Assembly (NCBI GenBank): GCA_050246315.1 | Contig: JBFWWG010000013.1 | Span: forward strand, 32,001 to 96,000 | Length of the DNA stretch: 64,000 nt | Origin: Nitrospiraceae bacterium | Lineage (GTDB): Bacteria > Nitrospirota > Nitrospiria > Nitrospirales > Nitrospiraceae | Direction of reading: 5' to 3' | In this document: piece after piece, positions 1 through 64,000 of the stretch | Layout of the letters: each line of letters starts with the position of its first letter | Numbering within the stretch: the first letter of the stretch is position 1 | Made by a program: the position numbers and the translations under genes | The notes under the pieces: generated by a model | Database searches by the model: none | What the model was told of the DNA's origin: nothing | What the model saw: the letters and a program-made list of their open reading frames with translations, nothing else

Positions 1-1
1 C

Positions 2-1426
2 CGGTTCATCGGGGAGGTGCCCTTCGATCCTCAACGGAAGATGATGACGGTGGTCCGGCAAACCGGCGGTGAAGCGACGGCCTATGTGAAGGGTGCCCCG
101 GACGTGTTGCTGCAACGCTGCACCGCTCGGATGACGCTGGACGGAAAGCGCGAACCTCTGACCGACGAGGAGCGGAAACAGATCCTGAATGCGAATGAGG
201 CGTTCGCTCATGAGGCTTTGCGCGTGCTCGCGATGGCGGAACGGCAGACGATCAAGATTCCCCCGTCCTTGACGTCCGACGACCTTGAGCGCGACCTCGC
301 GTTTCTCGGCCTCTCGGCGATGAAAGATCCCTTGAGACCGGAAGCCAAGGTGGCCGTGCAGGTCTGCCGCGAGGCGGGCATCCAAACCGTGATGATCACG
401 GGCGATCACAAGGACACGGCGGTTGCCATTGCCCGAGAGCTGGGCATTCTGGACGGTGATCGTGCGGCCCTGTCCGGGGTCGAGCTGGACCGATTGAGCG
501 ACGAGCAGTTGGGCGCTCGCATTGAGCAGGTCGGCGTCTACGCCCGGGTGTCTGCGGAGCACAAGCTGCGCATCGTGAAGGACTGGCGATCGCGCGGCGC
601 CGTCGTCGCGATGACGGGCGACGGCGTCAACGATGCGCCGGCCATCAAGGAGGCGGACATCGGCGTCGCCATGGGGATCACCGGCACGGACGTCACCAAG
701 GAAGCTTCCGACATGGTCATCATGGACGACAACTTTGCGTCGATTGCCGCGGCCGTCGAGGAGGGGCGGGGCATCTTTGACAACATCCGCAAGACCATCC
801 ATTTTCTGCTTTCCTGCAATGTCAGCGAAGTGCTGGTGATGCTATTTGCGACGCTGATCGGACTGCCGCTTCCCCTGCTGCCCATTCAGATTCTGTGGAT
901 GAACCTCGTGACGGACGGGTTCCCGGCCTTGGCACTGGCCGTGGACCCCAAGGCTCCAGACTTGATGCGACAGCCGCCACGACGGCCGGACGATCGGCTG
1001 TTGGACCGAGGCAGATTGCTCGCCATCGGCGGACAGGGTCTGATGATGGCCGTCATTGCTTTGGGGGCCTTTGCCTATTGCCTCTATGGCTTGGGACAGG
1101 AGTTGGAGCAGGCCCGGACCGTCGTCTTTACGGTCATGGTTCTGGCCCAGTTGGTGCATGCCTTCAATTGCCGGAGCGCGGACCATTCGCTGTTTAGATT
1201 GGGCGTGACGACCAATCCTCAGCTTGTATTGGCATTCGGACTCTCGCTCGGCGCGCAACTGGGGATTCTCTTGGTGCCGCACGCGGCCTCCCTGTTTAAG
1301 GTGGGAGCGCTCCCGCTGGCCGACTGGGGATTGATCGCGTTCCTCGGTCTGATGCCCTTGTTCATCATGGAGATTTGGAAGGTTGTCAAAAGTGGCAAGA
1401 CCAACATCAGGGTCGGCCTGGGGTAA
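2..1426 (+). CDS. Cation-transporting P-type ATPase (P2A, Ca2+-type), 5'-truncated by the window edge
   Basis: Motifs KGAPD, DPLRPE, MITGD, TGDGVNDAPA and QILWMNLVTDG, plus C-terminal TM helices; the frame is open from the window start. Confidence 0.93.
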   Translation, partial: RFIGEVPFDPQRKMMTVVRQTGGEATAYVKGAPDVLLQRCTARMTLDGKREPLTDEERKQILNANEAFAHEALRVLAMAERQTIKIPPSLTSDDLERDLAFLGLSAMKDPLRPEAKVAVQVCREAGIQTVMITGDHKDTAVAIARELGILDGDRAALSGVELDRLSDEQLGARIEQVGVYARVSAEHKLRIVKDWRSRGAVVAMTGDGVNDAPAIKEADIGVAMGITGTDVTKEASDMVIMDDNFASIAAAVEEGRGIFDNIRKTIHFLLSCNVSEVLVMLFATLIGLPLPLLPIQILWMNLVTDGFPALALAVDPKAPDLMRQPPRRPDDRLLDRGRLLAIGGQGLMMAVIALGAFAYCLYGLGQELEQARTVVFTVMVLAQLVHAFNCRSADHSLFRLGVTTNPQLVLAFGLSLGAQLGILLVPHAASLFKVGALPLADWGLIAFLGLMPLFIMEIWKVVKSGKTNIRVGLG

Positions 1427-1525
1427 GGGTTAGCCAGGGCTGTGATCGGTTGTGAGCCGGCAGTAGGAGGCAGAGAATGGGTCGAGAGATCATTGTCGGG
1501 CGTCTATTCTGAAAGGAGGTTCGCC

Positions 1526-1726
1526 ATGTCCGTTGCAAAAGTCATCGAGCTCAGTTGCGATTCGCCCCACAGCTTTGAAGATGCCATCAAACAGGGCATC
1601 GACAAGGCATCGAAGACTGTCCGGAACATCAAGGCAGCGTGGGTCAAGGAGCAGCAGGTCGTCGTCGAGGGGAACAAGGTGTTGGCCTATCGGGTCGATC
1701 TCAAGATCACGTTCGTACTGGATTAG
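1526..1726 (+). CDS. Dodecin family protein
   Basis: MSVAKVIELSCDSPHSFEDAIKQGI...YRVDLKITFVLD, 66 aa; strong SD AAGGAGGT upstream of ATG 1526. Confidence 0.9.
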   Translation: MSVAKVIELSCDSPHSFEDAIKQGIDKASKTVRNIKAAWVKEQQVVVEGNKVLAYRVDLKITFVLD

Positions 1727-1925
1727 GCCGGCGTCATAGGTTGTTCCGACTGGCTGAACTATCTGACTGTTCGCTGAGCAGCACGCAGGTCGGCTCGTCG
1801 CTTGGAGACTGACCGGGGTTCGGGGCTCGATTGCCTCCGCGATCGAGCCCGGGCGACGGCTGAAAAGGTTCAGAAAGCGCTGAGGAGAGATGGGCAGGAC
1901 CCATATCCATACAGGAGGTCACGTC

Positions 1926-2186
1926 ATGGCAGCAAGGAAAGCTCGATTGCGTTCCGGAGGGAGCGGAAAAAATAAGCAGAGCGGCGTCACCGCGAATCCG
2001 CTGGCCAGGGCTGTGGCGGCGGCCAAGACCATGAAGAAGAAGGGGCGAGTGACGGCTGCGTTGAGCAAGCCTCATCGGGGAACCTCGGACACGACTGCGC
2101 TGGCACGAAAGGTTTCGGCTGCGAAGAGAGGCAGAAAAAAGGAGCAGGTCACAGAAGCGCTGGAGGAGTCTCAGCGGCGCCGGTGA
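1926..2186 (+). CDS. Small Lys/Arg/Ala-rich basic protein (hypothetical, histone-like composition)
   Basis: SD AGGAGGT before ATG 1926; 86 aa, strongly basic. Confidence 0.6.
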   Translation: MAARKARLRSGGSGKNKQSGVTANPLARAVAAAKTMKKKGRVTAALSKPHRGTSDTTALARKVSAAKRGRKKEQVTEALEESQRRR

Positions 2187-2352
2187 TCCCGTCGAGCCTC
2201 GGAAGACCCGTATGGACGGGTTCCCTGGTGCCGGCGCCCCGTTCAGCCAGGCCGAGGTTCTCCAGCAGTTCGAGGTCCAGAACGAAGTCCATCCTCGGGA
2301 TGCGGTCCTTCGCATGGACCTGCGACGGTCGGTGAGGGCTAAGCGTTTCCAT
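2149..2352 (-). CDS. Small hypothetical protein downstream of glgX
   Basis: The ATG lies within the glgX 3' end (14-nt overlap); 67 aa METLSPHRP...[15 protein letters not shown]; overlaps the 3' end of the basic ORF convergently. Confidence 0.4.
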
Positions 2353-4510
2353 TTCCGACGTCCGAAGCAAACGTCCGCGGCTGGCTCCGGAGTTTCAGCA
2401 CGGCGATGGCCCGCGCGCTGAGTGCGTATCGTTCGCCTCCTTTGATCACGGCGACTTCCCGCTGGTGTCCGTGATTCCACGAGGTGTCGAGCACCGATTG
2501 CCAGCGCACGCCGCGTTTATGCGCGGGCAGGGTAAAGTCCAACGGCTCGTGATGCGCATTCAGCAGAATCAGGAGGGTATCGTCGATGAGCCGCCGGCCT
2601 TTTTCATCGGTCTCCTCGATCGCATCGCCCGCAAGCCGCAGCGCGAGCGAGCGGACGAATCCTCCCTCCCAATCCTCGTCCGTCATCTCCTTGCCGTCGG
2701 GGCGGAACCACGCCAGATCCTTCGCCTCCGAACCTCGAATGTGCCGTCCCTGAAAAAATCGGCGTCGGCGCAGGACCGGATGCTGCTTGCGGAGTGCAAT
2801 CAGGTGCCGGGTAAATTCCAGCAGGTCTCGCTTCGGTTGGTCCAAATGCCAATCGAACCAACTGAGGTCGTTGTCCTGGCAATAGGCGTTGTTGTTGCCC
2901 CGTTGGGTTCGGCCGATCTCATCGCCGCCGCACAACATCGGAATGCCTTGCGAGAGCAGCAGGATCGCTAAGAAGTTGCGCTTTTGTCGCTCACGCAATT
3001 CCAGAACGGTCCGGCCGTTGGTCGGGCCTTCTATGCCGCAGTTCCAGCTCAAGTTGTCGTCCGTCCCGTCGCGATTCTGCTCGCCGTTGGCATCGTTGTG
3101 CTTGTGGTTATAGGACACCAGATCATGGAGTGTGAACCCGTCGTGGGCCGTGACGAAGTTCACGCTGGCGAAGGGCCGCCGGCCGCTGGCGGCATAGAGA
3201 TCGCTGCTGCCGGTCAGGCGATAGCCCAACTCCGCCACCTGGCCCCCGTCGCCTTTGACGTATCGCCGAATGGTGTCCCGATACAGGCCGTTCCACTCGG
3301 CCCAGCCGACGGGGAAGTTGCCGACCTGGTAGCCGCCTTCGCCGAGGTCCCAGGGTTCGGCAATCAGCTTGACCTGCGAGAGGATCGGGTCTTGGTGGAG
3401 AATGTCGAAGAAGGCGCTCAGCCGATCGACTTCGTGCAGCTCGCGCGCCAAGGCCGACGCAAGATCGAAACGAAATCCGTCCACGTGCATCTCGGTCACC
3501 CAATAGCGCAGACTGTCCATAATCATTTGGAGGGTTCGTGGGTGGGTGACGTTCAACGTGTTGCCGCAGCCGGTATAGTCCATGTAATACCGTTTGTCGT
3601 CGGTCACGAGGCGGTAGTAGGAGGCGTTGTCGATCCCGCGGAACGACATCGTCGGTCCCAAATGGTTCCCCTCGGCCGTATGGTTGTACACCACGTCCAG
3701 GATGACCTCGATGCCGGCGCTGTGCAACGTCTTGACCATCGTCTTGAATTCGCGCACGTGCCGGCCGCGGATAGGGGATACGGCGTAGCGGATATCCGGC
3801 GCAAAATACCCGATCGTGTTGTAGCCCCAGAAGTTGGTGAGACCTCGATCGGATAGATGCTTGTCGCGAACGAACTGATGCACCGGCAGGAGTTCGATCG
3901 CCGTCACGCCCAAGTTCACCAAATGGTCGATCACCGCGGGGGTCGTGAGGGCTGAGTAGGTGCCGCGCATGTGGTCCGGGACGTCCGGATGGCGGGCCGT
4001 CATCCCCTTGACGTGGGTTTCATAGATAATCGTCTTCTCCCACGGAATCTTCAACGGGCGGTCGCCGCCCCATGTGAACGCGGAGTCGATCACGACGCAC
4101 TTGGGTACATTACCGGCATTGTCCCGTGTATCGAAGGCCATGTCCGCGTCCGGGTGGCCGATCGGATAGCCGAACATGGCATCCGACCATTCGAAGAGGC
4201 CGCCGATGGATTTGGCGTAGGGGTCGATCAGGAGCTTGTTCGGATTGAATCGATGACCGTCGGCCGGCTCATAGGGACCCTGTACCCGGTATCCGTAATG
4301 TTGGCCCGGCCACAGTCCGGGGATATAGACGTGCCAGATCTGGTCGGTACGCTCTTCGAGTTTGATCCGATGCGTCTCCTGCGTGGCGCGCGGGCCGTCA
4401 TAGAGACACAGCTCGACTCCGGTTGCATTTTCGGAGTACAGCGCGAAATTGACTCCCTCCCCGTCCCATGTGGCCCCGAGGGGGTAAGGTTTTCCCGGCC
4501 AGACTCTCAT
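2339..4510 (-). CDS. glgX: Glycogen debranching enzyme (GH13)
   Basis: [67 protein letters not shown]. Confidence 0.97.
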
Positions 4511-4959
4511 AGACAATCCTTTTCGCTCTCAGTCCACATGATTCGTGAACGCTTCTACTCCAACCACCGTCCGACTCGTTGCGCTGAGCTTGCAACGTGT
4601 GAAACGTCACAAACCGTCATGAATCATGTGGGGTGTGGCGGTGGTCGTGGTCATGGTGATGCACAATTACTAAAGGGGGATTGGGCCACTATGCAAGGCC
4701 TCACTCAAGAAATCTCCAGACCGGCTGGAGTCTGCGGGAGGCATCTGGCAGACTGCGGAGGAGTCGGCGTGGAATGGGGAGAAAAGCGAGCAGGATCACG
4801 GCGGGCGCCAAAGTACTGAAAAACCGTGAATAGCCCGTGGGGCTAGCGAACGTTCGATCAGGAGAATAAATCCCTGGTGGCGTTCTCCAGCGGCGTCAAG
4901 GGGAAGGGACTGTGCCCGATGAGTCGCCGGTTCAACCGAAGGTTGGTGTAGAGGCATCC

Positions 4960-6846
4960 ATGTTTGATGAATCCAGGCAGGTCAGACAACTCGATTTTGG
5001 GGCGCAATACCTGAAAGACGATTCCGCGCGGTTCCGTGTCTGGGCGCCTCGGGCCAAGGAGGCAGCGGTCCGGTTGATCGGCGCCGCTCCCAGGCTGGTG
5101 TCGATGAAGGCCCAAGCCCACGGCTATTTCGAGGCACTCGTTCCCCAGGTCCGGCCCGGCGACCGCTACCTCTATCGGCTGGACGACCGGATCGAGCGGC
5201 CTGACCCGGCATCGCATTGTCAACCAGATGGGGTCCACGCTGCGTCCGCGGTCGTAGACCAGTCGGCGTTTCATTGGACCGATCAGGGGTGGCGCGGGTT
5301 GCCGCTCGAGGATCTGATCCTCTACGAACTGCACGTCGGCACCGCCACCCATGACGGTACCTTCGAGGCCGTCATTCCGCTGCTGGATTATCTCAAGCAG
5401 GAGGTCGGGATCACGGCAATCGAGTTGATGCCGGTCGCGCAGTTTCCGGGGCGGCGCAATTGGGGCTACGACGGCGTCTATCCCTTTGCGCCGCAATGGT
5501 CCTATGGCGGGCCGCAGGGTCTCAAGCGGCTCGTCGATGCCTGCCATGCCAAGGGACTCGCGGTGGTGCTGGATGTCGTCTACAACCATCTCGGTCCGGA
5601 GGGGAACTATCTCGGCGAGTTCGGCCCCTACTTTACCGATCATTACCGGACGCCCTGGGGTTCGGCCATCAATTACGACGGCCCGGAGAGCGATGAAGTC
5701 CGGCACTATGTCGTGAGCAACGCGCTCTACTGGGTGACGGAATACCATATCGATGCCCTTCGCCTGGATGCCATTCACGGGATCTACGATTTCAGCGCCC
5801 GGCATATCTTGGACGAGATCGGATCGGCGGTGCACGACCAGGCCGCCAAGTTGGGCCGGCGCATCCTGGTGATTGCCGAAAGCTCGTTGAACGACGTCCG
5901 GATCATCGCCCCCGAGAATCAAGGCGGTTATGGGTTGGATGCCCAGTGGAACGACGATTTTCACCATGCGCTTCGCACGACGGTGCTGAACGAGCGGGCC
6001 GGCTATTACGAGGATTTCAATGGCCTTCCCGATCTGGCGACGGCACTGCAAAACGGATTCGTCTATGTCGGACAATATTCGCCGTTCCGGCGGCGCCGAC
6101 ACGGCAATGCCTCCCGCGGGCGCCCTCCCGCGCAGTTCGTCGTCTTTGCTCAGAATCACGATCAAATCGGCAACCGGGCGCTGGGCGACCGTCTCTCCAC
6201 GCTGGCGCCGTTCGAGGCGCTCAAGGTTGCCGCGGCTGCTGTCATCTTGAGCCCCAATGTACCGATGCTGTTCATGGGAGAGGAATACGGAGAGCCCGCG
6301 CCGTTTCAATATTTCATCGAGCATGAGGATGCGGATCTCATCGAAGCGGTTCGGCGAGGGCGGCAGGCAGAGTTCGCCTCGTTCGGTTGGCGGCAGGGGT
6401 TGCCCGATCCGCAGGATGCCGCAACCTTTGATCGGTCGCGTCTCCGGATGGACCGGCGCATGCAGGGGCGGGGCGCGGAGCTGCTGCGTTGGACGAGAGC
6501 CCTGATCCATGTGAGAAAAACCGTTCCCAGTTTAGGGGCGGCGATGTCGGAACGGCACCGGCATCAGGTCCGCCTGATCGCCGCCTCCCAGGTGTTGTCG
6601 GTACATCGAGCCTGCAAGGGCGAGCAGCCGGCGCTCATTCTGCTGAGCTTCAATCCGACGCCGGTCTCGCTCACGCTCCACGATCCGGTCGGCCTGTGGC
6701 GACTGTGCCTCGAATCAGGACATCCTGAATTTGGCGGATCTGAAGCTGAACGGCTCCCGTCCGAAATTCGTATCACACCCGACGGGGTGGTTTTGCACCT
6801 GTCGGCCTATTCGGCCGGCGTGTTTCTAGCCGACAAGACGGCATAA
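4960..6846 (+). CDS. treZ: Malto-oligosyltrehalose trehalohydrolase
   Basis: FRVWAP, RPDPAS, YELHVGT, RNWGYDGV, DALRLDAIH, QNHDQIGNR, FMGEEYGE; start could be 4912. Confidence 0.95.
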   Translation: MFDESRQVRQLDFGAQYLKDDSARFRVWAPRAKEAAVRLIGAAPRLVSMKAQAHGYFEALVPQVRPGDRYLYRLDDRIERPDPASHCQPDGVHAASAVVDQSAFHWTDQGWRGLPLEDLILYELHVGTATHDGTFEAVIPLLDYLKQEVGITAIELMPVAQFPGRRNWGYDGVYPFAPQWSYGGPQGLKRLVDACHAKGLAVVLDVVYNHLGPEGNYLGEFGPYFTDHYRTPWGSAINYDGPESDEVRHYVVSNALYWVTEYHIDALRLDAIHGIYDFSARHILDEIGSAVHDQAAKLGRRILVIAESSLNDVRIIAPENQGGYGLDAQWNDDFHHALRTTVLNERAGYYEDFNGLPDLATALQNGFVYVGQYSPFRRRRHGNASRGRPPAQFVVFAQNHDQIGNRALGDRLSTLAPFEALKVAAAAVILSPNVPMLFMGEEYGEPAPFQYFIEHEDADLIEAVRRGRQAEFASFGWRQGLPDPQDAATFDRSRLRMDRRMQGRGAELLRWTRALIHVRKTVPSLGAAMSERHRHQVRLIAASQVLSVHRACKGEQPALILLSFNPTPVSLTLHDPVGLWRLCLESGHPEFGGSEAERLPSEIRITPDGVVLHLSAYSAGVFLADKTA

Positions 6847-6906
6847 CGGGACATGGTGACGTTCATCAACGGCCGGTCGCATTGCGGATGCGACGGATTC
6901 GACTGA

Positions 6907-7237
6907 CAGACTGTTGAAAAAACTTTCGAGTACCCGTAAAGGCCGCCCCAGCAACCGATTACGGACGATCTCAGAACCCTGTGCAGGATGGTAAAAAGGC
7001 CGTCTTTCTCGCCCGCCCAACCCCGCCGCGCCGAAACGCGCCTCTCCACGGGCGCGGCCGCAGCGAGCAGAAGTACGGATGTCCGTCACTTGTCATTCGT
7101 TACTCGTCAAACGAATCTGGACGGCAGCGCTTTGCACCCTGGCTTCTTCATCGTCGTTCGGTTGACGGCTGACGATTGACGTATGACGACCAAACCAAGA
7201 AGCGAGAACAAAGCTGGCGGACTTGTTCAACATCCTG
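6907..7237. mobile_element. Composite non-autonomous (MITE-like) repeat element
   Basis: Ends CAGACTGTTGAAAAA and TTGTTCAACATCCTG, with an internal related end GCAGGATGGTAAAAAG at 6983; 6907-~7060 is homologous to the reverse complement of 38578-38730. Confidence 0.75.
7084..7188. repeat. Inverted heptamer array (4x GTCA-core units, spacer, 4x TGAC-core units)
   Basis: cgtcact tgtcatt cgttact cgtcaaa ... gttgacg gctgacg attgacg tatgacg. Confidence 0.75.
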
Positions 7238-7347
7238 CTAGTGTCCTGACTCAGAAATTCGTCGAAGAAGTCCAGCAGATGAAGTTGTCATCAATCAAGC
7301 AGTTGGCTACTAAAATTATGATGCGAACTTCGGAGTCAGGACACTAG
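7238..7347. mobile_element. 110-bp MITE with 24-bp terminal inverted repeats bounded by CTAG
   Basis: Left CTAGTGTCCTGACTCAGAAATTCG versus right reverse complement CTAGTGTCCTGACTCCGAAGTTCG (2 mismatches); AT-rich interior. Confidence 0.85.
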
Positions 7348-7358
7348 GGAGGTAGGTC

Positions 7359-8249
7359 ATGACGGAGGCGGTACTGGCGCGCGTGGTGGAGCGGTCGCTC
7401 TATTGGCTGACGACGTCCGGATTGCGGGTGGTCCTGATCGGTGTGGTGATGCTGGTGTTGCTGACCGTGATCAGACGGCTCACGGGGAAGCTGCGGCTGC
7501 TCTATGAAGGCCGACTGCCGGATCCTGCCGAAATCAAACGCGCCGACACCGTGACGCACGTGGTGCGTGATGTGGCACGGGTTGTGGTGACGACCGTCGG
7601 CACCATGATGATCTTGTCGGAAGTCGGGGTGGATCTGAAGCCGCTTCTGGCCGCGGCAGGCTTGGGCGGGTTGGCTATCGGGTTTGGCGCGCAGAGCTTG
7701 GTGAAGGATGTGATCTCCGGATTCTTCATTCTCTTGGAGGATTCCGTGCGAGTCGGCGACGTCGTCGAGATCGCCGGCATCAGCGGGTTGGTCGAGGATG
7801 TCGCGTTGCGGACCATCACCTTGCGGGACGGCGCCGGTCACGTACACGTGATCCCCAATGGCACCGTAGACAAGGTTAAGAACATGAGCAAGGACTTTGC
7901 GGTCTACATGCTCGACGTGGGTGTGGCGTACCGAGAGGACGTGGACGAAGTGATGGCGCTGTTGAAAGAGCTGGGGGCCGACATGCAGGCCGACCAGACC
8001 TATGCCGAGGACATTCTGGCGCCGCTGGAGATGTTGGGTGTTGATCGATTTACGGAGTCCGCCGTCATCATTAAATGCCAGATCAAGACCAAACCCAACC
8101 AACAGTGGCGGATCGGCCGAGAGATGAATCGGCGAATCAAGATGACCTTCGATGCCAAGGGGATCGAGATGCCCTTCCCCCACCGGACGATCTATTGGGG
8201 AGAGCCCAAGAAAGGAATCCCTGCGACCTTGTACGTTCGGCAACTGTAG
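7359..8249 (+). CDS. mscS: Small-conductance mechanosensitive channel (MscS family)
   Basis: GLAIGFGAQSLVKDVISGFFILLED, GDVVEI, HVIPNG, GIEMPFP; SD GGGAGGT. Confidence 0.92.
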   Translation: MTEAVLARVVERSLYWLTTSGLRVVLIGVVMLVLLTVIRRLTGKLRLLYEGRLPDPAEIKRADTVTHVVRDVARVVVTTVGTMMILSEVGVDLKPLLAAAGLGGLAIGFGAQSLVKDVISGFFILLEDSVRVGDVVEIAGISGLVEDVALRTITLRDGAGHVHVIPNGTVDKVKNMSKDFAVYMLDVGVAYREDVDEVMALLKELGADMQADQTYAEDILAPLEMLGVDRFTESAVIIKCQIKTKPNQQWRIGREMNRRIKMTFDAKGIEMPFPHRTIYWGEPKKGIPATLYVRQL

Positions 8250-8314
8250 GGCAGGGCCGAGGGTACAGCCTGAACACCGGCAGGGTCTGGGTCGAGAGGC
8301 GTGGCGCATCCACC

Positions 8315-9364
8315 ATGATCATGAGCGGCAACAGCCAGGGAAGCGGGGACGGTCAGCCTGAGTGGGCCGACTGGGGCGATGAACAATTGCTGGATCTGCG
8401 CCTGTGCGATCTGCACCTAGCCCTCAAGACGAGCCAGGTCCGCGAGCAGATCGATCGTCTCCGCAGAGAATTGGCCGCTCACCGGCTTGTCTTCCAGCCC
8501 CATTGCTGGCTGTCCAGCGAGTGGTTCAGCCCGGACGGCGTGCCGGGTATCGCCATCCCCTTTTACCTGGCGCACCCGCGGCTCGCCAAGCTGGAGTTGA
8601 ACCAGATGCTGGAAGTCGAAGGCGGCACGCCGGAATCCTGCATGCGCATTCTCCGGCACGAGGCCGGACATGCCATTGAAAACGCGTACCGGCTGCGGCG
8701 GCGAAACGATCGCCGGCAGTTGTTCGGCAAGTCCTCGACCTCCTATCCGAAATTCTACACACCCAAACCCTACAGCAAGAGTTTCGTGTTGCACCTGGAC
8801 ATGTGGTATGCCCAAAGCCATCCGGACGAGGATTTCGCGGAGACGTTTGCGGTCTGGCTCAATCCGGACTCCCAATGGCGCGAGCGCTATGCCGATTGGC
8901 CGGCTCTGAAGAAGCTGGAGTACATGGATGGGATGATGGCGGAGCTGGCCGGACAACCGCCGCTGGTGAGGTCGCGGCTCCAGGTCGATCCGCTCCCACG
9001 GCTGCGCAAGACGCTGCGCGACCATTATCGGGATAAGCGCCTCCGGTACGGTCTGGAGCATCCCACGTTCTACGACCGAGACCTGCGCCGGCTGTTCGCC
9101 GACGCCCCGGAGGCTGCGGGGAACAAGAGTGCAGCGACGTTCTTGGCGCAGGTGCGCAAGGAGGTCTGCAGGAAGGTGGCAAGCTGGACCGGCGAATATC
9201 GCTACACGATCGACCGGGTCTTGGCCGATATGATCCGCCGGTGCCAGGAACTCAATCTGAGGTTGGCCTTACCGGAAGAGCAGGCGAAGTTGGATTTTGC
9301 GGTGCTGTTGACGGTCCAGACCATGAACTATCTGCACAGCGGCCGCCATCGGGTGGCGCTATGA
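8315..9364 (+). CDS. Putative zinc-binding metallopeptidase (Peptidase_Mx-like)
   Basis: HEAGH (HExxH) and YAQSHPDEDFAETFAVWL; the stop overlaps the next ATG (ATGA). Confidence 0.8.
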   Translation: MIMSGNSQGSGDGQPEWADWGDEQLLDLRLCDLHLALKTSQVREQIDRLRRELAAHRLVFQPHCWLSSEWFSPDGVPGIAIPFYLAHPRLAKLELNQMLEVEGGTPESCMRILRHEAGHAIENAYRLRRRNDRRQLFGKSSTSYPKFYTPKPYSKSFVLHLDMWYAQSHPDEDFAETFAVWLNPDSQWRERYADWPALKKLEYMDGMMAELAGQPPLVRSRLQVDPLPRLRKTLRDHYRDKRLRYGLEHPTFYDRDLRRLFADAPEAAGNKSAATFLAQVRKEVCRKVASWTGEYRYTIDRVLADMIRRCQELNLRLALPEEQAKLDFAVLLTVQTMNYLHSGRHRVAL

Positions 9365-10410
9365 AGAAACTCCGCGTGCTGGTCCTGCTGCATGCGGATC
9401 TGGTTCCGCCGGAATCGGTTGAGGGGGTTGATCTGTCCGACGCGGAATGGAAGACGGAATACGATGTCGTCACCACATTACGGACGTTGGGGCACGAGGT
9501 GCGGCCGCTCGGCGTCAGCGATGAGCTGGCCGTGATCCGGCGGGCTGTGGATGAGTGGAAGCCGCACATCGCCTTCAATCTGCTGGAGGAATTCAACGGA
9601 GTGGCTCTTTACGACCAGAACGTGGTCTCCTATTTGGAACTGCTGCGGGTCCCCTACACGGGATGCAACCCGCGCGGCTTGATGATTGCGCGCGACAAGG
9701 CCCTGGCCAAAAAGATTCTCCACTACCATGCGGTTCCCATCCCGGAATTCTTCACGGCGCCTCCGGGCCGCACGGTCAAACGGCCCAAGGAGTTGGATTT
9801 TCCACTCATTGTGAAGTCGGTGTCCGAGGAGGCGTCCCTGGGCATTGCACAGGCCTCCATCGTCGAAGACGACGAGAAGTTGCACGAACGCGTGGCGTTC
9901 ATCCACCAGAGCCTGGGAACCGGAGCCCTCGTGGAACGCTATATCGAAGGCCGCGAACTCTATGTCGGCGTGCTCGGGAATCGGCGCCTCCACAGCCTTC
10001 CGGTGTGGGAACTCCATCTTGACGGGCTCCCTCCCGACGCCAAACGAATCGCGACACAACGGGTGAAGTGGAGCCGGAAATATCAAAAGAAATATGGGGT
10101 GGCATCTGGAGAAGCGAAGGACTTGCCGGACGAAACGACGGAGACGGTGCAACGCCTCGCGAAGACCGTCTATCACGTGCTGGGCCTCAGCGGCTACGCC
10201 CGAATCGATTTCCGGCTCGATGCCTCGGGGCAGGTGTCGCTGTTGGAAGCGAACCCCAACCCCCAGATCGCTCAGGGCGAAGATTTGGCCGACTCGGCGG
10301 CACACATGGGGTTGGCCTATCCGGCGCTGATCAAACGTATTCTCGACCTGGGCCTGCGCTGGAAGCCCGCGGTCAGCCTTTCGGACCGGAACGTCAGCGG
10401 GTCGTCCTAA
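9361..10410 (+). CDS. ATP-grasp ligase, D-Ala-D-Ala ligase-like
   Basis: VPYTGC, DKALAK, FPLIVK, EASLGI, VERYIEGRE, YARIDFR, LEANPNP. Confidence 0.88.
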   Translation: MKKLRVLVLLHADLVPPESVEGVDLSDAEWKTEYDVVTTLRTLGHEVRPLGVSDELAVIRRAVDEWKPHIAFNLLEEFNGVALYDQNVVSYLELLRVPYTGCNPRGLMIARDKALAKKILHYHAVPIPEFFTAPPGRTVKRPKELDFPLIVKSVSEEASLGIAQASIVEDDEKLHERVAFIHQSLGTGALVERYIEGRELYVGVLGNRRLHSLPVWELHLDGLPPDAKRIATQRVKWSRKYQKKYGVASGEAKDLPDETTETVQRLAKTVYHVLGLSGYARIDFRLDASGQVSLLEANPNPQIAQGEDLADSAAHMGLAYPALIKRILDLGLRWKPAVSLSDRNVSGSS

Positions 10411-10442
10411 CAGGATGTTGAGAAAGTCCGCTGGCTTTCTTG
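10411..10442. repeat. Solo end of the CAGGATGTTG repeat family
   Basis: CAGGATGTTGAGAAAGTCCGCTGGCTTT matches the reverse complement of 7210-7237. Confidence 0.6.
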
Positions 10443-10745
10443 GGGAACGCATTGCCGCTCCATATTGGTGCAATGAGGCTCACCCTGAAGAGGATTCTCT
10501 GTCCGCCAACGTTGATATCGGATCAGGTCTTGCCACAACACTTGAATCGCAATTGCCAAGCACGCAGTAAGATCCTCTCCTTCCTTCTGGTCCGTCCGAA
10601 GCGGACCTGGAGGGCAAGAAGAACCAATGATGCAACGATCGGTCGACCAATTAGATGGCCTATGACTCAATACGAGGGCTTGATTTGTGTTGGAACTATT
10701 GGCAAGATAGTTCGCGTGCCGATTCGTCGATTTGAAATGTAGTAG

Positions 10746-12125
10746 ATGATGTTGGCTTTGCGGTTGCGTCCTAGTTTATTTGCCGTACTCTCGATTCTCT
10801 GTCTCGCGGGTCAACCAGCGGTAGCCTGGGCCCAGTACGGGAAAGCCACGGCGAAGAACAGCTCCTCGGATCGTCCTCGAGCTTCCAGTCCCCAAATCAT
10901 TCCTCAAAAGACAAAGCCCGGCGTACACGCCGGTGAAGCCGAGAGCCTTTATTACGCCGGGGTTGCGCTCCATGCGAAGGGCAACTACGCGGAGGCCGTG
11001 GAGAAATTCAAGGCGGCGCTCCAGAAACGGGAGGACTTTCCCGAGGCTCGCCACGCCATGGGACTTTCTCTGGCTGCGCAGGGCGAGTTGGACGACGCCA
11101 TCGAGGAATATCGAGCCGCGCTGAATGCGCAACCCGAATTCGCCGCCATTCACAACAACCTCGGCGTAACCCTCAGTGAGAAGGGGCGGCTTGACGAGGC
11201 CATCGAAGCCTATCGCCATGCTATTCGATTGCAACCCGGGAACGCCGCTCCCCATCACAATCTCGCCATGGCCTTGGAGGCGAAGGGCGATCTGGACGGG
11301 GCGATCGAAGAATATCGTGAGACCCTGCGCCTGCAGCCAGACAACTCCACCGCCCACAACAATCTGGGCCTGGTGTTGCAGCGAAAGGGTTTGGTCGACG
11401 AGGCGATCGGGGAGTACCGCGCGGCGTTACGGCTTCAGACCGGGCCCGCGGCCGCCTTGTACAGCCTGAACCTGAGCGCCGCCCTCCTGGCGAAGGGAGA
11501 ACTCGACGGTGCGATCGGCTCCGGACGTGCGGCCGTCCGTCTGCAGCCCCAGAATGCCAATGCCCATTACAACCTTGGGTTGGCGCTGAAGGCCAAGGGC
11601 GAGTTCGACGGGGCTCTGGCGACGTTTCGCGAGGTATTGAAACTGGATCCCGGACAGGGGGCGGCGCATTACGACGTGGCGCAGTTGCTCGACCGAACCG
11701 GTGACAGCGATGGAGCCATTGCCGAGTATCGCGCCATGTTGGCCTACCGGCCGACCCATGCTCCCTCGCAGGAGGCCTTGGGGCTTCTGTTGCAACAGAA
11801 GGGCGATTACGACGGAGCGATTACCGCCTACCGTGCGGCCTTACAGGCGGCGCCGAAGAGCGTGACCGCTCAGAATAATCTCGGGGTGGCGTTGTTGAGC
11901 AAGGGGCAGGTCAACGAGGCGTTGACGGCCTTTCGCGCGGCGACCTCGCTGCAGCCCAACGATCCCGTCGCCTATTACAACCTGGGTGAGGCTTTCAGCG
12001 CTCAGAATCAGCGCAACGAGGCGATTCAGTTCTTCCGCAGGTACGTAACGCTGGCCGAAGCCCAGCCGGATCATCGTGAAAGGATCGAAGCGGTGCGGAA
12101 GCAACTTTCGTCGTTGGAACGATAG
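10746..12125 (+). CDS. Exported tetratricopeptide-repeat protein
   Basis: Signal peptide (AVAWA/Q); about 11 34-aa repeats of the type AHNNLG..L..KG..D.AI.EYR.AL.LQP. Confidence 0.92.
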   Translation: MMLALRLRPSLFAVLSILCLAGQPAVAWAQYGKATAKNSSSDRPRASSPQIIPQKTKPGVHAGEAESLYYAGVALHAKGNYAEAVEKFKAALQKREDFPEARHAMGLSLAAQGELDDAIEEYRAALNAQPEFAAIHNNLGVTLSEKGRLDEAIEAYRHAIRLQPGNAAPHHNLAMALEAKGDLDGAIEEYRETLRLQPDNSTAHNNLGLVLQRKGLVDEAIGEYRAALRLQTGPAAALYSLNLSAALLAKGELDGAIGSGRAAVRLQPQNANAHYNLGLALKAKGEFDGALATFREVLKLDPGQGAAHYDVAQLLDRTGDSDGAIAEYRAMLAYRPTHAPSQEALGLLLQQKGDYDGAITAYRAALQAAPKSVTAQNNLGVALLSKGQVNEALTAFRAATSLQPNDPVAYYNLGEAFSAQNQRNEAIQFFRRYVTLAEAQPDHRERIEAVRKQLSSLER

Positions 12126-12132
12126 TCTCCGG

Positions 12133-13386
12133 ATGAGGGAACGTGGGTCGCTGTCGTCTCTTCGGTGCGCAGGGCTCAGTGCGGTGGCGCTCGGTCTCCT
12201 GTGCCTCTTGTCGGCGGGCTGTCTCTCGCCGATCGCGCTGCACCAGGCCGTCCTCGAATATGATCGAGCGGTGGGACGGGTCGAAGCCGAAATGCTCCTC
12301 CTCAACATCGCCCGTTCCCGCCATTTCCTTCCGCAGCACTTTACCGGCGTCTCCAGCGTGGCGGCGACGTTCGAATTCCAGGCAAACGCCGGATTAACGA
12401 GCACGGTCGTCACGCCCGGACCGGACGCCGTTGGTCTCTCGTTCGGCGGCAGCATGGCCGAACGCCCGACGATCACGATCGTGCCGATTCAGGGCGAAGA
12501 ATTCACCAGCCGCATCCTCACGCCCTTCGACGAAGGCCGCGTGATGTTCATGTTTCAGCAGGGCGTCGAACCGGCGATCATTCTGCGCCTGATGGTGAGC
12601 GAGATCCAAGCCAGCGGGTACGGGGAGTCCGCGTCGTACCGCAACATGCCCTATTTCGAGGACGAGTATCGGGAGTTTCGTCGGCGCATCATGCACCTTT
12701 CGTCGTTGAACCTCTCGCGGGATTTGCGAGTCACGTCGTTGATTTTCGAGCAGACCGTGGCGCTACCGCTCTCCGCGCGTTCGGGATCGGGAGATGTGGT
12801 TCGAGGGCTCGACAAGATCATCGACGCCATGGACCGTGGGTATGCCATCGGCGATGTCAGCGAAGAGCCTTCTCTGACCGTGCGGCGTCGGGTCACGGGG
12901 CGGACAGTCATTACGAATTACGACCCCTTGCAATTGCCGAATGAGGAGCGCCGTCTGTTGCACGAAGAGGCACAACGATATCCTCGGAACTATATCCTTG
13001 TTGACATCCGGCCGGATGGTCCGGGCGGAGACTATCCCCTGCACGGGGTCCTGGTCATCCGGAGCTTCACCAATATCATGCGCTTCCTCGCGAACGGCAT
13101 CGCCATCGATCGCGAATACCAAGTCGAGCCCGACGAACGCACGGGCGAAGTCGCGTTCAATGCCGAGCAGACGCTTGAAATCGTCGAGAGCGATTCCCGA
13201 CCGGACCATGCCGCCTTTGCCGTGAAGTTCGAAGGCCGCTGGTACTCGATCGTCAAGGCGTCCAGAGACGACGGTAGGATTGAGCCCTGGAATCTCGGCA
13301 CGTTCCGCATATTGGCGCAGCTATATCAGATGACCGTCACGGATATTTCAAAGACTGCCACCCCCGCGATCACCATCGCGAAGTAA
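12133..13386 (+). CDS. Hypothetical lipoprotein
   Basis: Hydrophobic N-terminus with lipobox SAGC; MLLLNIAR and PTITIVPIQGEEF segments; 417 aa. Confidence 0.75.
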   Translation: MRERGSLSSLRCAGLSAVALGLLCLLSAGCLSPIALHQAVLEYDRAVGRVEAEMLLLNIARSRHFLPQHFTGVSSVAATFEFQANAGLTSTVVTPGPDAVGLSFGGSMAERPTITIVPIQGEEFTSRILTPFDEGRVMFMFQQGVEPAIILRLMVSEIQASGYGESASYRNMPYFEDEYREFRRRIMHLSSLNLSRDLRVTSLIFEQTVALPLSARSGSGDVVRGLDKIIDAMDRGYAIGDVSEEPSLTVRRRVTGRTVITNYDPLQLPNEERRLLHEEAQRYPRNYILVDIRPDGPGGDYPLHGVLVIRSFTNIMRFLANGIAIDREYQVEPDERTGEVAFNAEQTLEIVESDSRPDHAAFAVKFEGRWYSIVKASRDDGRIEPWNLGTFRILAQLYQMTVTDISKTATPAITIAK

Positions 13387-13571
13387 GCCGTTCCGTTGCG
13401 TGCATCGTCGGGGCTCCGCCGCTACGATGGCCGAGACCGTTCATGCTCAAGCCGAGCGCATCCGACGAGTAGACCCCAAAATGTTACGGCTATCTTTCCG
13501 GTGCTCCAGCTTCAGCCGTTCGAGAACGAGTCCTACGCCAGCCACCGAGTGGGCCAGATCCAGCAGGGGCC

Positions 13572-14485
13572 TCACCGCTCGGGCGTGACCGCCACGAACT
13601 GTTTGCGATAGCCGACGACCTTGGTGAGATGCTGGCGGGTCTCGTCGTAGGGCAGCGAGGCGCGCAAACGCTCGTAGAGGGCCGGCGGTTCCATCGCGTG
13701 GATTTCATTGATCGCCGTCGCTTGTTTCTTGGAGAGTGTCTTGAGCACGTTCCCCGGGCCGGTGTTATGCGCCGAGATCACGCAATAGTCCCGCGAGACG
13801 AGGTTGGAGACCCCCGCCAACTCGTTCCAATTCAGCACATTCAGGTACGCACGTACGCCGTGCTCAGTTCGATGATACGCTCGGGATCGAACAGGTAATC
13901 CGGAGTGGGCGTCCGATCGCTCCCCTTGGCGCGCTTGTAGGCCTCGCGGCCGTCGCTGCTCGGCACCAGTTGCATCAGGCCGTAAGCGGGCGCGGACCTG
14001 ACCGCAAAGGGGTTGAAATTGCTCTCGGTGCGAATGATGGCGTAGATCAGGCCGGGACTGATCTTGTACTGTTCCGCGTAGCGCTTCACGAAGGTGCGGT
14101 ACCGCTCGGCTTTTCTCGACTCGATATTCGACACCATCGACACCTTCACGCAATGGGCCTGTTTACTCCCTTCCTCGGTCCGCACCATGCGGGTCTTCAT
14201 CTGTGTCCGAGCCAGTGAGGTTGCGAACCGTTCCGGTTGTTCCCGCGTCTGTCCCGGCTTCGCGTCGACGTCTAGAATCAAGCCATAGAGATTGACCTGT
14301 CGCGCATCGGCCAACGCCACATCTTTATCGGAGAACAGATCCTTGCCGATTTGACTCGCGTCGCGCGACATCGTGGATTCAATGCTTTTCGTTTCGAACG
14401 GCTTTCCTGTGGCCACCCGGTCGATCGCCTTTCCCACATGTCGCATGATTTCGCCACTGCCGCTCACTAACAGCATCACGACCAA
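13572..14485 (-). pseudogene. mltC: Frameshifted MltC-like lytic murein transglycosylase
   Basis: IIRTESNFNP and AYGLMQL lie in one frame, AHNTGPGNV and PYDETR in another; an 8-nt insertion at about 13851-13858 shifts the frame. Confidence 0.8.
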
Positions 14486-15058
14486 CCCGGCCCTTGGGCG
14501 CGCGTGGCCTGCATGGCTTCCACGCGCTCATGTGTCCATCCGAGCCGACGCAGTCCATTGCGGGAGTCGGATCGCGGTTCCCGTATCCGGCGCTGATTTC
14601 AGCAGGATAAGCCGGTCGCCGATTTCGGGTGTCGGTCCGAGCCGAAGGTCGGCCGGCGAGACGACCGGCTGCACCATCGAACGAGGCTGCCTCATCAACT
14701 TCATCCCAGCGAACGGCAATGGCGGGGATGGGGCCACGAGGCTGAGGCGATGGATGTCAGGCCGGACCAGTTCTCCAAGAGGACCGGTCTGCAACCGGGC
14801 TCCTTCCTCCGGTATCGGAGATCGCCAAGGACCAGGGAGGGATTGCCGGGAGCCGCTTGGACGCGACCCGTCGGTCGGACCGGCCTCCTTCGGTCGGAGC
14901 GTACCAAGTCAGACAACCTCCCCTGGTTGGCCCCTCGCGAAATCACCATTGTGTCTGGCGCCTACATTCCGGATAATCATTGGGCCGTTGACTTCGTAGG
15001 CTCGCGTCCACGGCGGGCTTTCAGGAGGCGGGCCATCTGCCGATTGCGGTAGGCCTCA

Positions 15059-15192
15059 GCAGGATGCGGAAAAACCCTGCGTTCATCCTTCGAGGGCCTC
15101 AGGACGAACGGACCAGTCATCGAATATACTGGTGTTTTCCGATCATGCTGAGACCTGTCGAAGCACACTGATCGAGTTTTTCCACAGCCTGC
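15059..15192. mobile_element. 134-bp MITE-like element with internal REP-like inverted repeat
   Basis: TIR GCAGGATGCGGAAAAAC versus GCAGGCTGTGGAAAAAC; internal CTTCGAGGGCCTCAGGACGAACGG ... CCGATCATGCTGAGACCTGTCGAAG. Confidence 0.75.
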
Positions 15193-15211
15193 CAGAAGAG
15201 GAGGTGTGGAG

Positions 15212-15538
15212 ATGGGGAGAGGCAGCGATGGAGCGGGGAAGCCTCGCTCTGTATCGAAGAAGCGGCCGCGTGCCGCCACCAAGCTCGTGTCATTCGAGCA
15301 TTTCGCGCCAGCGGCCCGCGTCGTGACCCTGGTCGGAGATTTCAATGAGTGGGATGTGTCCAAACATCCGATGAAGCTGGGGGTGGGCGGCCAGTGGCAG
15401 GTTGCCGTTCGTCTCAAGCCGGGAACCTACCAGTACAAATTCGTGGTGGACGGTGATCGGTGGGAGGATGATGCTGCGAATCCGAACAAGGTCGTCAACG
15501 AGCACGGAACGACCAACTCCTTGTGCGAAGTGCCGTAA
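15212..15538 (+). CDS. Stand-alone glycogen-binding (CBM48/AMPK-beta-like early-set) domain protein
   Basis: VTLVGDFNEWD, LKPGTYQYKFVVDGDRW, NEHGTTNS; SD GAGGAGG. Confidence 0.9.
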   Translation: MGRGSDGAGKPRSVSKKRPRAATKLVSFEHFAPAARVVTLVGDFNEWDVSKHPMKLGVGGQWQVAVRLKPGTYQYKFVVDGDRWEDDAANPNKVVNEHGTTNSLCEVP

Positions 15539-15632
15539 GGGCCGGCTCCTCCGGTTGGGCGGATGCATGGGGGGCGAGCGTCGCTCGCAGAGAGCACATG
15601 GGAGGAATAGGGTTGAGGGGACGACTGCGGGC

Positions 15633-15833
15633 ATGGCGGGTTCCACGACGCGAGTGGCCCGTCGAAAGGAGCGGAGCCGGCGGGTGCTCATGGAAGTGGG
15701 TCCGACGTGGTTCGATGAGAAGAGTATCGACTGGACCAAGATCGAGGACATCACGGAGCAGGCCGACGGGGTCAGGCAACGGGGAGGCAAGCTCGCTGCG
15801 CAAATACAGGAGAGTTTGAAGGTGCGGTGGTAG
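15633..15833 (+). CDS. Small hypothetical protein
   Basis: 66 aa filling the gap before glgC; purine-rich SD; protein-like composition. Confidence 0.5.
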   Translation: MAGSTTRVARRKERSRRVLMEVGPTWFDEKSIDWTKIEDITEQADGVRQRGGKLAAQIQESLKVRW

Positions 15834-15859
15834 GGCGGATGACGAAAGGAACCGATGAC

Positions 15860-17110
15860 ATGAGCCAAACAGGACGGCAGCCGCGGGTCCTCGCCATGAT
15901 CATGGCGGGAGGCAAGGGCGAGCGCCTCATGCCCTTGACCGAGCAGCGCAGCAAGCCGGCGGTGCCGTTCGGCGGCAAATACCGAATTGTGGACTTCGTG
16001 CTGAGCAACTTCCTGAATTCCGGCGTGATGTCGATGTATGTGCTGGTGCAGTACCGGTCGCAGTCGCTGATCGAGCATTTGCGCCGGGCCTGGCGGATCG
16101 GCGGACGCATCAAGCGACAATTCATCACCGTGGTTCCCCCGCAGATGAAGGCCGGCGGCGGGTGGTACGAAGGGACGGCCGACGCGGTGTTTCACAATCT
16201 GAACCTTATCGAGGACTTCGCCCCGGATCTCGTGGCCGTGTTCGGCGCCGATCACATCTATCGCATGGACATCGCCCGGATGGTGCGGTTTCATCAAGAG
16301 CGGGGCGCCGAGGTTACCGTGGCGGCGAGGCCTGTACCGGTCCAGGCGGCCAAGGGATTCGGGATCATTGAGGCCGACCACAATGGGCGTATCCTCGGAT
16401 TCGATGAAAAACCGAAACATCCCAAGCCGATGCCGGGGGACTCCGAACAGGCGTTCTCATCGATGGGCAACTATATTTTCAACGCGGATGTGTTGCTCAG
16501 GGTGTTACAAGAGGATGCGGCAAGAACGGGTTCGCACGATTTCGGACGGGATATCATCCCCTCCCTGATCGGCCACACCCGACTGGTCGCCTACAATTTC
16601 ATGGACGACGACGTGCCCGGACTCAAACCGTACGAAGAACGGGGGTACTGGCGTGACGTGGGCACGCTCGATGCCTATTGGCAGGCCCACATGGACATCC
16701 TGGGCGAATGCCCCATCTTCGATCTGCGAAACGGCGAATGGCCGATTTTGACCGATACCTTCGACGGTCCGACCGTGAGTGTTGCCAAGGCCAGTATCGA
16801 AGACTCGATGATCGGGCAGGGCGGCCAGATTATCGACGCGGAAATTCGGCGGTCGGTCATCGGGCGGAATGTGCGGATCGAGCCCGGGGCCCGTCTCGAC
16901 GAGTGCGTCGTGCTGGATGGGACGGTGATCGGAGCTAAATCGAGGCTGCGTCGCGTCATCATCGATCGCTTTAACGTGATTCCGGCGGCCTCGGAAATCG
17001 GCGGCGATGCGAAGGAGGATCGGCAGCGCTATCAGGTCACCAAGTCGGGACTTGTCGTTCTCCCGCGGGGGCGTGCGGCGCGTGTCGCTTCGGTGCTCGC
17101 GGGACGGTAG
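15860..17110 (+). CDS. glgC: Glucose-1-phosphate adenylyltransferase
   Basis: MAGGKGERLMPLT, KPAVPFGGKYRIVDF, WYEGTADAV, DHIYRMD, SMGNYIF, YWRDVGT. Confidence 0.96.
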   Translation: MSQTGRQPRVLAMIMAGGKGERLMPLTEQRSKPAVPFGGKYRIVDFVLSNFLNSGVMSMYVLVQYRSQSLIEHLRRAWRIGGRIKRQFITVVPPQMKAGGGWYEGTADAVFHNLNLIEDFAPDLVAVFGADHIYRMDIARMVRFHQERGAEVTVAARPVPVQAAKGFGIIEADHNGRILGFDEKPKHPKPMPGDSEQAFSSMGNYIFNADVLLRVLQEDAARTGSHDFGRDIIPSLIGHTRLVAYNFMDDDVPGLKPYEERGYWRDVGTLDAYWQAHMDILGECPIFDLRNGEWPILTDTFDGPTVSVAKASIEDSMIGQGGQIIDAEIRRSVIGRNVRIEPGARLDECVVLDGTVIGAKSRLRRVIIDRFNVIPAASEIGGDAKEDRQRYQVTKSGLVVLPRGRAARVASVLAGR

Positions 17111-17124
17111 CGACAACAAGAGGC

Positions 17125-20028
17125 GTGGACGTGGCACCGTCAAAATTTCCTCTCTCCACCTATCGCGTGCAGTTCAATACCGCGTTTTCCTTCGTCGATG
17201 CGACGGCGCTCATCCCCTATTGGCATGCGTTGGGCATCACGGACTGCTACGCGTCGCCCTACTTCAAGGCGGTGCCCGGCAGTCCGCACGGGTATGATGT
17301 CATCGATCCGACCGTCTTGAATCCCGAAGTCGGGACCCCCGAGGAGTACCAGACGTTCGTCACCACCCTCCAGGCCTCCGGCATGGGACAGCTCCTCGAC
17401 GTCGTGCCCAACCACATGGGGATCGGGCGGATGGTGAACGCGTGGTGGGCCGATGTCCTGGAGAACGGACCTAGCTCCCCCTATTCCATCTTTTTCGACA
17501 TCGACTGGGATCCCGTGAAACGGGAGTTGCACGACAAGGTATTGCTCCCGATCTTGGGGGATCTCTACGGGCATGTCCTCGAGAATCAGGAGATCACGCT
17601 CGAGTACGACGAAGGTGCGTTCTTCGTGCGCTACTACGATCACCGGTTGCCGCTGTCGCCGCGGTCCGGCGCCAAGGTGTTGGCCCACCGGCTTGATCGG
17701 CTCATCCAGTGCGTGGGGCGGGGGCATGCTCCGATCGAGGAACTGCAGAGCATCATCACGGGACTGGGACACCTTCCGCCTCGTCACGAGCGTGATCCCG
17801 GTACGGTGGAGGTGCGGTACCGAGAGAAGGCGATCCTGAGGAAGCGGCTGGCGGCGGCGGTTCACGACAGCGCCGTCGTCGGTGCGTTCATCAAGGACAA
17901 TGTGGCGCTGTTCAACGGAACGAAGGGCGATCCCCGGAGCTTTGATCTGCTCGACGACCTCCTCAACGACCAAGTTTACCGGCTGGCCTATTGGCGCGCG
18001 GCGTCGGAGGAGATCAACTATCGGCGGTTTTTCGACGTGAACGAGTTGGCGGCCATCCGTGTCGAGGATCCGGCGGTGTTCCAGGAGGCCCACCGGCTGG
18101 TGTTCCGATTGCTCAAAGAGGGGGCGGTCACCGGCCTGCGGATCGATCACGTCGATGGCCTCTACAGTCCGAGCGAGTATCTGACGCAGTTGCAGGCCTG
18201 GGCTCGGCGAGAAATGGCGCCTGACGAGGACCAGGAACGACCGCTGTATCTGATCGTGGAAAAGATTCTCGGCAAGGAGGAGCCGCTGCCCGAGACCTGG
18301 CCGGTGTATGGCACCACCGGATACGATTTCATGAACATGGTGAACGGGCTGTTTGTGGATCAGTCGAGCGAACGGCGATTCACGGAGATCTACGCCCGCT
18401 TCATCCACAAACGTCTCGTCTATCAGGATGTCGTTTACGAATCGAAGAAGCTGATCATGCAGGCGGCGATGTCGAGCGAGCTCAACGTGCTGGGCCACTA
18501 CCTCAATCGTCTGTCGGAACGGGACCGGCGGTCCCGCGACTTCACCTTGAACAGCTTGACGCATGCGATCCGGGAGATCGTCGCCTGCTTTCCCGTGTAC
18601 CGCACCTATGTGACGGCGGGGGCCAGCGGTCTGTTGGACCGTGACCGATCGTTCATCCGCCTGGCCGTGGCGAGGGCGAAGCGGCGCAACCCGGCGCTGA
18701 GCGGCCTGGTCTTTGATTTTGTCAGAGACTTGCTGCTGAAGCAGCGGGATGCTCGCACCGAAGAGGATGAACAGCTTCAGCAGCAGTTCATGATGAAGTT
18801 TCAGCAAATCACCAGTCCCGTGACGGCGAAAGGCGTCGAGGATACGGCTTTTTACATCTACAACCGATTGGTATCCCTGAACGAGGTCGGCGGCGATCCC
18901 GAGCAATTCGGCCTGTCCGTGGAGGTGTTTCATCGGGCCATGCAGGAGCGGCAGGCCCGCTGGCCATTGGCGCTCTCGGCTACCTCGACGCACGATACCA
19001 AGCGGAGTGAGGATGTGCGGGCTCGCATCAACGTGCTGTCCGAGTTGCCGCAAGAATGGCGGACGCACATTCTGCATTGGGCGAAACTGAATCGACGATT
19101 CAAGACCGAGGTGGATGGAGAGGAAGCGCCCGATCGGAACGAGGAATACTTGCTGTATCAAACCTTGATCGGCGCCTGGCCCTTCGAAGACCTGGACGCC
19201 ATGGCGTTCCGTGCGTTCCAGGCGCGCGTGCAGCAGTATCTTGCCAAGGCGCTCAAGGAAGCCAAGGTCCACACCAGTTGGGTAAATCCGAATCCGGCTC
19301 ACGAGGAGGCGGTCGCGAACTTCATCGACCGGATTTTGGATCGCTCGAAGGCCAACCCATTTCTCCAGGATTTTCTCCCGTTCCAACGGCGGATCGCCGG
19401 CTATGGCATCTGGAACGCCCTGGCCCAATTGGTGCTGAAGGTCACAGCTCCCGGCGTGCCGGACTTTTACCAAGGGACCGAACTCTGGAATTTCAGTCTC
19501 GTCGATCCCGACAATCGCCGGCCGGTGGATTTCGCGGTGCGCCGGCGTGTGCTCGAGGACATCCGGCAAGCCTGTGCTGCGTCGCCGGAACGCGCGGCGC
19601 TGGTGCGGCACCTGATCGAACATCGAACGGATGGGAGGCTGAAGCTGTATGTACTGGTCTCGTTGCTGACCTATCGACGCTCACGGCCGGAGTTGTTCTC
19701 CAACGGGACGTATGTGCCGCTGGACATCCTCGGGGAGCGAACGGATCAGGGCTGTGCGTTTGCGCGGCTCGAACAGGATCAGGCCGTCGTAGTCGCGGTG
19801 CCTCGATTGGTGACCCGGCTGTGCGCCGATGCCAACCGACCTCCGATCGGACCGGAGTTCTGGGGCGAGTCCTGGATCACGGTGCCTTCCTGGAGCGCCA
19901 GAACGCACTATCGCAATCTGCTGACGGGCGAACAGCTTACCCCCTCCTTGCTGGAAGGTCGGCATGTCCTCCCTCTCGGCGAAATCTTTCGGGAGTTGCC
20001 GGTGGCGGTACTCGAGAGGCTGACATGA
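17125..20028 (+). CDS. treY: Malto-oligosyltrehalose synthase
   Basis: STYRVQ, GSPHGYDV, DVVPNHMG, INYRRFFDVN, LRIDHVDGL, AKGVEDT, THDTKRSED, SLVDPDNRRPVDF. Confidence 0.97.
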   Translation: MDVAPSKFPLSTYRVQFNTAFSFVDATALIPYWHALGITDCYASPYFKAVPGSPHGYDVIDPTVLNPEVGTPEEYQTFVTTLQASGMGQLLDVVPNHMGIGRMVNAWWADVLENGPSSPYSIFFDIDWDPVKRELHDKVLLPILGDLYGHVLENQEITLEYDEGAFFVRYYDHRLPLSPRSGAKVLAHRLDRLIQCVGRGHAPIEELQSIITGLGHLPPRHERDPGTVEVRYREKAILRKRLAAAVHDSAVVGAFIKDNVALFNGTKGDPRSFDLLDDLLNDQVYRLAYWRAASEEINYRRFFDVNELAAIRVEDPAVFQEAHRLVFRLLKEGAVTGLRIDHVDGLYSPSEYLTQLQAWARREMAPDEDQERPLYLIVEKILGKEEPLPETWPVYGTTGYDFMNMVNGLFVDQSSERRFTEIYARFIHKRLVYQDVVYESKKLIMQAAMSSELNVLGHYLNRLSERDRRSRDFTLNSLTHAIREIVACFPVYRTYVTAGASGLLDRDRSFIRLAVARAKRRNPALSGLVFDFVRDLLLKQRDARTEEDEQLQQQFMMKFQQITSPVTAKGVEDTAFYIYNRLVSLNEVGGDPEQFGLSVEVFHRAMQERQARWPLALSATSTHDTKRSEDVRARINVLSELPQEWRTHILHWAKLNRRFKTEVDGEEAPDRNEEYLLYQTLIGAWPFEDLDAMAFRAFQARVQQYLAKALKEAKVHTSWVNPNPAHEEAVANFIDRILDRSKANPFLQDFLPFQRRIAGYGIWNALAQLVLKVTAPGVPDFYQGTELWNFSLVDPDNRRPVDFAVRRRVLEDIRQACAASPERAALVRHLIEHRTDGRLKLYVLVSLLTYRRSRPELFSNGTYVPLDILGERTDQGCAFARLEQDQAVVVAVPRLVTRLCADANRPPIGPEFWGESWITVPSWSARTHYRNLLTGEQLTPSLLEGRHVLPLGEIFRELPVAVLERLT

Positions 20029-20309
20029 TCCCGCGACCGTCGATCTTTCAGGATGGTGTCGGGGTGCGTTCCGAGGCGCCGCTGCCGGAACCGAGCGACC
20101 GGTGGTGGGGGGCGGAGGCGGGCGTGCGCTCGCAGCCGGGGTGGTCCCCGAAGACGGAACCCCGACGGATCAGTCGATTCAGGTGGAAGATCGCGCTCAG
20201 TGGAATGTTCGCTGCGGGCCTGGCCATCGGCTGTCTCGTGGGCCTGGCGATCGGGTGGGAGCGTCGTCCCCATGAATCGGGCCCACGCGATCAGGACAGG
20301 GGATCATGA
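20025..20309 (+). CDS. Small single-pass membrane protein (hypothetical)
   Basis: ATGA overlaps with both treY and the next gene; one hydrophobic segment IALSGMFAAGLAIGCLVGLAIGW. Confidence 0.65.
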   Translation: MIPRPSIFQDGVGVRSEAPLPEPSDRWWGAEAGVRSQPGWSPKTEPRRISRFRWKIALSGMFAAGLAIGCLVGLAIGWERRPHESGPRDQDRGS

Positions 20310-20971
20310 TGGAACCGACAGCCCTCACCCCGTTCACCTTTATCGGCTGCAGCGAGCTCGAGGAAAGCCTCGGGCAGCAGGCGGATGATGAAAAAGAACT
20401 GGCTGAGATGCTCGAAGATGTCCCGCTGGATTCCGTGCACTTCCACACGCACAGCTATTTTCTCCGGCATCGATTCATTGAACGGGTCTATCCGAACGAT
20501 TTCGCCCAATGGGTGGTGACGCAGGTGGGCGATCATGTCCTGGCGGAAAAACTGGCGGTGGTCGATCCGTTCGACTATCCCAATTTGGAGGACCTCCGCG
20601 AAGAGATCATCTCGATCATCGACCACCATCTGTCCCGGATGCCGATCGTTCCTCGCGTGATCTTCGGAAGGCCCTTCTATTTCCACCGCTCGCGCATCCT
20701 GGAAGTGCCGATGGGAGTGGAGGCCCGCACGTTGAGTGAATTTCGGCGGGCCGTGTCGGAGATCGATGTGAGCGCGATCTACTTTCATATGTTCGAGGCG
20801 CATTTTCGCCTCCACCGCGAAGAGAGCGATTTTTCCGCGTGGATTCGCACTGGGCTGGGGCTGCCGGACCTGGCGGATCGGATTCGCGCCATCAATCCGT
20901 ACCTCGGCAGCCTGGAGCGGCTGCGTTCCAGCTTGCTGACGGCCTGCGACGGATACGCGATGAGCGGGTGA
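20306..20971 (+). CDS. DUF5752-like protein
   Basis: Two internal repeats (S.HFH...NDFAQWV...LAEKL..VDPF and AIYFH...SDFSAWI...LADRI..INPY); adjacent to treS and treT. Confidence 0.75.
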
Positions 20972-20997
20972 GGGCGACGGAGGAAGGGAGGGGGCCG

Positions 20998-22677
20998 GTG
21001 CCGAGACAGGATTCGCGATGGTACCAAGACGCCGTGTTCTATGAGCTGCACGTCCGGGCGTTTTACGACGACAACGGCGACGGCATCGGCGATTTTGCGG
21101 GACTCACCCAGAAGCTTGACTATCTGGAGTGGCTCGGGGTCGATTGTCTCTGGTTGTTGCCGTTTTATCCTTCCCCCCTGCGCGACGACGGGTACGATGT
21201 GTCCGACTTCCTCAGCATCGCCCCGTCCTACGGCTCGACCGAGGATTTTCGCCGTCTCCTGGATGAAGCCCACCGGCGCGGCATGCGCGTGATCGCCGAT
21301 CTGGTGCTCAACCACACCTCCGATCAACACGCCTGGTTCCAAGCCGCCCGGCGGTCTCCTCAAGCCCCGACGCGGCACTACTATGTCTGGAGCGATACCG
21401 ATCAGAAATATGCCAAGGCAAGGATCATCTTCATCGACACGGAAAAGTCCAACTGGACATGGGATCCCGAGGCGCAGGCCTACTATTGGCACCGGTTCTT
21501 CAGCCACCAACCGGATCTCAACTATGAGAATCCCGCCGTCAGGCAGGCGATGTTGGAGGTGATGTCGTTCTGGCTCGATCACGGCCTCGACGGGTTCCGA
21601 TGCGACGCCGTTCCCTATCTCTTCGAACGCGAAGGCACACTGTGCGAAAACCTCCCCGAGACCCATGTCTATCTCAAGGACATTCGCCGGCAGATCGACG
21701 AACGCTATCAGGGCCGCATTCTGTTGGCCGAGGCGAATCAATGGCCGAGCGACGTGCGGCCCTACTTCGGGGAGGGCGACGAGTTCCATATGGCATTTCA
21801 TTTTCCCCTCATGCCCCGACTCTTCATGGGGCTCCGAAGCGAGGACCGCGGGCCGATCATCGACATGTTCAAGCACACGCCGCCGATTCCGGACGGGTGC
21901 CAGTGGTGCCTGTTTCTGCGCAACCACGATGAGCTGACGTTGGAAATGTGCAGCGGCGAAGAGCGCGATTACATGTACTATGCCTACGCGCGCGATCCTC
22001 AGATGCGGCGCAACATCGGGATCGCACGGCGGCTGGCTCCCCTGTTGGACAACGACCGCCGCAAAATCGAACTGCTCAACAGCATCGTCTTCACGTTGCC
22101 GGGCAGCCCCATCATCTATTATGGGGATGAGATCGGCATGGGCGACAACATCCATTTGGGGGATCGGAACGGTGTTCGGACGCCCATGCAGTGGATGCCG
22201 GATCGCAACGCCGGGTTCTCCAAAGCGGACTCCAGCCGACTCTTTCTGCCGCTGGTGGCCGATTCCGTCTATGGCTATCAGTCGATCAATGTGGAGGCGC
22301 AGCGGCAGGTCCCGCATTCGCTCCTGCATTGGATGCGGCACATGATCGCCATCCGCAAGCAACATCAGGTGTTCGGACGGGGGACGTTGGAGTTTCTGGC
22401 CCCGTCGAATGAGAAGATTCTGGCCTACGTGCGAGAATACGAAGGGGATGCCGTCCTGCTCGTGCACAATTTGGCAGGGTCTGCGCAACCGGTGGAGCTC
22501 GATCTGCGACGGTTCCAGGGCCGGTCTCCGGTGGAACTCTTCGGGGAGTCGCGGTTTCCGCCGATCGGGGAGTTGCCGTATCTCTTGAGCCTGGGGCCCT
22601 ACGGCTCGTACTGGTTCAGTCTTCCGACGGCCCGCTCGTGGGAGCGAGAGTACGGACTCGAATGGAGCGCGATCTGA
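20998..22677 (+). CDS. treS: Trehalose synthase (maltose alpha-D-glucosyltransferase), without a fused maltokinase
   Basis: [68 protein letters not shown]. Confidence 0.96.
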
Positions 22678-23918
22678 ATGCGGCTAGCAAGGGGACCGAA
22701 GTGGGGCCGTTCGCACCAATGAATCCCATCCTGGACGACTATCGAGAGGTGGCTCCGAAGGGGACGGTCGAATTCCTGTATCGGCTGAGCGACCTGGTGA
22801 AGAGCCGGAGCTTTCTCCACGTGACCTCGGTGAGGTACGGCGGCGGAATGGCCGAGGTGCTGCGGCGGCTCGTTCCGATGATGAACGCCCTCGGCGTGGA
22901 GGCGCGGTGGGAAGTCATCGCCGGCACGCAGGAGTTTGCCGCGGTGGCCAAGCGCTTGACCAACGCGCTTCAGGGACGGGACGAACCGATCACTCAAGAC
23001 ATGTATCAGACCTACATGGAGATCAACGATCGCAACGCGAAGGCGCTCAAGTTGGACGCGGATATGGTGATGATCCACGACTCCCAGCCGGCTGGGATCG
23101 TGGATCATCGAGCGGGCGGCTGCTGGCTCTGGCGCTGCCATTTGGATCTGGCCCAACCGCAGCGGCGGGCATGGACCTTCCTCCGGCGGTATGTTCTGAA
23201 ATATGACGCGGCGATTTTCTCGCTGTCCGGATTCGCGCAACGGCTGCCCATCCCGAAGTTTCTGATTCATCCGTCGATCGATCCGCTGAGTCCCAAGAAC
23301 CGGGATATGACCCGGGGCGAAATCGCCCCGATCGTGGATCGGTTGGGTATCCCGAGAACCAAGCCGATCCTCCTCCAGGTGGCGCGATTCGACCGCTTCA
23401 TGGACCCCCTCGGAGTGCTGCAGGCCTATCGTATGGTGAAGAAGCACCACGATTGCCAACTGGTCCTGGCGGGGGCCGGTGTGATGCACGATCCGGAGGG
23501 CGAGACCGTCCTGGGGGAACTCAGGGAGGCGGCGGAAGGTGATCCGGACGTGCACCTCATCCCGCTTCCCCCGGAGGCCGATCTGGAGATCAACGCCCTG
23601 CAGCGGGTCGCGACGGTGATCATCCAGAAGCCGATCAAGGAGGGGTTCGGCGTAGGGGTGTCGGAGGCGATGTGGAAGGGAAAGCCGGTGATCGGCAGTG
23701 CGGCCGGAGGGATCGCCGTCCAGATCATGGATGAGGTGACCGGCTATGTCGTGCGATCCGCCGAGGGCGCGGCCTTCCGGATTCGATACCTGCTGAACAA
23801 TCCGGGATTGATCCATCGGATGGGGGCGGCGGCGCGGGAGCATGTCCGCCGCAATTTTCTGATCACGCGGCACTTGAGCGACTACCTCACGCTGCTGAAC
23901 GTTCTGGTGCGGCGCTGA
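22662..23918 (+). CDS. treT: GT4 trehalose glycosyltransferring synthase (TreT-like)
   Basis: [61 protein letters not shown]; start may be 22719. Confidence 0.85.
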
Positions 23919-24008
23919 AGCGAGCGGAGAGGGAACCGATCCTGCTCGCGGAGGGCCGACCGGCGGCGGGTCGTGCCTGGGAGCCGGACATGAGACTGGA
24001 GAGACGGG

Positions 24009-25277
24009 ATGAGCGAGGAGGCGGCACTGCACAAGCCGCTGGATGAACGGGTCCGGCCGAGCCGGACGGCGGATGTCATTGTTGTCGTGCTGACCCTCAA
24101 CAATGCCCGCACGATCGAGCCACTGATGAAGGGGATCGTCGCCGGACTTCGGCAGTATTTTCCCGGGTCGCCGGGGCTCCTCATCAACTGCGACGGCGGG
24201 TCGCAGGACGGGACGCCGTCGATGATCGAGGGACTGGCCAGCGGGTATCCCGTCCATCGCTTGGAGGGGACGACGCTCGGTGCGTACCCGACCCTCCCAA
24301 CCGAGGCCGGGACCTCCGGACGCGAGCGGATTCTGCGGGAGCTGGGCGCGATCTCGGAGCAGGCGCAGGCGAGCGCCTGTCTGATCCTGGACGGGAACCT
24401 CCGGTCGCTCACGCCCGAGTGGATGGAGTTGCTGGGGCGGCCGGTGCGCGAGGGCAGCGCCGACCTCGTCATCCCGCTGTATCAGCGGCATCGATACGAT
24501 GGGACGCTGGCGCATAATTTACTCTCTCCCTTGTTGCGGGCGTTGTATGGAAAGCGGATCCGTTATCCGAGCGGAGGAGCCCGTGCCTTGTCGGGCCGGT
24601 TTGTTCACGACGTTCTGGCACGAATGACACTCGAGCGGGCTGCGCAAGGCTGCGGGTTGGACGGCGCGCTGACCACGCTGGCGCTCGCCGGCGACCGACA
24701 GATCTGCCATGCCTATTTGGGCACCAAGGTGCAGGATGGGCTGTTCGGCGCCGCCGACTTGGCGACGGTCATCTCCCAGTCGGTGGGGTGCATCTTCCAT
24801 TCCATGGAGACATACGAATTGCGGTGGGAAGGGATCAGGGCTTCCACGGAGGTTCCCTTGTATGGCAAGGTTGACCATGCCTCCGCGAGCGAGCCGGTTC
24901 AGGTCGCCCGCATGGTGGGAGGGTTCAAACAGGGGCTGCGGGATCTGCTCCCTCTCTGGGAGTTGATTCTTCCTCCCGAGACCTTGGATCAGATTCTGCC
25001 GCTTGGCATGCTCGATCCCGACGAATTCCGATTCCCGGTCGAGCTATGGGTCCAGGTGGTCTATGACTTTGCGCTGGCCTATCACGACCAGGTGTTGCAC
25101 CGAGATCACCTGCTGAAGTCGTTGACGCCCTTGTATCTCGGACGCACGGCTTCCTTCGTCCTGGAGACCAAAGACGGCGCCTCACCGGACGTGGAGACGG
25201 CGGTGGAATCGATCGGCGAGGTATTTGAACGGATGAAACCGTACCTGCTCGAACGATGGAGGTGGCGAGATGAGTGA
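24009..25277 (+). CDS. GT2 glycosyltransferase, glucosylglycerate/mannosylglycerate synthase-like
   Basis: NNARTI, NCDGGSQDGT, LRSLTPEW, YQRHRYDGT, ALYGKRIR, LTPLYLGRTASF. Confidence 0.75.
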   Translation: MSEEAALHKPLDERVRPSRTADVIVVVLTLNNARTIEPLMKGIVAGLRQYFPGSPGLLINCDGGSQDGTPSMIEGLASGYPVHRLEGTTLGAYPTLPTEAGTSGRERILRELGAISEQAQASACLILDGNLRSLTPEWMELLGRPVREGSADLVIPLYQRHRYDGTLAHNLLSPLLRALYGKRIRYPSGGARALSGRFVHDVLARMTLERAAQGCGLDGALTTLALAGDRQICHAYLGTKVQDGLFGAADLATVISQSVGCIFHSMETYELRWEGIRASTEVPLYGKVDHASASEPVQVARMVGGFKQGLRDLLPLWELILPPETLDQILPLGMLDPDEFRFPVELWVQVVYDFALAYHDQVLHRDHLLKSLTPLYLGRTASFVLETKDGASPDVETAVESIGEVFERMKPYLLERWRWRDE

Positions 25278-25977
25278 CATCTGGCGCGATACGATGGTCG
25301 CCGCCTTTCGTGACACGATGGTTCAGATCATGCTGGTGCTCCCGAAGTTGTTGGCCCTGCTCACCTTCATCCTGCTGGGCCTCCTGGCCGCCTGGCTGGT
25401 GAAGGTGTTGACGGTACGGGTGCTCGCCGCATTCCGTTTCGATGCGTTGTGCGAGCGCTTCGGCCTGAGCACGGCCTTGCTGAAGGCCGGCGTGAGACGC
25501 TCCGTGTCCCAGGTGGTCGGCCGTCTGCTGTTTTGGACGATGTTTTTGTTGTTCATCTTTATGGGGGTTGACGCGGTGGATTTGCCGGCGACGGCCACGC
25601 TGATCAGCCAGATGATGAGTTTTCTACCGCGGGCCCTGGCGGCGGCGCTGCTGCTGTTGGTCGGGGTTTTGGCCTCGAATTTCTTTTCCGAAGCGGTGCT
25701 GATCGCCGCGGTCAATGCGCACATTCATGAAGCTCGGCTTGCGGCTGCGTTGGTGCGCTGGGGGATTCTGTTATTTACGTTCGCGATGGTGTTGACGCAA
25801 CTGGGGATTGCCAACGAGATCGTGGTGGCGGCCTTCTCCATTACGTTCGGCGGCGTCGTGTTGGCCTTAGCCATTGCCGTCGGATTGGGTTCAAGAAATG
25901 TGGCGCGCCGGGCGATCGAGCGTCGCTGGGGTTCCAAGCCGGAACACGAGGACGTGGACGAATTGTCGCACATCTGA
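25270..25977 (+). CDS. CmpX-like / MscS-related TM-helix membrane protein
   Basis: LPKLLA and FLPRALAA repeats, LTQLGIA, ALAIAVGLGSR; 8-nt overlap with the upstream gene. Confidence 0.75.
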   Translation: MSDIWRDTMVAAFRDTMVQIMLVLPKLLALLTFILLGLLAAWLVKVLTVRVLAAFRFDALCERFGLSTALLKAGVRRSVSQVVGRLLFWTMFLLFIFMGVDAVDLPATATLISQMMSFLPRALAAALLLLVGVLASNFFSEAVLIAAVNAHIHEARLAAALVRWGILLFTFAMVLTQLGIANEIVVAAFSITFGGVVLALAIAVGLGSRNVARRAIERRWGSKPEHEDVDELSHI

Positions 25978-26056
25978 TTTTAGGCGATGGACCGCCGGGA
26001 GGAACGTGCGAGGTCGATCGGCGAAAGCCTTCATGCGTAAAACAGGAGCGAGTCGG

Positions 26057-28150
26057 ATGTCTCGACCGAGCAAGAACGTGAACCAGCCCGCTCTATCGCC
26101 CGAAACCGGGCCGGTGGATCGACCGACGGGAATCGGCGTCGGATTTTCTGCGGACCGGCCGGGACCGGATGGGCGGCAACGGGTCGTGATCGAGGGGGTG
26201 AAGCCGGAAATTGATGGAGGGCGGTTTCCCATCAAGCGGGTGGTGGGCGACACCGTCGTCGTGGAAGCCGATCTGTTTGCCGATGGGCACGATGTCCTCT
26301 CCGGCGTTCTGCGGTATCGGCATGACAGCAGCCGGGAGTGGCAGGAGGCGGAATTTCGCTTCGTGAGCAACGACCGCTGGCGCGCGTCGTTCTCCGTCCA
26401 GGTGATCGGCACGTACCAATATACGATACAAGCGTGGCTCGACCGGTTCGGCTCCTGGCAGCGCGACATGAAGAAACGGATGGCGGCTGGTCAGGTCATG
26501 TCGATCGATGGGCTTGTTGGCGCGAAACTGCTCGACGAGAGCGCGTCCCGCGCTCCGGGGCCCGATGCGGACCGGCTTCGGCGGGTTGCGGAACAGTTGC
26601 GGGAAGACCAACAATCTTCGGCGGGAGGGCTTGATGCGGCGTTGAGTGAGGAGATCGGCCGGTTGATGACGCGCTATGCCGATCGGAAGTTCGCGACGAC
26701 CTATGAACGGGAACTGTCGGTGACCGTCGATCGCGAACGGGCGCGGTTCAGCGCCTGGTACGAACTGTTTCCCCGTTCCTGTTCGTTGGAACCGAGCCGG
26801 CACGGCACATTCAACGATTGCGAAACGCGGCTCCCCTACATCGCCGGTATGGGATTCGATGTCCTGTACCTGCCGCCCATCCATCCGATCGGACGGACGT
26901 TCAGAAAGGGCAAGAACAACGACCCGAACGGCGGGCCGGACGCCGTTGGAAGCCCCTGGGCGATCGGGTCGCATGAAGGCGGGCACAAGGCCGTTCATCC
27001 GGCGCTCGGGACGATCGAGGATTTTCGGCGGCTCGTGCGCAAGGCCGGGGAACACGGCCTGGAAGTCGCGCTGGACCTGGCATTTCAGTGTTCACCGGAT
27101 CATCCCTATGTGAAGGACCATCCCGAATGGTTCAAGAAGCGGCCGGACGGGACCATCCAATATGCCGAGAATCCTCCGAAGAAATACCAGGACATCTATC
27201 CGATCGATTTCGAGACCGAGCAATGGCAAGCGCTGTGGGCCGAACTCAAGAGCGTCGTAGTGTACTGGGTGGAGCAGGGGGTGCGGATCTTTCGCGTGGA
27301 TAATCCCCACACGAAGGCCTTCCGGTTCTGGGACTGGTTGCTCGGTGAGGTGAAGCGCGCCCATCCGGAGGTGGTGTTCTTATCGGAAGCGTTCACGAGG
27401 CCGAAGGTGATGTACCGGCTGGCCAAGGCGGGATTCACGCAATCCTATACGTACTTTGCTTGGCGCACGTCCAAGGTCGAGCTGACGGACTACCTGACCG
27501 AACTGACCACGACGGAGGTGCGGGAGTATTTCCGCCCGAGCTTCTGGCCCAACACGCCGGACATCTTGACGGAACAGCTTCAGTACGGAAGCCAGGCGAC
27601 CTTCATGTCTCGCCTCGTGCTGGCGGCCACCTTGGGGGCGAGCTACGGTATCTACGGGCCCGCTTACGAACTCTCCGAGCATCGTGCGATCAAGCCGGGC
27701 AGCGAGGAGTATCTGGATTCCGAAAAATATGAGGTTCGCCACTGGCCGATGGACCGGCCCGACAGCCTCTGCGAATTCATCGGTCTCGTCAATCAGGCGC
27801 GTCGCAGCAACCCCTCGCTGCAGCGGGACGACAGCCTGCATTTCCACCGGGTCGATAACGAGTACCTGATTGCGTACAGCAAACATACGGAGGACCGTTC
27901 TAATATCGTCCTCGTGGTCGTGAACCTCAGTCCGCACCATGTTCATGCCGGTTGGATCGACCTGGATCTGGACGTGCTGGGACTGAAGCCGGATCAGCCG
28001 TTTCAGGTCCATGATCTGTTGACGAACGCCTATTACCTCTGGGCTGGGTCAAGAAATTATGTCGTGATCGATCCGCAATCGGCACCGGCTCAAATCTTTG
28101 CGGTGCGGTCCCATCTGCGGACGGAGCGCGACTTCGACTATTTTCTCTGA
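26057..28150 (+). CDS. glgE: Alpha-1,4-glucan:maltose-1-phosphate maltosyltransferase
   Basis: DGGRFPIKR, WYELFPRS, YLPPIHPIG, YAENPPKKYQDIYP, FRVDNPHTK, SEAFTRP, NTPDIL, EEYLDSEKYE. Confidence 0.97.
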   Translation: MSRPSKNVNQPALSPETGPVDRPTGIGVGFSADRPGPDGRQRVVIEGVKPEIDGGRFPIKRVVGDTVVVEADLFADGHDVLSGVLRYRHDSSREWQEAEFRFVSNDRWRASFSVQVIGTYQYTIQAWLDRFGSWQRDMKKRMAAGQVMSIDGLVGAKLLDESASRAPGPDADRLRRVAEQLREDQQSSAGGLDAALSEEIGRLMTRYADRKFATTYERELSVTVDRERARFSAWYELFPRSCSLEPSRHGTFNDCETRLPYIAGMGFDVLYLPPIHPIGRTFRKGKNNDPNGGPDAVGSPWAIGSHEGGHKAVHPALGTIEDFRRLVRKAGEHGLEVALDLAFQCSPDHPYVKDHPEWFKKRPDGTIQYAENPPKKYQDIYPIDFETEQWQALWAELKSVVVYWVEQGVRIFRVDNPHTKAFRFWDWLLGEVKRAHPEVVFLSEAFTRPKVMYRLAKAGFTQSYTYFAWRTSKVELTDYLTELTTTEVREYFRPSFWPNTPDILTEQLQYGSQATFMSRLVLAATLGASYGIYGPAYELSEHRAIKPGSEEYLDSEKYEVRHWPMDRPDSLCEFIGLVNQARRSNPSLQRDDSLHFHRVDNEYLIAYSKHTEDRSNIVLVVVNLSPHHVHAGWIDLDLDVLGLKPDQPFQVHDLLTNAYYLWAGSRNYVVIDPQSAPAQIFAVRSHLRTERDFDYFL

Positions 28151-28178
28151 GGGTCGTGCGGGGAGCGGGAGGCTATCG

Positions 28179-29861
28179 ATGGAACGCCTGCGGATGCGGG
28201 GGCAGTGGTCGGAGGTGTTCGGACCGGGCGGGCTGCCTGAGTTCGAACGAATGCTGCCATCGGTCTTGGGGTCTGTCCGATGGTTTGCCGACAAGGCCCG
28301 GGAAATCTACTCCGCGACCGTTCGGGACGCCATCCCGATGGCCCATGGCACGATGCGCTCGTATCTGACGCTGATTGACGTGGAGTTCGCCGATGGGGAG
28401 GCGAAGACGTACGTGGTTCCCTGGTCGTTTTCGCCGAACCGGCTTCCGAGAGCGGATCAGGGAAGCGGACCCTCGCTTGTGGTGGCGCTGGAGTGCGAAG
28501 AAGGAGCGAAGGAATCATCGGGCTTCCTCTATGATGCGATGTGGAACGAAGGATTTGTGTCGGCGTTACTCGACGTGATCCGATCGAACGGGAGGATTGC
28601 GGCCCGTGGAGACTGGATCGTTGGCTCGCGTCCCGACGCCACGGAAGAGACGGAAGGTACGGGAGGGAATATCGGTACGGACTTCTCAGGGGAACGGGCA
28701 AGCTGTCACGTCATAGACGGAGAACAGAGCAACAGCTCGGTCGTGGTGAGCGATCAGGTCATCCTCAAACTGTACCGGCAACTTGGCGAGGGGATCAATC
28801 CGGAGTTGGAAATCGGCCGTGTTCTGACCAAGACGCGATTCACCCACTCGCCGGCGCTGCTCGGCGCGATCGAGTATGTCCGTGTCGATCGGGAGCCGGT
28901 CACGTTGGCCATCCTCCAACGATTCGTCCGAAACCAGGGAGATGCCTGGCGATTCAGTCTCGATGCGGCGTCTGAATGTCTTCATCGGGTGGCCGCGGGC
29001 GGCTTCTCACGGTGTACGGGTCCGTTCGCGGCCCCGCCGCCTCTCGAATGGTCTGAGGGCGACTGTCCCGATGCGGTTCGCGAGTTGATCGGGTCCTATT
29101 GGGAATCCGCAGAACGACTGGGGACTCGGACCGCCGATTTGCATGTTGCGCTGGCCCGGGCCTCCGCCAATGTGAATTTTGCCCCGGAGCCTGCGACCAC
29201 AGAGTACTGGACGATGCGATACGAGTCGCAAGCAAAGCTGATCGAGCGTACGTGCGGATTGCTCCGCGCACGGCGCCGGCTGCTTCCGCTTGGTAGTCGA
29301 AAGGAGGCGGACTGCGTGCTGGAACTGGAGTCGGTCATCCTTGCGCAATTCCGGCACGTGATGGAGCGTGATCCGGAGGCCTGGCGCATTCGCTGTCACG
29401 GCGACTACCACCTCGGCCAGCTCTTACGCTGCGATCACGATTTCATGATCATCGACTTCGAAGGCGAGCCGGCCCGTTCATTGGCCGAGCGGCGGACAAA
29501 GCATCCCGCCGTGCTTGACGTGGCAGGCATGCTCCGGTCCTTGCATTACGTGCCCTATGCGTGCCTGGACCGACTGCCATCTCGGCCGGCGGCGGTGGCA
29601 TCGATTCCGGTTGAGGACCGGGAGGCCTGGGCGGAGTGGTGGTCGGGCTGGACCAGCCTCCAGTTTCTGAAGGCCTACCTTTCCGGCGTCTCCCGGGAAG
29701 AGCTGTGGCCGTCCGATCGGGACGAAGCAAGACGGCTCTTGATCTCGCACCTGCTGGAGAAAGCGGTTTATGAGCTGGCCTACGAACTCAACAACCGTCC
29801 CGCCTGGGTGGGGATTCCGTTGAAGGGCATTCTGAAGACGCTGGAATTTTCTCGCAGGTGA
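28179..29861 (+). CDS. mak: Maltokinase (Mak/Pep2)
   Basis: RWFADK, EQSNSS, GINPELE, RIRCHGDYHLGQ, IDFEGEP, DVAGMLRS, KAVYELAYELNNRP. Confidence 0.9.
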   Translation: MERLRMRGQWSEVFGPGGLPEFERMLPSVLGSVRWFADKAREIYSATVRDAIPMAHGTMRSYLTLIDVEFADGEAKTYVVPWSFSPNRLPRADQGSGPSLVVALECEEGAKESSGFLYDAMWNEGFVSALLDVIRSNGRIAARGDWIVGSRPDATEETEGTGGNIGTDFSGERASCHVIDGEQSNSSVVVSDQVILKLYRQLGEGINPELEIGRVLTKTRFTHSPALLGAIEYVRVDREPVTLAILQRFVRNQGDAWRFSLDAASECLHRVAAGGFSRCTGPFAAPPPLEWSEGDCPDAVRELIGSYWESAERLGTRTADLHVALARASANVNFAPEPATTEYWTMRYESQAKLIERTCGLLRARRRLLPLGSRKEADCVLELESVILAQFRHVMERDPEAWRIRCHGDYHLGQLLRCDHDFMIIDFEGEPARSLAERRTKHPAVLDVAGMLRSLHYVPYACLDRLPSRPAAVASIPVEDREAWAEWWSGWTSLQFLKAYLSGVSREELWPSDRDEARRLLISHLLEKAVYELAYELNNRPAWVGIPLKGILKTLEFSRR

Positions 29862-29935
29862 GGACCTGGCTGGATAGGGAGGCCGAACCGGACCGCGCCA
29901 TGCCACCGTACAAGAGAGGGGAAGGGACCTGAGAT

Positions 29936-31870
29936 ATGACCATGCATCACGCGCAAAATCTGACAATCGGCGAACCTCACCGCTTCACCGAGGATGATCT
30001 CCATCTGTTCAATGAAGGCACGCATTTTCGATTGTTCGACAAATTGGGTGCGCATCCGATCGAGGTGAACGGAGTCACCGGCACCCACTTTTCGGTCTGG
30101 GCTCCCAACGCGGAGTCCGTCGCTGTGATCGGAAATTTCAACGACTGGGACCCTGAACGGCATGCACTCCGACCGTCCGGAAGCTCGGGAATCTGGGCGG
30201 GCGTCGTGCCCGGGGTCGGGAAAGGGACGCTGTACAAGTACCACATCCGCTCCCACCACAACGGGTATCGGGTGGACAAGCCCGATCCTGTATCCTTCTT
30301 CAACGAAATTCCACCGAAGTCGGCCTCGATCGTCTGGGATGTGCACTATGATTGGCAAGACGGCGAATGGATGCGGCACCGCCGCCGGCACAACGCGCTG
30401 GATGCTCCCATCTCGATTTATGAGCTGCATCTGGGATCCTGGCGGCGCGTGCTCGCGGAGGGCAACCGATCGCTGAGCTATCGAGAATTGGCCGTTCCCC
30501 TGGCCGAGTATGTGCGGGACGCCGGCTTCACCCACGTGGAGTTTCTTCCGCTGATGGATCATCCCTTCTTTGGATCATGGGGGTACCAAACGACCGGCTA
30601 CTTTGCGCCATCCGGCTGCTACGGCACGCCGCAGGACCTGATGTTCCTGATCGACATCCTGCATCAGCACGGGATCGGGGTGATTCTGGATTGGGTGCCG
30701 TCCCATTTCCCGACCGATGAGCATGGGCTCGGATTCTTCGACGGGACGCACCTCTACGAACATGCCCATCCGCATCAGGGATACCATCCGGACTGGAACA
30801 CCTACGTCTTCAATTACGGACGGAACGAGATCCGCAGCTTTCTCATCAGCAGCGCGTTGTTTTGGCTGGAGGCGTATCATGCCGACGGCCTGCGTGTGGA
30901 TGCGGTGGCGTCGATGTTGTACCTGGACTATTCACGAAATGAGGGCGAATGGATTCCGAATCAGTACGGCGGGCGGGAGAATCTGGACGCCATCGGATTC
31001 CTCCGTCGGTTGAATGAGGAGATCTACCGGGCGCATCCCGATGTCCAGACCTTCGCCGAGGAATCCACAGACTGGCCGATGGTGTCACGCCCGACCTATA
31101 TGGGCGGACTCGGATTCGGCATGAAATGGGACATGGGTTGGATGCACGACACGCTGGAATATATGCACCTGGACCCTATTTACCGGAAGTTTCATCACAG
31201 CAACCTGACCTTTCGCCTCTTGTATGCATTTCACGAGAATTTCGTGCTGCCCTTGTCGCACGACGAAGTCGTCTATGGAAAAGGCTCGCTCCTGGGGAAG
31301 ATGCCCGGCGATGACTGGCAACGGTTCGCCAATCTTCGGCTCCTCTTCGGCTACATGTTCGCCCAGCCGGCTAAGAAACTCCTGTTTATGGGAGGGGAGT
31401 TCGGGCAATGGGGCGAGTGGGCGCATGACGGCGAGTTGGAATGGTCGCTTTTGCAGGAGTCCTCGCACGCGGGATTGCGGCAATGGGTCGCCGACTTGAA
31501 CCGCGTCTATCGCAACGAGCCGGCTCTGCATGAGCGGGATCTCGACCCGACGGGGTTTGAGTGGATCGATTGTCATGATTCGGAGTCCAGCGCGATCAGC
31601 CTGTTGCGCAAGGGCAAGTCCACGGGGGATCTGGTTGCCGTCGTGTGTAACTTTACCCCGGTGCCGCGGGTGAATTACCGGATCGGCGTGCCGAGGGGAG
31701 GTCAGTGGCGGGAGATCCTGAACAGCGATGCCCGAATCTACGGAGGATCGGGATGGGGCAATCAGGGATCGGTGGATGCCGTGCCCGTTCCGCTCCATGG
31801 GCGTTCTCACTCGCTGACCATGACCCTGCCGGCTTTGTCGGCGCTGTTTCTCAAGAGCGGAAATGGATGA
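29936..31870 (+). CDS. glgB: 1,4-alpha-glucan branching enzyme
   Basis: [55 protein letters not shown]. Confidence 0.97.
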
Positions 31871-31907
31871 GCGAGGGGGTCGGGTCCGGTCAAGATCCGC
31901 GTCGGAA

Positions 31908-31937
31908 TTGACAGTCATCCCGAAGGCCACGTAAGAT
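31908..31937 (+). promoter_or_regulatory. Putative sigma70 promoter of the uORF/efflux operon
   Basis: TTGACA-N18-TAAGAT, 14 nt upstream of ATG 31952. Confidence 0.6.
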
Positions 31938-31951
31938 GACGCCCGAATCCG

Positions 31952-32257
31952 ATGAGACTTGTGTCGCTGGATCACAGTCGATCGCGAACGCTGCTCGCCG
32001 TCACGGCGTTGTTCTGTGTCGGAATCCTGTGTCTGGGCGCTGCGGCTCAGACTCTGGGAAATCCGATTTCCTATTGGGATGTGGAGCCGGATTACGATTC
32101 GTCGGAGTCGTTGTTCGAAGACGTGCTCAATACCCCACGCGAACTGGTCTTCGCCGATCCAATGTCGGTTCTGCTTCTCGCGGATGCGGGGCCGATTCCA
32201 CGTGTGCTGCTCGACCACTCTCTGTTCCGTCCTCCTTCTCTGTTACCGCTCAGCTAA
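31952..32257 (+). CDS. Small signal-peptide protein ending in LFRPP (candidate regulatory uORF)
   Basis: Hydrophobic N-terminus with two Cys, acidic middle, C-terminal DHSLFRPPS; first gene of the metal-efflux locus. Confidence 0.65.
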   Translation: MRLVSLDHSRSRTLLAVTALFCVGILCLGAAAQTLGNPISYWDVEPDYDSSESLFEDVLNTPRELVFADPMSVLLLADAGPIPRVLLDHSLFRPPSLLPLS

Positions 32258-32418
32258 TCGATCAGCCGGCTGGACGACCCGAGCTTGCCGCAAATCGGCA
32301 GCGGCGCAGCGGTTCCTGCGCGACACGAGCTACCTGGCGAGCGGCTTGCCTCGAGACCGGCGTCCCTTGCGGGGGAACAGGCGTCGAATATCCACGATGC
32401 GTGTAGAGAGAGCACGCG

Positions 32419-32850
32419 ATGAGATTCAGAACAGTCATGGCGGAAGCGCTGTTGCTCAGCCTGTTGGGTTGCGCGAGCGGCGGCCCGCCCGAACCTGCAC
32501 GACCTGTGCGGTACATCCAGATTCGGGATACGATCGAACCTCAGGTGCTCTATGCGACCGTCGGGGACGAAGTGCGGTGGCAGAATCTTCGGTCAGAGCC
32601 GGTGCGGATCAACATGCTTGGTAGTGAAGACTGGACCTCGCCCGGATGCGGCAAGGGGTTCTCCTGGCTGGGGATGGCGCGCGAATTTATTACGATTGAG
32701 CCGAGGGAATATGTCAGCCTCTGCGTGTCGCGCCCCCGCACCCTCCGGTTCAACGTCTGGATGAATGCCGGCGATCTGCGAGGCCAGATCAGTCCGACGG
32801 CGACGATCCGGGTGATGGAGAAGCGAAACGATTCCGGAGGGCCGGGATGA
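32419..32850 (+). CDS. Lipoprotein, possibly cupredoxin-like beta-sandwich
   Basis: Lipobox LLGC; VGDEVRWQNLR, CGKGF and VSLC segments. Confidence 0.7.
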   Translation: MRFRTVMAEALLLSLLGCASGGPPEPARPVRYIQIRDTIEPQVLYATVGDEVRWQNLRSEPVRINMLGSEDWTSPGCGKGFSWLGMAREFITIEPREYVSLCVSRPRTLRFNVWMNAGDLRGQISPTATIRVMEKRNDSGGPG

Positions 32851-32894
32851 CAGATACCTTGTCCGGCCTCCGGTTCTCGCAGAGGAGAAGGAAC

Positions 32895-34148
32895 ATGGCT
32901 CGTTACAGCAGACTGGCGGTTGCACTCTGGGCGGGAATCCAACTCATGTCCGGGTCGGCGCTTCCGGCAGGGGCGGCCGATCTCCCGTCGTATGAACTCG
33001 ACACGGTCATTCAACTCGCCATCGAACGGAACCCGCTCATGACCGAGGCTCAGGGTCTCATCGATCAAACGCAAGGGCAGCAGATTGCAGCCGGAGCCTA
33101 TCCGAATCCGACCCTGTACGGACAAAGCGGGCGGGGCGCCATTCGCGACCCCAGCACGGGAGACTCGATCACCGAGTATGCTGTGAGCGTGGGACAGCCA
33201 TTGGAGTGGCCGGGGAAGCGCGCTGCGCGGCAACGGGCTGCGGACGCGGGGTTTGCCGGAGCCGGAGCCGGGTTCTCGGAGAAGCGGCTGAACCTCATGG
33301 CCGAAGTGAGAATTGCGTTCGACGAGTTGTTGTTCGCCCAGCGCCAGGCCGAACTGGCCGAACAGAACCTCGGTATCGTGGAGGACGTGAAGCGGATTGT
33401 CACGACGAGGGTGAGGTTGGGCGAAGCCCCGCAATTTGAGGCCATCAAGGCGCAGGTGGAGGTGCTGAAGGCCAACCAGGTGGTGACGAGGGCGCGCAAC
33501 ACGGTTCGCGTCACGCGGGTGGCGCTGGATACCCTCACCGCAGGCGCGCTCGGACGGACCTACGCGATCAAGGGCGACTTTCGGCGTGTCCCGGGTGAAC
33601 TCCTCCTTGAGGAGCTGGTGGCAAGCATGCTGAAAAATCATCCCTCGCTCAATCGGTTGGCGAGGCAGGTGGAGCGGGCCGATTACACCGTCGATTTCGA
33701 GCGGCAGGCGCGGGTCCCCAACGTGACCGTCGGCGGAGGCTATTGGAGAGAAATCGGGCGCGAGGCCGTCACGGCCAATCTCAGCGTACCGGTTCCGATC
33801 TGGTACCAGCAGAAGGGTGAAATCGCCAGCGCGCTTGGCATTCGGCGCCAGCAAGAGGCCGAGTTGCTGCGGATGCGCAATGAGCTGCTCCGGGCCGTGA
33901 ATCTGCATTATCAGGACGCGCAAACGACGGCCGACCTGATTCGAGTTTTTGAAGAGGGGCTGTTGAAGCAGGCGGAAGAGGCGTTGCGCATCGCGCAATT
34001 CAGCTTCCGACAAGGCGCCTCGAGCCTGCTCGAAGTGCTCGACGCGCAACGGGTCCAGCGGCAGATTCTCTTCGATTACACGCAGGCCCGGTTCGATTTG
34101 TCCATTTCGCTGACGCGGTTGGAACGGTCGATCGGCGGGTCGCTCTGA
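32895..34148 (+). CDS. czcC: TolC-family outer membrane factor (CzcC-like)
   Basis: Signal peptide, AYPNP, QPLEWPGKR, LSVPVPIW, SLLEVLDAQR; SD GAGGAGAAGG. Confidence 0.9.
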   Translation: MARYSRLAVALWAGIQLMSGSALPAGAADLPSYELDTVIQLAIERNPLMTEAQGLIDQTQGQQIAAGAYPNPTLYGQSGRGAIRDPSTGDSITEYAVSVGQPLEWPGKRAARQRAADAGFAGAGAGFSEKRLNLMAEVRIAFDELLFAQRQAELAEQNLGIVEDVKRIVTTRVRLGEAPQFEAIKAQVEVLKANQVVTRARNTVRVTRVALDTLTAGALGRTYAIKGDFRRVPGELLLEELVASMLKNHPSLNRLARQVERADYTVDFERQARVPNVTVGGGYWREIGREAVTANLSVPVPIWYQQKGEIASALGIRRQQEAELLRMRNELLRAVNLHYQDAQTTADLIRVFEEGLLKQAEEALRIAQFSFRQGASSLLEVLDAQRVQRQILFDYTQARFDLSISLTRLERSIGGSL

Positions 34149-34165
34149 GGGCGAACGGAGACCCT

Positions 34166-35368
34166 ATGACCAACATGGATCGGGTCGCGCGAACGTGGAG
34201 TCTGCGGGCGGTCGTGGCTGCCGGCCTGCTGATGACGGCCGGTTGCGACGCAAAGGGGCCGAATCAGGCCACCGGCGCGGCGGTGGAGGACAAGCCGGTG
34301 CCTCCGGGCGTCATCCGCGTCACCGATGAGGAGATGCAGAGCGCCGGTATCCAGACGGAAGCGGTCGTGCGATCCGATTTCCGCATGGTGCGGACCTTTC
34401 CGGGGACGGTGGTGCCGAACGAGCATGCCCTGGCCAATATCACGACCTTGGTTCGCGGGCGCGTGGTGGACGTGTATGTCGATCTGGGGCAGGAAGTGAA
34501 GTCCGGAGCGCTGTTGGCCATTCTTTACAGCGCGGAACTGGGCATGGCGCAGTCTTCCTATCTTAAGGCCAAGGCCAAACTCTATGTGGCCGAGCGTGCC
34601 TATCAACGGGCGCAGTCCTTGCTCGAAGAAAAGGTGATCGGTCTGGCTGAAGCCCAGCGGCGCGAAGGCGAGATGATCAGCCTGCGGGCGGAAGAGCGGG
34701 AGGCACAGGATCGGTTGCGTCTGCTGGGGATGAGCGATGAACAGATTCAGCAGCTCGACCGCGACCAGAAAATCCGGTCCTATGTGCCGATCACGGCGCC
34801 GTTTGATTCGCGGGTGATCGGTCGAAACCTCACCAAAGGGGAAGTGGTCGAGGTCACGGAAAAGCTCTTTGTCGTGGCCGATCTGTCGGACGTCTGGGTG
34901 CTGGCCAGTATTCCGGAGAAGGATATCCCGTTTATCAAGCATCAGGGTGCTCCCGGTCCGAGCCAGGTGGTTGAGGTGTTGGTCAATGCCTATCCCGATG
35001 AGATCTTCCACGGGAAGGTCACCTATGTCGGAGACGTGTTGGACGCCAGGAGTCGCACGATGAATCTCCGGCTGGAGCTGCCGAACGCCGAGCGGAAACT
35101 CAAGCCGGAAATGTACGCGACGATTCGAGTCTATTCCGCGCCGGAGAAAGACGTGCTGACCGTATCTGAGAGCGCGATCCAGCGCGACCGAGAACGCAAA
35201 TTCGTCTTCGTGCAACGCGATCCCCACACCTTCGAGCTACGCGAAGTCAAGTTGGGCGAATCCGACGGACAGATGGTCAAGGTCCTGGACGGCATCCTTG
35301 AAGGAGAAGCGGTCGTGACCAAGGGCGCCTTCGTCCTCAAGTCTGAGCTGCTCGGGGAACAAATTTAG
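34166..35368 (+). CDS. czcB: RND periplasmic adaptor (CzcB-like)
   Basis: Lipobox TAGC, GQEVKSG, ITAPF, ADLSDVWV, LKPEMY, GEAVVTKGAF. Confidence 0.92.
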   Translation: MTNMDRVARTWSLRAVVAAGLLMTAGCDAKGPNQATGAAVEDKPVPPGVIRVTDEEMQSAGIQTEAVVRSDFRMVRTFPGTVVPNEHALANITTLVRGRVVDVYVDLGQEVKSGALLAILYSAELGMAQSSYLKAKAKLYVAERAYQRAQSLLEEKVIGLAEAQRREGEMISLRAEEREAQDRLRLLGMSDEQIQQLDRDQKIRSYVPITAPFDSRVIGRNLTKGEVVEVTEKLFVVADLSDVWVLASIPEKDIPFIKHQGAPGPSQVVEVLVNAYPDEIFHGKVTYVGDVLDARSRTMNLRLELPNAERKLKPEMYATIRVYSAPEKDVLTVSESAIQRDRERKFVFVQRDPHTFELREVKLGESDGQMVKVLDGILEGEAVVTKGAFVLKSELLGEQI

Positions 35369-35377
35369 CCTCACCAG

Positions 35378-38300
35378 ATGCTGGCCTCCCTGTTAGAACT
35401 CTCGCTTCGTCAGCGGGTGCTGGTCGTCACGCTGGCCAGTGTGCTCACAGCCGGCGGACTGTATGCGTTCCGCACCATCGCCATCGACGCCTTCCCGGAC
35501 GTGACCAACGTTTGGGTGCAGGTCGTGACGAAAGCCCCGGGCCTGTCGCCGGCGGAAGTCGAACGGTTCGTGACATTCCCGCTCGAACTCCAGTTGACCG
35601 GGGCTCCAGGGCTGGTCGAAATCCGCTCGCTCTCCAAAGTCGGTGTGTCGCTGATCGATATCATCTTCGAGGACCGCGTCGATATTTATCTGGCCAGGCA
35701 AGTGGTGCTCGAACGAATCCTCGAAGTGCAGGAGCTGCTGCCGCCCGGGTCCGTCTCCCAACTCGTGCCCAACAGCACCGGCCTTGGGGAGGTCTATCAG
35801 TATTACCTGGAAGGCCCGAGAGACAATGACGAGGGGTATGTGCTGACGGACCAGGAACTGATGGAGCGGCGAACGCTTCAGGATTGGGTGATCAGGCCGC
35901 TCTTGAAAGGCACGCGCGACGTCGTGGAAGTGAATTCGCTGGGCGGGTTCGTCAAGCAATATCAGGTCATGGTGGAACCGGGCTTGTTGAGGAAATACGA
36001 CCTGGCGCTCCATGACGTCTTCGATGCTGTCGCCAAGAACAACGCGAATGCCGGAGGGAATATCCTCGAGAAGGATGCGGAAAAGTACATCGTCCGAGGG
36101 GTCGGGCTGATCAAGGCTCTTGCGGATATCGAAAATATCGTCGTCAAGGAAGTCCACGGGACACCGGTCTACGTGCGCGATGTGGCCCACGTCCGCATCG
36201 GTCATGCGGTGCGGCACGGCGCCGCCGTTCTCAACGGGGATCGGGAGGTTGTGACCGGCATCGTGCTGATGCTTCGGGGCGGCAACGCCCGTGAGGTGGT
36301 GCAGGACGTCAAGGCGAAGGTGGACGCCATTCACAAGATGAATCTCCTTCCCAACGGGCTGCGTATCGTGCCGTTTTACGACCGCATCGAGTTGATCACC
36401 GCGGCGCTGAAGACGGTCTATAAGGCCCTCATGGAAGGCATTGTCCTGGTCGTTGTGATCCTGTTGCTGTTTCTGGGGAATGTGCGCAGCGCCCTGATCG
36501 TGACCGCGACGTTGATCGTCACACCGCTGGTCACCTTCATCGTAATGGATCGGATGGGGTTGACCGCCAATCTGATGTCGCTGGGCGGGCTGGTCATCGC
36601 GATCGGGATGATGGTGGACGGGTCGGTGGTGGTCGTCGAGAACGTCTATCGCCTGATGTCGGAGCACAAGGGCGATGGTCTGGATCGGAAGGCGCTCGTC
36701 ATCCGGGCGGTGCAAGAGGTCGGCCAGCCGGTGATCTTCGGGATTCTCATCATCATTATTGTGTTTCTCCCCATCCTATCCCTGGAAGGGATGGAGGGAA
36801 AAATGTTTCACCCGTTGGCCTATACGATCATGATCGCGCTGTTGGTGTCGCTGGTCCTGTCGCTCACCCTCTCCCCCGTGTTGTGCTCGCTGGTGATGAA
36901 ACAAGGCAGCGAAGAAGACACGTTCCTGATCAGATGGACCAAACGTCTCTACCTGCCGACGCTGCATTGGGCCTTGGGGCATCGGGTGGCGGTCCTGGCT
37001 ACCGCGGTCGGGCTGTTGGTCGCCAGCCTGCTGTTGTTTCCGTTCCTGGGAGGCGAGTTCATTCCGATCCTCAACGAAGCGGCTCTGACGCCCCAGACGA
37101 TCCGGTTGCCGAGCATTTCGCTCCAGAAATCTATTGAGATCGAGAAAGACATGCAAAAAGCGGTGCTGGAGTTCCCGGAAGTGCGGAAGGTCGTGTCCAA
37201 GATAGGACGATCCGAGCTGGGAAACGATCCCCAGGAGCCGAATGCCAGCGACCCGGTGGTCACGCTGAGACCGATGGACGAGTGGACTACGGCGAAAACC
37301 AAACCAGAACTGGACGACGCGATCCGCAAACGGCTGGAACGGGTGCCGGGCGCCAATTTTCTTATGAGCCAGCCCATCCAACAACGGGTTGACGAATTGC
37401 TCTCGGGGGTGCGGTCCGAGGCCACCGTCAAGGTCCTGGGCGAGGATTTGGCCGTGCTGCGCAGCACGGCCGATCGGATTCAAGAAATCATGAAATCGGT
37501 CAAGGGCGTCCAGGATGTGCGCGTGGAACAGTTGTTCGGGCAGGCCTATCTGACCATCGACATCGATCGCGGGAAGATCGCGCGTCACGGCATCAACGTC
37601 GCCCATATCCGGGAGATCATCACGACGGCGATCGGTGCCGAGCCGGCGACGAGAGTCTATGAGGGGCAACGCCGGTTCGATTTGATCCTGCGGTATCCGG
37701 AGCAGTACCGGGACAGCGTGGAGGATATCAGCAACATCCTTCTCACGACCGCATCGGGCGCCTTGATCCCGTTGGGCGACCTCGCCCGGGTCGAACTGAC
37801 GGAAGGGCCGGCGCTGATCAGTCGGGAAGGGCTCAAACGGCGGATCTACATCGGCTTCAACACGTTGGGCCGCGATATCGAGAGCATTGTGGCGGAGGCG
37901 CAGTCCAAGATCGATCGCGGAATCAAGCTGCCTCCCGGCTATCAAATCACGTGGGGCGGCTCGTTCGAGAACATGCAGCGGGCGATGGCCCGATTACGGG
38001 TGATCGTGCCGATCACGATCGGGATCATTTTTGTGCTCCTGTTTGCCTCGTTCAACTCAGTGCGCTATGCCGCATTGATCATCATGAACCTGCCCTTCGC
38101 CATGATCGGAGGAATCGTCGCGCTCTGGGCCACCGGGGAGTATCTGAGCGTGCCCGCGTCCGTCGGATTCATCAATCTGTTCGGCGTCGCGGTCCTCAAC
38201 GGGATCGTGCTTGTGTCCTACATGAACAAGCTCCGTGAGGACGGTTCCGACATCCAGGCTGCGGTCATCAATGGCTGTCTGTTGCGCCTCCGCCCGGTGC

Positions 38301-38557
38301 TGATGACCGCGCTCGTCGCGCTGTTAGGGTTGCTTCCCTTGGCCTTTGCCACGGGTATCGGTTCGGAGGTGCAGCGGCCGTTGGCGACGGTGGTGATCGG
38401 CGGGTTAGTGAGCTCGACGCTGTTGACCCTCATCGTCCTACCGGTGCTATACGGTTGGCTCGATGAAGTGGGGCACGGACGAGGCGCCAAACGCCGGCCA
38501 ACGATGCAGGCGCAGATCGAGGATTCGCACGCTTCCGAAACAGCCGTCCGGCGATAA
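35378..38557 (+). CDS. czcA: Heavy-metal efflux RND transporter (CusA/CzcA family)
   Basis: IDAFPDVT, STGLGEVYQY, LQDWVIRP, AIGMMVDGSVVVVEN, RLRPVLMTA, GSEVQRPLATVVIGG. Confidence 0.95.
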   Translation: MLASLLELSLRQRVLVVTLASVLTAGGLYAFRTIAIDAFPDVTNVWVQVVTKAPGLSPAEVERFVTFPLELQLTGAPGLVEIRSLSKVGVSLIDIIFEDRVDIYLARQVVLERILEVQELLPPGSVSQLVPNSTGLGEVYQYYLEGPRDNDEGYVLTDQELMERRTLQDWVIRPLLKGTRDVVEVNSLGGFVKQYQVMVEPGLLRKYDLALHDVFDAVAKNNANAGGNILEKDAEKYIVRGVGLIKALADIENIVVKEVHGTPVYVRDVAHVRIGHAVRHGAAVLNGDREVVTGIVLMLRGGNAREVVQDVKAKVDAIHKMNLLPNGLRIVPFYDRIELITAALKTVYKALMEGIVLVVVILLLFLGNVRSALIVTATLIVTPLVTFIVMDRMGLTANLMSLGGLVIAIGMMVDGSVVVVENVYRLMSEHKGDGLDRKALVIRAVQEVGQPVIFGILIIIIVFLPILSLEGMEGKMFHPLAYTIMIALLVSLVLSLTLSPVLCSLVMKQGSEEDTFLIRWTKRLYLPTLHWALGHRVAVLATAVGLLVASLLLFPFLGGEFIPILNEAALTPQTIRLPSISLQKSIEIEKDMQKAVLEFPEVRKVVSKIGRSELGNDPQEPNASDPVVTLRPMDEWTTAKTKPELDDAIRKRLERVPGANFLMSQPIQQRVDELLSGVRSEATVKVLGEDLAVLRSTADRIQEIMKSVKGVQDVRVEQLFGQAYLTIDIDRGKIARHGINVAHIREIITTAIGAEPATRVYEGQRRFDLILRYPEQYRDSVEDISNILLTTASGALIPLGDLARVELTEGPALISREGLKRRIYIGFNTLGRDIESIVAEAQSKIDRGIKLPPGYQITWGGSFENMQRAMARLRVIVPITIGIIFVLLFASFNSVRYAALIIMNLPFAMIGGIVALWATGEYLSVPASVGFINLFGVAVLNGIVLVSYMNKLREDGSDIQAAVINGCLLRLRPVLMTALVALLGLLPLAFATGIGSEVQRPLATVVIGGLVSSTLLTLIVLPVLYGWLDEVGHGRGAKRRPTMQAQIEDSHASETAVRR

Positions 38558-38577
38558 CCGCGTCCAGCGCGGTCTTA

Positions 38578-38730
38578 CCTTGCCCGCTGAAAGGCGTGTT
38601 TCGGACGCGCCGGGGTTGAGCGGGTGAGCATGTCGGCTTTCTTGACCATCCTGCACGGGGTTCTGAGATCGTCCGTGATCGCTTGCTGTGCCGGATTTCA
38701 CGGGTGCTCGGAAGGTTTTTCAACAGCCTG
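38578..38730. repeat. Inverted, truncated copy of the 6907 element
   Basis: Reverse complement CAGGCTGTTGAAAAACC...ACGGACGATCTCAGAACCCCGTGCAGGATGGT aligns with 6907-7060. Confidence 0.85.
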
Positions 38731-39063
38731 CTAGGCGGGGTGGTCCCTTGTCAGACTTCCCACCGCCGTCTGCTGCGTGGAGGAGGCGGTCGTGTGAAGG
38801 GTCGCTTCCAGCTCCTGAATACGAGTTTCCTGACTCTTGATCAGCGATTCCAGGCGACGCAGCTCTTTGGCCCGCCGAAGGCGGGGACCGATGGAGACGA
38901 GCAGGGCAAGGAGGGTCCCCAGCAGCATGGCTCCTAAGATAATCAGGACGAGTGAAGCCTGATAGTCCCACAGCAGAAACTGGACGGTCACGACATCCGT
39001 ATTTTGCAGTGCGAAGGTCGCGGCGACCAGGAGGAGGATCAGCGCAACAATGAGGGAGGGCAT
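38731..39063 (-). CDS. LapA-family (DUF1049) membrane protein
   Basis: FALQNTDVVTVQFLLW, a second TM helix and a C-terminal coiled coil. Confidence 0.8.
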   Translation of the reverse strand: MPSLIVALILLLVAATFALQNTDVVTVQFLLWDYQASLVLIILGAMLLGTLLALLVSIGPRLRRAKELRRLESLIKSQETRIQELEATLHTTASSTQQTAVGSLTRDHPA

Positions 39064-39364
39064 GGGTGGCGTCCTATTTCTCATTTGAGTGGCTCGGGCC
39101 CGGCCACAAACTTGTGCCCCTCGTCGTACACGGATGAACAGGAAGCATGCATAACAGGATTCCCGGGACAGGCCAACGCCATGTCGGTGGATGACGAGGC
39201 TGGCTGAACGCGACGTCAGAGGCCCGCAGCATCACGATCTTGAAGATCCACTGGCCGTTCGTTACCTTGAGGCTGTACTTCGTCGCTGTGTTGGTGTGGG
39301 TTCTGTATAACAGATCCGGTCACGGTGATCCATAGGTTGCCGAGTGGTGAGACGCTGACGATTG

Positions 39365-40255
39365 TCAGCGGGGGCGGCGTTTTTTTGGCACGGAGGTTGG
39401 TGCGATGTCGGCTTGGTCTGGTTGTACAACGGCCAGCACGGCGCGGTTCCAGCCGGCAGGGCCGATTCCCTCTGCCCTGAGAAGATTTGACAATTGAATG
39501 TTTGGGTCGTAGGACCCGTCCGACCGCGCGATGAGTACGGGGTGATCGACAACCCGCAACATCGGCAGGTCGTTCACGCTGTCGCCCAACGCAACCGACA
39601 TGAGGCCCTGTGACGTTTCCGGCCGCTGACGGCGGTATCGTTCGATGAGATGCAGACAAGCTCGACCTTTGTCGCTGTCTCCCATCAAGTGGTGGAATCG
39701 ACCTCCATGCGTCACCGTTAGGCCGCGATCTCGAGCCTCCCGCTGAACCTCCGTCACCAAACTGCCTGGTCCCTCGATCAAGAACGGTTCGTCGTATTCT
39801 CGTTGCCGTGCGAGATGCACCTCCGCTTCACAGAGCCCCGTCCGTTCGGCGATTTCTTCCACCGACATATCTCCAAATCCCCTGAGTTGCACGCCGACCG
39901 CCTGTTCTAGCTCGCGCAGAGCCTGTCGCAAAAGGGCATAAGGCGTTCCGAGTTCGATGACTTCATAGTCGTCTCGCTGGACGGCCTCATCCGGGGAGAT
40001 GGAGAAATAGCCTTCCGGGGAAAAGACGGCTCCGCCGTTTTCGCTCACGAAGGGATGGGGGAGCTGTAATTGCGATCGAATCGCTTCCAACTCGGCTCTG
40101 GTCTTGCTGGACACCAGCACCAGGGGGATGTGGCGCGCCTGCAAAGTCGCCAGGGCCTCCCGAGCCGGTTCCCATGAATAGGTGATCCCGTCGAGCAGAC
40201 AGCCGTCAAGGTCAGTGAAAACGACGACAGGAGGAGGATCCGTCGAAGCGCTCAT
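39365..40255 (-). CDS. mpgP: Mannosyl/glucosyl-3-phosphoglycerate phosphatase (HAD-IIB)
   Basis: FTDLDGCLL, SSKTRAE, ENGG, REYDEPF, GGRFHH, DKG, LGDSVNDLPML. Confidence 0.9.
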   Translation of the reverse strand: MSASTDPPPVVVFTDLDGCLLDGITYSWEPAREALATLQARHIPLVLVSSKTRAELEAIRSQLQLPHPFVSENGGAVFSPEGYFSISPDEAVQRDDYEVIELGTPYALLRQALRELEQAVGVQLRGFGDMSVEEIAERTGLCEAEVHLARQREYDEPFLIEGPGSLVTEVQREARDRGLTVTHGGRFHHLMGDSDKGRACLHLIERYRRQRPETSQGLMSVALGDSVNDLPMLRVVDHPVLIARSDGSYDPNIQLSNLLRAEGIGPAGWNRAVLAVVQPDQADIAPTSVPKKRRPR

Positions 40256-40300
40256 CCTGGAGACTACGTTACTGAAACCATCGGTTCTCCGCAAGTCCGG

Positions 40301-43300
40301 TCACAGATTCATGCTGGATGACGAAGACATCGTCTCGTCGGGCCGGGCATCCGATCGTAGGATCTCGGGAGAAGGAAGGGCGGCGGGCGTGGCGCGTAGG
40401 ATCGGGTCCTCAAACCAACGGAACAGAGCCGGAAGCACGACCAAGGTGAGGAGCGTCGAACTGAGTACGCCACCGATTACGACGATGGCCAGCGGACGCT
40501 GCACTTCCGCTCCGATGCCCCGGGCGAAGGCCAACGGGAGCAGACCCAGGAGCGTTGTCAGCGCGGTCATGATCACAGGACGGAGCCGATGCAGGCAGCC
40601 GGTGGTCACCGCTTCCTCATGGGAGAAGCCCCGCTGCCGGAGCTCGTGAATGTGGGACACGAGCACGATCCCGTTGCCGACCGCCACGCCGAAGAGATCG
40701 ATGAAGCCCAGCGAGGCTGGGACGCTGATGTACTCCCCTGTCACCCACAGGGCAAGGACGCCGCCGATCAGCGCCAGCGGGACGTTCAGGATGATCAGCG
40801 CGGCATACCGGAGAGAGGTGAGCGACGAGAAGAGCAGGAGAAAGATCAGTGCGATTGTGACGGGCACAACAATCAGCAGGCGGTCCATCGCGCGCTGCAT
40901 GTTTTCAAAGGCTCCGCCCCAGGTGAGGCGGTACCCGTTCGGAAGATCGACTTCCACGAAGATCCTCTGCTGCGCCTCTGCGACGACGCTCGCGACGTCG
41001 CGATTTGTGATGTTGAACCCGATTGCGATTCGACGTCGCAGGTCCTCCCGGCTGATGAGCGCCGGTCCTTCCTTCAACTCAATGGCCGCGAGGTCACTCA
41101 AGGGGATGGGGACTCCATGAGGATCCCGAACCAGGATGTTGCCGATCGCCGCCGGGGTCGATCGAGCTCGGGGAGGAAACCGCAAGACGAGATCGAATCG
41201 GCGTTCCCCTTCGTAGACCTGTGTGGCCGGCATGCCGCCGACAGCCGTGGCGATCAGCGTCTGCACATCGGCGACGTTGATGCCATGTCGGGCGATCTTC
41301 GATCGGTCGATGGAGACCGTGAGGTACGATTGCCCGAACAGTTGCTCCATTTTCACGTCCTGGATGCCGTCGATCGTCTTCAGGATCGATACCACCTGCT
41401 CAGCTTTGTCTTTCAGTAGGGCGAGGTCTTCACCGAAGATTTTTACGGCGACTTCCGTCCGAATGCCGGAGATCAGTTCGTCCACGCGCTCCTGAATCGG
41501 CTGGCTCATGAGCAGGGCGATGCCGGGGATGTCGGCCAGGCGCTGCCGCATGAGGGCGATCAGTCCGTCCTTGCTCGCAGCCGAAGTCCATGATGACTGG
41601 GGGGTCAAGGTGACTACCGGATCGCTCTCGTTGGGCTCCTCCGGAGTCGTCGCAATCTCGGATCGGCCGATCTTGCTGACGATGCTCTGCACTTCGGGGA
41701 ATGAGCCGAGCGCCGCATGAACTTGCCGCTCGAGCTCGATGGAGTGAGAGAGGGAGACGCTGGGATGTCGAATGATCTGAGGGGTCAGCGCACCCTCGAA
41801 GAGAATTGGGACAAACTCTCGTCCGAGAAATGGAATCAGGGTCAGCGTGATGAGAAACAGCGCGACCGCAATGCTCAAGACCGCCATCCGCTTCGACAGC
41901 GCCCACCGCAAGACGGGCAGGTAGCGTGCTTTGAGCCATCGGAGCATGGCCATGTCCTCCTGATAGCCGGTCTTGAGAACCAACGAACACAGGACCGGGG
42001 TCAAGGTCAGCGACAAGACCAGCGACACGAGCAGCGAGATGACCATCGTATAGGCCAGAGGCTGGAACATCTTGCCCTCCATGCCGTGGAGGGTCAGGAG
42101 CGGCAGGAACACGACGAGCAGAATCAGGATACTGAAGGAGATCGGCCGCGCGACTTCCCCGGCTGCCTCGAAGACGATGCTCAACCGATCACGCGCTGAC
42201 GCGGTCCGTTCGGTGAGATATCGATGGGCATTTTCGACCACGACGATGGAGCCGTCCGCGATCTCCCCGATGGCGATGGCCATCCCGCCCAGCGTCATGA
42301 GATTGGCGCTCAGGCCGACATGGTCCATGATGATGAAGCTGACGAGCGGGGTGAGAAAGAGAATGCCGGTCACGATGACCGCAGCTCGGAAGTTGCCGAG
42401 GAACGGGATCGACATCAGCAGGAGGAGTCCGATGCCTTCCACCAACGCATCGTACACGGTTCGAAGGGCGGCGGTGATCAGGCCAATGCGATCGTAGAAC
42501 GGGATGATCCGAATCCCGTCAGGAAGCAGCCCTTTGCGATGGATCTCGTCCACCCGTGCCTTGACGCCGGTCACCACTTCGCGCGCGTTGGAACCCCGCA
42601 GCATGAGGACGATGCCGGCCACGACTTCCTGTCCGTTGAGGAGCGCGGCGCCGTGCCGGACGGCATGCCCGATCTGCACGGCCGCAATGTCACGGACCAA
42701 GATCGGAGTGCCGTGTTCCTCTTTGACAACGATATTCTCGAGGTCCGTGAGTGTCCGGATCAGTCCGATGCCACGGACGATGAACTTTTCCTCATGCCGT
42801 TCCAGGATGTTGCCGCCGGTATTTTGGTTGTTCTTGGAGACGGCGTCGAAGATGTCCTGGAGGGCCAGGTTGTATTTCCTGAGCCGATCGGGGTCTACGA
42901 TCACCTGATACTGTTTGACGAACCCACCCAGGGAATTGATCTCGATCACGCCGGGCTGGCCTTTGAGAAGGGGGCGGATCACCCAGTCCTGGACCGTGCG
43001 CATCGCCCTCAGTTGTTCTGTTCGCGCATCCGGATGGTCGCCTGGGTCCGGGCCGTCGAGGTAGTACTGGTAGACCTCGCCGAGTCCCGTGGTAACGGGC
43101 ACCATGACGGGTTCGATACCAGCCGGGAGCCGGCCCTTCACCTCGATCAATCGCTCCAATACCACTTGGCGGGCGAAGTAGACGTCGATGTCGTCCTCGA
43201 AGACCGCTGTAAGCTGAGCCAGTCCGAACTTGGACATGGATCGGATTTCCATGAGCCCCGGGAGCCCAGTGAGCTGGATTTCAATCGGGATGGTGACGAA

Positions 43301-43489
43301 TCGTTCGACGTCCGCGGGCGATTGTCCAGGGACTTGGACTGCCACCTGCACTTGTACATTCGTCACGTCGGGGAAGGCATCGATCGGGATCCTCTGAAAC
43401 GCGTGGAGTCCCCAGGCCGCGAGGAAACAGGCAAGCCCGATGATCAGCAGACGTTGACGAAGCGAAAACGTGAGGATCGCGGCGATCAC
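40301..43489 (-). CDS. czcA: Second heavy-metal efflux RND transporter (CusA/CzcA family)
   Basis: IDAFPDVTNVQVQV, TGLGEVYQY, AIGEIADGSIVVVEN, RLRPVIMTA, GAEVQRPLA. Confidence 0.95.
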   Translation of the reverse strand: MIAAILTFSLRQRLLIIGLACFLAAWGLHAFQRIPIDAFPDVTNVQVQVAVQVPGQSPADVERFVTIPIEIQLTGLPGLMEIRSMSKFGLAQLTAVFEDDIDVYFARQVVLERLIEVKGRLPAGIEPVMVPVTTGLGEVYQYYLDGPDPGDHPDARTEQLRAMRTVQDWVIRPLLKGQPGVIEINSLGGFVKQYQVIVDPDRLRKYNLALQDIFDAVSKNNQNTGGNILERHEEKFIVRGIGLIRTLTDLENIVVKEEHGTPILVRDIAAVQIGHAVRHGAALLNGQEVVAGIVLMLRGSNAREVVTGVKARVDEIHRKGLLPDGIRIIPFYDRIGLITAALRTVYDALVEGIGLLLLMSIPFLGNFRAAVIVTGILFLTPLVSFIIMDHVGLSANLMTLGGMAIAIGEIADGSIVVVENAHRYLTERTASARDRLSIVFEAAGEVARPISFSILILLVVFLPLLTLHGMEGKMFQPLAYTMVISLLVSLVLSLTLTPVLCSLVLKTGYQEDMAMLRWLKARYLPVLRWALSKRMAVLSIAVALFLITLTLIPFLGREFVPILFEGALTPQIIRHPSVSLSHSIELERQVHAALGSFPEVQSIVSKIGRSEIATTPEEPNESDPVVTLTPQSSWTSAASKDGLIALMRQRLADIPGIALLMSQPIQERVDELISGIRTEVAVKIFGEDLALLKDKAEQVVSILKTIDGIQDVKMEQLFGQSYLTVSIDRSKIARHGINVADVQTLIATAVGGMPATQVYEGERRFDLVLRFPPRARSTPAAIGNILVRDPHGVPIPLSDLAAIELKEGPALISREDLRRRIAIGFNITNRDVASVVAEAQQRIFVEVDLPNGYRLTWGGAFENMQRAMDRLLIVVPVTIALIFLLLFSSLTSLRYAALIILNVPLALIGGVLALWVTGEYISVPASLGFIDLFGVAVGNGIVLVSHIHELRQRGFSHEEAVTTGCLHRLRPVIMTALTTLLGLLPLAFARGIGAEVQRPLAIVVIGGVLSSTLLTLVVLPALFRWFEDPILRATPAALPSPEILRSDARPDETMSSSSSMNL

Positions 43490-44676
43490 TGTATGACCAT
43501 GGGATGTTGACGAGCCGCCAATTCTGATTTCAGACGAAAGGCGCCCTCCACAACGACCGGGTCTCCCGCGCGCAGCCCGGTGAGTACTTTCACCAGTCCA
43601 TCGGTTTCTTCTCCAAGGGTGACCGGACGCCGTTCGAAGGCATGGTCCTCAACTTGAATGAAAACGATGCTCTCCCCACGGTCGTGCACCACGGCGGTGG
43701 CTGGGATCGTAAGGATGTCGGGTTCCGGGTTTGTCCAGAGCCGGACTTTGGCGAACATCTCGGGCCTGAGTCGCTTGTGTGGGTTCGTGACCACCACCCG
43801 GAGACGAACGGTACGCGTGGCGGGATCCAAGACGTCGCTGATATAGCCGATATGCCCCTCGAACGATTCCCCAGGGTAGGCCGTGATCTCCACCTCGACT
43901 TTTTGGTCCGCCTGTACGAAAGCGATGTCCTTCTCTGGAATATGGGCGATGACCCAAATATTGGAGAGATCCGCGATGGTGAAAAGCTGATCGGTCATCT
44001 CGACGACCTCACCTCGGACGATGTTCCGCGCGATAATGCGGCCGGCGAACGGCGCGCGGATGAAGACGGTCGAGCGGATGGTTTCGTCGCGGCGCAGCCG
44101 GGCGATCTCATTTTCCTGCATGCCGAGGAGACGGAGCCGGTCGTGAGCCTCCCGCAATTCCGACCGGGCAGTGAGCCGCTCCCCTTCGCGCCGCTGATAC
44201 TCGGCCTGTCCGATCACCTTCTCTTCCAACAACACCGTGGCCCGCTGAAAGGCGCGCTCGGCCACCGTCATTTTCGCGTGGGCTCTGAGGTAGCTTGCCT
44301 GGGACAGTCCCAACTCACTGCTCTGCAAAGTGGCCAGCAATGCCCCGGCCCCGACATCTTGGCCGAAGTCCACTAGGACTTCGTCGGCCCTGCCTCGTAC
44401 CAGGGTCGTGATCTCCGCCATCCGGTTGGCATCCGCCTGGATTGTGGCAGGAAACTCGCGAGAGACCCGAAAGTCGCGGGTGGTCACCGGGGCGATTCGC
44501 AGCGCAGCCTTCGCGGCAGTTTCAGGCGTCAACCGCAAGAGATTCGTCGGTGGATCAGGTGTCCGTGTCTTGTCGCCGGATGCTTCTTGAGGAGGGCCAT
44601 CACAGGCAGCCGTCAAGAAGATAGCGCAGAAAATGGTTATGAGTGACCATTTGCAACCCTGCTCTCCCTGATTCAT
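43486..44676 (-). CDS. czcB: Second RND periplasmic adaptor (CzcB-like)
   Basis: Lipobox TAAC, ITTLVRGR, RAPFAG, ADLSNIWV, LRPEMF; overlaps the czcA start; start uncertain (up to 44757). Confidence 0.9.
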   Translation of the reverse strand: MNQGEQGCKWSLITIFCAIFLTAACDGPPQEASGDKTRTPDPPTNLLRLTPETAAKAALRIAPVTTRDFRVSREFPATIQADANRMAEITTLVRGRADEVLVDFGQDVGAGALLATLQSSELGLSQASYLRAHAKMTVAERAFQRATVLLEEKVIGQAEYQRREGERLTARSELREAHDRLRLLGMQENEIARLRRDETIRSTVFIRAPFAGRIIARNIVRGEVVEMTDQLFTIADLSNIWVIAHIPEKDIAFVQADQKVEVEITAYPGESFEGHIGYISDVLDPATRTVRLRVVVTNPHKRLRPEMFAKVRLWTNPEPDILTIPATAVVHDRGESIVFIQVEDHAFERRPVTLGEETDGLVKVLTGLRAGDPVVVEGAFRLKSELAARQHPMVIQ

Positions 44677-45040
44677 GCTCAAAGAGACTCGGGTTGCATT
44701 GAAACCGGTTGCCCAAAGGCGTGGAAAAAGTGGATAGAGGGCACGGCCGATAATCATGTCAGGACATTCGGTGGTCTCCTCGTTTTCCGGCTACACAATC
44801 AACCATGCTTAGAACAGGAGTCTGGTAAAGAACCCTGTAATTTCTCACATAAATCCACTGGAGATCTCAGCAACTCGTATGCCGTAATAAGGTGCTGAAT
44901 TCTCAGATGATGATCGGTAGGCAAGAGAAGTTCTGCCACCTCTACTGGATTGGCGTTGGGGCAAAACGCCACCATCGCAGGTCGCATGCTCGCTCGGCCG
45001 CCCAACGGGGGCCGGTGCTCCTGCATGCTACACTTGGCCC

Positions 45041-45535
45041 ATGCCGATCTCGGGAACGTTTTTCAAACGAGTGACGCTGTGGCTCCTCGCCATCATGGTG
45101 CCCGGCGCTGTGTATGGGGCGGAGTTCCGTACGGACGTGTTCCGAGTGATCGACGGTGACACCCTCGAAATCCGTCATCATGGGCGGTCAGAGCGAGTCC
45201 GTGTCGAGGGAATTGATTGTCCCGAGTTAACGCAACCGTATGGGAAGCAGGCAAAACGGGCGGTGATGGCGCTGGTTATTGGATCTTCGGTGACCCTGAA
45301 AACCTATGGACGAAGCCGGGACGGCTCGGTCCGCGCCGATGTGATCATTGCGAACGGACGCCAACTCAGCCAGATCCTGCTGGAGGAAGGCCTAGCCTGG
45401 AGGGTCACGACGGTGGATTCCTCCGGAAGTGACTTAGAAGAGGGGGCACGCTATGCCAAACGAGGCCTCTGGGCCGATCCCGATCCGACTCCTCCCTGGA
45501 AGTTTCGAGCTGCGCAGGTTCGAAAGCGCCGCTGA
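45041..45535 (+). CDS. Exported thermonuclease (SNase) family protein
   Basis: Signal peptide, VIDGDTL, GIDCPE, QPYG, EGLAW, KRGLWAD..P.PPWKFR. Confidence 0.88.
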   Translation: MPISGTFFKRVTLWLLAIMVPGAVYGAEFRTDVFRVIDGDTLEIRHHGRSERVRVEGIDCPELTQPYGKQAKRAVMALVIGSSVTLKTYGRSRDGSVRADVIIANGRQLSQILLEEGLAWRVTTVDSSGSDLEEGARYAKRGLWADPDPTPPWKFRAAQVRKRR

Positions 45536-45736
45536 ACGGATCACTGTTCTTGCTCCGTTCGGCGTTCCTGCGTTTTTGTAGTCCCGGCTTCCCCTCGCAC
45601 ACCGACTCGTTTCTTCCGTCCTCCCAGGATCTGTCAGAACTCGATCCTCATTCCCGGTCACTCCTCCGGCTTAAGGTGGCAGTCGGGGCGGGTGAGCGCG
45701 CGGCCTATGCTACACTTAGCCATGGGCAGATCGTCG

Positions 45737-46156
45737 ATGGATCAACAGGACATTCAGACCAAAGTCCAGGCCTTCGCGCAACGGCTGCTGATGGAGGCCA
45801 AAGGTGACGCAATTCGCGCTCTGGGGTTGCTCGTATTGGTGCTGGATGGCGTTGACACTCAGGACGTGAACATGGTGAATCGACTGATCTCGGAGGTTCG
45901 CAGGATCCTGATGCCATCTTCCTCCTCTCCGACCGTATTGCAACCTTCTGAAGAGGAGCCGCCGATCCAGCACCTGGCGGGAGATCTTTCGTGGGAAGGG
46001 ATTCAGCATTGCATACGATGCGGGAAGGTGCTCGTCCGCGACGGGCAGAGGCATGGCGGCGGTCTACCCCCCGGGTATGTATACCAAGTTGGTACCCACT
46101 ATCGAGTCGAAGACTTTGTCGATTTCAGATCCTGCAAAGATGTGCTGCCCTTTTAG
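45737..46156 (+). CDS. Hypothetical protein with a C-terminal Cys/His cluster
   Basis: Helical N-domain, Ser/Pro linker, H..QHCIRCG...SC. Confidence 0.65.
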   Translation: MDQQDIQTKVQAFAQRLLMEAKGDAIRALGLLVLVLDGVDTQDVNMVNRLISEVRRILMPSSSSPTVLQPSEEEPPIQHLAGDLSWEGIQHCIRCGKVLVRDGQRHGGGLPPGYVYQVGTHYRVEDFVDFRSCKDVLPF

Positions 46157-46469
46157 AAGCCCGTTCTTCAAACAGTGAACCCACCTCCGATTCCTCTTCG
46201 ACTTGGCATCCTGATCACGGATGAACTTGTCCCGATCAAAATCGCACAGCAGGATGGCCGTATCTTCGTGATCGGATGCTAACCATTTGTTTTTCCTAAT
46301 TTTGCAAGCAGTGAGTTTAACAAAATGAGGGCACTTCCCTTGCAAGGCTCGGGTGGTCCCCTTCCGACTCATCCATCTCTCAACCTCTCAACCCCAAGGC
46401 GATCCCGGTATGCAGGCCAAGCGGGCTCGAAGCAGTCTCGTCCCTCTGGCGCTCTGCTAAGGTTGTACA

Positions 46470-49400
46470 GTGCGTGGTGATCGACGGTCCCCAACTCGGT
46501 CTGATAAGAAGGCTCCGGCCCGCGCTCATAAGCGAAGCCAGGGATCCGGCCCATCATCCTCCAAGAAATCCGCCCTTCTCGAAGAAGCGATCACCCACAT
46601 GAATGCCGGCCGCTATGGCCGATCGTCTTCCGTACTCAAGGAGTTGCTGACGATTGACCCCGCTAATCCGGAGGCGAAGCGGCTCTTCGCCACGCTACAG
46701 CTTCGGTTGGGGAGCCTGGTGACCGCCAGAAATGCTTTTCAGGCGTTGACGGATGAAGCGTTGGAACGACAGGACTATTGGCTTGCGGAGTCCTTATTAA
46801 GAGAATATTTGGTCGCCGGCCCCCGCTGCGTGCCGTTTGTGGAAAAGCTCGGTTCCGTCTTTGAACTCAAGGGCGATTTGGATGCCGCTGTAGAAGAGTA
46901 TGTCAAGGCGGTCGAGATCCTCGTCGAAGATCCCGATTCGGAACAGCCCGATTTTGCGGCTCGCTTGGTGACGAAGATTGCCCAACTGTCCCCGCACAAT
47001 CCGGTTCTGCTTCATTTGGAGTCCCTTTTGCGACAGGCGAAGGAACATCCGCGCGACGAGATGCCCATGGACGAGGACGGCACCCGGCCACGGTTGGCGC
47101 CGGGCCTGTCGGGTCTCGATCAACCGGCTACAGATGTCGAGTTTCGCATTCCGCCGGCCGAAGCGTCCTCCGATCACGAACGTGCGCGCCTACCATGGGA
47201 GGAGGAGGCCGACGATATTGTCGTGCCGCAGCAGCCGACGGCTGGTCAGGATGCTGGAGCTTCAACATCGAGTCAGGATGTTCCTGAGCAACCGGTGCAA
47301 CTGGTAGGCCTTGGCACGTTGCCGGTCCCGCACGATGTAGAGATTGCGGCGACGCATGCTCTCCTCTCGTCGGACCGGCCTGCCCCGCCATCGCCGGAGA
47401 ACACGCTTGCGGTAGCAGAACCGGAAAGCGTTCAGAGGAAGTGGTCTACAGTTCCGATACCCGAGTCGCCTCTCTCTGCTGACCCAAGGGTTGCGGAGAT
47501 CGGCCAGGAGGAGGTTCCTCCAGCCTCGTCAATCGGGGATACGGCGCTTATACCTGCTCAATTGAAAGATGGGGTCGAGCGGCCGGGAGCGCAACTCAAT
47601 GTCATCCCCGAGCCGGCAGAAATGGGCGAAACGTCTTCGGGGCTCACCGAGTTGAGGCTTCAGGAAGGACCGACCGACCAGGACCTTTTACCTGGGAGTC
47701 GGCCGGAGCCAACTCCGCTCGGCGGTGGATTGACGGCCACCGAAGAATCCCCCTCGGTTGAGATCCTCTTGCGTCAAGAGAACTCCGAGTCCGATCGACC
47801 CAACGAAGCGGTTCCCCCTCCGATGCCCTGGGAACAAGTGCAGGAAATTCGTCTGGAATCGATGCCGGTTGAGACAGCGGACAGGCTAGTTGTCGAGGAA
47901 GTTAACGAAGACCTCATCGCTGGCATCCTGCAACAGATCGACTTGCGAGAGCGCCTTGCCGGTGAATTGATGGGAGCCGCGATCCTAGAGGTTCCGGACC
48001 ACCCGCTTGCATCCGAACCCGCCGCATTGCCGGAGTTGGAACCCGTGTTGGATGTTCCGTCCACGGTATCGATCGGTAAGAGAGATGAAGCAGAGATAGC
48101 GCTCGTGACGCCGCCGGCCGATCCCTTGCCGGATGCGCCTTCAATGCCGTGCGTTACGGAACCAAAAGAGCCGTTCGACGCGGCACCAGCCTCTGAAATT
48201 GTAGCGGAAGGCAGTCCCCCGGCCACCTTGGTGGAGGAAGCATTCGACCGACCAGTCGAGACAAGCCAGCCTGGGGACATCGCGATACAGTCTGCGTGGC
48301 TCGACACAGCCCCGACACTTGCCCTGCCACAGGATACCGATACCGCGGTAGGATCCGCCGCTCAGATCGAATCGTCCGAGATTGTCAGAACCCGAGAGGA
48401 CAGCTCAAGGGAAGAGAATACTTCCGATTCGTCTTGGCCGCTGCCGGAATCCGAAGAGGCGCCAACGGCCGGAATGCCTACGTACCCATCCTATCTGGAT
48501 CAAGCGAGGGTCGTAGCCGATCCTGTAGTCCCCGCTATCCAAGAAGCTGCCGTGAAGGATTCGGACTACTCGGGAACAGAAACGCTGCTCGTCGGTGAAA
48601 CCGTTCCTGAATCACGGATCGGATCGGAACCTCAGTTGATTACCGACTTGGAAGGATCCCCTCCTGGATATTCAGAACCGGAGATTGTCGAAGCGGCCGA
48701 TCCCCTGTCTGTTGTCGGAGAGGGCACAGCGGCCTCTCCTGACTTGGCTGATCGCTATGGAAACCGCTCCGAACACGAGCGTCACCGGCAAGCAGGTGCG
48801 TTGGAAATGGGCCCTTCGATCGGACCAGAGGAGCAACTTCCGGAGGCGCCTCCCATTTCTGAATCATGGGTTGCGGAACCCGCGACTCCCTTCCAGTGCC
48901 GCTTGGTCCCAACGATCGCCGACGAAGCAAGTCGCGAAGAGGGGGCGACCACACAGCCCTGGCCGGTGCACCTTCGTTCGCGATCGGAATCAGAGCAACC
49001 CGCGGGCTCATTCGCTCCATTGGAATCTAGACGGCACGAGGACGAGCCGGTGGCCGCACGTCCTGCGCCGGTCACAGAACCATCGAGTAACCTCATCGCG
49101 ACGCTTGAACCTGCGACGGATAGAACGTTGGCCCAGAAGGAGGCCTCGGTCCAGTTCCAAGATTCACGAAAACCTTTAGCGACTGTTGGGCTCACGGACT
49201 CGACCGTTCGGCCGGCGTCGAGGCCTGTCACGGCGACGCTCTCCCGGTTCTTCTTGCGGGGCGCCCTTTTCATACGGTCTTGCTTTGCAACCGCCCACGC
49301 CGTGGCGGTGACTCTGATCAGTCTCACGCTCCTTTCCATGGGGTGTGCCATTCTCCTGGTCGGGGGATTGGGACTTGTCTGGTTAGGATTGGAAGAGAAA

Positions 49401-50687
49401 CCGAATTCGGCCTTTCAGGACTTGGTAGCTGCGCGGCCCCAGCTCACCGAAGATCCCAATCGCAACGGGGCGCTCTTCCTGATGGGGTTTGCCGCGCCGG
49501 AATCCAAAGATCCGATTCAGGTCGGTCTCGCGATCCAGCACGAGCAGTCCGGGCTGGGTGCGGCAAATGGTTGCGTGACCGAGGACGATCCGACTATTCC
49601 CCACACCGGCCAAGTCTCCGCCCCCTCCTTGGCGAGATGGTATCGCGAAGAGGTCCCGTCCATCCTATTCCGCGACAAAGCCACGACGGTCAAGGATTGG
49701 GTCAGGACTCGATCAATGTCGATGACTCGATATCAGAAGTGGTTGTCGCTGCCGTTTGATGATACGGGCTATGGACAGCCCGCGACTCCGGATTGTCGGC
49801 TGATTCTGGACGTGCACCGGCTCTTTGTGGCGGAAGGTTTCGCACAAGGCCTGGAACCGGGGATCGAGCGACTGGAAGCTGATCTTCCCACGTGGCGAGG
49901 ACTGCTACGGAAGGCCAAGACCTTGGGGACCAAAATGCTCGCCGTTGCGGCCGTCAATGACGATGCTCGTGTCGTCTCAGGGCTGTTGGGTATGCCGGAG
50001 TTAGATGCGCGATCTCTGATGCGATTGGCGAAGCTTGTGTCCCCGCTGGATAGTGCCGAACAGTCCCTACGCTGGCCCATGCAGCATGAGTTTCTTCTCG
50101 CCAAGCAACGGATCGAAATGACTAGCCGGGCCGACCGCCATCCCGCTCGACCCTGGTACGTGGCAGGGGTTGCGCTGATGCCGCTGCCAGACCAACGTAT
50201 CCTGAATGCCTATGCTGACTACTATGAAGACCTGATCAAATCCGTCGAGACTGCCCGGACAATGCCGACGGGGCTCAGTCCTTATTCGCACATCCGAACG
50301 CCGGCGGTCCGGCTGGTGGACTACCTGCTCAATCCTGTGAACAATATTCTGGAGGTTCCTCCGGGGCCTGCTTGGGAGCAACCGATCGGTCAGATACGAG
50401 AGACCGATGCATTGCTGCGGTTGGTCAGCCTTCAGGCGTGGATTCGGAAAGGACCCGTGGACGGCGACGTCAAGACTCGGGTAGCTAAGGCAGGGCAGAA
50501 TTTCTATGATCCTTTCACGGGCTATCCGATGTTGATCAACCAGGCCACGAATCGGCTGTATAGTGTGGGGGCCGACGGCAAGGACGACGATGCCGTGGCG
50601 CAGAAGGACGTTAGCGTTCGCCTCTCGACCGCGGGCGCACCACCCAGTCTGAGTGCTGCCTCGCCGACCAGCACTTCATCAAGATAG
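46470..50687 (+). CDS. Large TPR / acidic Pro-Glu linker / TM / periplasmic-domain protein
   Basis: 1405-aa ORF; N-terminal TPR-like helices, about 700 aa of low complexity, a hydrophobic segment near aa 930-975, C-terminal DPFTG...LYSVGADGKDD. Confidence 0.85.
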   Translation: MRGDRRSPTRSDKKAPARAHKRSQGSGPSSSKKSALLEEAITHMNAGRYGRSSSVLKELLTIDPANPEAKRLFATLQLRLGSLVTARNAFQALTDEALERQDYWLAESLLREYLVAGPRCVPFVEKLGSVFELKGDLDAAVEEYVKAVEILVEDPDSEQPDFAARLVTKIAQLSPHNPVLLHLESLLRQAKEHPRDEMPMDEDGTRPRLAPGLSGLDQPATDVEFRIPPAEASSDHERARLPWEEEADDIVVPQQPTAGQDAGASTSSQDVPEQPVQLVGLGTLPVPHDVEIAATHALLSSDRPAPPSPENTLAVAEPESVQRKWSTVPIPESPLSADPRVAEIGQEEVPPASSIGDTALIPAQLKDGVERPGAQLNVIPEPAEMGETSSGLTELRLQEGPTDQDLLPGSRPEPTPLGGGLTATEESPSVEILLRQENSESDRPNEAVPPPMPWEQVQEIRLESMPVETADRLVVEEVNEDLIAGILQQIDLRERLAGELMGAAILEVPDHPLASEPAALPELEPVLDVPSTVSIGKRDEAEIALVTPPADPLPDAPSMPCVTEPKEPFDAAPASEIVAEGSPPATLVEEAFDRPVETSQPGDIAIQSAWLDTAPTLALPQDTDTAVGSAAQIESSEIVRTREDSSREENTSDSSWPLPESEEAPTAGMPTYPSYLDQARVVADPVVPAIQEAAVKDSDYSGTETLLVGETVPESRIGSEPQLITDLEGSPPGYSEPEIVEAADPLSVVGEGTAASPDLADRYGNRSEHERHRQAGALEMGPSIGPEEQLPEAPPISESWVAEPATPFQCRLVPTIADEASREEGATTQPWPVHLRSRSESEQPAGSFAPLESRRHEDEPVAARPAPVTEPSSNLIATLEPATDRTLAQKEASVQFQDSRKPLATVGLTDSTVRPASRPVTATLSRFFLRGALFIRSCFATAHAVAVTLISLTLLSMGCAILLVGGLGLVWLGLEEKPNSAFQDLVAARPQLTEDPNRNGALFLMGFAAPESKDPIQVGLAIQHEQSGLGAANGCVTEDDPTIPHTGQVSAPSLARWYREEVPSILFRDKATTVKDWVRTRSMSMTRYQKWLSLPFDDTGYGQPATPDCRLILDVHRLFVAEGFAQGLEPGIERLEADLPTWRGLLRKAKTLGTKMLAVAAVNDDARVVSGLLGMPELDARSLMRLAKLVSPLDSAEQSLRWPMQHEFLLAKQRIEMTSRADRHPARPWYVAGVALMPLPDQRILNAYADYYEDLIKSVETARTMPTGLSPYSHIRTPAVRLVDYLLNPVNNILEVPPGPAWEQPIGQIRETDALLRLVSLQAWIRKGPVDGDVKTRVAKAGQNFYDPFTGYPMLINQATNRLYSVGADGKDDDAVAQKDVSVRLSTAGAPPSLSAASPTSTSSR

Positions 50688-50802
50688 CCTTCTCTGAAGC
50701 TCCGACTTCAGTTTCTGATCGGCCGATTCCCTCGCTGAGCCGGGACCATTCTATTCATCACATTCAGGAGTGCACTGAGCCTGGATCTTCCGCCGGCGCC
50801 GT

Positions 50803-51168
50803 TCATTGAGGAGCCGCTTGAACGTGTGTGGCCTCCTTCACCGGGGGCTCGATCTTGATTTGAGGCCCCTGAACCTTCGGAAGAAGACCGGCTCCGGGCT
50901 TCTCTATGATCCGTTGATCAGTTTGGTTGCTGGAGAGCTCTTGCTTGACATGTGTGTCATCAAAGGTGGCGGCCTGTTGCAGCGCTCGCGCTCCTGTGGC
51001 ATTCGATTGCCCTGGATCGTTTGCTAACGGCTGGCCGGCCACCGGGTCAACAGCTTTTCCCATCGGATAGCCCGGGTGTTGAGGCAACAGGGCGGGATTG
51101 GCAAACGCGAGTGTTATCGGGGCTACCGCGCCCAGAACAACCAGGAAGCACCGCAAGGTGTGTCGCAT
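50803..51168 (-). CDS. Small exported hypothetical protein
   Basis: SD AAGGAGG; signal peptide ending AFA; mature NPALLPQHPGYP. Confidence 0.75.
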   Translation of the reverse strand: MRHTLRCFLVVLGAVAPITLAFANPALLPQHPGYPMGKAVDPVAGQPLANDPGQSNATGARALQQAATFDDTHVKQELSSNQTDQRIIEKPGAGLLPKVQGPQIKIEPPVKEATHVQAAPQ

Positions 51169-51445
51169 GGTACCCTCCTTCCCGAATACACCCACGCCTT
51201 CCCCGAGAACCATCGAGGAAGGCATGAGGTCGGTATCGTGGACTGTGATATCGATAAGGCAGCGATCGGCAGGCTACCCCGGTTTCATCACGCCCTCCGA
51301 GGCATGTGCGGACACGGTCATCCTGCTCCTTGCCGAACACCGGCGCAAGCTGGACCGATTACGTACTCATGGCCTCGATCCGCTGCTTGACAGGGGTTGA
51401 TCAAACCCAGAGAATCATCCGGCGCTTGATCCCTGACAGGGTCGG

Positions 51446-52933
51446 ATGGAGATGGCTCCGCGAATGAGACAACGATCCGGGTCCCCCTTCACACGAGAGT
51501 TTGTGTCGCCACTTCCGTTTCCTACGCAGGTCATCTCCAACGAGGAATTTCTCCCGTCTCCCCAAACCCCCCGCCAGGCCATGGTTGAAACCCTGGCCCT
51601 TCGTCTGGCTGAGTCGGCTGCCGCGCGATTGAATGTGACGCGCCGGAATTTTCTGCGTCGATCGGGTGGAATGGCTGCGGTTTTTCTTGCCATGAACTCC
51701 GTGTTCGGGAAAATCTTCGACGTACTGGATGCAGAATTGTTCGATGTGGCCGCGGCCACTGAGCGCCGCGGCGATCCCTTTTTTATATTCGATGTGCAAA
51801 CCCACTATGTCAGCACCCACTATGATCCAACCAATGCCGAGTCCAAACGAGAAGGGGCCGTGGCAAAGGATCGGCTGTTGGCGCTGCGCCGGCGCATCCG
51901 TGAAGCGGGATGGAACCCGGCGCTGTTAGCGGACACGGGGACCATGAAGGATCTGTCCTGGGAGACGTTCATCAAGGAAGTGTTCCTGGACAGTGACACA
52001 ACGATCGGACTCATCAGCACTCCGCCTGGTCCCTATCCTCAGGAAGCTGTCGTCCCGCCCAAGGAGATGGCCCATATCCGAGACGAAGTCAATCGTGTGG
52101 CCGGCTCGCAACGGATGCTGGCTCATGGCTTGGCGACGCCTCAGTTGGGCGCCCCCGACCTGGAGTTCATGGAATTGCAGGTCGCGTCGCTCAAGATCGA
52201 CGCATGGAAGTGCTATACGGGTTCTTGCCCGAAGGGATTCGACCGCGGATGGTGGATGAGCGACGAGCGCATCGCATACCCCATGCTCGAAAAGGCCCGC
52301 GCTCTCAAGGTCCCTCGCGTGTGCGTCCACAAGGGGCTTCCGTTGGGACCGGTGCCGAACTACAACCATCCTAAAGATCTCATCCAGGCCGCGAAGGATT
52401 TCCCAGACCTGGATTTCTTGGTCTATCATTCCGGCCTGCTCACTTCCTTGGGAATCGATGAGACCTTCGCCAAGACCGGGGCCATTCCTTGGACCACGGA
52501 ATTTTGCCGCATGAAACAGGCCGAGCCGGAGCTTGGAAACATCTACATGGAACTGGGCTCGACCTTCGCCCAACTGGTCGTCACGCACCCAGCGATCTGT
52601 GCGCACCTCCTGGGCCAACTCATTCAAGCATTCGGTGTGGACCATGTGCTCTGGGGGACCGACTCCATCTGGTATGGCACACCGCAATGGCAGATCGAGG
52701 CCTTTAGACGATTTGAGATTCCGGAGCCGCTCGTGGAAGCATACGGCTACCAGCCGTTGACGCGATCGGCCAAGGAACGGATTTTCGGTCTCAACGCGGC
52801 TAAGCTCTTCGGAATTGACGTCGCGGCCACGCACAATCGGGTGCCCGCGGACTATCTGGGCAGGATTCGCATGGCCTATCACGAGGAAGGTCCGCTGCCG
52901 AGTCATCGATGGTATGGATGGGTGGCAGGGTGA
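51446..52933 (+). CDS. Amidohydrolase-family (amidohydrolase_2) metalloprotein
   Basis: DVQTH, WKCY, VHKG, YHSG, LWGTDS, KERIFGLNAAKLF; internal TRRNFLR. Confidence 0.85.
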   Translation: MEMAPRMRQRSGSPFTREFVSPLPFPTQVISNEEFLPSPQTPRQAMVETLALRLAESAAARLNVTRRNFLRRSGGMAAVFLAMNSVFGKIFDVLDAELFDVAAATERRGDPFFIFDVQTHYVSTHYDPTNAESKREGAVAKDRLLALRRRIREAGWNPALLADTGTMKDLSWETFIKEVFLDSDTTIGLISTPPGPYPQEAVVPPKEMAHIRDEVNRVAGSQRMLAHGLATPQLGAPDLEFMELQVASLKIDAWKCYTGSCPKGFDRGWWMSDERIAYPMLEKARALKVPRVCVHKGLPLGPVPNYNHPKDLIQAAKDFPDLDFLVYHSGLLTSLGIDETFAKTGAIPWTTEFCRMKQAEPELGNIYMELGSTFAQLVVTHPAICAHLLGQLIQAFGVDHVLWGTDSIWYGTPQWQIEAFRRFEIPEPLVEAYGYQPLTRSAKERIFGLNAAKLFGIDVAATHNRVPADYLGRIRMAYHEEGPLPSHRWYGWVAG

Positions 52934-53078
52934 GAGGTAGTAGGCCGCCTGTTTTCTGCTCGCGCGCCTCGCACTCCAGATCATCAAACGAACAAAGCTA
53001 AGGCCGGTGCTCGGCGGATGCGCACAAGTCAGACGTCCGGTCCGGTACATATAACGAGATGAAGGGGAAAGGACGAAG

Positions 53079-53762
53079 ATGAAGAGTGAGATCTTGTATC
53101 CGGGGGCGTTTCCGATGGTGCGGGTCTTCCTGGATGTCGGCGAAAGCATCAAGGCCGAGTCGGGCGCGATGGTAGGCGCTTCCCCGACGATCGACGTCGA
53201 GAGCAAGCTGGAAGGTGGATTGCTGGGTGCGCTGTCCCGCAAGTTGCTCACCGGTGAAAAATTCTTCTTCCAAACATTGCGCGCCGCGCGGGGGGCGGGC
53301 GAAGTGCTGTTGGCCCCCACGGTTCCCGGAGAAATCGTGGTGGTTGATCTCGACGGCGTCAACGAATACTTGGTTCAGAAGGACGGATTTTTGGCGGGAG
53401 CCGAGAGCATCAAGATCGAAAGCAAAGTGCAGAGTTTGAGTCGAGGGCTGCTGGGCGGCGAAGGGTTCTTCATTTTGCGCATCAGCGGGCAGGGGCAGCT
53501 CATCCTGAACAGTTTCGGCGCCATCCACAAAATTGAGCTCAAGCCCGAGGAAGAATATATCGTGGACAACGCGCATCTCGTCGCCTGGTCGGCGACGACC
53601 TCCTATGGCATCGAGCGCGCCTCAACCGGATGGGTGTCAAGCTTTACGTCCGGGGAGGGATTCGTTTGCCGCTTTCGCGGTCCCGGCGTGGTGTTGATCC
53701 AAAGCCGCAATCCCGGCGGATTCGGCAATTGGATCAGGCAATTCATTCCGGTCTCAGAATAG
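53079..53762 (+). CDS. TIGR00266 / AIM24 family protein
   Basis: AESGAM, GEKFF, GGEGFF, SFGAI, VDNAHLVAW, SGEGFVCRFRGPG..IQSRN. Confidence 0.92.
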   Translation: MKSEILYPGAFPMVRVFLDVGESIKAESGAMVGASPTIDVESKLEGGLLGALSRKLLTGEKFFFQTLRAARGAGEVLLAPTVPGEIVVVDLDGVNEYLVQKDGFLAGAESIKIESKVQSLSRGLLGGEGFFILRISGQGQLILNSFGAIHKIELKPEEEYIVDNAHLVAWSATTSYGIERASTGWVSSFTSGEGFVCRFRGPGVVLIQSRNPGGFGNWIRQFIPVSE

Positions 53763-53765
53763 GGT

Positions 53766-53830
53766 GGTCACTGGTCACTGGTCATCAGTCACTGGTTTTT
53801 CCACTGACCAATGACTGGTGACCGATGACA
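53766..53830. repeat. Inverted heptamer array (hairpin-forming)
   Basis: ggtcact ggtcact ggtcatc agtcact gg-ttttt-cc actgacc aatgact ggtgacc gatgaca. Confidence 0.85.
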
Positions 53831-53838
53831 GGCTCTCA

Positions 53839-54954
53839 ATGACCATCTCCCCCAACGCCCTTTGTTTCGGATCTGAGTTGCCGGCTTCAGGCGCCGCCTG
53901 TTTCGCCAGCCTTTCCCCGAACGGCTTGACTCTCACTTTTCTCCCGGACCGTGGCGGGGGAGCGCACAACGTTCCTTTCTCGGCGCTGACCGTGGGAGCG
54001 GGGGGCTTCGATCATGACCAGCTCGTGTTGAAGTGGGTTGATCGGGGTCGCGCCTTCGCGCTTCACAGCCGAGACCCTGAACTCATCCGGGGGCTTCGAA
54101 CGACGGCTCCAACGACGTTGGCCACGGCCCTTGCGCAGACCACCGACCAGGTTCGCAGGCGTCGCACGATCCGCCGACTTGCCTGGGTGGCGTCGATCGC
54201 GATGCTCGCCGGCGTATTGACCTGGCTCTGGTATGGCTCAGACATGTTGGGCGACCTGGTTGTATCGCGGATTCCATCATCATGGGAGGAGTCGCTTGGG
54301 GAATCGGCGTATCGTCAATTCCTGTCGGGCCAGACGGTTGTGAAGGAGGGGCCGGCGCTGCAAGCCGTGCAAGCGGTCACCGATCGGTTGACGGCCCATC
54401 TTGTTGCCAGTCCGTACCGTTTCCAAGTAACGGTAGTGGAGAATCACGCCGTCAACGCCTTCGCACTTCCCGGTGGATACATCGTAGTGTTCAGCGGGCT
54501 GCTCAAGAAGGCGAATGGTCCGGAGGAAGTGGCGGGCGTGTTGGGCCACGAGTTGAACCATGTCCTTCTCCGACATGCCATGGAACGAATCGTTAAGAAT
54601 ATGGGACTGATCGCGGTCGTGACCGTACTGACCGGTAATCAGCAGGGCATGGCCGGCGTGATGAAAGAACTTGGTATCGAACTGGCCACGCTCAAGTTTG
54701 GGCGAGCGCAGGAGCTGGAGGCCGATCTCGAAGGCCTTCGACTCCTGCATCGGGCGAGGGTGTCTCCCGAGGGGATGATCGGGTTTTTTCAGCGCCTGGC
54801 CGACTTGGAGGGGCGGCAGGTGGAGCTGCTCTCGACCCATCCGATGAGTGAGGCTCGCGCGCAGCGGCTGAAGTCGGAAGCGGCGACGCTGCCTCCCATG
54901 ACTCCCGAGCCGTTCGCCATCGATTGGCACGCGGTGCAGATTGCGGTGAAGTAG
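53839..54954 (+). CDS. M48 family metallopeptidase
   Basis: VNAFALPGG, AGVLGHELNH, RAQELEAD, LSTHP; one TM segment. Confidence 0.92.
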   Translation: MTISPNALCFGSELPASGAACFASLSPNGLTLTFLPDRGGGAHNVPFSALTVGAGGFDHDQLVLKWVDRGRAFALHSRDPELIRGLRTTAPTTLATALAQTTDQVRRRRTIRRLAWVASIAMLAGVLTWLWYGSDMLGDLVVSRIPSSWEESLGESAYRQFLSGQTVVKEGPALQAVQAVTDRLTAHLVASPYRFQVTVVENHAVNAFALPGGYIVVFSGLLKKANGPEEVAGVLGHELNHVLLRHAMERIVKNMGLIAVVTVLTGNQQGMAGVMKELGIELATLKFGRAQELEADLEGLRLLHRARVSPEGMIGFFQRLADLEGRQVELLSTHPMSEARAQRLKSEAATLPPMTPEPFAIDWHAVQIAVK

Positions 54955-55485
54955 ATGATGAGTAGGACGGCGAAAATCCCAAATGCGACCATGCGGCGAG
55001 AAAAACGATCGTTCCGACTGGGCGTGATCGCCGATACGCATGGGCTATTCGATGCGTCGTTGGAAGTGCACTTTGGCGGGATCGACCATATCGTGCATGC
55101 CGGTGATATCGGCGACCGGTCTGTGATGGACCGGCTGGCGAAGATCGCGCCGGTGACGGCGGTGTCCGGCAATGTGGACGGGTATGGTCTCAGCGGGTTT
55201 CCCGTGGACCGTCTGCTGGAACTTGCAGGCTGTCGCATTGCGCTTCGGCATATCGTGTACGAGGGCGGACGCTTGCATCCAGACGCACGGGCCTTGCTCG
55301 ACCGCGAGCATCCGGACATTTGTATTTTCGGGCATACGCATCGTCCGCTTATCGAATGGCTCGGTCCGATGCTCCTATTCAATCCCGGCTCAGCCGGGCC
55401 CAAACGTCTCCACCTTCCCAGGGCCATCGGACTCCTCACGATCGACCCCGACCGCGTGACGCCGATACACGTGCTCCTGAAGTAA
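54955..55485 (+). CDS. YfcE/MJ0936-like metallophosphoesterase
   Basis: ADTHG, HAGDIG, GNVD, FGHTH, NPGS. Confidence 0.9.
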   Translation: MMSRTAKIPNATMRREKRSFRLGVIADTHGLFDASLEVHFGGIDHIVHAGDIGDRSVMDRLAKIAPVTAVSGNVDGYGLSGFPVDRLLELAGCRIALRHIVYEGGRLHPDARALLDREHPDICIFGHTHRPLIEWLGPMLLFNPGSAGPKRLHLPRAIGLLTIDPDRVTPIHVLLK

Positions 55486-55601
55486 GCAATCCTTCCAGGA
55501 CAGCCCAGACCCGATGCGTAACGCGGTTGTTCACGCTCCATCAACGGCTGCGGCCTGGACATCGCTAATCGCTCGAATTATTACCATTCCAGAGGAAATC
55601 G

Positions 55602-55630
55602 TTGACAATCTAATTCAACGTCCATATAGT
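55602..55630 (+). promoter_or_regulatory. Near-consensus sigma70 promoter for the TRL-like genes
   Basis: TTGACA-N17-TATAGT. Confidence 0.75.
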
Positions 55631-55728
55631 GACGCCGTCTTGAGCAGTCCGGTCTAAGGGGAAGCCTACAACCCTGACGACATGTTCGCTACCTTCTCAA
55701 TCCATTCCACATTTAACAGGGAGGGAGT

Positions 55729-56046
55729 ATGAAACGGAACCTAATCCTTGCCGCGGTTGCTGCAAGTATGTTGACGCTCTACGGTTGTCAACCGGTTCAC
55801 TCGCCGCTGACCGGTGTCATCTTCAACGAGACTAAGTTTGGCTATGTGGCGACCACCAATGCGGCGACGACCAAGGAAGGCAAGGCCTGCGGCACCACGA
55901 TCCTGGGGTGGGTGGCGACCGGGGATATGAGCCTCACCGCGGCCAAAGCGGCCGGTGGGATCACCAACGTGTCCCATGTGGACCATTCCGCTCATAACAT
56001 CCTGGGGATCTTCGCGGAATTCTGCACGATCGTGAAGGGCAACTAA
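55729..56046 (+). CDS. TRL-like family lipoprotein, copy 1
   Basis: Lipobox LYGC; KEGKACGTTILGWVATGD.S..AAK.AGGIT...VD...NILGIF..FCT.V.G. Confidence 0.88.
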   Translation: MKRNLILAAVAASMLTLYGCQPVHSPLTGVIFNETKFGYVATTNAATTKEGKACGTTILGWVATGDMSLTAAKAAGGITNVSHVDHSAHNILGIFAEFCTIVKGN

Positions 56047-56079
56047 GCCGCCACTCTCTCGACGATTGAAGGAGGAGCT

Positions 56080-56397
56080 ATGAAGAAGCATCTCGTGCTT
56101 GCAGCATTGACGGTGTCGTTGTTGAGCCTCTACGGGTGCCAGCCGGTGGCGTCGCCCTTGGTGGGTATTATTTTCAACGAAACCAAGTTTGGGAATCTGG
56201 CCACGACCAACGCGGCGGCGACCAAGGAAGGGAAGGCCTGCGGCACCACCATCCTGGGCTGGGTGGCCACCGGGGACATGAGCATCAGCGCGGCCAAGGC
56301 GGCGGGCGGCATCACCAATGTGGCCCATATCGACTATACCGCCAAGAACATCCTCGGGATCTTTGCAGAGTTCTGCACGATCGTGAAGGGCAACTGA
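56080..56397 (+). CDS. TRL-like family lipoprotein, copy 2
   Basis: Tandem paralog of the same length (105 aa); SD AAGGAGGAG. Confidence 0.88.
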   Translation: MKKHLVLAALTVSLLSLYGCQPVASPLVGIIFNETKFGNLATTNAAATKEGKACGTTILGWVATGDMSISAAKAAGGITNVAHIDYTAKNILGIFAEFCTIVKGN

Positions 56398-56421
56398 CCT
56401 CCATTCGGATAGGGTTCGACG

Positions 56422-56453
56422 AAAGGGCCTGGGTAACCAGGCCCTTTTTGTTT
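56422..56453 (+). terminator. Intrinsic terminator after the TRL pair
   Basis: AAAGGGCCTGG-GTAA-CCAGGCCCTTTTTGTTT. Confidence 0.88.
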
Positions 56454-56464
56454 GTGGAGACCTG

Positions 56465-57181
56465 ATGCACAATCGGGTATGCCATGGTTCCAAGGACGAT
56501 CGGGTGCGGCGTCTCCGTAGATTCCGTGAACGGCGAGGTGCTCGCAACTGGGGAGTCGCGCTCAGCATAGGCTTTCTTGTAGTACTGACGCTTGCTCCCG
56601 ACAGTACTTCTGCGCAAACGAAAGATTTTGTATACATCGCGGCAGCGTTGGTCGGAAGCTTTCCCGAAGATAAGGACGCCGTGTTCCAGGGGCTGTCGCG
56701 GGGCGGCACTCAGCTCCGACCGGGCGTCGGATTGGGCATCAAAACCGCAGTCTTCCCGGCTTTTGTGAAGCGCATGGTCGGGCTGGAACTCGAATACGTC
56801 GGGCATTCGGGACGGATCCAATTCCCGCTCTCGGGAGCTAATACGGGACGGTCCGGCAGTTCGGCGCTCACGGTACTCACGTCTATGGCGAATCTCATGG
56901 TGCAATATCCCGACGCGGTCGTACAGCCTTATGCCGGAGTTGGAATGGGATGGGCAACGGGAATCTTGACCGATACGGACATTCCCGACAGGCCGGATCG
57001 CGGCTTCGAGGGAGCGTGGGCATTCAGTTATCAATTCATTACGGGTGCGCGAACGCGACTTTCCCCACGGACATTCCTCTTTGCCGAGTACAAATATCTT
57101 GCGGCCAATTTTCATTGGACTCAATTGGCCGTGGATTTTCGCTCACACTACGTGCTGTTCGGCGTGGGGCTGAGTTTTTGA
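56465..57181 (+). CDS. Outer-membrane beta-barrel protein (OmpA/OmpW-like 8-stranded type)
   Basis: Signal peptide, GLELEY, QPYAGVGMG, FAEYKY, C-terminal GVGLSF. Confidence 0.8.
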   Translation: MHNRVCHGSKDDRVRRLRRFRERRGARNWGVALSIGFLVVLTLAPDSTSAQTKDFVYIAAALVGSFPEDKDAVFQGLSRGGTQLRPGVGLGIKTAVFPAFVKRMVGLELEYVGHSGRIQFPLSGANTGRSGSSALTVLTSMANLMVQYPDAVVQPYAGVGMGWATGILTDTDIPDRPDRGFEGAWAFSYQFITGARTRLSPRTFLFAEYKYLAANFHWTQLAVDFRSHYVLFGVGLSF

Positions 57182-57311
57182 CTGGCCGCATCCGCGCGCA
57201 ATTAAGGTGGATGGCCTCTGTCTTGCTTCTCGCATTCTGTTATACTTCGCCCCGACCCGTAATCCATGCGCTCCGCGTTCATTACAACCCTTTTGCCGGG
57301 AGAAGGACAGG

Positions 57312-57821
57312 ATGAGGCACGCCGTCGAGTTCCAACTGGTTGCGATGCTTTTGGCCATACAGGTTGGGACGGCCTATGCGACCAACCCAGACACAGGCCC
57401 AGGGTGCGGGTTAGGTAAAATGCTGTGGGCCGATCATAAGAACCAAAAGAACATCGCCCCTCAGGTATTGATGGTGACGACCAATGGCACGGGGATGAAC
57501 ACGTTCGCGATCAGTTCCGGAACCTCCGGATGCACGAATGACGGGCAGGTGTGGGCTGAGCAGAAGGTCACGACCTTTGCGAGCCTCAATTTCGACAATC
57601 TGGCCCAAGAGATGGCTCAAGGAGAAGGCGAGCATCTGTCCTCCCTGGCCACGCTCATGGGTGTGCCCGCCGAGCATCAAGCCGAGTTTTTTGCGATGAC
57701 ACAGGAGAAATACACGAGCCTGATGCAGGGAGGAGCGTCTTCCCCCATGGCCTTAATTAAAGACTTGAATGACGCGATCGACGGCCATCCGATCCTCGCG
57801 AAGGCCACCGCGCCCCACTGA
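57312..57821 (+). CDS. DUF3015 family exported protein
   Basis: Signal peptide; GPGCGLG, TTNGT, FAISSGTSGC, NLAQEMAQGEGEHLSSLATLMG. Confidence 0.85.
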   Translation: MRHAVEFQLVAMLLAIQVGTAYATNPDTGPGCGLGKMLWADHKNQKNIAPQVLMVTTNGTGMNTFAISSGTSGCTNDGQVWAEQKVTTFASLNFDNLAQEMAQGEGEHLSSLATLMGVPAEHQAEFFAMTQEKYTSLMQGGASSPMALIKDLNDAIDGHPILAKATAPH

Positions 57822-57864
57822 AGGCCTTGCGGTTCCCGATTGTTCAAGATTTGGGGAAGCTCGG

Positions 57865-59793
57865 GTGTTCCGCTACCACCTCCGTTTGGCCGTCCGGTGT
57901 TTCTTCTGCTGCCTACTCATCCTCCTATCCCGCATCGCCGCCGCCACTGTACATGATCCATCCGGTTACCTCAGCGAATTGATTCAAACCGCCGACAGAG
58001 AGGCGCTGGCCGATCGTCGAGAATGGCGACAGCTCCTTCACTACTACCCAAGGCTCTTTGGTGGCATGAAGAGTCAACAGGACGACGAGGGATTCTTTCT
58101 TTCGCGGAAAGGAAAGACCAGTCCTCGGATCGAACTGGAAGCCACCCTGGCCGCCTTTTTCAGAGACGATCTCGTCGGGCGTTCCAGACAACCGGCCCAA
58201 TGCGCGTTCATGGCCCGGTACACATGGTTGAAGCAACAGTTGGCGTTCGATGAGCGGCGCCTGCCTCCGCAACGTTGCGAGCGGTTTGAAAATTGGTTCA
58301 AGGAATTGAATGCCGAGGGCATCAGCCTGATTTTTCCCGCCGGGTTCATGAACAACCCGGCTTCCATGTTCGGACATACTTTTTTACGCATCGATCAGCG
58401 GGGTCAGACCGAGCAGACGCGGATTCTCGCCTACACGATCAATTTCGCGGCGGAAATTCCTCCTGATGCCGGACCGGAATATGCCTACAAGGGAATCTTC
58501 GGAGGCTATCCGGGGCGATATTCGACCATTCCCTACTACTTGAAGGTGCAAGAATACCGCGATATTGAGAACCGCGATATCTGGGAATATCGGCTGAATC
58601 TGTCTGAGGAGCAGATCCGGCGGCTGCTCATGCACGCCTGGGAAATGGGCAATGCCACGTTTGACTATTATTTTTTTGATGAAAACTGCGCCTACCACAT
58701 TCTCTCGCTGCTCGATGCAGCCGACCCGTCATTCCATCTCACCGACGGGTTCCCGTTCTATACCCTGCCGAGCGACACGGTTCGCCGGGTCATCTCGCAC
58801 CCGGGACTGGTCAAGGACGTCGTGTATCGGCCATCGAGACGCACGCTGGTCGGTCAGAAGCAGCGAGCCATGTCGCCAGATGAGAGGGTGCTGCTTGGGA
58901 ACCTGGTTGAGGATCCGCAGGTGTTGCAGACCGACGCGTTTGCCGCGCGCACGCCCGAGCGGCAAGCGTTCCTCATGGATACAGCCTCCGATTACCTCCT
59001 CATGCGAGGGGGGGGAGATCCTCAACGTTCCTCCGTGTTCAAGGATCGTAATCGGGCGATTCTTCTGGCCCGGAGCAGGCTCAAGGTCCTGCCGGAGGAG
59101 CCGCCTATCGTACCATTCACCGACCGGCCCGACCGCGGACACGGTACGGCTCGCGTCGGGGTGGGTGCGGGATGGCGTAACAACGACGCATACACGGAAC
59201 TGGCTTTCCGCGGGGTGTATCATGATCTCCTGGACCCGGAACCGGGCTATACGCCGGATGCGCAGATCGAGTTGGTTTCCGTGGGGCTCAGGTACTACCA
59301 CAATCAAGATCAGACCAGACTGGAACGATTCGGGGTCATGAATGTGGTTTCGTTGTCTCCGATGGATAACCTGTTCAAGGCGCCGTCCTGGAAGATGAAT
59401 CTGGGGATGAACACCATCAAGTACAATACCTGCGATCTGTGCAGCAACGGGGTCGCCGGCGGAGGCATCGGCGCGGCCTTCGAGACCAGGTGGTTCAAAC
59501 GGGAAGTCTACTTTGGGTTTGCTGAGGTCGAGGCGAACTACAGCCGGGCCTATGATGACCGGTATCGGATCGGAGGAGGCGGTACCCTCGGTGTGTTGGC
59601 GGATCTCACCGAACGGTGGAAGCTGCTGGTCTCGTCCACCTATCTCACCTTTCCGCTGGGGGATCGGTCGGACGATTGGCGATGGTCAGTCGGACAACGA
59701 TATACGATCAGCCAGAATCTCGCCCTCCGGCTCGAGTATCATCACCGCGATCACGACAACGATGTTGAGTTCCTGTTGCACGCCTATTTCTGA
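57865..59793 (+). CDS. DUF4105 / Lnb N-terminal-domain protein with a probable C-terminal beta-barrel
   Basis: W..LLHY, NPASMFGHTFLRID, Y..IENRDIWEY.LNL, YYFFDENCAY, YRPS, YHDLLD; ends HAYF. Confidence 0.85.
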   Translation: MFRYHLRLAVRCFFCCLLILLSRIAAATVHDPSGYLSELIQTADREALADRREWRQLLHYYPRLFGGMKSQQDDEGFFLSRKGKTSPRIELEATLAAFFRDDLVGRSRQPAQCAFMARYTWLKQQLAFDERRLPPQRCERFENWFKELNAEGISLIFPAGFMNNPASMFGHTFLRIDQRGQTEQTRILAYTINFAAEIPPDAGPEYAYKGIFGGYPGRYSTIPYYLKVQEYRDIENRDIWEYRLNLSEEQIRRLLMHAWEMGNATFDYYFFDENCAYHILSLLDAADPSFHLTDGFPFYTLPSDTVRRVISHPGLVKDVVYRPSRRTLVGQKQRAMSPDERVLLGNLVEDPQVLQTDAFAARTPERQAFLMDTASDYLLMRGGGDPQRSSVFKDRNRAILLARSRLKVLPEEPPIVPFTDRPDRGHGTARVGVGAGWRNNDAYTELAFRGVYHDLLDPEPGYTPDAQIELVSVGLRYYHNQDQTRLERFGVMNVVSLSPMDNLFKAPSWKMNLGMNTIKYNTCDLCSNGVAGGGIGAAFETRWFKREVYFGFAEVEANYSRAYDDRYRIGGGGTLGVLADLTERWKLLVSSTYLTFPLGDRSDDWRWSVGQRYTISQNLALRLEYHHRDHDNDVEFLLHAYF

Positions 59794-59815
59794 GCTGTGA
59801 GAGACCGAAGGGACT

Positions 59816-60571
59816 ATGCTCGACCGGCTGTTCCTCTATCATCCGGCGCCCTGGGAGGAGCGTGACTGGGCAAGGTTGAGCGGTCTTCCGCTTGAGGAAG
59901 TGCGGTTCCGGGCGAAGGATGGTCCGGAACTGTTCGGTTGGTATCTCAGGGCTTCCCGGTCGTCGGCCGTGTTGTTATGGTGTCACGGCAATGCAGGTAA
60001 CGTGACGCACCGGCTGGAAAATCTTCGCGCCCTCTACCAAACCGGCCTTTCGGTGCTGCTCTTTGATTATCGTGGCTATGGCCGCAGCGAAGGTCGACCG
60101 TCCGAGCAGGGGCTGTATCGAGACGCCCTAGCCGCCTACGACCACTTGGTCACCCATCAGCACATCGACTCGGAACGACTGGTGTTGTTTGGACGGTCGC
60201 TCGGGGGAGCCGTGGCCGGCGAACTGGCAGTGCGACGTCGGGCAGCGGGTCTGATTCTGGAATCGACGTTTCCGTCCGTCGAGGCCGTTGCCAGATTCCA
60301 CTACTGGGGGTTGCCCGCTCATTGGCTGATTGGCGCCGAATTCCGTTTGGTCGACCGGTTGCCGCACCTCATGCTTCCATCCCTTGTGATCCATGGAGAT
60401 CAAGACGATCTGATTCCCCCGGCCTTGGGGAAGGCCGTCTTCGATGCGCTCAAGGGACCCAAGACCTTTTACCTGGTGAAAGGAGCCGATCATAATAACT
60501 TGCCGTTTCAGGGAGGACTCGCCTATTTCACCCGCCTTCGTTCGTTCATCGAGTCCGTCGTTCGGGGATAG
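59816..60571 (+). CDS. Alpha/beta hydrolase (ABHD13/Bem46-like)
   Basis: CHGNAGN, DYRGYGRSEG.PSE.GLY.D, GRSLGG, HGDQD, GADHN. Confidence 0.92.
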   Translation: MLDRLFLYHPAPWEERDWARLSGLPLEEVRFRAKDGPELFGWYLRASRSSAVLLWCHGNAGNVTHRLENLRALYQTGLSVLLFDYRGYGRSEGRPSEQGLYRDALAAYDHLVTHQHIDSERLVLFGRSLGGAVAGELAVRRRAAGLILESTFPSVEAVARFHYWGLPAHWLIGAEFRLVDRLPHLMLPSLVIHGDQDDLIPPALGKAVFDALKGPKTFYLVKGADHNNLPFQGGLAYFTRLRSFIESVVRG

Positions 60572-60877
60572 CTCGCTTCTTGCACCAAAATTCGTCACCA
60601 TTCACCCGGTGCTCTGTGATCTCAACGAATGGGACGGCAATTGCAGGAAGAGGCATCGTGAATCCTTCGGGGCTAGGACCACTCCCTAACACAGCCCTTC
60701 AAACGACCTAATCCCTCTCCACAACTATGGATCCGGTAGCGAGACTCATTCATCACGAACATACGAGTCTCAATGGATCGAGTCTTGCATTGCTTACGAT
60801 CTCCCTCAGTCTAGTGGTTAAGAGGTGTGCTTACGTATTCAAATGCTTAGGCGGACAGTGTACAATCTGGAACACTC

Positions 60878-61384
60878 ATGAGATTGCCGGTCAAAATGAG
60901 CGTGGGTTATGAAGGTGCCACGCTGGTCCTCGACAATACCCGAGAACTGCTGTCCGTGATCTCTCCGGCTGGAGAGGTCCTGGGGACGGTCAGTTGGGCC
61001 TCTGTGATCGAGTTGGTTCAAAGCCGGCAAGAAAGTGATGATCGGGAATCGGTCCAGGGGATGGTTCCCCTGGCGTTGAAGGTGCAGTACCATGCGGCAG
61101 GATCTGTATCCGGCGAGGGGCTCACGGCGGAATTCGGAGGAGGTGGGTTTTTCCTGGAGACCGGCACTCCGTTGCCTGTCGGGACCGAGCTCACCGTCGA
61201 GTTTTCCTTACCTGATCAGCCGCATCAACTGCATGCATCGAAAGCCAAAGTCGTGTGGGTTCGGCACAAACCGGAACGTCATCTCTTTCTTCCGGGGATG
61301 GAAGTGCAGTTTGTCGATCTCCCGGAGACTGTCCATCGGCAGGTCCGCGACCTTGTCGCAGCGCTCCAGCGGGCCAGGCGCTGA
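60878..61384 (+). CDS. PilZ-like domain protein
   Basis: GGGGFFLET..PLPVGTELTVEFSLP, AKVVW, GMEVQF. Confidence 0.75.
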   Translation: MRLPVKMSVGYEGATLVLDNTRELLSVISPAGEVLGTVSWASVIELVQSRQESDDRESVQGMVPLALKVQYHAAGSVSGEGLTAEFGGGGFFLETGTPLPVGTELTVEFSLPDQPHQLHASKAKVVWVRHKPERHLFLPGMEVQFVDLPETVHRQVRDLVAALQRARR

Positions 61385-61622
61385 TTTTCCGCCCCACCGT
61401 TAACAGACCGGCACCCATGGTCGTTTCCCTTTCCGATCCCCAATACCGACATTGTGAATCTGGTTTCGCACACGGGTAGGAAGCGGCCGGATCGATTTTA
61501 TCCGTCCACTCTCTGAGATACTTTGAGTTGTCGCTCTCTATTTGCTAAAGTTCAGCCTTCTACGCAGTTCATACAATCAGGATAAGTTGAATACAGTGGA
61601 ATGTCATTGCGAGGGTAGGACT

Positions 61623-62597
61623 GTGTCAGCAGTGGGATGTCGGAGGTGGCGAGAGGCCCTGCTGTGGCTTGTCCTCATCAGTCTGAGCGGATGCGCCGAT
61701 CACATCGAGTTGCTTCAGGCCAGCCACGCCTCGTCATTTCACCTGTCATCGGTCCTGCCGACAGCCGAACAGGAACGAATCCCCGTCTCGATGGCAGCGG
61801 CCGCCGAACCAGTCATGGCTGGCTCGCAAACGCCCCCCCCTTCGCCGCAGTCTGCCCAATCAGGCACAACCGATTTGCCCGACGACCTTGCCGGGGACGA
61901 GCCCTTCGATCCGTTTGCCAGTCCGCAAGATGTTGTCGAGGAATACGATCCCTGGGAGCCGTTGAACGTCTTTATGTTCGAGGTCAACCGCAAGATCGAC
62001 ACGTATGCCCTCAAGCCGATTGCCAGGGCCTATAACGCCGTGCTTCCCAATGATGTTCAGCGAGGGGTGCAGAATTTCTTTCATAACGCTCGTACAGGGC
62101 CTCGATTCTTCAACAATCTATTCCAAGGGAAGCTGAGAGGGGCGGGTATAGAACTCGGCCGCTTTGCGCTCAACACCACCTTTGGTCTCGGCGGCTTCTT
62201 TGACGTGGCCAAGCACATGCGAATCGAGACGCCCGATGAGGATTTTGGCCAGACGTTGGGCTATTACAACGTGCCGCAGGGACCCTATCTCGTCATCCCG
62301 CTGTTTCCGCCGTTCACGGTCCGCGATTTTACCGGTTACTTGATGGATCTGGCGCTTGATCCGATCAACTGGCTGGTGTTTCCGATCATTGAGATCAACA
62401 ACGTTCCCTCGTTGGTCGCCCACCAAAACCGCATGACCACCACAATTGTGCAACTGGGTTCCCGAGCCACCTTCATCGTCAATGAGCGGTCGCGTAATCT
62501 GGAGACGTTCGAAGGAGTTGAGGAGTCTACAATCGACCTGTACAGTGCCGTCCGCAACGCCTATCTGCAGAAACGCGTGAAGCTGGTTCGGGAGTAA
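61623..62597 (+). CDS. mlaA: VacJ/MlaA family lipoprotein
   Basis: Lipobox LSGC; DPWEPLN, LKPIA, RFALNTTFGLGG, EDFGQTLG, GPYLVIP, DLYSAVRNAYLQ. Confidence 0.92.
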   Translation: MSAVGCRRWREALLWLVLISLSGCADHIELLQASHASSFHLSSVLPTAEQERIPVSMAAAAEPVMAGSQTPPPSPQSAQSGTTDLPDDLAGDEPFDPFASPQDVVEEYDPWEPLNVFMFEVNRKIDTYALKPIARAYNAVLPNDVQRGVQNFFHNARTGPRFFNNLFQGKLRGAGIELGRFALNTTFGLGGFFDVAKHMRIETPDEDFGQTLGYYNVPQGPYLVIPLFPPFTVRDFTGYLMDLALDPINWLVFPIIEINNVPSLVAHQNRMTTTIVQLGSRATFIVNERSRNLETFEGVEESTIDLYSAVRNAYLQKRVKLVRE

Positions 62598-62605
62598 GAT
62601 GAAAT

Positions 62606-62713
62606 CGTCACTCGTCAAACGTCATTGGTCATTCGAGAGAGTTTCTCTCCAGGGGGGAGTCATCGGAGCGTGGGAGTTTGTAGCGGCCGACGAATGAGGC
62701 TTGACCCTTGACG
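62606..62713. repeat. Inverted heptamer array between convergent genes
   Basis: cgtcact cgtcaaa cgtcatt ggtcatt ... gccgacg aatgagg cttgacc cttgacg. Confidence 0.7.
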
Positions 62714-62721
62714 CGACCGCT

Positions 62722-63924
62722 TCAGGCGATCACGCCGAGTTCCCGTCCGACCTTGGCGAAGGCCTGCACCGCACGGTCCAGGTGCTCTCTGGTATGGGCG
62801 GCAGAGAGTTGCACGCGAATGCGGGCATGACCTTTCGGGACCACGGGGTAGCTGAACCCCACCACATAGATTCCTTCTTGGAGTAACCGGTCGGCCATTC
62901 TTGTCGCCAAGGTCGCATCGCCCAGCATGATCGGAACGATCGGGTGGGTGCCGGGCAGCAGTTGGAACCCCAAGCGACTCAGCTCCGTGCGGAAGAACTC
63001 GCTGTTCGCCTGGAGCGCGGCGCGAAGCCCATCCCCCTGGGCGACTAGCTTCACGGCCTGGAGCGCTGCCGCCGCAATCACGGGTGGAAGCGAATTCGAG
63101 AAGAGATAGGGACGGGATCGCTGGCGCAGCAGTTCGATGATCTCCGTACGTCCCGTCGTGAATCCGCCGGCTGCGCCGCCCAGAGCTTTTCCCAATGTGC
63201 TGGTGATCAGATCAATGCGGTTCGCGACCCCGAAGTGAGCGGGTGTGCCCCGCCCCCCAGGCCCCAACACCCCGGTCGCATGACTGTCGTCCACGACGAC
63301 GACGGCGTCGTACCGGTCGGCCAAGTCCGCGATCCGATCCAGCGGCGCCAGATCGCCGTCCATGGAGAAGACGCCGTCGGTGGCGATCAGACGGAGGCGG
63401 CAGGAAGCCGCCTCCGTCAAGGCCGCCTCCAATTCGCCCATGTCGGCGTGCGCATAGCGGAACCGTTTAGCTTTGCAGAGGCGAATGCCGTCGATCAGGC
63501 TGGCATGATTGAGCGCATCGCTGATGACTGCATCCTCTTCACCCAACAGCGTGTCGAACAGCCCGCCGTTCGCATCGAAACAGGAACTGTAGAGGATGGT
63601 ATCTCCGGTCCCGAGGAAGGTGCTGACGGCCCGCTCAAGACGCCGATGCAGGTCTTGTGTCCCGCAAATAAACCGCACGGAAGCCATTCCGTAACCATGT
63701 TGATCGAGTCCGTCCTTTGCGGATCTGCGGATCTCCGGATGGTTGGCGAGGCCGAGATAGTTATTGGCACAGAAGTTCAGTGCCTCGCGATGGCCGTGCC
63801 CGTGGGCCACCTGGATTTCAGCCCCTTGAGGGCCGAGCAGGTGCCGCTCGGTCTTGTAGAGGCCGGCACTCCGAATCTCGGACAGTTGGCGCTCGACGAT
63901 GCTCTTCAACGACCCGTAAGCCAT
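62722..63924 (-). CDS. kbl: Glycine C-acetyltransferase (2-amino-3-ketobutyrate CoA ligase)
   Basis: [68 protein letters not shown]. Confidence 0.96.
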
Positions 63925-64000
63925 CTCACCTGTCTCCGATTGAAGGGCCGAGGGGAGGCCGGGGATTTCAGAATAACCTCAGGCGATTCTAAGGAAATAG

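Follow-up and report, generated by a model that had tools for sequence, protein, structure and literature searches.

A conserved two-gene core, consisting of a DUF3015 gene and a gene for a DUF7843-Lnb_N-DUF7840 enzyme, was recognized in the window, a 64,000-nucleotide stretch of DNA from a Nitrospiraceae bacterium. As a tentative reading, given somewhat less than an even chance and built on structural models, the enzyme would be an Lnb-type acyltransferase carried by an outer-membrane barrel, which works on the periplasmic face and acylates docked DUF3015 proteins. In Gram-negative bacteria, the envelope protein acylation described so far takes place at the inner membrane, through Lgt, Lnt, and Lnb.

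The core lies in a run of six co-directional open reading frames (Table 1), and the ORF list together with the sequence confirmed that all called genes and motifs are real, including the promoter, ribosome-binding sites, and terminator of the preliminary description. The Shine-Dalgarno sequences, the motifs GPGCGLG, TSGC, FGHT, DENCA, and GRSLG, and the C-terminal Phe were read directly. The proposed families (TRL, DUF3015, and DUF4105/Lnb_N) were each matched by a Pfam profile, and the six products were assigned to TRL (twice), OMP_b-brl, DUF3015, DUF7843 with Lnb_N and DUF7840, and Hydrolase_4.

Table 1. Features of the locus, with positions counted from the first letter of the window
Position	Strand	Feature	Basis
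55602..55630	+	sigma70-type promoter TTGACA-17-TATAGT of the TRL unit	11/12 consensus positions
55729..56046	+	TRL-family lipoprotein 1, lipobox LYGC; lineage-limited neighbour	Pfam TRL E 1.5e-25
56080..56397	+	TRL-family lipoprotein 2	Pfam TRL E 5.8e-26
56421..56448	+	intrinsic terminator behind the TRL pair	folding z -4.13
56465..57181	+	small OMP beta-barrel; partner in TRL-terminator-OMP cassette	Pfam OMP_b-brl 3.8e-8
57238..57246	+	candidate extended -10 TGTTATACT of the DUF3015-enzyme unit	motif match
57312..57821	+	DUF3015 protein with signal peptide; core gene	Pfam E 2.6e-44
about 57612-57632	+	MAxGxGExL, predicted docking motif of DUF3015	complex model
57865..59793	+	DUF7843 - Lnb_N - helical domain - predicted 12-strand outer-membrane barrel; core gene	Pfam, AF2 model
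58375-58377; 58441-58443; 58687-58689	+	putative catalytic residues H171; N193; C275	alignment
59152-59790	+	predicted barrel, residues 430-642	AF2 model
59816..60571	+	Ser alpha/beta hydrolase (GRSLG), no signal peptide; frequent neighbour, role uncertain	Pfam Hydrolase_4

Since the DUF3015 gene has its own candidate extended -10 element and the hydrolase is made without a signal peptide, the locus appears to comprise two or three transcription units rather than one operon. A promoter resembling that of the TRL unit was found in 15 of the 17 loci with enough sequence, compared with 0.9% of random genome windows, and in related loci a hairpin likewise stands 3' of the last TRL gene. No hairpin separates the DUF3015 gene from the enzyme gene in the window (folding z -0.04). 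The extended -10 motif recurs 60-74 nt upstream in 7/35 loci, over a background of 0.9%. RNA contigs from two studies (55650-56388 and 55684-56376) extend over the TRL pair, starting close to the promoter and stopping close to the terminator. Contigs are silent on the ranking of genes and on where transcripts end, and these give a weak hint only.

The enzyme harbors an Lnb_N domain (Pfam E 1.7e-59; 200.8 bits against a cut-off of 22.2), formerly termed DUF4105 and known from Lnb, the lipoprotein N-acyltransferase of Bacteroides (NCBIfam NF051878; bioRxiv 10.1101/2024.05.31.596883). The NCBIfam Lnb match pairs enzyme residues 167-277 with profile positions 44-149, a region that lines up with His49 and Cys148 of Lnb (bioRxiv 2024.05.31.596883). 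Conservation of the triad is complete for H171 and C275 (148/148 each, 100%) and reaches 122/148 (82%) for N193, and the AF2 model displays the permuted NlpC/P60 order, in which H171 precedes strand 173-178 and C275 opens helix 275-286. An exported Lnb_N domain with His-Asn-Cys in the same order and at similar spacing is common to both proteins, whereas Lnb continues C-terminally into five inner-membrane helices and the Nitrospira enzyme into 12 predicted beta-strands, with additional DUF7843 and helical domains; the whole enzyme scores 23.2 bits against the NF051878 equivalog, below the cut-off of 550. In contrast with Lnb, it has a strict DUF3015 partner and shares its genome with an Lnt, so that it is not needed as a general N-acyltransferase.

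The earlier proposal of a barrel-anchored, Lnb-like Cys/His enzyme was supported, at the level of prediction, by the 12-strand model, its barrel matches, and the conserved triad. Modelled alone, the enzyme gave a pLDDT of 95.9, with 12 C-terminal strands and Phe as the final residue, and among 12-strand outer-membrane barrels its best match reached Z 14.3 (rmsd 3.9, 189 aligned). This barrel fold is common to the EstA autotransporter, Tsx, NanC, and FapF (Z 12-14, rmsd about 4 Å). In the alignment, sequence conservation and constant length mark the loops that lie on the same side of the barrel as the C-terminus, whereas the opposite turns are variable; by strand parity and this loop conservation, the catalytic domain likely sits on the periplasmic side of the outer membrane rather than at the surface. 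The predicted model has the 12-strand C-terminal barrel of classical (type Va) autotransporters, but the enzyme gave no autotransporter Pfam match. Fold searches with the full model were filled by the barrel and returned barrel matches only, and the catalytic fold accordingly stands as a prediction. Sequence searches among solved structures retrieved no relatives of the enzyme, DUF3015, or TRL, and the ESM Atlas search returned only the families themselves.

Coupling of the enzyme with DUF3015 crosses phyla, and this part of the originally proposed six-gene system stood. The DUF3015 gene lies directly upstream of the enzyme in 71/72 loci; at locus L064 it was not found within 8 kb. Among 121 Nitrospirota genomes, the 47 with DUF3015 are also the 47 with the barrel enzyme (about 39%), and in Pseudomonadota DUF3015 was present in 20 of 201 genomes, all (20/20) among the 25 with the barrel enzyme (10-12%), although the five of these 25 without a DUF3015 match count against strict pairing. 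Beyond Nitrospirota, the module extends to Vibrionaceae, Pseudoalteromonas, and Bdellovibrionota, the enzyme being found in Acinetobacter as well; MlaA and a lipase-like hydrolase are often encoded beside the core. The DUF4105-DUF3015 adjacency is already listed in the supplement of PMC10318531, in which the epsilon-proteobacterial pair adjoins lnt and secDF, and the earlier description of the system as undescribed is qualified to that extent. Literature searches by the Pfam/InterPro identifiers of the module yielded only unrelated fungal work, and those by Acinetobacter locus tags only folE.

DUF3015 is constructed of a two-Cys, Ser/Thr/Gly-rich N-terminal segment followed by a C-terminal helical domain. 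Two classes were distinguished, which carry different N-terminal cargo on one docking domain and have a Ser/Thr motif in common; paralogues reach nine copies per genome and form tandem arrays, and all 20 orphan lipoprotein-class members examined keep the predicted docking domain and the motif ([ST]..T[ST]G). As previously suggested, a complex of DUF3015 with the enzyme was predicted, scoring 0.81 against 0.00 for the best control, above a pass mark that was reached by 116/157 solved pairs and 2/215 mismatched pairs; at least 53% of contacts agreed between runs, with a partner pLDDT of at least 64. The best predicted contacts join the conserved A80, G82, and G84 of mature DUF3015 to L400 (93%) and R403 (97%) of the enzyme. 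Conservation of the predicted enzyme interface as a whole was no higher than that of its domain (0.49 vs 0.52), with only the part in the helical domain being more conserved (0.46 vs 0.36). H171, N193, and C275 lie outside the confident interface residues, so the model does not place the client in the active site.

In the mechanism proposed, the predicted 12-strand barrel would hold the His-Asn-Cys enzyme at the periplasmic face, DUF3015 would dock through its C-terminal helical domain, and a fatty acyl chain would be transferred to the Ser/Thr-rich N-terminal segment of the docked protein. Candidate acceptors are a Ser/Thr hydroxyl within the [ST]..T[ST]G motif and, alternatively, the free N-terminus. 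Nothing in the analysis points to cross-linking of co-encoded proteins, which had also been considered. A broader form, possible but on the doubtful side, envisages an outer-membrane lipidation route independent of Lgt and Lol, in which DUF3015 serves as a portable C-terminal recognition domain that delivers diverse periplasmic proteins and lipoproteins to the barrel-anchored Cys acyltransferase, where, on the inner side of the outer membrane, their Ser/Thr-rich N-terminal cargo would be O- or N-acylated.

A rather unlikely alternative would make DUF3015 a subunit or regulator without catalytic function. The enzyme would then be a phospholipase A or transacylase whose substrates are outer-membrane phospholipids or other lipoproteins, resembling the two-part LnsAB or HRASLS/Tox-Act1 chemistry. 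The absence of the catalytic residues from the confident interface agrees with this alternative, as do the frequently adjoining MlaA and lipase-like hydrolase and the consideration that Lnt would already N-acylate lipoprotein-class DUF3015. The permuted NlpC/P60 effectors Tox-Act1 and TseH share with the enzyme, as predicted, His/Cys catalysis on acyl linkages (PMC12994826); Tox-Act1, the sister clade of DUF4105, is a phospholipase and not a protein acyltransferase, which counts against the acylation reading, and relatives cleave PG and PE (PMC12994826). Staphylococcal LnsAB includes an NlpC/P60 N-acylating enzyme that requires a second gene product (bioRxiv 10.1101/2024.05.31.596883), in which the likeness consists, although it resides in a Gram-positive cytoplasmic membrane, unlike the predicted outer-membrane enzyme. 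The two DUF3015 classes, their varied cargo, and the high copy numbers, however, are more suggestive of a set of clients than of a fixed subunit.

Less probable still is a peptidase or transpeptidase that would remove the C-terminal domain of DUF3015, whereupon the N-terminal cargo is released, anchored, or exported, perhaps through the enzyme's own barrel, by analogy with FapD/FapF or sortase-like processing. The precursor-like layout, with variable cargo, a conserved Ser/Thr-Gly junction, and a conserved C-terminal domain, is consistent with such cleavage, and FapF heads the Foldseek list for the enzyme model. The FapF match, however, is that of a generic 12-strand barrel, which several other barrels exceed by Z, and the permuted order of His before Cys has been linked in the literature to lipid substrates.

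That all six genes form one system, with the TRL lipoproteins as substrates and the hydrolase reversing the reaction, is improbable. TRL genes do stay close to the enzyme in Nitrospiraceae, no more than 3 kb from its Lnb_N region in 17 of 20 genomes and in four arrangements, and they adjoin it in the deeper Nitrospirales/Nitrospiria loci L041 and L045; a hydrolase follows the enzyme in 21/35 Nitrospirota loci and 14/26 others. TRL linkage was nevertheless found in 0/8 genomes of other Nitrospirota families and 0/35 non-Nitrospirota loci, 16 of 36 TRL-positive genomes are devoid of the barrel, and 27 of 47 Nitrospirota barrel genomes are devoid of TRL, so that TRL as a general substrate was not supported; the unrelated AIM24, M48, and metallophosphoesterase genes are as frequent beside the enzyme (25, 26, and 23 loci vs 19). 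The TRL-OMP cassette, in which a small OMP follows TRL in 16/18 loci, is a separate unit with its own promoter and terminator, retained near the core in Nitrospiraceae. The mature parts of the two TRL copies are 85% identical; Foldseek gave no structural match, and fold comparison only a weak RcsF/YbjQ/dodecin-like topology (Z 3.6-3.8, not significant; rmsd 3.4-3.7; 65-68 aligned), which FKBP matched equally well. They share the TRL domain with the lipoproteins of the Leptospira Lsa14/TRL family but score 60.1 and 66.8 bits against the NF047877 (Lsa14 adhesin) equivalog, below its cut-off of 120; the accessible portion of the Lsa14 literature (PMC7662565) draws no connection to Lnb-like enzymes, and a search for TRL-like lipoproteins met triglyceride work only.

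The hydrolase as reverser of a periplasmic reaction was likewise not supported, because the Nitrospira enzyme has no export signal as judged by eye, an in-frame stop lying just upstream, and appears to belong to a separate clade. In a rapidly built tree of 41 rows, for which 8 of the 26 Nitrospirota rows were retained, two clades at 100/100 set the Nitrospira enzymes apart from the module-adjacent lipoprotein hydrolases of other phyla, with one unlinked protein nearer the lipoprotein clade (support 86). This signal-less hydrolase is a separate unit kept nearby in Nitrospiraceae.

A lipase toxin with DUF3015 as inhibitor among periplasmic immunity proteins is very improbable: the sister clade Tox-Act1 is a T6SS toxin and the paralogues stand in tandem arrays, but Tox-Act1/TseH are secreted toxins of conflict loci, whereas the predicted barrel-anchored enzyme is single-copy, conserved, and syntenic in 19/19 Nitrospiraceae, and DUF3015 without the enzyme, as expected of orphan immunity genes in non-producers of toxin-immunity systems, occurs in 0/67 genomes.

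Should acylation of docked DUF3015 proteins by the barrel-borne enzyme prove true, acyl-transfer chemistry would shift to the outer membrane, at its periplasmic side, and in Nitrospiraceae a pathway independent of Lgt and Lol may serve the co-retained TRL-OMP surface cassette. It would also provide the first testable roles for DUF3015, DUF7840, and DUF7843.

The six co-directional genes claimed in the preliminary description were all recovered as ORFs, each assigned by Pfam, and the promoter and terminator of the TRL lipoprotein pair were likewise borne out (see the table). The source genome, whose homologues indicate the genus Nitrospira by their names, harbors one Lnb_N gene, two DUF3015 genes, three TRL matches and its own Lnt. 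A PilZ-domain gene, otherwise seen only in locus L008, lies 3' of the hydrolase (60878-61384), and a synteny block conserved in Nitrospira only flanks the module at 51446-55485 and 61542-63924, comprising amidohydrolase, AIM24, M48 peptidase, metallophosphoesterase, MlaA and PLP-dependent CoA-ligase-like genes.

Genes and signals of the six-gene stretch
Feature	Position	Orientation	Basis
Promoter of TRL unit	from 55602		11/12 consensus positions matched
TRL lipoprotein 1	55729-56046	co-directional with other five	ORF, Pfam
TRL lipoprotein 2	56080-56397	co-directional with other five	ORF, Pfam
Terminator	56421-56448		folding z -4.13
Small outer-membrane protein (OMP)	56465-57181	co-directional with other five	ORF, Pfam
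DUF3015	57312-57821	co-directional with other five	ORF, Pfam
Enzyme, 642 residues	57865-59793	co-directional with other five	ORF, Pfam
Hydrolase	59816-60571	co-directional with other five	ORF, Pfam

The pairing of DUF3015 with the enzyme was surveyed in 79 GTDB loci, which came from the best 80 of 590 matches and are hence biased to close relatives (44 from Nitrospirota and 35 from Pseudomonadota, Bdellovibrionota, Nitrospinota, Desulfobacterota and more). Upstream DNA was sufficient in 72 of these, and DUF3015 was found directly upstream of the enzyme in 71, counting L052 after correction of an over-long ORF call; only L064 truly lacks it there. When 121 evenly sampled Nitrospirota genomes were compared, the set with DUF7840 above its cut-off and the set with DUF3015 proved identical, at 47 genomes, while among 201 Pseudomonadota genomes DUF3015 occurred in 20, every one belonging to the 25 with DUF7840, and the other five barrel-bearing genomes gave no DUF3015 match; no P value is attached to these counts, since related genomes are not independent. 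The same pair is present in annotated Salinivibrio and Pseudoalteromonas records. On an Acinetobacter plasmid, the enzyme homologue (L147:4899-6791) and blaADC stand tail to tail between two ISAba1 copies, DUF3015 being absent from the stretch shown, and the homologue is apparently a passenger in this segment. The adjacency itself is already on record, as the PMC10318531 supplement lists DUF3015 at +1 of DUF4105 (the former name of Lnb_N) in epsilon- and gamma-proteobacteria, in the former beside lnt and secDF, and calls the function unknown.

The enzyme is constructed of DUF7843 (47-125), Lnb_N (141-311) and DUF7840 (420-632). H171 and C275 are present in every one of 148 diverse homologues, and N193 in 122 of them. 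The NCBIfam Lnb profile matches weakly (23 bits, cut-off 550; residues 167-277 on profile 44-149), which places the enzyme in register with His49 and Cys148, the residues named for Lnb in preprint 10.1101/2024.05.31.596883. The AlphaFold2 model (pLDDT 95.9) contains twelve C-terminal strands at 430-641, which resemble 12-strand outer-membrane barrels generically (EstA Z 14.3, Tsx 14.2, NanC 13.6, FapF 12.2; rmsd about 4 Å), and fold searches with it returned no match reaching the catalytic domain. A C-terminal Phe occurs in 107 of the 148 homologues. The C-terminus of outer-membrane barrels is periplasmic; on that footing the long loops 452-465 and 497-507 lie on the periplasmic side. Among the 148 homologues these loops are conserved and constant in length and most turns on the opposite side vary, a pattern suggesting that the catalytic domain is on the periplasmic face. 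In one locus (L024:10873-12910), the enzyme gene is duplicated in tandem, and a truncated DUF3015 separates the two copies.

Prediction of the complex between enzyme and DUF3015 gave a score of 0.81 against 0.00 for the best control, with at least 53% of contacts common between runs and a partner pLDDT of at least 64; the score mark admits 116 of 157 solved pairs and 2 of 215 mismatched ones, rates that are only rough for the alignments used here. A sequence search of solved structures revealed no comparable complex. The best predicted contacts join Q77-A80-Q81 of mature DUF3015, within the motif MAxGxGExL (G82 and G84 invariant), to the helical domain of the enzyme at L400, R403 and S404, and the Ser/Thr-rich segment 30-58 is also in contact. 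The most likely, though tentative, reading casts the enzyme as an acyltransferase: Cys275 would pick up an acyl chain from a phospholipid of the inner leaflet, and the chain would then be handed to the docked DUF3015 protein. It is opposed by two observations, namely that none of H171, N193 and C275 takes part in a confident contact, and that the interface on the enzyme side is no better conserved than its domain (0.49 versus 0.52), the helical part alone reaching 0.46 versus 0.36.

That DUF3015 is instead a subunit of a phospholipase or transacylase is less likely, though Tox-Act1, a sister clade of DUF4105, cleaves PG and PE according to PMC12994826 (a term search of nine of its supplements found no mention of DUF3015, DUF7840 or Nitrospira). 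Among 20 hand-picked orphan matches from 16 relatives plus the orphan of the source genome, one belongs to the secreted two-Cys class, and 20 are lipoproteins that share its helical domain and carry, besides, a short Thr-rich stretch and an [ST]T[ST][GP] motif; such lipoproteins also stand directly upstream of the enzyme in three loci (L050, L065 and L068). Judged from these sequences, a client family fits better than a fixed subunit, because variable N-terminal cargo rides on a fixed docking domain, and the orphans scattered in Nitrospiraceae genomes (L002:1465-1890, minus strand, contig C20 of the source genome; L127-L145) are candidate extra clients. Genome G144 (contigs C40, C411 and C31) carries seven DUF3015 matches, at least four in tandem. 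An enzyme acting as a processing peptidase is improbable. Literature searched on DUF4105, DUF3015, and Lnb with a beta-barrel, subscription journals lying outside its coverage, contained neither the barrel fusion nor the docking nor the client classes.

A strong TRL match is present in 20 of 61 genomes of the family. No more than 3 kb separates it from the Lnb_N region in 17 of them (downstream on the same strand in 10, upstream on the same strand in 5, divergent in 1 and convergent in 1), the two being on different contigs in the remaining three. In 16 of 18 loci the same OMP comes next after TRL, which keeps its own promoter (15/17 loci) and terminator wherever it moves; L041 and L045, two deeper loci, also have TRL adjoining the enzyme. 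In other Nitrospirota families with both genes, none of eight genomes has them together (seven on other contigs, one at 93 kb); in the phylum-wide sample, the barrel is absent in 16 of 36 TRL genomes and TRL in 27 of 47 barrel genomes. TRL was near the enzyme in none of the 35 non-Nitrospirota loci, and five such genomes carry it elsewhere, among unrelated genes. Since AIM24, M48 and metallophosphoesterase genes neighbor the core in 25, 26 and 23 loci versus 19 for TRL, lineage synteny can explain much of the linkage; a Nitrospiraceae-specific link, retained through four rearrangements, is possible. For TRL the predicted structure is of mediocre quality (pLDDT 73.5) and resembles RcsF/YbjQ-like folds only weakly. 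L011, L012, L017, L019 and L037 carry a second paralogue of the small OMP, inserted immediately after the enzyme gene, at times without TRL; in two Alphaproteobacteria (L089:663-1397, L091:687-1403), TRL sits between RND-like transporter and endonuclease I-like genes, labelled by eye; and a third, divergent TRL-like lipoprotein of the source genome (L006:1501-1824, minus strand, contig C6) adjoins a further small lipoprotein and has a formyltransferase-like gene downstream.

The hydrolase is downstream in 21 of 35 Nitrospirota loci and 14 of 26 others. By eye, 26 Nitrospirota hydrolases begin at the mature domain without a signal peptide, while 20 outside the phylum are lipoproteins, and the two form separate clades in the tree; in the window, an in-frame stop codon precedes the start. 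The hydrolase is thus likely cytoplasmic in the source organism, judging by its N-terminus, and therefore could not directly reverse a periplasmic reaction, a role earlier proposed for it. A single system of all six genes is still less probable than a peptidase, and a toxin-immunity pair is very unlikely. What stands of the six-gene module is its two-gene core of DUF3015 and enzyme, which is real, widespread and unstudied, while the TRL-terminator-OMP cassette and the hydrolase are lineage-level companions of this pair.
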